Assembly (NCBI GenBank): GCA_042216335.1
Contig: JBDGTY010000023.1
Span: 8,390-44,427, forward strand
Source: Candidatus Nanohalobium sp.
GTDB taxonomy: Archaea; Nanohalarchaeota; Nanosalinia; Nanosalinales; Nanosalinaceae
Direction of reading: 5' to 3'
DNA length: 36,038 bases
Shown: piece by piece, positions 1-36,038 of the stretch
Numbering within the stretch: the stretch's first letter is position 1
Layout: the number at the start of each line of letters is the position of its first letter
Position numbers and translations under genes: made by a program
The notes under the pieces: generated by a model
Database searches by the model: none
The model's input: the letters and a program-made list of their open reading frames with translations, nothing else
What the model was told of the DNA's origin: nothing

Positions 1-2
1 AG

Positions 3-86
3 CTAGTAGTTTTCTATTTCTACTTCGTCTATCTTACTGTAATCTCTGTCTTTAGGAGTTTTTCTCTTGCTGTATTTTGTCAGGAA
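3..86 (-). pseudogene. Possible C-terminal remnant of a PIN/VapC toxin
   Basis: Manually translated start-less frame FLTKYSKRKTPKDRDYSKIDEVEIENY*. The ending resembles the T-x-D-x-D-F-x-x-I...V-E-x-Y terminus of archaeal VapC proteins, and it lies directly downstream of a VapB-like fragment. Confidence 0.3.
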
Positions 87-94
87 TTATTTTC

Positions 95-211
95 TCAGCT
101 TTCAGCAGTTTCGTCTAAATCTTCCTCTGTTTTCTTTCTGGTCTCCTCCACCTTTCTCTCAAGTTCTTCGTCCTCCCAAACGCCGACAATCTCGGTCAGG
201 CTCCTTTCCAT
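95..211 (-). pseudogene. 38-aa ORF resembling the C-terminal half of a VapB-family antitoxin
   Basis: Manual translation MERSLTEIVGVWEDEELERKVEETRKKTEEDLDETAES*. It has an SL-x-E-x-x-G-x-W-x-DEE pattern but no N-terminal DNA-binding part. Confidence 0.35.
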
Positions 212-247
212 AAATCATCCCTATCGGAGAAATTTGAAATAGCAATG

Positions 248-592
248 TTACTTCCATGTGTAGATTTCCAGTCCGTTTCCATCAGGATCTGTGAAAAGAA
301 ATGCTTTATGATCCCTGGCATCATATTCATCTACTTCACCCACTAATTCCTGTACTCTCTCCTTTTCAGCCTGGAAGTCTTCTACTCTGAAAGCGGGCGC
401 AGTGTTATCTCCACGTTTTTCTGGAGTCCAGCCATCATACTCGGAATTGTAGAGGCCGAAACCGATGTTCTCAAGTTCGTAATATGCCATCCTCTCGGAT
501 ATTGACTTCGGTTCTCGCTTCAGCAACTGGTTATAGAACTCTACAGACTCCTCAATATCCGATACAGCAATCCATATGAAATCCAACTCCAT
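248..592 (-). CDS. VOC/glyoxalase-family protein
   Basis: IWIAVSDIEESVEFYNQLL and FLFTDPDGNGLEI motifs. Start moved to ATG 592 (MELDF). Confidence 0.85.
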   Translation of the reverse strand: MELDFIWIAVSDIEESVEFYNQLLKREPKSISERMAYYELENIGFGLYNSEYDGWTPEKRGDNTAPAFRVEDFQAEKERVQELVGEVDEYDARDHKAFLFTDPDGNGLEIYTWK

Positions 593-700
593 AAACCAGT
601 CTATAAGCTGGGAAAGATTAAAAACTGCAGACTTCAAACTAAAGACTTCGGCTAATGGGAAAAACTTTTAACTCTTCTCCAGGGAGATAAGAGACACATA

Positions 701-864
701 GCCGATAAGGCAGCGGAAAAATACAGGAAAGGAGAGATAACCTTATCCAAGGCGGCAGAGAAGGCAGAACTGACAGTCTGGAAGATGCAGAAACACTTGT
801 CGAAAACGGGTTCACATCAGAGTACTCCAAAAAAGACCTGGAAGAGGAAGCACAGAACCTCTAG
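701..864 (+). pseudogene. Truncated, frameshifted UPF0175-family antitoxin remnant
   Basis: ADKAAEKYRKGEITLSKAAEKAELTVWKMQKHL, then a frame change near 795 to VENGFTSEYSKKDLEEEAQNL*. No in-frame start. Similar in pattern to the intact antitoxin at 15314. Confidence 0.6.
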
Positions 865-880
865 AACACAGGAAAATACT

Positions 881-893
881 GGAAAGATTAAAA
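881..893 (+). promoter_or_regulatory. Probable BRE/TATA promoter of cca
   Basis: GGAAAGATTAAAA located 37-25 nt upstream of the cca ATG, the spacing expected for a leaderless transcript. Confidence 0.5.
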
Positions 894-917
894 CCTGTCG
901 ACCAGTAATTCTCAACC

Positions 918-2264
918 ATGAACTGGGAAAGACTTCGAGAAAAAGTACTTGACGACATATACCCTGATGAAGAGGAACTGGAGGAGGCCCGGGAACTTTA
1001 CTGGAAGATCTCCAATTTCATAGCTGAGGAGTACGGACTGGAAACACATTTTGCAGGTTCCACCAGCAGAGAAACCTGCATGAAGGGAGATAAGGACATC
1101 GATATCTTTGTTCTTTTCCCGGAAGATACTGAGAGACAGGAGCTGGAGGATAGAGGCCTTGAGCTTGGAAAAAAGGTTTTCAGGGAGTTCGATGGCGAGT
1201 TCGAGGTCGACTACGCAGAGCACCCGTACACCAAGGGAGAGATAGACGGCCATGAGGTCGAGATTGTTCCCTGCTTCGACGTCGACGCGGAAAACATTCA
1301 GTCCGCAGTTGACAGAACACCACATCACTCTCGCTGGATACAGGAGAACCTGAGCGATGAGGAGCGGAAGGATGTCGTTATACTGAAGAAATTCCTGAAG
1401 GAGCAGGGGCTGTACGGCTCTTCTCTCAAGGTCAGGGGTTTCTCCGGTTATCTCTGCGAGATACTTGTCTCGGAGTTCGGAAGTTTCACAGAGCTTGTGG
1501 AGTCAGCGAAGAACTGGGAGGAGGAAAAAGTAGTTGACCCGGAGAACCATCATGAAAGCCTGCCAGAAAATCTCAGAGACAAGTTTTCAGATGATTTACT
1601 GGTTGTAGTTGACCCCGTTGATCCTGAGAGGAACGTGGCCTCAGTTCTTTCCACAGAAAACTATGCAAAATTTGTCTACAGCTGCTGGCAGTTCTCAAAA
1701 AGCCCAGGATTAAGCTATTTCCGGGAGGAGGAAGCTGAGTGGACTGAGTTCGAGTTGAAGCAGGAGGTTCAGGGCCGTGGAGACTTCATCGCTGTCAAGT
1801 TTGAACGGCCTGACGAGGTAGATGATCTGGTCTACCCGCAGATGCGGAAGTTCATGCGTTTGTTGAGTAAGAAACTGGAGAAGCGTGATTTCAGGATTTT
1901 CGAGCAGGGTTTCCACGCTACTGAGGAGAAAGTGCGTTTCTTCTTCGAGGTCCAGATGGAGCTTCCGAAGGTTGAGGAACTGAAGGGGCCGAAAGTTTTC
2001 CATAATGCAAAGCATCTCGAACAGTTCACATCAAAGTACGATAACACCTTTGTCCGTGGTGACAGGCTCTACGCCAAGACGGAGCGCGAGTTCACGAATG
2101 CCAAAGAGTTCATCCAGGACTTCCTTGAGGACGATGTTCAGGGCCTGAAGTCGAAAGGTGTGCCGAACCATATCGCTGACAGGATCGTGGATTATTCTTT
2201 CTTTGATGTCCTGGAGGGTGAGGAGGAATGGTTAAATTACTTGGCTGAGGAGTTGAACCTATGA
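918..2264 (+). CDS. cca: Class I CCA-adding tRNA nucleotidyltransferase
   Basis: GS...DKDIDIF nucleotidyltransferase motif, YAEHPY, VDRTPHH, GFSGYLCEIL and DPVDPERNVA. Confidence 0.95.
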   Translation: MNWERLREKVLDDIYPDEEELEEARELYWKISNFIAEEYGLETHFAGSTSRETCMKGDKDIDIFVLFPEDTERQELEDRGLELGKKVFREFDGEFEVDYAEHPYTKGEIDGHEVEIVPCFDVDAENIQSAVDRTPHHSRWIQENLSDEERKDVVILKKFLKEQGLYGSSLKVRGFSGYLCEILVSEFGSFTELVESAKNWEEEKVVDPENHHESLPENLRDKFSDDLLVVVDPVDPERNVASVLSTENYAKFVYSCWQFSKSPGLSYFREEEAEWTEFELKQEVQGRGDFIAVKFERPDEVDDLVYPQMRKFMRLLSKKLEKRDFRIFEQGFHATEEKVRFFFEVQMELPKVEELKGPKVFHNAKHLEQFTSKYDNTFVRGDRLYAKTEREFTNAKEFIQDFLEDDVQGLKSKGVPNHIADRIVDYSFFDVLEGEEEWLNYLAEELNL

Positions 2265-2839
2265 GCGAGCACAGTGTAAACATTTTGGTCGGTCTTTCAG
2301 GTGTCGGAAAGGGAACTGTTCTTGAGGAGGCGATGATGCTCTCCGACAAGGACTACAAGGTCATAAATTATGGCGACAGGATGTTCGAAACCGCCGAGGA
2401 ACAGGGGCTGGCCGAACACCGTGATGAGATGAAGAATATCGATACTGAAACCTACAAGGAGATACAGGCGGACGCCGCGGAATCCATCTTTGAGGATGCT
2501 GAGGAGCAGGATGTGATCGTCGAGACCCATGCCGCGATCAAGTCGCCGTATGGATACATCCCGGGGCTTCCGAAGTGGGTCGCGGAGAATCTGGAGCCGG
2601 AGAAAATCATCATGCTCGATGCCTCCTCAGAAGCGATCTACAGCAGGAGCCAGGAAGCAGATAGAGACAGAGACACGGAGAAGGCCGGAGTCGAGGGCAT
2701 CCAGGAGTACAGAGAGACCGCAAAGCAGATGGCTTCCGCAGTTTCCATCCTGACAGGAGCATACTTCAAGATAATCAAGAACAGGGACGGCCAGGCCGAA
2801 GCAGCCGCTGAGGAGCTTGTTGAGACTCTCCAGGGCTAG
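2261..2839 (+). CDS. adkA: Archaeal adenylate kinase
   Basis: P-loop GLSGVGKGT, INYGD, HRDEMK and ETHAAIKSPYGYIPGLP. ATGA overlap with cca. Confidence 0.9.
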   Translation: MSEHSVNILVGLSGVGKGTVLEEAMMLSDKDYKVINYGDRMFETAEEQGLAEHRDEMKNIDTETYKEIQADAAESIFEDAEEQDVIVETHAAIKSPYGYIPGLPKWVAENLEPEKIIMLDASSEAIYSRSQEADRDRDTEKAGVEGIQEYRETAKQMASAVSILTGAYFKIIKNRDGQAEAAAEELVETLQG

Positions 2840-2846
2840 ATCAGCG

Positions 2847-2867
2847 TTTTTCTTACCTTCTTTTTTA
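2847..2867 (+). terminator. Pyrimidine/T-tract terminator
   Basis: TTTTTCTTACCTTCTTTTTT directly after the adkA stop. Confidence 0.5.
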
Positions 2868-2992
2868 TCCACCTCTAGAATGTTCAGAACTGTTTGTTGT
2901 TATCTTAAGGAGACAAAGAATGGTTCTGTGTTGGCTTGAGAGGCGCTGAGCGTTGCGTTACGTTAATAAGAGTTTATTACATTCTCTGTAAT

Positions 2993-3274
2993 ATGGCGAG
3001 CCTCTGGGACATTGGCAAGAGTAAAAAGGAGAAGCTCGCCGATGAATGGAAGGAGAACGGAGTTCTAGAAGACAAGGTCCAGAAACACAGGGACAAGTTC
3101 GAGGAGCAATTCCAGCAGAACATGAACGAGGAAGTCCCTACACACCCATACAAGATCTACAGGGAGATAGTGGAAAACAACGACCTCACAGAGGAAGAGA
3201 AGATCGCTCTGGAACACATGAAAGACGAGTTCTCCGAACAGTGGCAGACACTCAAACAGACACACTCCAACTAG
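2993..3274 (+). CDS. Hypothetical acidic helical protein (93 aa)
   Basis: ATG at 2993 (MASLWDIG) after an AT-rich promoter-like stretch, with host-like codon usage. Confidence 0.7.
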   Translation: MASLWDIGKSKKEKLADEWKENGVLEDKVQKHRDKFEEQFQQNMNEEVPTHPYKIYREIVENNDLTEEEKIALEHMKDEFSEQWQTLKQTHSN

Positions 3275-3367
3275 AGTTCATCGGCGAAGTCCTTGGGGAG
3301 GGGCTCCAAACATTCTTACTTTTACCCATCCTTCTTTTTTCCTAAAAAATGGGAAAATCTTTCACAG

Positions 3368-3847
3368 TTAATTTGAGCGGATAATATCCCAAGATTCTTC
3401 TTTCCCAGTTTTAACAGCCGTTGACACTGCCAGAACCGCACCCCATACTATCTCAGACCAAAAGTAGACTTGAAACATTATCGAAGAAAGCCCAACTAAT
3501 CTATAAACCGAACCCTGAATGAGGTGGATATTCTTAATAGTGAGAAAGAGGCTTAGTATCGAAATTAGAAGCACCATAACTGCGCAGAAAATCGTAACTA
3601 TATGGTAAAGAGAAAAATTAAGCAATTTACCGGTTTCCTCCAGTATTTCTTTCTCCATCTTCGAAACTTCGGCATCTACTTCCAAATCCTTCCCTGTGGT
3701 TCTTGCAACCGCAGAAAAAATCATGAATACAAAAGCCAAGTTAAGAGGATCTATCCCAAAAATACTGACAGATGCAGATTCGAGAACCAGCAGATTAACT
3801 AATGGTAAAAAAATTATTTTTCTGCTTTCAGGATCAAGTATCTTCAT
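3368..3847 (-). CDS. Hypothetical membrane protein
   Basis: 159-aa ORF with several hydrophobic segments in AT-rich DNA, just downstream of elp3. Confidence 0.6.
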   Translation of the reverse strand: MKILDPESRKIIFLPLVNLLVLESASVSIFGIDPLNLAFVFMIFSAVARTTGKDLEVDAEVSKMEKEILEETGKLLNFSLYHIVTIFCAVMVLLISILSLFLTIKNIHLIQGSVYRLVGLSSIMFQVYFWSEIVWGAVLAVSTAVKTGKEESWDIIRSN

Positions 3848-3860
3848 AATTTCGGCCCTT

Positions 3861-5441
3861 CTAAAGTTCTTTTACCATGTAAGGCCCTTCCTTCTCATAT
3901 CCAAGCTTCCGGTAGTACTCCCGGGTCCCAACAGCTGAGATAACGACAACTTTGTCTCTGCCGAGTTCCCGGGCCTTTTCCTCTGCATTCTCCATCAATC
4001 TCTTTCCGTAACCTTTGTGCTGGACTTCTCCCTCGGAACCGATATCGGTCGCCGAGCCCAGGACCTTCAGCTGGCGGACGATCAGTGTTTCGTCATCGAT
4101 CTCATCCCGGAAGGATTCACTCGGAGCCCTTAAACGAGTAAAACCAAGTATTATATCTGCCTCAGTATCCTCAAAGCTCTGGAAGTACTCGTGCCCGCCA
4201 GAGGCCTCGTAGTCCCTCTCGACCAGTTCGATGTTCTCCTGCTTGGGTTCGAGGTCATGAGTCCTCTTGACATGGCCCACTTCCCTGCACCGGATGCATC
4301 TGCATCTCTCCCCTTCCTCATGAAGCTCCTGCAGAGCCATCTGACGCATGTTGGTCAACTGTGGACCGGCATCGACCTCCGTACTCGGGATGTCCCGCAT
4401 AACCCTCTTAACCCGGACGTGAGGAGGTATAATATCTTTCTGAGCCTTCTTCAAACGTTCCTTGGCTTCTTCATCGTCTATCGGTTCGAATTCGCCTTCC
4501 TCGTACTGCCTGTAGAGTTCAGTTCCCTGGATGACCTCACAGGGATAAATCTTGATCTCGTCGGGCTGTAGGTCGGAGTCTGAGAATGTCTTCCTGAACT
4601 TCTCGATATCCTCTTCATAACCTTCTCCGGGAAGTCCAAGCATCAGATGATACGCAACCTTGAAACCGGCGTTCTTCAGCCGTTTCGTTGCCTCGATGAC
4701 CTTGTCCATGCCGTGGCCCCTGTTCGTCCTCTCATGTGTCTCATCGAAGACTGTCTGGACTCCCATCTCCGTCCGAGTGCCCCCCATCTCAAGTATCCTA
4801 TCGATATGCTCCGTCTCACAGATGTCGGGCCGAGTCTCGAATGTCACCCCAACGTTACGTATCTCAGCCGTCTCGTTGATCTTCTTGGCTTCGTCAAGAG
4901 TATCTACTTTTTCGCTGTCTCCCCTGTATGTGTTGAATCCGTTGAAGGCTTCTTTCAGGAACTCTCTCTGGTATTCCGGGTCCTGAAACGGGAATGTTCC
5001 TCCCATGACAATCAGCTTGGATTTGTCGATGCTGTGGCCGTTTTTCTCGTACTGTCCGAGCCTGTCGTGCACCTGGTCGTACGGGTCATAACCGTTTCTG
5101 ATCGCTCTTCTTGTTGCTGGCTCCTTGCCCGTGTAGCTCTGAGGCGCATCCTTTCCTTTAGGGCAGTAGATGCAGCCTCCGCCACAGGGCGCTGGCCTTG
5201 CCATTATCGCTATGTTCGCGATGCCGGAGATCGTTCGCATCGGCTTGGTCTTCAACGTCTTCTGCGCCCTCTTTTCGTCGTCTTCCGCAAACTTGAGGAT
5301 GTCCGAGTTCTTGGGCATGCCGTCGAAGCCGAGTTCGCTGCAAAAGTCCTTCTTTATCTGCTCTACCCTCTCTTTGTCATCTATGTCTTCTTCCTCTATC
5401 TTTTCGATGACTTTCCTGGAAAGTGTTTTGAGGTCTGACAT
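3861..5441 (-). CDS. elp3: Elp3 tRNA uridine(34) acetyltransferase (radical SAM + GNAT)
   Basis: KPMRTISG, CGGGCIYCP, QSYTGKEPA, MGGTF, ETRPD, KIYP, CRCIRCREVG, QHKGYGKRLM, ISAVGTREYYRKLGY and GPYMVK. Confidence 0.95.
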   Translation of the reverse strand: MSDLKTLSRKVIEKIEEEDIDDKERVEQIKKDFCSELGFDGMPKNSDILKFAEDDEKRAQKTLKTKPMRTISGIANIAIMARPAPCGGGCIYCPKGKDAPQSYTGKEPATRRAIRNGYDPYDQVHDRLGQYEKNGHSIDKSKLIVMGGTFPFQDPEYQREFLKEAFNGFNTYRGDSEKVDTLDEAKKINETAEIRNVGVTFETRPDICETEHIDRILEMGGTRTEMGVQTVFDETHERTNRGHGMDKVIEATKRLKNAGFKVAYHLMLGLPGEGYEEDIEKFRKTFSDSDLQPDEIKIYPCEVIQGTELYRQYEEGEFEPIDDEEAKERLKKAQKDIIPPHVRVKRVMRDIPSTEVDAGPQLTNMRQMALQELHEEGERCRCIRCREVGHVKRTHDLEPKQENIELVERDYEASGGHEYFQSFEDTEADIILGFTRLRAPSESFRDEIDDETLIVRQLKVLGSATDIGSEGEVQHKGYGKRLMENAEEKARELGRDKVVVISAVGTREYYRKLGYEKEGPYMVKEL

Positions 5442-5494
5442 GTGTACCGAGATGTACGGTGAGAGTTAAAAACTGCGGCACACCCACACAATGT

Positions 5495-6349
5495 ATGAAG
5501 AAAGCGATCCTGACAGTTTTCATCCTGCTTGCCGCGGCCTCCGCAGCAGGATTCAGTTTTGAAACACAGAAGAAGGCGGCGATAATCGACCTTTCAGGGA
5601 CCATAACCCCTTCACAGAGCACCGGCCTCACCGCGACATCAGGGATAACGCCGGAGCAGGTCAGGAATCTGAACCAGAGGGCTAAAAGCCAGGGAGCAGA
5701 CGCTATAATCTACGAGATAAACTCGGGCGGAGGAGCAGTCGTGGCATCAAAGGAGGTGAAGAGAGCCATCGAGGACGTGAAACTGCCTACTGTATGCCGT
5801 ATGCGGGATGTAGCGGCCTCGGGCGGCTACCTGATCTCGCTGGGCTGTGACAGGATAGTGGCTGACTCCTCGACACTGACCGGCAGTATAGGCGTGAAGA
5901 GTTCCTACATCCAGTACGCAGGACTCATGGAAAAGCACGGCCTGAACTACATCAACATCTCCGCCGGAGGAATGAAAGAGGTCGGCAACCCGTTCATGAA
6001 CGCCTCTAAGCAAGAGAAACAGCTTCTTCAGGAAAAGGTCGACATCATCCAGCAGAACTTCCTGAAGATGGTGGAAAAGGAGAGGAACCTGACCGAGTCA
6101 CAGATGAAGAACGTCAGCTCAGGAGCACCGTTCCTCGGAGTAGAGGCCAAGAAACTCGGACTGGTCGACAGACTGGGCGGAAGAGACACAGCAGTAAACG
6201 TAACGGAAAACCTGACAGGCAGCAAAATCCAGACTTTCGAAGTCGAGAAGGCCTCAAGCTTCAACATTTTATCGCTGCTGACCGCAGACCTGAACATCGG
6301 AAACTTCCTGGAATTCTCGGCTCCTTTCAGGTCATCGATAGGTTACTGA
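5495..6349 (+). CDS. sppA: Signal peptide peptidase SppA (S49)
   Basis: N-terminal signal/anchor (MKKAILTVF), INSGGG, AASGGY, TGSIGV and LGLVDRLGG. Start moved to ATG 5495. Confidence 0.9.
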   Translation: MKKAILTVFILLAAASAAGFSFETQKKAAIIDLSGTITPSQSTGLTATSGITPEQVRNLNQRAKSQGADAIIYEINSGGGAVVASKEVKRAIEDVKLPTVCRMRDVAASGGYLISLGCDRIVADSSTLTGSIGVKSSYIQYAGLMEKHGLNYINISAGGMKEVGNPFMNASKQEKQLLQEKVDIIQQNFLKMVEKERNLTESQMKNVSSGAPFLGVEAKKLGLVDRLGGRDTAVNVTENLTGSKIQTFEVEKASSFNILSLLTADLNIGNFLEFSAPFRSSIGY

Positions 6350-6403
6350 GATAGTACGCGTTCTCACCTAGTAGATGATAAAAATAGTTGTCCAACCTGG
6401 TTT

Positions 6404-6643
6404 ATGGAATACAGAAAACCTTTGATATACGGTGCAGCAGGGACTGCTGCATTTGCTATAGATTTCTACTTATTTTCCAATCTTGTTCCTCTTTCCACCT
6501 CTTTTGGAGCGCTTACAGCTCATGTCTATCTGCAGGATACAGATGAAGGAACCTCCTTATTCCATCTTATAGCATCCACTATCCTCCCGCCATTACCTTT
6601 GATATACGGAGCGCTGGGATGGGCCCTTAATCAGGTAAGCTAA
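6404..6643 (+). CDS. Small hypothetical membrane protein
   Basis: 79-aa hydrophobic ORF with a TATA-like element about 25 nt upstream. Confidence 0.6.
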   Translation: MEYRKPLIYGAAGTAAFAIDFYLFSNLVPLSTSFGALTAHVYLQDTDEGTSLFHLIASTILPPLPLIYGALGWALNQVS

Positions 6644-6678
6644 AGCAGAAATGATGAAATGAGAGAAAGATAGGAGAT

Positions 6679-7548
6679 TTATTCTCCTGGTGCGTCTCCC
6701 GGCTTCTCCGATACTTCTTCCGGCTCGTGGCTGTGCTCCCAGAGCACGTCGAATACCGGGCTCATGACTCCTTCTGCCATGTGGTCGCTCTGCGTCCAGA
6801 ATGCTGTGTCCTGAGTTGAGTGGACGTCATCGTGAGTCATCGACATGGTCAGGGCGTCGTCGTCGACGATCGTGACGCGTCCTTCAGGTGCTTCAACTCC
6901 TTCAAGCTTCTCTTCCAGTCCGCCTAGGTGTCTTACCTCTGCGTACTCCTGGAGTTGGTCGAATGCTTCTTTGTTCTTCTCGGATACAGGAGCAAGAACT
7001 CTTACGCTTATTCCTTCGTCCTTTGCTTCCTGAAGAAGATCCGAGTGATTATTCAGTAAGTCGTTTAACCCATCTTCGGAAGTCATGATCTTGATGCTGT
7101 CTTCTGCATCCCTCATCATGGTTCCCTGGTGCTGGTTGATCTGGTGTTCTCCCTGTAGTGAGCCAGACATCTCTGCCGGGTCAACAAGTTCGACACCTTG
7201 ATCGTACAGAGACTCGAGTTCGTCCACAGCTTCGGAGTCCTTGAAGTCCTCGAGTTTGTCGAGTTTTTCTTCAAGTTCCTGTTTGTGCTGTGATTTGATG
7301 TTTTCGATCGCCTGTTCCGGAGGAATGGCGACGTACTCCATCGGTTTGGAGGATTTTATTACTACCAGGCCTTTCTCGGCCAGTGATTCCAGGACATCGT
7401 AGGCACGTGAGCGCGGAACATTAGTCATCTCTGACAGCTCTCCGGCCGTCGAGACGCTTCTTCCAAGAAGAGCAGAGTAAATCTTGCGCTCGTACATGTT
7501 AAGCCCGATGTCCTCGAGCTCGTCCAGCGTGTCGTTGCTTGCAACCAT
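6679..7548 (-). CDS. TrmB-family transcriptional regulator
   Basis: LEDIGLNMYERKIYSALL...ELSEMTNVPRSRAYDVLESLAEKGLV winged HTH, plus a C-terminal PLD-like effector domain. Shine-Dalgarno-like AGGTG upstream. Confidence 0.9.
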   Translation of the reverse strand: MVASNDTLDELEDIGLNMYERKIYSALLGRSVSTAGELSEMTNVPRSRAYDVLESLAEKGLVVIKSSKPMEYVAIPPEQAIENIKSQHKQELEEKLDKLEDFKDSEAVDELESLYDQGVELVDPAEMSGSLQGEHQINQHQGTMMRDAEDSIKIMTSEDGLNDLLNNHSDLLQEAKDEGISVRVLAPVSEKNKEAFDQLQEYAEVRHLGGLEEKLEGVEAPEGRVTIVDDDALTMSMTHDDVHSTQDTAFWTQSDHMAEGVMSPVFDVLWEHSHEPEEVSEKPGDAPGE

Positions 7549-7665
7549 TTTTACGTTAACACCTATTATTTAGCCTTTACTAACGGCCGGTTATAAACTT
7601 TATTTCCGGCTCCTCAGTAGGCTCGGGATTTTATCATCCACTAGTAAACAATCATGATCGAATAT

Positions 7666-8307
7666 TTATAAAACCTCTCTTATCTTCCGCCTGATCCGGG
7701 TTATAAACCCTTCCACCTTCTTCCCGTACACCCTCTTCTCCTTGTTCAGTCCCTTCCAGTGAAGGCCGTCGAAATGACTCTTGATCTGGTTTCCATACTC
7801 GTCGTAGAAGACTACCTCATTCATACCGAATCTTGGCTCTGAACGGATCGGATTATCGGTGTAGGCGAAGGAAACCACGGCGACAGCATCCTTGCCTCCC
7901 GGGACGTCAAACTGATCGGAGACAGTGTCTCTGTCAAACCCAGTCCGCCACATAGAAGATATGCCTTCCTCTTGGGCCACGACACGCATGTTCTGGACCG
8001 AGGTCGCGGCCTCCATCATGCAGAACTCTTCAGATCGGGAGCCGACTTTCCTCTTCATCCTGCTTTCATCAACCACCACGAGCACGGATAGAGGAGCCTC
8101 CGCGATCCGGTGATCGCCCAGTGCCTGTGAAAGCATCTCGAGCTTGTGGTCGTCCTCCACCACGATGAACTCCAGTGTCTGGACATTACCGGGGGAAGGC
8201 GTGTTCCTTCCAGCCTCCAGTATCTTTCCCACAACGGGACGTGGAAGAGTTTCGTCCTCCGGATGCCTGAAGCTGGAGAGGTTGAGTATGTTTTCGAAAG
8301 CTGACAT
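7666..8307 (-). CDS. Nitroreductase-family protein
   Basis: KILEAGRNTPSPGNVQTLEFIVV and QNMRVVAQEEGISSMW. The N-terminal RRS-x-R motif is degenerate. Confidence 0.8.
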   Translation of the reverse strand: MSAFENILNLSSFRHPEDETLPRPVVGKILEAGRNTPSPGNVQTLEFIVVEDDHKLEMLSQALGDHRIAEAPLSVLVVVDESRMKRKVGSRSEEFCMMEAATSVQNMRVVAQEEGISSMWRTGFDRDTVSDQFDVPGGKDAVAVVSFAYTDNPIRSEPRFGMNEVVFYDEYGNQIKSHFDGLHWKGLNKEKRVYGKKVEGFITRIRRKIREVL

Positions 8308-8359
8308 ACTACTGTTTTCGGGGCGGCAGGGTTTAAACCTTCAGGAACAAACTGGCCGT

Positions 8360-10033
8360 GTGAAATACAGTAAACTCGCTGAAACATACCAGGAACTGGA
8401 AAGCACGCAGAAGACCCTGGAGAAGACCGATATACTTGCGGAACTCTTCCAGGAAGCAGGGGGCGACCTCGACCACATAGTACTTCTCGTCAACGGCAGG
8501 ATCTACCCAGACTGGAACGAGACAGAGATAGGCATGTCCAGCCGAATGATGAAGGAGACGATCAGCGAGGCCACTGGATACACACCGGAAGAGGTGGAGG
8601 AACTCTGGCGGGACGAAGGAGACCTCGGACTTGCCGCGGAGGAACTGGTCGGGAAGAAGAAACAGCAGCAGCTCGCAACGCAGGACCTGGATGTGGAAAA
8701 CGTCATAGAGACACTTAGAAAGGTCGCAGAGATGGAGAAGGAAGGCATGAGTGAATCCGTCTCTCAGGACAAGAAGAGAGGAGAGATCGCCAACCTGATA
8801 TCATCGGCCGAACCTCTTGAGGCCCGATACCTCGTCAGAACAGTCCTCGGCCACCTCAGGATCGGAGTTGGGGAAGGAACAATCAGGGATGCACTGGCAG
8901 AGGCATTTTTCAACGGAGAACACGTCGAGGAAATACAGAAAGCCTACGACTTCACCAACGACTTCGCGGAAGTCGCCAAAGCATGCACAGAAGGAATAGA
9001 GGAAGTGACCTCTCTGGAGCTCGAGCTGTTCCGTCCCGTCAACTCGATGCTGGCGAAGAACGTCGACACGATAGAGGAAGGCTTTGAAACCGTCGGAGAA
9101 CCGGCTGCTGTTGACTTCAAGTACGATGGGATGAGAGCCCAGATACATGTTAAAGAAGGTGAGGTCAAGGTATTCACCCGGAGGCTGGAGGATGTCACGG
9201 AGCAGTTCCCGGACGTTGTAGACGCAGTCGAGAAGCATATCGAAGCTGACAACTGCATCCTGGATACTGAAGTAGTGGGATACGATCCCGAGGATGGTTC
9301 GGAGATAGAGTTCCAGAAGCTTTCCAAGCGCATCAAGAGGAAGTACGACATCCAGAAGCTGAAGGAGGAGATCCCTGTTGAGGTACGACCCTTCGACCTG
9401 ATCTACCTTGACGAGCCGATACTGGAGGAGCCTTACAGGGAACGACTGGAGAAGCTGGAAGGTATCGTCGACGAGAAGGAGAAAGAGTTGCGGATGGTCG
9501 ACCGGCAGATAACCGACGAGGTGGATGAAGTTCAGGAGATGCAGCAGAAAAGCCTTTCCTCCGGCCACGAAGGCATAATGATGAAGAACCTGGAAGCAGA
9601 GTACAAGCCCGGAAGCAGAGTCGGCTACATGGTGAAGCTGAAACCGGTCATGGAGACCCTGGATCTTGCGATAGTCGCCGCGAAATGGAGCGAAGGAGAA
9701 CGGGCAGGCTGGCTCGGAAGACTTTTCCTCGGCTGCTACAATGAGGAGACCGGAGAATACGAGGAAGTCGGCAAGATGGCCACAGGCCTGACAGAAGAGG
9801 AACTCGAAGAGGTAACGGAGAGACTGAAGCCATTGATCGAGAGAGAAGAGGGAAGGAAGGTCTGGGTAAAGCCAGAGATAATCGTAGAGGTCGAATACGA
9901 GGAGATACAGGAAAGCCCGACGTACTCATCAGGTTATGCACTGCGTTTCCCACGTTTGAAGTCATTCAGAGATGATAAGGAGGAAGCTGATTCTAAGGAG
10001 AAAGTTGAGGATATTTACGAAGATCAGAATTAA
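8360..10033 (+). CDS. lig: ATP-dependent DNA ligase
   Basis: KYDG motif I, EGIMMK, YKPGSR, KLKP and ALRFPR. GTG start at 8360 (VKYSKLAE); the ORF-track extension overlaps the nitroreductase gene. Confidence 0.95.
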   Translation: MKYSKLAETYQELESTQKTLEKTDILAELFQEAGGDLDHIVLLVNGRIYPDWNETEIGMSSRMMKETISEATGYTPEEVEELWRDEGDLGLAAEELVGKKKQQQLATQDLDVENVIETLRKVAEMEKEGMSESVSQDKKRGEIANLISSAEPLEARYLVRTVLGHLRIGVGEGTIRDALAEAFFNGEHVEEIQKAYDFTNDFAEVAKACTEGIEEVTSLELELFRPVNSMLAKNVDTIEEGFETVGEPAAVDFKYDGMRAQIHVKEGEVKVFTRRLEDVTEQFPDVVDAVEKHIEADNCILDTEVVGYDPEDGSEIEFQKLSKRIKRKYDIQKLKEEIPVEVRPFDLIYLDEPILEEPYRERLEKLEGIVDEKEKELRMVDRQITDEVDEVQEMQQKSLSSGHEGIMMKNLEAEYKPGSRVGYMVKLKPVMETLDLAIVAAKWSEGERAGWLGRLFLGCYNEETGEYEEVGKMATGLTEEELEEVTERLKPLIEREEGRKVWVKPEIIVEVEYEEIQESPTYSSGYALRFPRLKSFRDDKEEADSKEKVEDIYEDQN

Positions 10034-10131
10034 CGGAGTATTCTCAGCCAGATGCTATAACTGCTCCTTAGTCAGCCAAGCATAGAAATTCAAAGGGTGA
10101 GAAAAACTGGGAAAAGGAAATTAGGTGGAAC

Positions 10132-10611
10132 TTAATCCACTCTTCTCTCCAGGTAGTTGATCAATGTCTTCCTGTTCTGACCCTGTTTCTCTGCCTCAAG
10201 AAGTTCCTGGATGTCGAGGTCGTCTCTTTCCTGTACTTCGTCTCTTACTTCTCTGACAGTGTTGTCGAGGATTTCTTCGTTGTCCTGGGAGTCTTCAGCT
10301 GTTCCTACTGCCTGTTTGATCTCCTGGGCTGCCTCTCTTGCCTGCTGGTTGTTGGATGTGTCAGCTGTTTCCTCCTGAAGTGTCTGCTGTCCTCCGAACT
10401 CTGTTTCCTGTTGAGACTGCTGTTTCTTTTCCTCTCTTCTGACCTTGAGTTCGTCGCTTTCAAGCCAGACGATAAATGCTCCGACCAGTACCAGAAGTGG
10501 GCCGAGACCTCCCTGAATGACGTTGACGAGTTCTGTTGAGTATGTAATGCCTGTGAAGATGCCGAGCACCATCATCAGTGCTCCGACCAGAATTTTGATT
10601 ATCGGACTCAT
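10132..10611 (-). CDS. Hypothetical protein with two TM helices, Q-rich linker and C-terminal helical domain
   Basis: MSPIIKILVG start, ending in TVREVR...LLEAEKQGQNRKTLINYL, a small helical domain type seen in halophile proteins. Confidence 0.75.
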   Translation of the reverse strand: MSPIIKILVGALMMVLGIFTGITYSTELVNVIQGGLGPLLVLVGAFIVWLESDELKVRREEKKQQSQQETEFGGQQTLQEETADTSNNQQAREAAQEIKQAVGTAEDSQDNEEILDNTVREVRDEVQERDDLDIQELLEAEKQGQNRKTLINYLERRVD

Positions 10612-10731
10612 AGTTGTATCACAACTAAAGAATAACAAAAAACTCTTATATGGTTTGATGGCTGAGCAACGAGAAAGGTTAAGGGATTTATAATGTTTTT
10701 GCGACAAGTCGTGGATACGAGCTGAACATTT

Positions 10732-11307
10732 ATGAGCTACTACAAGTACGCGAGCGAGCAATACGAGCAGCCCAAGGAGAACCTTGACGAGGTCTGGAAG
10801 CAGCGGCTGCAGAAATGGAGAAGAGAGGACAAGATAGTAAAGCAGGAGAACCCTACAAGGATTCCAAAGGCTCGACAGCTCGGATACAAGGCAAAGAACG
10901 GCTTCAACATAATCCGTGTACAGGTCGACAAAGGAGGCACAAAGAGACAGAGACCTGACGCAGGAAGAAAGCCGAAGAACACAGGGCAGAACCGCTTCTC
11001 ACCGAAGAAATCGAAGCAGGTAATCGCAGAACAGAGAGTTTCCAAAAAATACGAGAACCTTGAAGTACTGAACAGTTACTGGGTGCTCGAGGACGGAAAC
11101 CGGAAATGGTTTGAAGTCATCATGGTCGACCCAGACCACCCAGAAATCCAGTCGGACGACGACATCAACTGGATCTGTGATAACCGTAATCGAGCGGAGA
11201 ACGGCCAGACGCCAGCCGCCAAGAAGAGCAGAGGCCTCGACAACAAAGGCAAGGGAGCAGAAAAAGTCCGGCCTTCACAGAACGCCAACGACGGCAAGAC
11301 CAAATAA
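10732..11307 (+). CDS. rpl15e: 50S ribosomal protein L15e
   Basis: PTRIPKARQLGYKAKNG, NLEVLNSYWV, KWFEVIMVDPDHPEI and KSRGL...KGAEKVRPS. Confidence 0.97.
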   Translation: MSYYKYASEQYEQPKENLDEVWKQRLQKWRREDKIVKQENPTRIPKARQLGYKAKNGFNIIRVQVDKGGTKRQRPDAGRKPKNTGQNRFSPKKSKQVIAEQRVSKKYENLEVLNSYWVLEDGNRKWFEVIMVDPDHPEIQSDDDINWICDNRNRAENGQTPAAKKSRGLDNKGKGAEKVRPSQNANDGKTK

Positions 11308-11339
11308 ACATATCACTTTTTCTCCACCTTCTAGATGTA

Positions 11340-11948
11340 ATGGCAGAATTCCACGACTTCTTCATAAACCCAGAGATACGGGAAGATGCCGAAAGCCTTG
11401 GCTGGAGCTCAGAAAGCATCAAAGCTTCTGTCAAGGTTCTTGAGGCGGCCGACTGGGGCGAACTGAAGAGGAAGATAGACCGTAATCGGGGGGAATACGA
11501 TATACTGGCTTTCCACGGCGGCGACCACGAGTTGAACAGGAAGGCGTTCTCAGACTCGAGGATGGACGTGGTTCTGCATCCAGGAAGGGGCCGGAAGGAC
11601 TCCGGCATGAACCACGTTGACGCAGAGAAAGCAGCGGAGAACGACGTCGCTGTAGGATTTTCGCTAAAAGAAGTTCCAGAGGATTCCAAGAGGCAGAGCC
11701 AGGAACTTTCTAAGTGGCGAAGAAACCTGAAACTTTGTGAAAAGTACGGTACGCCGTACATAATTACTACAGAGGCTAGAGAGTTTTCCGAGTTGCGTAA
11801 GCCACACGACCTTGCCTCAGTCATCGATTCTCTTAGCCACGAGGGAATCAGGGCCTTGAAAAGCCATGCAGGAAGCATCCTGGAGAGGAGGAAAAGGGCG
11901 CAGAGCGACTCGGAGATCAGACCGGGCCACGAGGTGGTGGAGGAGTGA
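11340..11948 (+). CDS. rnp3: Ribonuclease P protein subunit Rpp30
   Basis: GGDHELNRKA, DVVLHP, GMNHV...AAENDVAVGF and LRKPHDL. Conserved synteny with rpl15e. Confidence 0.88.
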   Translation: MAEFHDFFINPEIREDAESLGWSSESIKASVKVLEAADWGELKRKIDRNRGEYDILAFHGGDHELNRKAFSDSRMDVVLHPGRGRKDSGMNHVDAEKAAENDVAVGFSLKEVPEDSKRQSQELSKWRRNLKLCEKYGTPYIITTEAREFSELRKPHDLASVIDSLSHEGIRALKSHAGSILERRKRAQSDSEIRPGHEVVEE

Positions 11949-12271
11949 AGCAGGTTCCGCCGGCGATCCAAGAGAGCCAGCGCTACCTGAAGTTCAAGGT
12001 CAGAGGTAAAGAGAAGGATATAGGAGAGATAGTCAATGCTGTCTGGGACTCTGCCACGAAGTATATGGGCACCAGGGGCTGCAGCGAGGCCAGTATATGG
12101 ATTATCGGCAATAAATTCGATGAAGAGAAGCAGGAAGGTGTTATCAAGGTCAACAGGAGGAAAGAGGATGATCTGAGGGCTGCTCTGACGTTAAATCCGT
12201 GTTTTGAGGACGAAACTTTTCTCAGTGTAGAGAAGGTTTCAGGAACTCTTGCTGGACTTGAAGGTGAATGA
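11945..12271 (+). CDS. rnp2: Ribonuclease P protein subunit Pop5/Rpp14
   Basis: MKQVPPAIQESQRYLKF...LRAALTL...KVSGTL. GTG start overlapping the rnp3 stop. Confidence 0.88.
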   Translation: MKQVPPAIQESQRYLKFKVRGKEKDIGEIVNAVWDSATKYMGTRGCSEASIWIIGNKFDEEKQEGVIKVNRRKEDDLRAALTLNPCFEDETFLSVEKVSGTLAGLEGE

Positions 12272-12496
12272 CATGCCTTTCGAGAAGTCCTTGTAGAGCT
12301 GCTGGAGGCCTGTAAGCGATCTGTTGAGAGGGCCGGGCAGTTCCAACTGTGACTGGTTCAGGGATGAGTTCCTCTGTTGTGCCTTGGTATCCAGTTGAAG
12401 TGCATCCGGCGAGGTTGCAAGAACCATCATGAACGCTGCGACCAACAAAGTCATCACGCCGATGAGAAGCACCAGCTGTCTCTGATATTCTTTCAC
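12239..12496 (-). CDS. Small hypothetical protein with N-terminal TM helix
   Basis: GTG start and one hydrophobic helix. Overlaps rnp2 tail-to-tail and is divergent from tbp. Confidence 0.45.
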   Translation of the reverse strand: MKEYQRQLVLLIGVMTLLVAAFMMVLATSPDALQLDTKAQQRNSSLNQSQLELPGPLNRSLTGLQQLYKDFSKGMSFTFKSSKSS

Positions 12497-12534
12497 AGGT
12501 TATCATGCCTGAACGCATCCAAAAAGATTGGGGA

Positions 12535-12579
12535 TATTTAAAAGGTTTCCCTATTTAAATCGTATATAAAGTATTTAAA
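12535..12579. promoter_or_regulatory. Cluster of four TATA-like boxes upstream of tbp
   Basis: TATTTAAA at 12535, 12552 and 12572, TATATAAA at 12563, and an AGGTGA Shine-Dalgarno before the tbp ATG. Confidence 0.6.
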
Positions 12580-12631
12580 CGGGATGCTGTATCTCCCGTG
12601 AAAAAGCTATGCTAAAAGGTGAACAATAAAA

Positions 12632-13180
12632 ATGGTTGATGACGACGACATTGAAATTCAGAACGTGGTAGCATCCGCAACATTCGACCAGAGACTTCCC
12701 CTGGATCGAATCGCGATCTACCTTGAAAACACAGAGTACGAACCCGAACAGTTCCCAGGACTGGTCTACAGACTCGAAGAACCGAAGGCAGCCGCCCTCC
12801 TATTCGGATCAGGAAAGGTTGTTTGTACAGGAACCAAAAGCCCCGAACAGGCCAAAGAGGCGACGCACAAGATCATCGACGAACTGAAGGAAGCAGACGT
12901 TGAGATCGGGCACAAGCCAGAAGTAACAGTCCAGAACATCGTAGCTTCTTCCGAGCTAGGCGCAAACCTGAACCTGAACAGGATCGCATTCGAGCTGGTC
13001 GGAACAGAGTACGAACCAGAACAGTTCCCAGGACTGGTCTACAGACTCGAAGAACCGAAGGTAGTCTTCCTGCTCTTCTCCTCAGGCAACCTTGTCTGCA
13101 CAGGAGGCAGGACATACGAAGACGTAGAAGAAGGAATCGCCACACTCGAAGAGAACCTGAAAGAAATCGGAGCGCTTTAA
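12632..13180 (+). CDS. tbp: TATA-box binding protein
   Basis: Two repeats of IQNVVAS...EYEPEQFPGLVYR...LLF-x-SG-x-x-VCTG. Confidence 0.98.
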   Translation: MVDDDDIEIQNVVASATFDQRLPLDRIAIYLENTEYEPEQFPGLVYRLEEPKAAALLFGSGKVVCTGTKSPEQAKEATHKIIDELKEADVEIGHKPEVTVQNIVASSELGANLNLNRIAFELVGTEYEPEQFPGLVYRLEEPKVVFLLFSSGNLVCTGGRTYEDVEEGIATLEENLKEIGAL

Positions 13181-13199
13181 AGCTCCTCACTTTTCATCT

Positions 13200-13862
13200 T
13201 TATTCTACTTCATAGCCCCATAGATCTTCAAGGACAGACTTGTCTCCCCAATCATCTATAATTCGTTCAAAAGGTTTTTCAGAAGCTCTCTCATCCGCCA
13301 TTACATCATGGAAGCCAAGAGAAATCCAGTGTGCCATTGACTCCAAGGGACTTTCTGATTCCATGACAGAGGCAGAATCAGCAACATCATGGTAAACCAA
13401 GACTCCATCGATTATTCCGAAGTTTCGAGGCCCCATATCTATTTCGTATCCATGAGAATCTGCCTGATGGCTTATAGCTCGAAATTCCTTCTCCCATTCC
13501 TCAGCGTTCTCCAGAAATCTATCTATATGGACATGGGGCTGGATTGTTACGGAAACAGAATCCTCTCCGCCACCAAAAACATTTCCTGGAGGCTCAGATC
13601 TACCGCAGAGTGTAGAGGCGAACGGGAGACCGATCTCGTCGATCACTTCAAGAGTTGAATATACATTATCAGAGTTATTAGAGAAAGTTACGACGTATTC
13701 CCCATCACCCCAGGCCTCAGTACAGTCATTGGAATACAACCTGTCGAGACCTCCGATCTCAAAGAAATCAGATATGCTCCTGCCCGCCAGCTCAGGAGCT
13801 ATGTAAGAGTAAGAACCTACACTAGAATCAAATCCGTATTCTCCTAGATCAAAAGCAGACAT
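13200..13862 (-). CDS. Hypothetical protein, possible protein-kinase-like fold
   Basis: Acidic 220-aa ORF (start MSAFDLG) with DMGPRNFG (DxxxxN) followed by VLVYHD. Confidence 0.6.
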   Translation of the reverse strand: MSAFDLGEYGFDSSVGSYSYIAPELAGRSISDFFEIGGLDRLYSNDCTEAWGDGEYVVTFSNNSDNVYSTLEVIDEIGLPFASTLCGRSEPPGNVFGGGEDSVSVTIQPHVHIDRFLENAEEWEKEFRAISHQADSHGYEIDMGPRNFGIIDGVLVYHDVADSASVMESESPLESMAHWISLGFHDVMADERASEKPFERIIDDWGDKSVLEDLWGYEVE

Positions 13863-13919
13863 GATGGTGAGAGATCTTTTGAACAAAATTAATAATTCTA
13901 ATCAGAAGTACTCAGTTAT

Positions 13920-14372
13920 ATGTCTTCTTTCTATGCAGCTGCGGCAGCCATCGTTGAGAATGAAGATGGAGAGATACTGATGGTTCAGGAGTCTAAGGAT
14001 CACATACATGAAAAGTGGGATCTTCCGGGCGGCGGCTGGGAAGACGAGGAGTCAGTCATCGACTGTGTGAAGAGAGAAGTACTGGAGGAGACAGGCTACA
14101 GGATAGATGTAACAGGTTTCCTGGGAGTCTACAAAGGTGAGAGCATGGAAGATAGTACGGAAGTCATCGTTTTCATGTTCACCGGCAAACCAGCAGAACA
14201 GAAAACGGAAGAACTTGAAGAAGATATACTCCAGAAGAAATGGTTTACTCCAGAGGAAATACCCGAGTTAGACCTCCGAAAGGACAACAGGAGGGAGATG
14301 ATTGAAAGATACCAGAAAGAAGAACCTGACTCTCTAGGCCTTCTATGGAACAACCTCAATCTGCTGGAATAA
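13920..14372 (+). CDS. Nudix hydrolase
   Basis: WDLPGGGWEDEESVIDCVKREVLEETG Nudix box. Confidence 0.92.
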   Translation: MSSFYAAAAAIVENEDGEILMVQESKDHIHEKWDLPGGGWEDEESVIDCVKREVLEETGYRIDVTGFLGVYKGESMEDSTEVIVFMFTGKPAEQKTEELEEDILQKKWFTPEEIPELDLRKDNRREMIERYQKEEPDSLGLLWNNLNLLE

Positions 14373-14412
14373 TGCAGTACATTTTTCTTACTTTTCAATC
14401 ACAAACTATAGT

Positions 14413-14796
14413 ATGGGTGTTTTTGAGTACCTGTCAGATAACCCTGAAGTTCCTTTACAGGGAGTTCAGTGGGTTACGGCCTTCACTGCAGGCCTGATAT
14501 GGGGTTATGGTCAGGCAAAGAAGGATAAGCAGTTCCCCGAGGATGTGAGAGGTGCTTCAGAGGCTGAAGGCATGGCTATCAGCACCTCTGTAGTACTTGA
14601 AGGGTTCGAGGACTTCTACGCTGAAAGAATTGGAACAGACAATTTCGGCGTTCTGGATTTCGGAGAATATGCCTCTACAGCGATGGCAATGGGCAGCGGA
14701 GTTGTTTACGGCCGCCAAGTAGAAAAGTATCTAACTGAAGGAAGGAAAGACTTGGAAAAATTCGAAGACGTGCTTAATCTTCTAAACTCCGAATAG
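14413..14796 (+). CDS. Hypothetical protein, possibly membrane-associated
   Basis: 127-aa ORF with Gly/Ala-rich hydrophobic segments. Confidence 0.6.
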   Translation: MGVFEYLSDNPEVPLQGVQWVTAFTAGLIWGYGQAKKDKQFPEDVRGASEAEGMAISTSVVLEGFEDFYAERIGTDNFGVLDFGEYASTAMAMGSGVVYGRQVEKYLTEGRKDLEKFEDVLNLLNSE

Positions 14797-15241
14797 CCCC
14801 TTTCCCGGCATCACGCATGTACTTAGGGATATCGTACTCTTCACCGCCTAACTCGTCTTTCGTGAACCATCTCATACCGCCGTGCTCGTGGCCATGGGTC
14901 GCCTCGTTCTCTTCCTTGATCCTGGCGAGGTAGAGATGGTCGAGGTGCCAGTGACCCTCCTCTATCCTGTGAAGGTTGACGTTGAACGGCCGGGGCACAT
15001 CGATAAACTCCTCCTCGACCACGCCGGAGGAATGCTGGAGCTCGACCTCTAGACCTGTCTCCTCCAGAGTCTCCCTCTTCGCCGTCTCGTCCGGAGTCTC
15101 CCTTTCCTCGACGTGGCCGCCGGGCGCCAGCCAGAGATCATACTTCCCGTGGTCGATCAAAAGAAGTTTTTCATCTCTGACAATGAGACATCCTGCGACG
15201 AAGTCTCTTCTAGCTCCTTCAGGAACTCTTAATTCTGTCAT
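14774..15241 (-). CDS. Nudix hydrolase
   Basis: WLAPGGHVEERETPDETAKRETLEETG and HWHLDHLY. Confidence 0.92.
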   Translation of the reverse strand: MTELRVPEGARRDFVAGCLIVRDEKLLLIDHGKYDLWLAPGGHVEERETPDETAKRETLEETGLEVELQHSSGVVEEEFIDVPRPFNVNLHRIEEGHWHLDHLYLARIKEENEATHGHEHGGMRWFTKDELGGEEYDIPKYMRDAGKGAIRSLED

Positions 15242-15313
15242 GTGATGGATTTATCGGGAGAGTTTGAAGAAGTTTCCCAAAGTTTAAGTAAACTTTGTAC
15301 ACATTGTATACGC

Positions 15314-15604
15314 ATGACGAGTGTTTCGGCCCGGATCCCGGATTCCCTGGAGGAGGAGCTTGACAGGTTTATCGATGAGGAAAAGCTGGATAGGAGTACT
15401 GCTGTCCGCAAGCTGCTTTCCGAGGGTATCGACGAGTGGAAGAAGGAGAAGGCGCTTGACTTGCTGGAGTCCGGAGATGCAAGCTTTTCCAGGGCTGCGG
15501 AGATCGCGGATATGGATACCTGGAAGTTCTCCGACCTTGTGAAGGATGAGAAGATCACATGGGTGAAGGACGACAGAGTCAGGGATGATCTAGAGGCCGT
15601 CTGA
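15314..15604 (+). CDS. RHH + UPF0175-family antitoxin
   Basis: MTSVSARIPDSL...DRSTAVRKLL (RHH) and ASFSRAAEIADMDTWKF. Lies 1 nt upstream of a PIN gene. Confidence 0.8.
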   Translation: MTSVSARIPDSLEEELDRFIDEEKLDRSTAVRKLLSEGIDEWKKEKALDLLESGDASFSRAAEIADMDTWKFSDLVKDEKITWVKDDRVRDDLEAV

Positions 15605-15605
15605 G

Positions 15606-16091
15606 ATGCTTGTGTTCGACGCAACACCGCTGATCTACCTGGCGAAAGCCAGGAAACTCGAGGAAGTAGAGGAGCTTGAAGGAGAGAAGTTGGTTCCCGA
15701 GGAAGTATACAGGGAAGTCGTCGAGGAAGGCAGGGGAGAACCGGATGCGGAAAGGATCGAGAAAGCAGTTGAAGAAGGCATCTTCGAGGTAGTTTCCGCC
15801 GAGATCGAGGGAGATAGCGACTTCCTCAGCGATGCCGATCTACAGGTTCTGAAAGTTGCGGAAGAACGAGATGCTATCGCCGTCATGGATGAAGAAAACG
15901 GCAGGAACGTCGCGGACATCCGAGGCATCGAGACACGTGGGACAGCTTTCATCGTTCTCCGGATGCAGAAGAGAAAAGTAATCTCAGAGGAAGAAGCAAA
16001 GGAAACCGTCGACAGCATGATAGATGAGGGATGGTACTGCTCCACCGACCTCTACAAGGAGATAATGAAGAAGGTAGAGGAACTAAGCTAG
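15606..16091 (+). CDS. PIN-domain (DUF3368-like) toxin
   Basis: MLVFDATPLIYLAK, VPEEVYREVV, AVMDE...GR...RGT and WYCSTDLY. Confidence 0.85.
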   Translation: MLVFDATPLIYLAKARKLEEVEELEGEKLVPEEVYREVVEEGRGEPDAERIEKAVEEGIFEVVSAEIEGDSDFLSDADLQVLKVAEERDAIAVMDEENGRNVADIRGIETRGTAFIVLRMQKRKVISEEEAKETVDSMIDEGWYCSTDLYKEIMKKVEELS

Positions 16092-16393
16092 CTCCATCTG
16101 ATCTCACCAAGTCTCTGCTCTATATCCTCTGCCAGTTCAAAATCGGCCTCTGTTATTCCTTCCGCGTCATGAGACCATAAGTCGATCTCAACTGCTCCGT
16201 ACTCTACACGGACTTCGGGATGGTGGAAGTGTGCCTCAGCCAGTGAGAAGACTGTGTTGGCGAAGAATGCTGCTTCCTTGAAGTTGTCGAACTCGACCCT
16301 TGTGACAAGTTTGTCACCACTGCGGCTCCAGATCTGTGTTTCGTCCAGTTTTTCCTGTATTTCGTCGTCTGAAAGTTTCTCGTCATCTGCCAT
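16088..16393 (-). CDS. Pterin-4-alpha-carbinolamine dehydratase
   Basis: AEAHFHHPEV and WSHDAEGITEADFELA. Start at ATG 16393 (MADDEK). Confidence 0.9.
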   Translation of the reverse strand: MADDEKLSDDEIQEKLDETQIWSRSGDKLVTRVEFDNFKEAAFFANTVFSLAEAHFHHPEVRVEYGAVEIDLWSHDAEGITEADFELAEDIEQRLGEIRWS

Positions 16394-16452
16394 GGAAGTG
16401 AAGTATCGGAGAGATTTTTTGATTTTTATCATTTGTCGGCCCATGTTTAGGT

Positions 16453-19400
16453 ATGGATTATGGGGAGGCGGTGAACGATTTCGAGGAGTTCTTCTCAGAC
16501 AGGTACTTCCAGGAAGTCGTCGAAGCCGTCAAGGACGGAAGAGACGCAGTCGTAGTAGAGTTCGAGGAGTTAGATATTTTCTCGCCCGAACTAACAGATT
16601 ACCTCCGGGAAAACCCAGTTTCAGCCGTCGATGCCGCAGAGGAAGGAATCCTCAGCCACGAACAGATAACCGACGAGGACATATCCGTCAGGTTCGTCGA
16701 CATGCCAGACGAAGACAAAGTACTCCTGAAAAACCTGCGCTCAGAACACATAGGAAAGTTCATACCTGTAGAAGGGATGATAAAACGAGCCTCACAGGTC
16801 AAGCCAGAAGTCGTCTCCGCAATATTCGAGTGCACGCAGTGCGGAGCGCGCTACGAGAAGGAACAGGACTCAGCAGACCTGAAATCGCCTTACAAGTGCG
16901 AGGACTGCGGCGCGAAGACCTTTGACCCCAAAGAGAAAAACATGACAGACACACAGGTCGTGACACTGGAGGAAGACCCGGAATCCAGGGAAGGCTCAGA
17001 ACAACCCTCAAGCCTCTCAGTACGCCTAGAAGGCGACCTGGTCGACCCAGAGTTCCAGCAAAAGATAGTACCAGGTAATGTCGTCGAAGTGACCGGCGTA
17101 GTCCGTGAAAGACCGCTGAAGAAGAACTCGAAGAAGTTCGACATCTACATGGAAGCCAACCACGTCGAACCAACCCAGCAGGAATTCGAATCACTTGTAC
17201 TATCACAGGAAGAGAAAGAAGAGATCAAGCAGATGGCAGAGCAAGATAACATATACCAGAGGATAGTAAACTCCATCGCACCATCCATCTTTGGCCACGA
17301 CCGCATCAAGGAAGCCATCGCCCTACAGCTATTCGGAGGAGTAAAGAAGACAAGAGAAGACGGCGTCAAAAGCCGTGGAGACCTCCATATTCTCTTAATA
17401 GGTGAGCCAGGTACAGGAAAGAGTCAAATGCTTAAGTTTGCCGGCGAATTAGCGCCAAAAGGCCGTTACGTGGTCGGAAAAAGCAGCACAGGTGCAGGCC
17501 TTACAGCATCCGTCGTTAAGGAGGAGTCTACTGGCGAGTTCAGCCTTGAGGCTGGTGCTGTAGTCTTGGCCCACAAAGGTATGGCAGCTATCGACGAAAT
17601 CGACAAGATGGCAGCAGAAGACCGGTCCAGCCTCCACGAGGCGATGGAGCAGCAATGTTTTGGGCCGAAAACTAGTGTTTATCTTCCTGATGGTACAAAA
17701 GAGAATATATCAGAGTTAGTTGACCCAGTTATTGAGAAAGAAGAGGTTGTTGAGCAGGAGGACGGCAAGGAGATTGCGGAGGCCGACTTCAGTGTTGTTT
17801 CGATGAATTCAGATGAATTTGATTTCGAGGAGGCCGGAGCCAGTGTGGTTGGACGTCGGGAGGCGCCAGATAAGATGTTTGAGATTGAGTTAGGTACCGG
17901 CCGTTCGCTGAATGTTACTCCAGAGCACCCCTTCTTTCAAATCCAGGACGGAGAAGTTGTTGAGGTCAAGGTAGAGGAACTGAAACAAGGCAGTTTCGTG
18001 CTGTCTCCGAGAGAGATGCCTGTTGATGGCGAGGAACAGAGTCTCGATGATATCAGTGTTGAGGAAGGCCGTAAAGAAGTGGATGTCCCAGATCATAATT
18101 CTCCTGCTCTTGCAAAATTTGTGGGTTATCAGGTTTCTGACGGCGGCTATGAACTTAATCGAGGTGAGAAAGTTGGCTTTAACTTTACCAATTCGGATCA
18201 GGCTCTTCTCGATGACTATATCGACTGCGTTGATGATCTCTTCGGTGTTGAACCATATATCAGGGACAGAGATACCAGAAAAGAGGTGCGTGTGATCTCC
18301 AGAGAACTGAAGGACTGGCTTCAAGAGCTCGGGCCATTACTGGATAAAGGAGAGACTAAAAAGATACCTGAACGGCTTATGAAGTGCCGAGTGCAGGAAC
18401 TGAAACTGCTTCTGAGATCCTTCTTCGATGGAGACGGCGGAGTCTATGAGACCCAAAGAGGTTACAGAATTAGAGCAGTTGTGGAAAACAGGGAACTTAT
18501 GGAACAGGTGCAGGATGTACTGTTGAGACTGGGGATTCACTCAGCACTGATCGAGGACGAAAATGTGTGGAGGATCGAGATAACCCGGTACGAAGACATC
18601 AGGAAATTCTCGGAACACATCGGATTCGAATCAATGAAAAAATCTCAGAGACTTGAAGAAGCAATTGAAGAGGAGAGGAACTCTAAAGAACCTATTCCCG
18701 GCATCTCGTCAAAACTTATGGAACTCACACAGGAACTAGGCATTAATCAAAATCAGATACTGGACTCGAACCTGACAAAAGGCCAAAATCTATCTAGAAA
18801 GAAAGCATTGAAACTCGTGGAACATTTAGAAAGAAAGATAGGAGATTTAGAAGAAGTAGAGATTAAAGAAGATATACAAGGCCTCAGGGAAAAAAGAGAA
18901 GAGTTCGGCATATCGATGAGAGAAGTGGCCGAAGAAATAGGTGTTTCAAATGGATTAATAGGACACTGGGAGAAAAATGGGACAAAAAGAACTAAGGAAT
19001 ATCAAGAAGCACTGAGAAAAATTCTAAATAAGAAATATCGGCTCAAAGAAGATGTAGGGACAATCAGGAATATACTCGAAAACCTTAGACTAGTCAAAAT
19101 CAAAAATATACAGAAATACAACCCAGAACACGAATATGTCTACGATCTGACCGTACCAGAAAACAAAAACTTTATCGCAGAAAACACCGTACAGCATAAC
19201 TCAATCTCCGTAAACAAGGCGAATATCCAGGCAACACTGAACGCCGAGACAAGTATACTGGCGGCCGGAAACCCTAAGCTCGGTCGTTTCGACCCATACG
19301 AGCCTATCCCGGAGCAGATCAACATCGGAGATACATTGCTCTCCCGTTTTGACTTCATCTTTCCTGTGCTTGACGAGCCGGATGAGGAGAAGGACAAGGA

Positions 19401-19986
19401 ACTGGCGGATACGATCCTGCAGAACCATATCGACCCTGAGGAAGTTGACGCAGAGATAGAGCAGGAGAAGCTGCGGAAGTACATCGCATACGCCAAGAAA
19501 AACATCAGGCCGCAGCTAACCGAGGAAGCATCCCAGAAGATACAGGAGTTCTACGTCAACATGCGTAAGAAGGGAGAGGAAGGTTCTGTGCCTATTACTG
19601 CACGCCAGCTTGAGGCATTGATTAGGATTGCTGAGGCCTCGGCCCGTGCACAGCTGAAGGAGGAGGTCGATGAGGCCGACGCCGAGAAAGCCATCGATAT
19701 ACTGACCTATACCCTGAAGCAGGTCGGCATGGATCCTGAGACAGGCGAGTTCGACATCGACATCATAGAATCCGGAGTCTCCAACAGCCAGAGAAACCGG
19801 CTCCAGACCATCAAACAGCTGATTGACCAGTTAGCGGGAGACGACGACTCCGCCGAGATAGAAGAGGTGCTGGAGCACGCAGAAGACGAAGGCATGGAGA
19901 AAGAACAGGCAGAGGAGATAATCGAACGGCTGAAACGAGAAGGAGAATTATTCGAGCCGGAACAGGGCCACGTCCAGAAGATCTAG
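16453..19986 (+). CDS. mcm: MCM replicative helicase, intein-containing (662-aa extein)
   Basis: C4 zinc finger, Walker A GEPGTGKS, Walker B IDEIDKM, SRFD arginine finger, ITARQLEALIR and a C-terminal winged helix. Confidence 0.97.
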   Translation: MDYGEAVNDFEEFFSDRYFQEVVEAVKDGRDAVVVEFEELDIFSPELTDYLRENPVSAVDAAEEGILSHEQITDEDISVRFVDMPDEDKVLLKNLRSEHIGKFIPVEGMIKRASQVKPEVVSAIFECTQCGARYEKEQDSADLKSPYKCEDCGAKTFDPKEKNMTDTQVVTLEEDPESREGSEQPSSLSVRLEGDLVDPEFQQKIVPGNVVEVTGVVRERPLKKNSKKFDIYMEANHVEPTQQEFESLVLSQEEKEEIKQMAEQDNIYQRIVNSIAPSIFGHDRIKEAIALQLFGGVKKTREDGVKSRGDLHILLIGEPGTGKSQMLKFAGELAPKGRYVVGKSSTGAGLTASVVKEESTGEFSLEAGAVVLAHKGMAAIDEIDKMAAEDRSSLHEAMEQQCFGPKTSVYLPDGTKENISELVDPVIEKEEVVEQEDGKEIAEADFSVVSMNSDEFDFEEAGASVVGRREAPDKMFEIELGTGRSLNVTPEHPFFQIQDGEVVEVKVEELKQGSFVLSPREMPVDGEEQSLDDISVEEGRKEVDVPDHNSPALAKFVGYQVSDGGYELNRGEKVGFNFTNSDQALLDDYIDCVDDLFGVEPYIRDRDTRKEVRVISRELKDWLQELGPLLDKGETKKIPERLMKCRVQELKLLLRSFFDGDGGVYETQRGYRIRAVVENRELMEQVQDVLLRLGIHSALIEDENVWRIEITRYEDIRKFSEHIGFESMKKSQRLEEAIEEERNSKEPIPGISSKLMELTQELGINQNQILDSNLTKGQNLSRKKALKLVEHLERKIGDLEEVEIKEDIQGLREKREEFGISMREVAEEIGVSNGLIGHWEKNGTKRTKEYQEALRKILNKKYRLKEDVGTIRNILENLRLVKIKNIQKYNPEHEYVYDLTVPENKNFIAENTVQHNSISVNKANIQATLNAETSILAAGNPKLGRFDPYEPIPEQINIGDTLLSRFDFIFPVLDEPDEEKDKELADTILQNHIDPEEVDAEIEQEKLRKYIAYAKKNIRPQLTEEASQKIQEFYVNMRKKGEEGSVPITARQLEALIRIAEASARAQLKEEVDEADAEKAIDILTYTLKQVGMDPETGEFDIDIIESGVSNSQRNRLQTIKQLIDQLAGDDDSAEIEEVLEHAEDEGMEKEQAEEIIERLKREGELFEPEQGHVQKI
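17656..19200 (+). mobile_element. 515-aa intein with LAGLIDADG homing endonuclease and Cro/XRE-type HTH
   Basis: Junctions HEAMEQQ|CFGPKT and VQHN|SISVNKA, block B VTPEHPF, block F VYDLTV, and LAGLIDADG-like helices FVGYQVSDGG and LLRSFFDGDG. Confidence 0.95.
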
Positions 19987-20222
19987 ATGTCGTTCCAGTG
20001 CTTTCTGTTCCTGAGGTAAAGTCCAACGCCAATCAGAAATGTTACGAACATGAACAATGCTGCAACACTCACAGATATTGAACTACTGAGACCTAAGTAA
20101 CGGACTAAAGTGTTTGCGAGAATAACTGCAGGATTCATAGGAAGAGGAATACCCATCACTCCAAGAAACGAGAACAGCATCAGAAACTTTGATGCCTTAA
20201 CCTTACCTTCCTGAGAGACCAT
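19983..20222 (-). CDS. Small hypothetical membrane protein
   Basis: Hydrophobic ORF convergent with mcm. ATG at 20222 (alternative GTG at 20243). Confidence 0.5.
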   Translation of the reverse strand: MVSQEGKVKASKFLMLFSFLGVMGIPLPMNPAVILANTLVRYLGLSSSISVSVAALFMFVTFLIGVGLYLRNRKHWNDI

Positions 20223-20274
20223 GTCAAAGTTTGACTCGAACACGTACTAAAGTCTTTTTCTCCAAGTAACAAAC

Positions 20275-21021
20275 ATGGCACAGCAGAAGAGACAGGTCGC
20301 AAAACTAACAGACACCCAGGAACTCAACACCGGAAAATACTTCCAGAGAGAAGGCTTCGAACCAAACTTTCTACTAACCCCTGAAGGAAAGCGCCTGTCA
20401 CGTGCCAGACTGGTCGCTACTGTAGTCGACAGGTTCATCAACGACGACGAGACCTACGGCTCCCTGACACTCGACGACGGAAAGGATACTACACAGATCA
20501 AGTTCTTCAACGAACTAGAACTGATGGAGGGGTTCGAGACCGGCGACATAATCGAAGTAGTCGGCAAAGTAAGAGAATACCAGGGCCAGATCTACCTGGA
20601 CGGAGAGATCCTGAGACACAGAGAACCGGAAGCAGAGCTTTTGCATAAACTCCGCCAGAAAAAGACTCAGGAAGAATGGAACCAGATCCACGAGACAGTC
20701 AAACAGCTGAAGGAATCCGGCAAGGACCAGGAAGAGATCGAGAAGGAGATGGCCGGCAAGTTGAATGAGAATGAAGTAGACGCATTACTACAGAGCTTCG
20801 GAGAATCATTTGATCAGGCAGAAACAGAAGAAGACCGCGAGAATCTAGAACGGAAAGTACTTGAAGCAGTAGAAGATCTCGACGAAGGAGAAGGCGCAGA
20901 CTACGCAGACATCGTTGAGGATATCGATGAGCCCGAGGATCAGCTAGAAGACACGATTAACAACCTGCTGAGCGATGGGACATGCTACGAACCACAGCCA
21001 GGAAAGATAAAGAAGCTCTAA
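20275..21021 (+). CDS. RPA2/RPA32-like OB-fold protein with C-terminal winged helix
   Basis: RARLVATVVD, LTLDDG and IIEVVGKVREY (OB fold), ending in LLSDGTCYEPQPGKIKKL. Confidence 0.85.
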   Translation: MAQQKRQVAKLTDTQELNTGKYFQREGFEPNFLLTPEGKRLSRARLVATVVDRFINDDETYGSLTLDDGKDTTQIKFFNELELMEGFETGDIIEVVGKVREYQGQIYLDGEILRHREPEAELLHKLRQKKTQEEWNQIHETVKQLKESGKDQEEIEKEMAGKLNENEVDALLQSFGESFDQAETEEDRENLERKVLEAVEDLDEGEGADYADIVEDIDEPEDQLEDTINNLLSDGTCYEPQPGKIKKL

Positions 21022-21024
21022 TGT

Positions 21025-21750
21025 ATGAAATACTTCAAGAAAATCATTAAGTTTATTCTGACATCATTAAAGTCTCACCTTATCTTCTTAGTTCTAATAG
21101 GGCTGATATCCACTGGCCTTCTAATTTCTTTTGCGAGCTTAAGACCTCTTATGCAAGATTTTCTGCTATTAAGCTTCACTCCAAGCAAAATCCTAATTTA
21201 TTTGATTGGTTATCTCACTACCACAACTTCGTTAACCATATACTTTTACTTTTCCAACTTCAGAGATGCTGAAGAAATTGGAAGAGGTTTTGCTCACTCA
21301 GCAGTTGTATCCATACTTTTAGTTTCTTCCATAAGGTTTTCAGGCTACTTTATAACAAATAAAATCTATAGAGATTTTATACAATTTTTCACCTCTCTAA
21401 CAGTACTTTCTCCAGTTGCTATGTTAATATTCCTCTTCAAAAACAATTTAAAAAGAAATGATAAAATTTCAATGCTAGTAAAACTTGGAATAGTAGCAGA
21501 AAATAAACTAAAAATTGCAAAAAATACATTGACCATTTTTATCGCTGGTTTAGCTTCTCTTATTATAGAAAAATTAATTATAACCAAGATAAATTCTTTT
21601 CAACTGTACTCCCTGATTTTGGTTTTCGGAATTTCCCTTTACATTGTAGCTGAGATTTTTAACCAATACGGAGAAAAACATGTAAGAGAATTTATAGAAA
21701 AACTTGAGGACCTAAATTCTGAACTAAATACAAATAACCCTCGTAGTTAA
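21025..21750 (+). CDS. AT-rich hypothetical multi-TM membrane protein
   Basis: 241-aa I/L/F/K-rich ORF with multiple hydrophobic helices and composition unlike its neighbours. Confidence 0.65.
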   Translation: MKYFKKIIKFILTSLKSHLIFLVLIGLISTGLLISFASLRPLMQDFLLLSFTPSKILIYLIGYLTTTTSLTIYFYFSNFRDAEEIGRGFAHSAVVSILLVSSIRFSGYFITNKIYRDFIQFFTSLTVLSPVAMLIFLFKNNLKRNDKISMLVKLGIVAENKLKIAKNTLTIFIAGLASLIIEKLIITKINSFQLYSLILVFGISLYIVAEIFNQYGEKHVREFIEKLEDLNSELNTNNPRS

Positions 21751-21775
21751 GAAATTTGGTTGAATATAACTAGAT

Positions 21776-22174
21776 ATGAACAACTACGACGAACTTTTGG
21801 AAAAGGGTAAGGAGGAGACTCCCGACGACCTAGAAAAGGAAGAACGTTTTGAGATCCCTGAACTCAAGACCAGAAAAGATGGTAGCAGAACTATTGTTGA
21901 GGATTTCTCCTCGGTAGCCGAGAAGCTCGGCCGTGACGAGAAAGTCCTGTCGAACTTCATCCAGAATGAGCTTGGTACTGCTGGTCATATCGAGGGCGAT
22001 GAACTGGTTTTGAACGGCGAGTTCCGGAGGGGTAATGTTCAGGGCCGTCTGGAGAATTATGTGGAGGCGCGTGTTTACTGTCCTGAGTGTGGGCGTCCGG
22101 ATACTGAGATCAAGAAGGAGAAGGGCGTTGAGATCATGAAGTGCCAGGCTTGTGGCGCCAGAACTTCTCTCTAA
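21776..22174 (+). CDS. eif2b: Translation initiation factor aIF2 beta subunit
   Basis: ERFEIP, ELGTAG and a CPECGRPDT...KCQACGA zinc finger. Confidence 0.95.
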   Translation: MNNYDELLEKGKEETPDDLEKEERFEIPELKTRKDGSRTIVEDFSSVAEKLGRDEKVLSNFIQNELGTAGHIEGDELVLNGEFRRGNVQGRLENYVEARVYCPECGRPDTEIKKEKGVEIMKCQACGARTSL

Positions 22175-22176
22175 AT

Positions 22177-22189
22177 TTTTCTTTTTTCT
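22177..22189 (+). terminator. T-tract terminator
   Basis: T-rich tract immediately after the eif2b stop. Confidence 0.5.
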
Positions 22190-22292
22190 GAATTTCAGAA
22201 GTTTCACTGGTTTAAAAAGGTTGGAGGTTTAACGGTTTTTCTAGAAGGCGGGAACTAGTTGTTTGCGTGCTTCTTTTTGAGGTGTATTATTT

Positions 22293-22526
22293 ATGCCAGA
22301 ACAACCACAACAGATGGATGCTCAGCAGGCAATGCAGATGATGCAGCAAAAGCTTGGTAACGTTGAACTAACAGTGCACGCACTTCTTTCCGTACTTGAC
22401 GAGAAGGACGTTATCGACCAGGAAGAGGTCAACGAAGAGGCTCAGGCCATCGTCGAAGAGATGCAGGAACAGCAGGCTCAAGGCGAAGGCGGCATCCCAG
22501 ACGATCTGGAAGACGAGCTAGAGTAG
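22293..22526 (+). CDS. Small Gln/Glu-rich hypothetical protein
   Basis: GAGGTG Shine-Dalgarno, upstream TTTAAAAA box and a downstream T-tract. Confidence 0.8.
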   Translation: MPEQPQQMDAQQAMQMMQQKLGNVELTVHALLSVLDEKDVIDQEEVNEEAQAIVEEMQEQQAQGEGGIPDDLEDELE

Positions 22527-22568
22527 TTCCGGTTCCGATTTTTTCCTACCTTATTTTTCTCCAAATTT

Positions 22569-23402
22569 CTATATTCTCAGCCAGATCCAGACAGCTATGT
22601 AGATCGTGGGTAAGATAGACCATGCTACCAGTGCTTTCTTCATGTGTTTCTCAGTGATGAGAGGGTAGAAGGCTGTCAGGAAGGTGTAGAGTAGCATCAG
22701 CCTTGTTTCCATGCTCCATTGTTCCAGGAAAAGCATAGCTGCTATTATAGCCTGGCCGAGAAGTACTATGCCTTTCCTTCCGAGCAGCATCCCCGATGTT
22801 TTTATCCCTGCTTTTCTATCTGATTCCCTGTCTATGTACGAGGCCATCATGTGTCCTGGGCCGCCAAATGCCACAGAGAACCAGAATGCTCCGGGTATGA
22901 TGTCGCCAAAGTTTCCTCCAGCCATGCCGACGGCTACGCCGAAGCCGAAGTAGAGTATGATGATGTTGCAGAGTGAGTCGAGGAAAGGCACCGATTTGAG
23001 GCGGAATGGTGGTGCAGAGTAGAGAGCTGACGCCGTCATGACGACCAGGCCGGAGATAAGAGCAAATCCAGGAAGGAAGAAAAACGCGAAGAGACCTAGC
23101 AGAAGGTGCGAGGCTATCACGACGTTCCTGACAAAATCCTTGTTTTCTTCCGTGACGACCGCTCCTTCTACACCTCCTTTCCTTCCGTTGATTTCGTCAG
23201 TTTCCCTGTCGAAGTAGTCGTTTATGGAGAATACTGACAGCTGGCCCAGTATCGCCACCACCAGCACCTTGGGAAGCATAGTTAGGGAAAAACTACCTGT
23301 GGTGGTCAAGACGCCTGCAATCAGGACCCAGAGCGCCGGAATCAGGAATACAGGCCGCATCAGCTTCAGGACAAGCAGAGACCTCTCCCTGACTTTATTC
23401 AT
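22569..23402 (-). CDS. UbiA-family prenyltransferase, CrtEb/LyeJ (lycopene elongase)-like
   Basis: INDYFDRETDEINGRKGGVEGAV, YSAPPFRLKSVPFLDS and H...DRESDRKAGIKT. Start at ATG 23402, overlapping the nth stop. Confidence 0.85.
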   Translation of the reverse strand: MNKVRERSLLVLKLMRPVFLIPALWVLIAGVLTTTGSFSLTMLPKVLVVAILGQLSVFSINDYFDRETDEINGRKGGVEGAVVTEENKDFVRNVVIASHLLLGLFAFFFLPGFALISGLVVMTASALYSAPPFRLKSVPFLDSLCNIIILYFGFGVAVGMAGGNFGDIIPGAFWFSVAFGGPGHMMASYIDRESDRKAGIKTSGMLLGRKGIVLLGQAIIAAMLFLEQWSMETRLMLLYTFLTAFYPLITEKHMKKALVAWSILPTIYIAVWIWLRI

Positions 23403-24063
23403 CTTCAAGCGGCGCACACTCCTCACCTAGCGGCCCATCTATGCATGTCGGGTTTTGCGCACTGCAGTGTCCCCTGCCATGGTCTATCAACAAACGGTGG
23501 AACTCGTATTTTATGTCGTCGGGAACCTTCTCCTCAAGTATCTCGTGGGCTTTCTCCCTTGAAGCATTCTCCGGGATCAGACCGAGTCTCTTTGACACTC
23601 TGTGGACGTGTGTGTCGACAGGCATAACCGGTTTGTCGAAGTGGAAGCAGAGGATTATGGCCGCGGTTTTCGGCCCGATTCCCGGGATCTCGGTCAGCCA
23701 CTCCTTTCCATCTTCGATGCTCATGTCTTTGATGAAGTCCAGCGTGTAATCTCCCTGATCCTTTCGGATTATCCTGAGTGCCTCCTGTATTCTTTCCGCC
23801 TTTGTCGGGCCGAGCCCTGCGATTCTTATAGTATCTGTTAGCTCTTCGTGATCTGCGTTTTCCACCTTCTTCCAGTCGCTGCCGTACTTTTCTTTGAAGT
23901 TCTGGAAGGCTTTGTCCCTGTTGACGTCGTTGGTGTTCTGGGAGAGAATAGTTTCGACCAGGTAGTCGATGTCAGACATCTCAGTCGGCTGCTCAGGCTC
24001 TCCATAGTACTCCTTCAGCTCCCTGTTCAGTCTGCGGATCCTCTCCTCTTCCGACTCCGACAT
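23395..24063 (-). CDS. nth: Endonuclease III (HhH-GPD glycosylase)
   Basis: ILSQNTND, IPGIGPKTA and PVDTHVHRVSKRLG. Confidence 0.92.
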   Translation of the reverse strand: MSESEEERIRRLNRELKEYYGEPEQPTEMSDIDYLVETILSQNTNDVNRDKAFQNFKEKYGSDWKKVENADHEELTDTIRIAGLGPTKAERIQEALRIIRKDQGDYTLDFIKDMSIEDGKEWLTEIPGIGPKTAAIILCFHFDKPVMPVDTHVHRVSKRLGLIPENASREKAHEILEEKVPDDIKYEFHRLLIDHGRGHCSAQNPTCIDGPLGEECAPLEDE

Positions 24064-24097
24064 AATTCAGAAATTCCCGGTCAGAATTTTATACCCT

Positions 24098-24982
24098 CTA
24101 CATGGACTCCAGACGGAAGCCGTAAATACCATCAACCAGACCTCTCGAATCGTCGAAGCCGCCGAGGAACTCGCCCGGAAGCTCTTTACACAGCCTTTCC
24201 TCGCCGACCAGCAGAGTCTGCTCATCGACCCGTTCTTCTACCTGTTCCAGGTGTTCGTCAATCTGTTCCTGGCGCTTTCTCTCGAATCGGCTCTGGGAAA
24301 AACCGCCTTTCTTCTGCTTTCTCTCTATTCTATTCTCAACTTTTTCACGCTCCAGGATTTCGCCGTCTTTTTCTGTTATGATCTGTGTGTCTCCTGCGGA
24401 GACGACGGCCCACTGCTTCTCTCTGGAGATAAATTTCCGCAAAGTTTCAACATTGAAACAATCGCTTCTCTCCCATTCTGGGGCGAAGAACGGCCGCGAC
24501 TTCAGCTTAAGCTTTAGCACGTCCTGATCGATGAAGCCGATGAACTTCTCGTCCGAGATGAACTCGTACTCCTCCCCGGAGATCGAGTTTTTCAGGCCCT
24601 GTGTATCCGCAAGTTTTCCAAGTTCCCTGGGAGAGTAGACCGTAACGAGGTCTTTCTCCGGCGATTCATAGCTTTCCAGCTTTTCTATTATCCTCTTCGC
24701 TTTTTCCAGCGAGACATCTTCTGCGGAGCTTTCAGCTTCCTCGGCCTCTTCCTCCGAGACGTCTTTCTCAGTGCCTTCCTGCTTCTGTTTCAGCTTCTTC
24801 AGTTCTTTTTCGGCCTTCTGTTTTTTCCTGGATAGTTCGGATCTTCTTTCTTTCTCGGCCTCGAACCTTTTGCGGAAACTTTCCTTTTCTTCCCTAAGGT
24901 CCTCTATCTGCTGGTTGAGCTCTTCTACTTCTTTTTCGAGTTCTTCGATTTTCTCCTGTTTTTTGTTCCAGGGCAGTTGCAT
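24098..24982 (-). CDS. Vms1/VLRF1-family (archaeal) release-factor-like protein
   Basis: N-terminal coiled coil and the KQKKGGFSQSRFERKR catalytic-loop motif. Confidence 0.8.
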   Translation of the reverse strand: MQLPWNKKQEKIEELEKEVEELNQQIEDLREEKESFRKRFEAEKERRSELSRKKQKAEKELKKLKQKQEGTEKDVSEEEAEEAESSAEDVSLEKAKRIIEKLESYESPEKDLVTVYSPRELGKLADTQGLKNSISGEEYEFISDEKFIGFIDQDVLKLKLKSRPFFAPEWERSDCFNVETLRKFISREKQWAVVSAGDTQIITEKDGEILEREKVENRIERKQKKGGFSQSRFERKRQEQIDEHLEQVEERVDEQTLLVGEERLCKELPGEFLGGFDDSRGLVDGIYGFRLESM

Positions 24983-25075
24983 GAAGAGTGGTTGAGCTTG
25001 GAGTATTTTTTACCCTTGGGCTTCTGTGGCGGAAGGCTTTTAAGGCTAAGAGGTTTTACCTGTGCATAGTGGTAT

Positions 25076-25375
25076 ATGATGCCTGAAATGACAGTTGAGG
25101 AACTTAATCCAGAAGCAGATGACGTTGAAATCACAGGAACGATCAAAAAGCTTCCAACACCGCGCGCCGTGTCGACCCGATACGGCCAGAAAAGGATAGT
25201 AACAGCCGTCTTCGAGGACGAGACAGGAGAGATCGACCTGACACTCTGGGAGGAAGAGATCGACGCGATCGAAGAAGGAGCAGAAGTCCAGATCGAGGGA
25301 GCATACGTCCGGGAATGGGCAGACGACATCCAGCTCAACATCGGACGCGACGGCAACATCGAACAGGTAGAATAA
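25076..25375 (+). CDS. ssb: Single-OB-fold single-stranded DNA-binding protein
   Basis: EDETGEIDLTLWEE...GAYVREW...QLNIGRDG. Confidence 0.85.
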   Translation: MMPEMTVEELNPEADDVEITGTIKKLPTPRAVSTRYGQKRIVTAVFEDETGEIDLTLWEEEIDAIEEGAEVQIEGAYVREWADDIQLNIGRDGNIEQVE

Positions 25376-25482
25376 AACTTCTACCCATCGACTTTTCTAC
25401 TTCTCTATAATTTTCATTTCTAACCAGCATAAGAGTCTCAGCCACCGTAAACCATTTATTTGTTACTAAAGAGAAAATACAC

Positions 25483-26313
25483 ATGACTGAGGAGAACCCG
25501 CCAACACCGATCGGCTACGGAAGCCTGTTTCTGCCGCCCTCTGTGATGAGGATAGACGATTCAGTAGGCAAGGCAAAGCCCAAGTATGAGGAAGACAGAA
25601 GGTACGGCGACAGAAACATCCTGAGAAGTAGTGCCGTTGAGTCATGGGCCCGGCGTGAGAAGGAGGCCAGAGAGGGCGGCGAGAACGGTATCGAGATGAT
25701 GCCAGTCAAGGTCGACGGCTTCAGGAGAAAGTACGATCTCAAGACAAGCTACGGCGGAACTATGCTGGATATCGAAAAAGATGAGAAAGAGTGGATGAAC
25801 GCAGTAGTTATCTCTGGGCTTTCCGAAGAGGAGAAAGAGGAACTTGACTCATCAGAATCATCATACGAGACAGTTAAAGTAGATCTTGAGGATGTAGAGT
25901 CCTATGTAGAAGAGCAGAGAGAAACTCTTGAACAGGAATTTGAGAACGGCGAAGTAGAACTCTACATCGGAGAACCAAGAACCACGAACAGAACACGTAA
26001 GCAGACCTACCACGACAGGATCAGGACAGGAATTGATATGATCGGAGAGAGTTTGGAAGCAATGTATGGGGAAACAGACGGAGAAAAGCTGGCCGAAGAG
26101 ATGTGGAGAGACTTTAAACAGACAACTTATGAATCTCCAATCGCGGGCTTCCCAAGCCAAGAGCCCGAGGCTGAAGACTACATACATGTGCCTAACATGG
26201 TTGAAGAATCCCGGAGAGATAACAGAGAGGAATGGTTCAACACAGTTGAACAGAACGACAGGGCAGAGGAAGCATTCGGCAAGCTGATGGAAGACACTTT
26301 GTTGGGAGAGTGA
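25483..26313 (+). CDS. Hypothetical protein with gamma-glutamylcyclotransferase-like N-terminal motif
   Basis: IGYGSL, V-x-GFRR and NAVV...ELD-x-x-E-x-x-Y. Confidence 0.6.
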   Translation: MTEENPPTPIGYGSLFLPPSVMRIDDSVGKAKPKYEEDRRYGDRNILRSSAVESWARREKEAREGGENGIEMMPVKVDGFRRKYDLKTSYGGTMLDIEKDEKEWMNAVVISGLSEEEKEELDSSESSYETVKVDLEDVESYVEEQRETLEQEFENGEVELYIGEPRTTNRTRKQTYHDRIRTGIDMIGESLEAMYGETDGEKLAEEMWRDFKQTTYESPIAGFPSQEPEAEDYIHVPNMVEESRRDNREEWFNTVEQNDRAEEAFGKLMEDTLLGE

Positions 26314-26360
26314 ACGTCCGTTCTAATTTAAAATTCCAGAGTTCTTTTCCCAATTAAGAG

Positions 26361-27446
26361 ATGGGTATCGACGACCGTATTCAGGAACTTGAGGATAAGC
26401 TTGAGAAGACTCCTGTGAACAAGGCGACGGAGACTGAGAGAGGCCGGTTGAAGGGCCAGATCGCCGAGCTGAAGGAGGAGAAGCAGAAGAAGCAGAAAGG
26501 CACTGGTGAGACCTCGGGCTACGCTGTCGAGAAGAAGGGCGATGCGACAGTCGCACTTGTCGGATTTCCATCGGTCGGAAAGTCGACTCTATTGAACCAT
26601 GTGACCAATGCTGATTCAGATACAGGAGCCTACGAGTTCACGACTCTGGACGTCAATCCCGGCATGCTTGAGCACAAGGGCGCGAAGATACAGATACTGG
26701 ACGTTCCCGGACTGATTGGCGGCGCAGCCGATGGAAGAGGCGGAGGGACACAGGTGCTCTCCGTTGTCAGAAATGCAGGATTTGTTGTAATAATGCTTGA
26801 CCCTGAAGAGATGAGAGAGGACGAGATAAAATCCGAGCTTTACGATGCCGGGATCAGGATCAACAGGCAGCCTCCGGACATGAAGGTTGAGAAGAAGGGC
26901 CGTGGCGGTATCAATATCTCGACGACCGTCGATCTTGACATCGAGGAGGAGACCATCAAACAGATGATGCAGCAGCGCGGCTACACCAACGCCGAGGTCA
27001 TCATAAGGGAGGAGATGGACCTGGACAGGTTCGTCGACGGCTTGATGCGGAACAGGAAGTACGTGCCTGCTATAACAGTCGTCAACAAGGTCGACATGCT
27101 CTCCGACGAGAAAAGAAAGGAGTACAGGGAAGAATACGATCTTCTTATATCCGCAGAGGAGGAAGAAAACCTCGAAGAGTTGAAGGATGAGATTTTCGAT
27201 GGTCTGGGACTGATCCGGATCTACATGAAGGAGAAGGGCGAGGAGCCTGACAGAGAAGATCCTCTGATAATGAAGGAAGGCAGCACAGTTGAGGAGGCGC
27301 TTGACGAACTGCCCGGCGACATGAAGGACCGGTTCAAGAAGGCCAAGGTTACAGGAGAGTCATCAAAGTTCCCGGAGCAAAAGGTCGGGATGGAGCACGA
27401 ACTGATGGACGAGGACGTCCTGGAACTGAACCTGAGACATATCTAG
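26361..27446 (+). CDS. DRG/OBG-family GTP-binding protein with TGS domain
   Basis: TPVNKATE, GFPSVGKST, YEFTTL, DVPGLI, NKVD and a C-terminal TGS domain. Confidence 0.93.
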   Translation: MGIDDRIQELEDKLEKTPVNKATETERGRLKGQIAELKEEKQKKQKGTGETSGYAVEKKGDATVALVGFPSVGKSTLLNHVTNADSDTGAYEFTTLDVNPGMLEHKGAKIQILDVPGLIGGAADGRGGGTQVLSVVRNAGFVVIMLDPEEMREDEIKSELYDAGIRINRQPPDMKVEKKGRGGINISTTVDLDIEEETIKQMMQQRGYTNAEVIIREEMDLDRFVDGLMRNRKYVPAITVVNKVDMLSDEKRKEYREEYDLLISAEEEENLEELKDEIFDGLGLIRIYMKEKGEEPDREDPLIMKEGSTVEEALDELPGDMKDRFKKAKVTGESSKFPEQKVGMEHELMDEDVLELNLRHI

Positions 27447-27539
27447 AAAAGGCCTCAGCGCCAAGTAAAAACTGTTTTGAACGATCTAAGCGCTTTAATC
27501 CAAAGAGTACTTAAAGGTTTCAGGCATTATTCTGTACTG

Positions 27540-27650
27540 ATGGCATCCGATTTTGTGGATGAGACCGGCAGGCATATCCCGGTTGATTTCCAGGAGAAAG
27601 GCCTCTTCACGAGGAAACTCTCCAGTTTAAAGGAGTTAGTCAGGAGATAA
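27540..27650 (+). CDS. Candidate 36-aa small protein
   Basis: Manual translation MASDFVDETGRHIPVDFQEKGLFTRKLSSLKELVRR*, with a CTTAAA TATA-like element about 28 nt upstream. Confidence 0.4.
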   Translation: MASDFVDETGRHIPVDFQEKGLFTRKLSSLKELVRR

Positions 27651-27693
27651 AAATTCAGTGACCTGATACTATTCTTCTCTCTTTATTCCTTTC

Positions 27694-28027
27694 ATGATCC
27701 GAAAGATTTATTCAGCGGAAAAGAAACCATTATTATGTCAGAGGAGTTTATCGGGATGTTTCTGATGCGGATTCCGTCAAACTTTATGGCGGCCCCAACA
27801 ACAGAGAACTCGATGAAGCCCTGGAAAATACCGGAATCGTGTATGTAGACGAGTTTCTTGAGGAAGAGAACTCTACTACACCACAGACCACCTTGATAGA
27901 GATTCAATACAACAGCGTCATAAGCGAACAGTTCAAGAAAAACAGAGTTATAGCGAAAGCGATAAGAGAGATAGTTGGAGAAGAGAGGTACGATGAGATA
28001 GAAGATATAGTAGAAAGGGAACTTTAG
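27694..28027 (+). pseudogene. Hypothetical gene with an apparent 1-nt insertion after the start codon
   Basis: ATG (27694), one extra A, then a 110-codon open acidic frame from 27698 (SERFIQRKRNHYYVRG...EREL*). Confidence 0.4.
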
Positions 28028-28030
28028 GAA

Positions 28031-28405
28031 CTATTCGACCAGCTTGCCGTTGATCACTCCGTCCTGTCCAGGCCGGGAAGTAACTTCAACTTTTCCCTCG
28101 GAAGTCTCAACGATAGTTCCCTTAGTCAGTAGAGATCTTCTGACGAAGTTCGGGTTAGCCGGGTTGTCTTCCACCGACTGGATCTCTGCCTCGACTACTT
28201 CGCCGTCTTCCGCTACATTGATTGTCTCCGATCTTTTGGCGACTGTCTTCTGGTTGCCGCCTCTTGTTCTCTTGGTTATCGTTTTCTGTTCTCCTGTTTC
28301 CGGTTCGGAGAACTCGTCGCCGAGGTCATGTTTGCGGCTTTTCCTGTAGCTCCGGGTTTTGCCCCCTGTCTTCTTTGTCTTTGAACGGTCTTGCCAGACT
28401 GCCAT
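28031..28405 (-). CDS. rps8e: 30S ribosomal protein S8e
   Basis: MAVWQDRS...TGG, RTRGGN, NPANPNFVRR...TKG and VTSRPGQDGVIN. Confidence 0.97.
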   Translation of the reverse strand: MAVWQDRSKTKKTGGKTRSYRKSRKHDLGDEFSEPETGEQKTITKRTRGGNQKTVAKRSETINVAEDGEVVEAEIQSVEDNPANPNFVRRSLLTKGTIVETSEGKVEVTSRPGQDGVINGKLVE

Positions 28406-28528
28406 AATATATAATGAGGCTGCAGTGAAATTTTATAAAAACGGGTTTAGCTGTGTGCTGAGGACTGGCGTCCGGAAGGGTTTATTAAAGTTCACGCGGC
28501 ATTCCCGGGTATAGGTGTCGACTAATCT

Positions 28529-28771
28529 ATGTCTGATGGAAACAACAGAAGGCCTTTTGACGTACTAAACGAAGCAAAAGACGGAAGAATACTAGTAACT
28601 CTCAAAGGCTACGGAGATGAGGAAAAACAGGTTTCAGGAGAGCTCCAGGCCTTCGACAAGCACCTCAACATCTGGCTTGAAGACGCCAGAGTCACAAGCG
28701 AAGAAGGACAGACAGACTACGGCCAACTATTCGTCCGTGGAGACAACATCCTCTTCGTAAGTCCAGAATAA
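28529..28771 (+). CDS. Sm-like archaeal protein (SmAP1/Lsm)
   Basis: RPFDVL, Sm1 GELQAFDKHLNIWLEDA and Sm2 FVRGDNI. AGGTG Shine-Dalgarno. Confidence 0.93.
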   Translation: MSDGNNRRPFDVLNEAKDGRILVTLKGYGDEEKQVSGELQAFDKHLNIWLEDARVTSEEGQTDYGQLFVRGDNILFVSPE

Positions 28772-28784
28772 AACGTGATTATCT

Positions 28785-28946
28785 ATGGGATTGAACAAAG
28801 GAAAACGTAACAACAAGGTACACGGCAAATGCAGACGCTGCGGGGAAAAAAGTTTCCACCTCTCCAAGAAGGTCTGCGCATCATGCGGATTCGGCAAGAC
28901 AAAGAAGAGAAACGACTTTGACAAGGCCAAGCCCCGCAAGGAATAG
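28785..28946 (+). CDS. rpl37e: 50S ribosomal protein L37e (53 aa, absent from the ORF track)
   Basis: Manual translation [53 protein letters not shown]. The lsm-rpl37e synteny is conserved in archaea. Confidence 0.95.
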
Positions 28947-28951
28947 AGCCG

Positions 28952-29182
28952 ATGGAAGACCAAGAGAAAGCTTTCTCAGCGATAATTCTCTCCCAGAGCG
29001 GAGACTACCTGGTAGAGACAGAGGAACAGGTAGAGAAACAGGGACACGGCGTAGAAGTAACCGACCCGTACATCTTCAACGAGAACGAGAAAGCACAGCT
29101 CGTCAAAGCCGACAAAGTATTCATCCCATACAGCTCAGTAGAAACCATCCAGTACGGAGACTTCACACAGGAAACAGTCTAG
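28952..29182 (+). CDS. Small hypothetical protein, possible divergent Sm/Hfq fold
   Basis: 76 aa, 5 nt after rpl37e, host-like codons, with a beta-rich pattern ending in KVFIPYSSVETIQ. Confidence 0.75.
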   Translation: MEDQEKAFSAIILSQSGDYLVETEEQVEKQGHGVEVTDPYIFNENEKAQLVKADKVFIPYSSVETIQYGDFTQETV

Positions 29183-29253
29183 ACAGAGAAAAGAGCCGCT
29201 GAGGCCTTAGGCCGAACGTGGCAACAGCTTGATCAAACTTAGCTCGAAAGTTT

Positions 29254-29483
29254 GGGTCCGTAGCTCAGCCTGGCAGAGCGCCGGCCTTTTACTCGCTTTG
29301 GTTCATCCCAGAAGATTTCGGGACTCGAGGCGTCAGCCGAGAGTGGAACCATAGTGATCGTGACTCGAAACTCCTTGGAGTTTCTGGGTCATAAGAAAAT
29401 CCTTTCGAGGATTTTCGAGAGTCCGAAGGGATTCGGACTAAGAAGTTAGCCGGTCGTCGCGGGTTCAAATCCCGCCGGACCCG
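29254..29483 (+). tRNA. tRNA-Lys(UUU) with a 156-nt intron at position 37/38; CCA not encoded
   Basis: Exon 1 (29254-29291) GGGTCCG TA GCTC AGCCTGGCA GAGC G CCGGC CT TTT A. Exon 2 (29448-29483) A GCCGG TCGTC GCGGG TTCAAAT CCCGC CGGACCC G. All four stems pair. Confidence 0.92.
29292..29447 (+). other. Structured tRNA intron (relaxed bulge-helix-bulge)
   Basis: C32-U35 (CUUU) pairs with intron GAAG (29442-29445), with 3-nt bulges UA|C and UU|A. The interior folds into five hairpins. Confidence 0.85.
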
Positions 29484-29516
29484 AAACCCTAAACCTGTTT
29501 CTCCACAAACTAATTT

Positions 29517-29999
29517 GTGGCAATCGAAACCCTGACGATGATTGTTTCTGCACTGCTTATCGCCGGAGTTATCGGAAGTATAGTTCCTATGATGCCGGGC
29601 GCTTTATTCTCGCTGGCCGGTATCGGCGTCTACTTCTTCTATACCGATGATCCAAGCATCCTGTTTACTGTGTTCGGAGCTTTTACCGGAGTTTTTGCAC
29701 TTCTCGTCGACTGGTTCGCTGGTGCAGTTGCCTCAAAGTACGGTGGCGCCTCAACCAGGACGAGTATAGCCGCAGGCATCACGGGATTGATCGGATTCAT
29801 CTTTCTCGGCGGGCCGATTGGCCTGGCCCTGGCGGTAGCAGCCACAGTGTTCATCCGGGAATACCTGATCCATGGAGATGAGGAGGACAGCTTCAGGGCA
29901 GCGCTCTACACCACTATCGGCGTCCTGGGCTCAGGAGTAATCCAGGCACTTTTGACCGGGTCGATACTTGTAGCTTACCTCCTAACATTCGTGATATAA
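29517..29999 (+). CDS. DUF456-family membrane protein
   Basis: GVIGSIVPMMPG and VDW...SKYGGAS...GPIG. GTG start. Confidence 0.8.
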   Translation: MAIETLTMIVSALLIAGVIGSIVPMMPGALFSLAGIGVYFFYTDDPSILFTVFGAFTGVFALLVDWFAGAVASKYGGASTRTSIAAGITGLIGFIFLGGPIGLALAVAATVFIREYLIHGDEEDSFRAALYTTIGVLGSGVIQALLTGSILVAYLLTFVI

Positions 30000-30379
30000 T
30001 GGAACTCGAAGGAGAAGTCACGTCCGGCCTGGGAAAAGGAAGGTACTACATGTCGAAGGAGGTCTACCAGGAAGTTTTCGACGAGAAACTGGGTTTCAGG
30101 CCTTTTCCCGGCACATTGAATATCAAGGTTGACGAGGAAAAGAGGGAAGAGTTTGAGGAAAGTTCGGAGACTATCGAGATCAGAGAAGTCTACGATGAAG
30201 ATGGGGAGAGACTGAGCGATGTGGACGTGATGCCATGCAGCATCGAAGGAGTTGAGTGCGGTTTGCTGAACCTCGAGATCACTGACCATGATTATTCTAT
30301 AGCGGAGGTCATCGCGCCGGTTGAGTTGAGGGAAAAGTTTAACCTTGTTGACGGGGATAATGTCGTACTGGAGAGATGA
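29999..30379 (+). CDS. ribK: CTP-dependent riboflavin kinase (stand-alone, no HTH)
   Basis: GEVTSGLGKGRYYM, LGFRPFPGTLNI and EVIAPVELRE...L-x-DGD. Confidence 0.92.
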   Translation: MELEGEVTSGLGKGRYYMSKEVYQEVFDEKLGFRPFPGTLNIKVDEEKREEFEESSETIEIREVYDEDGERLSDVDVMPCSIEGVECGLLNLEITDHDYSIAEVIAPVELREKFNLVDGDNVVLER

Positions 30380-31101
30380 AAAGGAGCTACGTGGCTGCGT
30401 TGCTGATGGTTGCGGTACTGGCCTTCTCGCTCGGCACCCTGTATCCAGACAGCTCAAGTGACGGATTGAAGAGTATGGAGGGCAGCGGGTCGGCCACGGC
30501 CAAGATAGTAGCGGCCTCCAAGAACTCGAATACCGGTGCGATCGGCCAGGTCAAAGTCGAGATTATTCCTGGCGATGGAGACGTGCTGGTGGAGACTAAC
30601 CCTTTCATACAGACTGATACGCAGGTTTCAGCGACGAAGGCGAAGGAGGTCGCCGAAGAAGTCGTCGGGAAGTCGCTGGAAAACCATGACGTAATATACA
30701 CCATCAGAATGGATTCCACGGTAGTCGGCGGGCCTTCAGCTGGCGCAGCAATGACGCTGGCCACAATCGCCGCCATGACCGACAAAGAGATCAGGCAAGA
30801 GGCCGTAATTACTGGCACCATCACCGAGTCAGGCAGGATCGGAAAGGTCGGCAAGATACCGGTCAAGGCCTATGCCGCCGGAAAGGCTGGTATAGAGGAC
30901 TTCTACGTGCCGGAAGGCCAGTCAGTAAAGGTGAACTACGAGAAGGTTGTGGAGCGGGAGACCGACGGATTCTTCGTCTACCGCGACGTCGAGTACAGGC
31001 CCCGGAAGTTCAACATATCAGCCTATACAATGAGAAACTTCGGAATGAAGACAGAAGAGGTTGGGAGCATCTATCAGGCTATGGAGAAGATGTTGAAGTA
31101 G
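30376..31101 (+). CDS. Membrane-anchored/secreted S16 (Lon protease domain) peptidase
   Basis: N-terminal hydrophobic signal, VGGPSAGAAM (Ser), ITGTI and VGKIPVK (Lys). No ATPase domain. Confidence 0.85.
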   Translation: MKRSYVAALLMVAVLAFSLGTLYPDSSSDGLKSMEGSGSATAKIVAASKNSNTGAIGQVKVEIIPGDGDVLVETNPFIQTDTQVSATKAKEVAEEVVGKSLENHDVIYTIRMDSTVVGGPSAGAAMTLATIAAMTDKEIRQEAVITGTITESGRIGKVGKIPVKAYAAGKAGIEDFYVPEGQSVKVNYEKVVERETDGFFVYRDVEYRPRKFNISAYTMRNFGMKTEEVGSIYQAMEKMLK

Positions 31102-31200
31102 ACAGAGAGGTATTCAAGGAATTTATCTCATCGGCGACACTTAATTTTTCGGTTCGATTTTTAACCGGGCAGAGTCAAACCTTTCTCCCAGGGGTCAACC

Positions 31201-31482
31201 TTGGCAGCAGAATCCGAATACAAAGGTCTCGAAATTCTGGCATCAAAGATAAAATCCGGCGAAATTACCGATTGCTCTGACGATGGTTTCACAGCTACTT
31301 TATACGATGGCGCTCAGAGCCTTGAAATAGTCTACGATGATGGCCGACTCATGCAGTACAGCAGATTCGGTTCAGGAAAAACTCTCGGCCAGTACGAATC
31401 AGCTCAGGAAGCAGCGGAAACAATCGAGGAATCCCTAGGCATCAATCTTTCGATAGAGGGGGAATTAACTTCTAGCGCATAG
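31201..31482 (+). CDS. Hypothetical protein
   Basis: 93-aa acidic ORF with a TTG start that fills the gap between genes. Confidence 0.5.
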   Translation: MAAESEYKGLEILASKIKSGEITDCSDDGFTATLYDGAQSLEIVYDDGRLMQYSRFGSGKTLGQYESAQEAAETIEESLGINLSIEGELTSSA

Positions 31483-33424
31483 AATCCGGAAAACCGACAA
31501 TCTTAGTCTCGTACTCGCCGCCCTCTCCGGCCGTGTTAAAACCGTATTCCCGGGAAAGCTCTATCATTTCTTCTACTTTTTCCTCGTCCAGAGCTACTCC
31601 TTCCCATTCCTCGTTTAATCCGCGGGCCGCAACATCAGTGATCTCAACCTCGAAGCCTTCACGGATAAGCCACTTCATATACCTTTCCTGATCCTCCTGC
31701 CAGAGAGGGGCGAAAACCTTCAGACCGACTTCTTCAGCAACTTTTTCGACTCTATCCCTCTGGTAGGTCGAGGCCAGCGCACCGACGACGACGCCTTCCA
31801 CACCGTACTCTTCCCTAGCTCTTTCCAGTCCTTTCTTCAGGTCTTCAAGCTCTTCTTCTTTCTCACCTTCAGTCTCCTGGACCATCAGCGGAATATCAAG
31901 TTTTTCTGCCTGCCACTCCAGGTCTTTCTCCGACTTCTTCGAGTCGAACATGTAGGAATGCTCATTCTCCGAACGGAGTGTGAGAAGGCAAGAAATCTCA
32001 TTATTCCTTCTCTGCATCCTGTAGAGCACGGCGTTAGAGTCCTTTCCTCCGGAGGTAAGCGCGACCAGCTTCCTGTTGGGTTCGCTCCTGAAAGAATTCA
32101 GGTAACTTTGCTTGTGGTCAAAGCCGTTATCTTTTGCCAGTCTGTCGATGGCTTTGTCAAAATTGCTGCCGTACTGTGCCGCGGTCTTACCTCTCCACGC
32201 CACTTTCTCCGGTACACCCAGCTTTTCCGCCGCCTTTCTCAGGACGTATTTCCTGTAATCATCCTTCACCTTGTATTCCTCTGGTATAGTCAAGGCATTT
32301 TCCACTAATTCATGGTCGAGGAACGGAAGCCTTATCTCACGGCCGTTCCGGAAGCTGATGACGTTGTCCCGGTACAGGTCACCCTCAAATATTCTCCTCA
32401 GCCCGGAGAGACACTCCTTGTTAAGGTAGCCCTGCTGGCGATGGTATCCTGCGTAGAGTTGTTCGGAACCAAGGCCTGAGAAGACTACCTGGCCTTCATC
32501 TGCATGATCTTTCAGTGAGAAGTGAAATGGAAGTGCCACACCGTTCTTGACGACTGAGGTGCTTGAAATCCAGTCAGCTATCTTCGGGAGAGCTTCCTCT
32601 ACCTCCTCCAGATCGGCCTCATAGACCTCAAGCTTTATGCCCATTTCTTCAGCAACTTTTGCTGCCCAGTCCATATCCCTCGGGGCGTTAACATTACCGT
32701 GCTGGATTCCCGCGGTGTAGGCCGTGAAGTCCTTTCCAAGTTCCTGCAGGGCGGCCGCGATAAGCGTGGAGTCGACGCCACCCGAGAACAGGAGGCCGAC
32801 ATCACCCTTCGGAATACGCTTCTCAACCGCTTTCAGGAACTTTTCCCTTATCTCTTCCGCTGCCTGGTCCAGTTCCTTTTCTTCCTCCACGTTGATTTCG
32901 AAAAATTCTCTCTGTTCAAAGTCGAGCTTTTCCTTTTCGATATCGTATCTGAGTATCTGCCGAGGAATGAGTTCTCGGGCCTCCAACCCCTGTTTCTCCA
33001 GCGCCTGTTTCTCCGACGCGAAGACGAAGGGGTCCTCCGAATACCATATAGGGTTTACACCGAGAACATCTCGGGCCAGGGCTAACTCATTATTTTCCAA
33101 ATATGCGAACGCGTAGATGCCGTCAACCTTCTGCAGTCCCTCAACACCTTTCTCTTCAAGAAGTTTCAGCAATGTTTCCGCGTCGTTCCTGGTTTCCCAG
33201 CCGTATCTTTCATTAAGCTCCTCCCAGTTGTATATTTCGCAGTTGGCAGAGAGGACGCCTGATTCTTCAAGCGGCTGCTCCACTTCTCCGACCACCGAGT
33301 GGAGTACGTGGCCGAGAGAGAAGTTGTCAAAGTCTCTGGTCTGGCAGGAGCTGCCTCTGTGCTGCATCTCTTCTATCAGGTTCTCTACTTTTTCCTGTTC
33401 ACTGGCTCCTGCAATCCCGCACAT
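31472..33424 (-). CDS. Fusion of an asparagine synthetase B-like protein (Ntn glutaminase + synthetase) and diphthine--ammonia ligase (Dph6)
   Basis: AsnB part: MCGIAG, HRG, ANCEIYN, LARDVLGVNP, FSGGVDS and RLPFLD. Dph6 part: LVALTSGGKDS, SYMF, GALASTYQRDRVE, FAPLW and AGEGGEYET. Confidence 0.9.
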   Translation of the reverse strand: MCGIAGASEQEKVENLIEEMQHRGSSCQTRDFDNFSLGHVLHSVVGEVEQPLEESGVLSANCEIYNWEELNERYGWETRNDAETLLKLLEEKGVEGLQKVDGIYAFAYLENNELALARDVLGVNPIWYSEDPFVFASEKQALEKQGLEARELIPRQILRYDIEKEKLDFEQREFFEINVEEEKELDQAAEEIREKFLKAVEKRIPKGDVGLLFSGGVDSTLIAAALQELGKDFTAYTAGIQHGNVNAPRDMDWAAKVAEEMGIKLEVYEADLEEVEEALPKIADWISSTSVVKNGVALPFHFSLKDHADEGQVVFSGLGSEQLYAGYHRQQGYLNKECLSGLRRIFEGDLYRDNVISFRNGREIRLPFLDHELVENALTIPEEYKVKDDYRKYVLRKAAEKLGVPEKVAWRGKTAAQYGSNFDKAIDRLAKDNGFDHKQSYLNSFRSEPNRKLVALTSGGKDSNAVLYRMQRRNNEISCLLTLRSENEHSYMFDSKKSEKDLEWQAEKLDIPLMVQETEGEKEEELEDLKKGLERAREEYGVEGVVVGALASTYQRDRVEKVAEEVGLKVFAPLWQEDQERYMKWLIREGFEVEITDVAARGLNEEWEGVALDEEKVEEMIELSREYGFNTAGEGGEYETKIVGFPDSMR

Positions 33425-33479
33425 GTTGAGGGAATTTGGGGTTAAGGCTTTTTGAGTTATAATTTTTTCTCAACTGAAC

Positions 33480-33761
33480 TTGTCCGTGATCAATCTGACG
33501 GAAGCAGATATATCCGGCTCGCTGCAGAAAATCCAGGGAGAGCTAGGTTCACCGCTGGTGCATAGGTATGAAACCGTGTACAGCCCTGAACTAAGCGGAG
33601 AGGAAATCGAAACACGTTACGGAGAGATAGAGGGAGTCAACGATGTTTCGGTACGCGACATCTCAGAAGATTATCCTCGATACGAGGTGGAAGTATTCAT
33701 CGAGGAAAGAGAGGTAACTGAAAAAGACGACTATCAGCAGATACTCTCTCAAACACAGTAA
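33480..33761 (+). CDS. Hypothetical acidic protein
   Basis: 93-aa ORF with a TTG start and a TTATAA box upstream. Confidence 0.55.
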   Translation: MSVINLTEADISGSLQKIQGELGSPLVHRYETVYSPELSGEEIETRYGEIEGVNDVSVRDISEDYPRYEVEVFIEEREVTEKDDYQQILSQTQ

Positions 33762-33792
33762 TCATCTTGGCCGAAATCAGGTTCCTGTGGTG

Positions 33793-34731
33793 TTATATAT
33801 AGCCCATATCCTGCAGTTCTTTCTTGGCTGCGGCTTTCTCCGCGTCTATACCGCCTTCTCCGTACTCTTCCGCTCCTCCAGCGTCTGCTTTTGATGTACA
33901 GCATTTTGAGTCGGTATGCCTGTAACCCCGGTTGTAGAGCTCAGGATACGAGACGGATTCAGCCTTGATGTATGCCCAGACGTTGGCTTCCTCCCAGTTT
34001 TTCAATGGGTTGACTCTCGTGTACTGGACAGGTTCTGTTTTCTCCTCAAATATCTCCGGTTCTGAGTCCTGCTGTGCAATCATGTCGGTTCCACGGATGC
34101 CCGTGATCATAACATCGAAGCCGTGTTCCTCAACGAAGTTCTTCAAAGGCTCTACCTTCAGGGCACCGCAGGATTCCGGAACGCCCCATTCCTCGGGGGA
34201 CATGTTCTGTCGCTGCACAGGCTCAAGTTTTGTCCTACCACAGTCATCGCAGACTATCTCCGTGTTATCTCTCTCGGCAGTTCTGCCACATTCGGGGCAG
34301 CTCCATTCACCGGAGTGTTTTCCATGATAACCTCTCGGATCATTTTCGTTTCTGATTATCTTTTCAAGAAAGTCTTCATGTTTTTCCACAATAACTTCAT
34401 TTCCTATGCCATGGAATGGGCCTACCGTATCAGCTCCCTGATCGCCGGCCGCCGCAAGGAACTCTTCACGGAACTCGTACATCTCCTCGAACTGGTTGCC
34501 CGTATCGATGATTCCAAAGGGAACAGGGGATACACCTTTCTCCTCCCCTATCTCGTAGAGAAGCAGGTCTGCGATGACCTGGGCCTCCTTGCCACCAGTC
34601 CAGAGAAATATAACATCTTCGTCCCGTTTTACAGCTTCCTGAAGCGCCGAAACCGCTTCACCAATCTTCTCCGTCTGCGAACCTTTAAGCGGCTTTGCGT
34701 TCCTCCAGTTGGTTCTTCCGTTCCAGGTCAT
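33793..34731 (-). CDS. PAPS-reductase/CysD-family PP-loop protein with inserted zinc ribbon
   Basis: LWTGGKEA, IDTGNQFEEM, CGALKVEPL, ITGIR, RVNPLKNW, LYNRGYR and C-terminal ELQDMGYI. CPECG...CDDCG insert. Confidence 0.85.
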   Translation of the reverse strand: MTWNGRTNWRNAKPLKGSQTEKIGEAVSALQEAVKRDEDVIFLWTGGKEAQVIADLLLYEIGEEKGVSPVPFGIIDTGNQFEEMYEFREEFLAAAGDQGADTVGPFHGIGNEVIVEKHEDFLEKIIRNENDPRGYHGKHSGEWSCPECGRTAERDNTEIVCDDCGRTKLEPVQRQNMSPEEWGVPESCGALKVEPLKNFVEEHGFDVMITGIRGTDMIAQQDSEPEIFEEKTEPVQYTRVNPLKNWEEANVWAYIKAESVSYPELYNRGYRHTDSKCCTSKADAGGAEEYGEGGIDAEKAAAKKELQDMGYI

Positions 34732-36038
34732 TCGTCTTCCACCTCAAGCTTTTCCTTTACAAGTTCTATCTCTTTATCCGTCCAGCTCTTCACCTGCTGT
34801 TGCTGGAGCGGCGACTCAGTCACTTCAAGCCCTATAAAGTCAGTGATTATATCGTACATGTCCTCCGGTTTAATAGTATCCTTATCTGGAATGTTCAGCT
34901 CTTTCGTGGCTCCGAAGCATGCAGTTCTATCGTGCACACCGGTCCTGTAGTATCCCATACCGATCGGATTTTCGTGAAGATTACCGGAGACAAAAACCCC
35001 CTTTTTTCTATCCGGGATGATGTCCGGAACGGAGTCGTAGAAGTCGGCTTCCTCATCGTATAGTTCCCATTTGTACTTCACCGAACGGTACATACCCGTG
35101 GACATCAACTCCTCCCTGAACTTCTGCTCGTCGAATTCCTCTCTGTCACAGAGTAGAGTCAGACACGAGTCAAAAGGATCAGCGCATACGACCTTCGAGC
35201 TACTCTCATCGATCTTTACTCCGGGCTGCCCGAAAGTCACCTGGTTCTCCACTCTTTCATCAACAGGATGCTGCTCGCCCTGGCCCTGGTACTCTGTAAG
35301 ATCATCAATGAAATCATAGTCAACCTTGTACTCAAGCCAGCCGTTATCCTTCAACCACCTGTTAACCCTGAAAGTATCGGTAAGCTCGGTCTGGCCGTGA
35401 TCCGAGAAAAACATCAGATCGCCGTCGATCTGCTTGGAAATCCTTCTGCAAAGCCTTGCAACCTCAGATATCAGGTGCTGCCTGTACGTTTTCCCTTCCC
35501 TCGTCTCAGTATGCATGAAATGGCAATAACTATCGATTAGGCGGTATCCAAGGAAAGCAACATCAGGATCGACATGCCTTATAGCCTCCTTGAACTTGTT
35601 GAACTGCTGGATAGTCTGGTCATGGAACGAGGCATAGACACGGTCGGGATGGCTCTTGATCATATCGGCCTGAGGAGCAGGAACCTCAACCAGGTTAGAC
35701 ACCTCCTCAGGAACGGTCTGCTGCGCGCCCTGCAAAGCATCCCCGTTCAGCACCGACTCCTCATTAGCGGACTGGAAAGGAATACAGAAAGGCATACTCA
35801 TCGTCAAGACACTCATATCCTCTCTCACCGCCTGATCAATAAAGGTCGACTTCCTCGGCCGGGTAGTATCCTCGCCACCGTACTTTGAGACCTCCATCAT
35901 ACCGTTCTCCGCAGGGTTCAACCCAGTGTAGATACTGGACATCACTCTAGGTGTTACACGCGGAACATCCGCATCCATCTCACCCTGATGCACCTCATCC
36001 AGAAAACCCTCAAGCTCTCTAGGTGAGAGCGCATCAAG
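34728..36038 (-). CDS. Alkaline-phosphatase-superfamily nucleotide pyrophosphatase/phosphodiesterase (5'-truncated by window edge)
   Basis: Frame is open to the window end (LDALSP...). Motifs VTP-x-x-x-SIYTG-x-NP, D-x-x-x-H, FSDHG and GVH. Confidence 0.85.
   Translation of the reverse strand, partial: LDALSPRELEGFLDEVHQGEMDADVPRVTPRVMSSIYTGLNPAENGMMEVSKYGGEDTTRPRKSTFIDQAVREDMSVLTMSMPFCIPFQSANEESVLNGDALQGAQQTVPEEVSNLVEVPAPQADMIKSHPDRVYASFHDQTIQQFNKFKEAIRHVDPDVAFLGYRLIDSYCHFMHTETREGKTYRQHLISEVARLCRRISKQIDGDLMFFSDHGQTELTDTFRVNRWLKDNGWLEYKVDYDFIDDLTEYQGQGEQHPVDERVENQVTFGQPGVKIDESSSKVVCADPFDSCLTLLCDREEFDEQKFREELMSTGMYRSVKYKWELYDEEADFYDSVPDIIPDRKKGVFVSGNLHENPIGMGYYRTGVHDRTACFGATKELNIPDKDTIKPEDMYDIITDFIGLEVTESPLQQQQVKSWTDKEIELVKEKLEVEDE

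Follow-up and report, generated by a model that had tools for sequence, protein, structure and literature searches.

An intron-bearing tRNA gene on the forward strand is the sole Rfam match (RF00005, 46.7 bits) of the window, by which we mean the whole 36,038-nt stretch of the Candidatus Nanohalobium sp. contig that was analysed. The RF00005 alignment places a 157-nt insertion after tRNA position 37, and aragorn, run with its intron option, called tRNA-Lys(ttt) with an intron of 156 nt (Table 1). Both programs agree with the first-pass annotation, which had read a 156-nt intron in tRNA-Lys(UUU) at this position from the letters. Run by default, with no intron option, ARAGORN returned 0 tRNA genes in the window, a warning for annotation in general: default tRNA finders miss genes with introns of this kind.

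Table 1. Features of the tRNA-Lys(UUU) locus, with positions counted from the first letter of the window.
Feature	Position	Strand	Basis
tRNA-Lys(UUU) gene including intron	29254-29483	+	Rfam RF00005, aragorn
5' exon, tRNA positions 1-37, anticodon TTT 29288-29290	29254-29291	+	Rfam alignment, aragorn, sequence
156-nt intron, canonical position 37/38	29292-29447	+	Rfam, aragorn, RNAfold
3' exon	29448-29483	+	Rfam, aragorn
Bulge-helix-bulge, 5' half: anticodon stem 29281-29285, helix strand CUUU 29286-29289, bulge UA|C 29290-29292	29281-29292	+	Constrained fold
Bulge-helix-bulge, 3' half: helix strand GAAG 29442-29445, bulge UU|A 29446-29448, anticodon stem 29449-29453	29442-29453	+	Constrained fold
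Three-way junction: P1 29293-29304/29346-29357, hairpins P2 29307-29322 and P3 29323-29344	29293-29357	+	Best folds
D1 core, GGACUCGAG-(short hairpin)-CGAGAGUGGAAC, dispersed sequence-conserved module	29321-29349	+	BLAST, 16 aligned copies
XY doublet, 57-nt insertion/deletion unit flanked by GA repeat, core 29366-29417	29362-29418	+	X3 contig, alignment A1, model R1
H5 hairpin (29420-29439) and CUAAG tail, right-hand part of composite	29420-29443	+	Composite alignment

In the precursor, the anticodon loop and the last 6 bases of the intron would form a canonical archaeal bulge-helix-bulge at position 37/38, in which a 4-bp central helix (CUUU/GAAG) separates two 3-nt bulges, the first holding the 5' splice site and the second the 3' splice site. 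Forcing this arrangement gave a precursor fold of -108.2 kcal/mol, as compared with -109.1 kcal/mol (z = -6.47) for the best RNAfold structure of the whole precursor, a cost of 0.9 kcal/mol. The genome to which the window belongs (G000; 1.02 Mb in 74 contigs, 96% complete) encodes both of the expected enzymes: EndA at one locus, as a 181-aa protein with one N-terminal and one catalytic domain (PF02778 and PF01974) whose closest named relatives come from Candidatus Nanohalobium and other Nanohaloarchaea MAGs (85-88% identity), and RtcB (535.6 bits). Sections of PMC5829648 describe single-unit EndAs with an extra loop in several DPANN lineages that have much-disrupted tRNA genes. Here, the alpha-type (single-unit) EndA would cut both 3-nt bulges and RtcB would join the exons, probably also circularising the excised intron as a by-product, by analogy with other archaea. 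Since only 1 Lys(UUU) gene was present among the 33 parsed aragorn tRNAs of G000, the cell should depend on this splicing.

Folded alone, the intron reached -67.3 kcal/mol in RNAfold, against a shuffle mean of -46.8 kcal/mol (sd 3.6; z = -5.64), with none of 200 shuffles as stable. The best fold contains all of the stems and loops that the first-pass annotation had named, namely a three-way junction closed by P1 (5+6 bp with one U-U mismatch), which encloses P2 and P3, the latter with a tandem GA/GA internal loop, and further hairpins at 29361-29391, 29395-29416 and 29420-29439, with loops CUUG, UUCG and GGGA, respectively. The same annotation had seen no RUGAUGA or CUGA boxes, and indeed patterns for RUGAUGA, CUGA and ACA boxes had 0 matches each in the intron (29292-29447). 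When the intron was run against Rfam, no family matched, and overlaps occurred only at chance level (E 0.025-1.5; 15.8-22.7 bits, with gathering scores of 65.7-93.4). No intron-encoded endonuclease or maturase of the homing type was found; two frames contain stops and the third, free of stops, spans at most 51 codons. One earlier argument did not survive: the tetraloops had been taken to point to selection on RNA structure, and this inference fails because the loops, present here, are not conserved across the hairpin family, being 3-9 nt long and differing in sequence among 17 aligned relatives of hairpins 2 and 3.

Hairpins 2 and 3 form a doublet, termed XY, that is palindromic overall (CGAAA...UUUCUG / CAGAAA...UUUCG). 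Perfect hairpins with a 5' arm starting with GAAA number 35 in G000, as compared with 1-5 in each of 20 block-shuffled genomes, and 18/35 lie wholly outside stop-to-stop frames of at least 120 codons, though such frames make up 90% of the genome. Many of these hairpins are arranged as doublets, following the form C-GAAAnUC..GAnUUUC-UG / spacer / (C)A-GAAAAUC..GAUUUUC-G. In an alignment of 17 doublets (A1), 93.9% of the cells were paired, versus 87.5% in shuffles, a value that 0/500 shuffles reached; seven pairs change on both sides (1/500 shuffles), and one pair occurs as CG in 11 doublets, AU in 4 and UA in 2, with no mispairs. The covariation of the stems implies that the ability to form hairpins is what is maintained, be it as RNA or as single-stranded DNA. 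A covariance model (R1) gave 34 matches in G000, which represent only 21 loci because the palindromic XY is matched on both strands. At E <= 1e-4, the model matched 29/41 genomes, with 0-52 matches each (52 in G002, 39 in G008, 25 in G000, 20 in G009 and 9 in G001) and no match in G015, G018, G019 or G022.

A natural variant of the intron marks the ends of this unit. In a metagenome run from another study (X3), a Lys intron contig passes directly from 29361 to 29419; the missing stretch is exactly 57 nt long, and GA stands at each end. The variant is one 152-nt contig at a depth of 10.2, and it differs further by some substitutions and by the loss of 6 nt at 29311. XY shares with mobile repeats its dispersed non-coding copies, variable copy number, filled and empty sites and end hairpins. 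Its short flanking repeats differ between sites (ATG..ATG at genes, GA..GA in the intron) and follow no single rule. Overall, the sequence comparisons support the view that hairpins 2 and 3 are a discrete, mobile-looking insertion/deletion unit. Just downstream of the doublet on contig C48 of G000, a weak 34-bit match to RNase P RNA begins, with none at gathering score nearby.

D1, the module that overlaps the junction, was matched by BLAST in 12/70 genomes of the order, at no more than 4 copies per genome. Across 16 aligned cores, 93.8% of the cells were paired, versus 81.0% in shuffles (0/500 reach it), the inner pair being CG in 9, GC in 5 and UA in 1. The module lies in sense orientation within introns of tRNA-Thr(CGU) in G067, tRNA-Thr(GGU) in G007 and tRNA-Lys(CUU) in G005, and antisense within those of tRNA-Ser(UGA) in G034 and G010 and of tRNA-Arg(GCG) in G032, where D1 is on the + strand of locus L052 and the tRNA on the other strand. 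Further copies occur outside any called tRNA in G031, G033, G039 and contig C11 of G000, and an H5-like hairpin follows D1 in most copies. About 124 of the 156 nt, forming the interior of the intron (29320-29443), are a composite repeat D1-XY-H5. The full order recurs in two other copies: the G032 Arg(GCG) intron, read as its reverse complement, is identical to this composite at 87/147 positions, as compared with 56/108 in a forward-orientation control, and the intergenic copy of G031 at 91/137 positions. As the X3 variant amounts to D1-H5 without XY, XY is nested in an older D1-H5 unit. Stem covariation and the sequence conservation of D1 fit a bound protein or a function as well as they fit a mobility signal.

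The intron state of the Lys(UUU) gene also differs widely among relatives. A pre-tRNA query matched 40/41 genomes, and in the 30 loci kept for aragorn 28 tRNA-Lys(UUU) genes were called, 7 of them intronless and 21 with introns of 26 to ~258 nt, bearing in mind that aragorn's intron boundaries are approximate in relatives and that the calls at L038, L050 and L054 conflict with exon matches. Within the genus, this site has no intron in G001, an unrelated 58-nt intron of two hairpins in G003 and the 156-nt intron in G000 and G002. Orthologous introns with unrelated interiors retain (A)GAAG or AAAG immediately 5' of the 3' splice site, a strand that the splice motif requires. The Lys(UUU) intron is not a conserved ncRNA, and its site is evolutionarily labile.

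Other tRNA genes of the genus vary likewise. By exon match coordinates, the Arg(GCG) intron measures 137 nt in G000, 71 in G001 and 177 in G003, and the Arg(GCG) pre-tRNA of G002, intron included, is 87% identical to that of G000. The Arg(UCG) intron measures 178 nt in G000, ~131 in G001, ~56 in G002 and 45 in G003; read by eye, a D1 core in the G000 copy is split by a doublet-like insert. Aragorn called introns in 22/33 parsed tRNA genes of G000, including seven calls above 100 nt (Lys-UUU 156, Arg-GCG 137, Met 109, Arg-UCG 178, Trp 213, Ser-UGA 120 and a doubtful 186-nt call), and the 213-nt tRNA-Trp intron contains, again by eye, GAUGA/CUGA-type boxes. A 2014 review (PMC4090602) puts archaeal tRNA introns at 11-129 nt in length (medians 12-25 nt), and two cultivated nanohaloarchaea have intron-bearing tRNA genes at frequencies of 15/39 and 4/38, according to sections of PMC10266531.

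The intron as a whole seems to have moved as well. The G000 and G002 loci are syntenic and 73% identical over 3 kb, with 50-nt windows of the flanking genes ranging from 56 to 86% and adjacent intergenic DNA that is essentially unalignable. Against these flanks, the Lys(UUU) introns of the two genomes are identical at 155/156 positions, which points to a recent lateral spread of the intron. Two compensatory pairs set the acceptor stems apart, which leaves an identical tract from about tRNA position 6 to 68. A 99% conservation of loops and linkers by vertical descent would be hard to reconcile with the diverged flanks, and the simplest reading of the identity spike is recombination through the conserved inner exons; strong selection could in principle account instead for the 99% identity of the introns in the two genomes. 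A residual caveat is that the G002 intron may be a chimeric MAG join through conserved tRNA words, against which a 4.6-kb contig from run X2 argues, as it joins G002-type flanks to the Lys intron independently of the G002 genome. This contig has private substitutions, G29295A (pair kept), A29353C (pair broken) and T29358C. G002-type flank ends were also found in run X1, the probable source of G000, and the same metagenome runs contain Lys(UUU)-like genes with a 57-nt intron or with an intron that starts with antisense H5-like sequence.

We searched for activities that might mobilise these modules. The Y1 transposase domain PF01797 had 0 matches in G000 and occurred in 3/41 genomes, intact in G002, with two stops in G001 and twice in G039. 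The G002 locus, which partly reads N, has a doublet ~60 nt upstream of tnpA and a similar hairpin after tnpB; we take the link to IS200/IS605 that this locus suggests as a lead only. Neither D1 nor XY turned up in viral contigs when these were scanned for exact patterns (0 stretches each). In the literature on MITEs in archaeal tRNA introns and on nanohaloarchaeal miniature inverted repeats, supplementary tRNA tables aside, we found no description of such repeats.

Given the splice motif, the encoded enzymes and the repeats described above, we consider it probable that this is a genuine tRNA intron, whose splicing we infer, with a selfish or neutral repeat interior, and not a dedicated ncRNA gene. 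This favours the second of two possibilities raised in the first-pass annotation, an accreting selfish repeat as opposed to an undescribed circular ncRNA, and it does so on three grounds: the modules recur in introns in both orientations and in intergenic DNA, XY is a 57-nt insertion/deletion, and the intron state changes within the genus. D1, XY and H5 would move or be copied at the DNA level; such modules are found within other tRNAs' introns either way round, in intergenic DNA and next to tRNA 3' ends, and XY also exactly at start codons. Introns would tolerate the modules because all that lies between the two bulges is discarded. The whole 156-nt intron would then have passed recently between diverged co-occurring lineages, likely by recombination via conserved inner exon sequence. 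As a tentative general model, which we regard as possible and not yet as probable, miniature hairpin families of nanohaloarchaea (XY, D1-H5) may insert harmlessly at the DNA level, into tRNA introns, tRNA flanks and start codons with a ribosome-binding motif of their own, and whole bulge-helix-bulge introns may be exchanged between co-occurring species via conserved exons.

An alternative is that the excised intron is a functional stable ncRNA, probably circular, whose hairpins would be protein-binding sites or work as a sponge or chaperone, with the tRNA gene as its expression vehicle. The very stable fold, the compensatory changes in hairpin stems, the conservation of D1 sequence in 12/70 genomes and the near-identity of the intron in two diverged genomes would all be expected of such an RNA, and parts of PMC4090602 describe a precedent, the tRNA-Trp intron that nests a box C/D guide. 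However, the intron is absent or replaced in the two other congeners and 7/28 orthologous genes are intronless, the same modules are found in intergenic DNA and, in other introns, on the strand opposite to the host tRNA, a natural variant does without 57 nt, and the intron has neither conserved loops nor guide boxes nor an Rfam match, all of which makes a dedicated RNA unlikely.

Copies of XY outside introns give further direct evidence of an insertion/deletion unit, in the form of clean empty sites. Of the 21 XY loci in G000, 7 lie at start codons, namely those of the A-type ATPase A and c subunits, L39e, L21e, an Rpb4-like protein, L13 and one unnamed gene. At the start of L21e, a 57-nt doublet stands between two copies of (A)ATG in G000; the site is empty in G001, G003 and G009, reading ...CTAAAATGGC..., and diverged doublets are present in G002 and G013. 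The start of the next gene (Rpb4-like) is filled in G000, empty in G001, G003, G013 and G009, and occupied in G002 only by a short unrelated spacer. Most start-codon doublets have a Shine-Dalgarno/ATG upstream, a 17-18-codon frame running through both hairpins and a stop that abuts the true ATG, and most also carry a GGAGG or AGGUG motif in hairpin 2, that is, a second Shine-Dalgarno motif in its loop. The small coding frame was considered as a selected feature in its own right and rejected, since the compensatory stem changes alter its residues non-conservatively. The start-codon doublets form a separate class of 5'-leader insertion.

Such placements raise the possibility that the hairpin modules are not selfish and serve as cis-acting sites at which a host factor, such as a regulator of translation or processing, binds RNA or DNA, and that they have been recruited time and again, into 5' leaders as well as into tRNA introns and the RNase P region. 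The precision with which a third of the XY loci (7/21) are placed at highly expressed genes, after a Shine-Dalgarno/ATG and before the start codon, the second ribosome-binding motif in the loop of hairpin 2, the upstream frame ending at the real ATG and the covariation of stems would all follow from this idea, but the element is missing at the very same genes in congeners, its matches range from 0 to 52 per genome among close relatives, and the intron copy would be discarded by splicing, so that we hold it to be improbable. Least credible by far, and in our view very nearly dismissible, is that the gene is a disabled pseudo-tRNA or its long intron an assembly artefact: the default tRNA finder does miss the gene, and 156 nt exceeds the 11-129 nt range in parts of the 2014 review (PMC4090602), but the cloverleaf is intact (46.7 bits) with a canonical splice motif, the gene is the only Lys(UUU) found, the same intron recurs in a second genome and among the contigs of three runs that belong to two studies, and several other tRNAs of G000 have introns above 100 nt.

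With the intron read as a spliced one whose interior is built of repeats, the locus offers a tangible way into the question of how tRNA introns of archaea enlarge and spread. Closely related, co-occurring genomes offer a nested insertion as a polymorphism, modules in both orientations in different tRNAs and a near-identical intron over ~73%-identical genomes. If the tentative general model holds, hairpin insertion and intron exchange would together be a mechanism, open to direct observation, by which archaeal tRNA introns grow, are replaced and spread. The host is a salt-lake nanohaloarchaeon. All three observations can be tested by PCR, long reads and RNA in nanohaloarchaeal co-cultures, which are cultivable.

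Among known systems that compare with XY are miniature non-autonomous repeats, such as MITEs, bacterial REP/BIME and palindrome-ended IS200/IS605 derivatives, which are short, non-coding and furnished with end hairpins. XY resembles them in copy numbers that differ among close relatives, in presence/absence polymorphism and in nesting, and differs from them in that G000 has no matching transposase and the flanking repeats are inconsistent. To our knowledge, none of the MITE, REP or IS200/IS605 families inserts exactly at start codons and brings a Shine-Dalgarno motif of its own there.

As an intron, the Lys(UUU) insertion is like the canonical archaeal bulge-helix-bulge introns in its position, its helix and bulges and the enzymes encoded in the genome. 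It departs from them in its length, 156 nt as opposed to the 11-129 nt (medians 12-25) reported in parts of PMC4090602, in its repeat-derived interior and in the helix inside the 5' bulge, which is an arm of a multi-branch junction and not a simple continuation. With the tRNA-Trp box C/D intron it shares being a long, structured archaeal tRNA intron; lacking C, D and ACA boxes, it does not belong to that class of guide RNA. Comparable, too, are the transposed tRNA introns of Thermoproteales (Fujishima et al. 2010, as summarised in sections of PMC4090602), where similar introns in different tRNA genes imply DNA-level spread after speciation. Spread at the DNA level is implied in both cases, and the same review describes intron transposition as unknown in mechanism. 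In contrast to what is summarised there for Thermoproteales, the units here are sub-intron modules that are found in either orientation and also beyond tRNA genes, start codons included, the introns do not leave the canonical site, and the splicing enzyme is a single alpha-type EndA, not the Crenarchaeal heterotetramer. Finally, the abstract of a study of Asgard tRNA introns reports repeated gains and lineage-specific change at splice-competent sites, with no general route of arrival via copying or mobile elements and the manner of arrival still open (bioRxiv 10.64898/2026.10.13.758758). Compared with the Asgard gains as described there, the repeat modules and the near-identical intron transfer of nanohaloarchaea are directly visible.

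In G000, the genome that holds the window, and outside the window itself, doublets of XY type (XY being the 57-nt hairpin doublet of the tRNA-Lys(UUU) intron) are positioned precisely at the start codons of the genes for A-ATPase subunits A and c, L39e, an Rpb4-like protein, L21e, L13 and one unnamed gene. Most of these sites have an SD/ATG upstream with a frame of 17-18 codons running across both hairpins, in most of them hairpin 2 contains a second GGAGG/AGGUG, and at most the stop of the doublet-spanning frame abuts the true ATG. Two of the sites are cleanly empty in congeners. A further XY doublet closely follows a GAAAGUCC motif, and just downstream on the same contig is a weak match to archaeal RNase P RNA (RF00373, positions 1305-1644 of locus L002; 34 bits, gathering score 84). 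This doublet may be embedded in a heavily altered RNase P RNA. In the congener G002, an XY-like doublet occurs about 60 nt upstream of tnpA in a tnpA-tnpB pair of IS200/IS605 type, with a similar hairpin 3' of tnpB, which partly reads N.

Among the tRNA introns, a type of about 57 nt recurs in many members of family f1, in which A-CCUCAAG, a hairpin and GAGGA are followed by GA-GAAG/GAAAA, a second hairpin and CUUC/UUUUC-GA, and then by the splice-motif strand, the intron strand just before the 3' splice site. The GA..GA flanking the second hairpin possibly forms tandem sheared pairs. In families f3 and f4, tRNA-Lys(UUU) introns (L034, L041, L042, L043, L053, L054 and L055) have a CUGA (or GAUGAG) box close to the 5' end and a second box, CGAUGAU, close to the 3' end; together these could form a K-turn or guide-like arrangement across the intron ends. 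GAUGA/CUGA-type boxes were also read by eye in the G000 tRNA-Trp(CCA) intron, of 213 nt according to aragorn, and modules of this intron recur in the introns of Val(GAC) and Thr(UGU), at their 5' ends. Just downstream of tRNA-Val(GAC), between the aragorn call and tRNA-Met, the doublet and linker found in the Arg(GCG) intron recur as a near-copy; the intron boundaries that aragorn calls for Val(GAC) may be wrong.

Locations of the doublets, introns and associated loci
Feature	Location	Strand
Start-codon doublet	G000:C19:37947-38013	-
Start-codon doublet	G000:C19:40231-40297	-
Start-codon doublet	G000:C25:20243-20306	-
Start-codon doublet	G000:C34:15877-15942	-
Start-codon doublet	G000:C34:16226-16292	-
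Start-codon doublet	G000:C62:3631-3692	-
Start-codon doublet	G000:C41:7906-7955	-
Doublet near RNase P RNA match (L002/L148)	G000:C48:1239-1297	
tnpA-tnpB locus (L186)	G002:C11:13834-17184	
~57-nt type, Lys(CUU)	G000:C41:13899-14030	
~57-nt type, Gly(UCC)	G000:C58:17036-17164	
~57-nt type, Leu(UAG)	G000:C53:12259-12404	
~57-nt type, Lys(UUU)	G003, in L028	
tRNA-Trp(CCA)	G000:C53:22014-22300	
Val(GAC)-downstream near-copy vs Arg(GCG) doublet/linker	G000:C40:3175-3235 and G000:C35:17057-17125	
Degenerate tRNA-end copy (L138)	G008:C54	
Degenerate tRNA-end copy (L140)	G009:C1	
Degenerate tRNA-end copy (L144)	G020:C1	
Degenerate tRNA-end copy (L197)	G032:C8	
Degenerate tRNA-end copy (L202)	G033:C28	

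At the last five loci, a degenerate second T-arm and 3' acceptor end lies downstream of intact tRNA-Ser, tRNA-Pro and tRNA-Phe genes, and an XY doublet or a D1 module (a second dispersed repeat of the Lys(UUU) intron) is inserted into or adjoins this copy, an arrangement resembling a 'spare gene end' or an attachment-site-like duplication.
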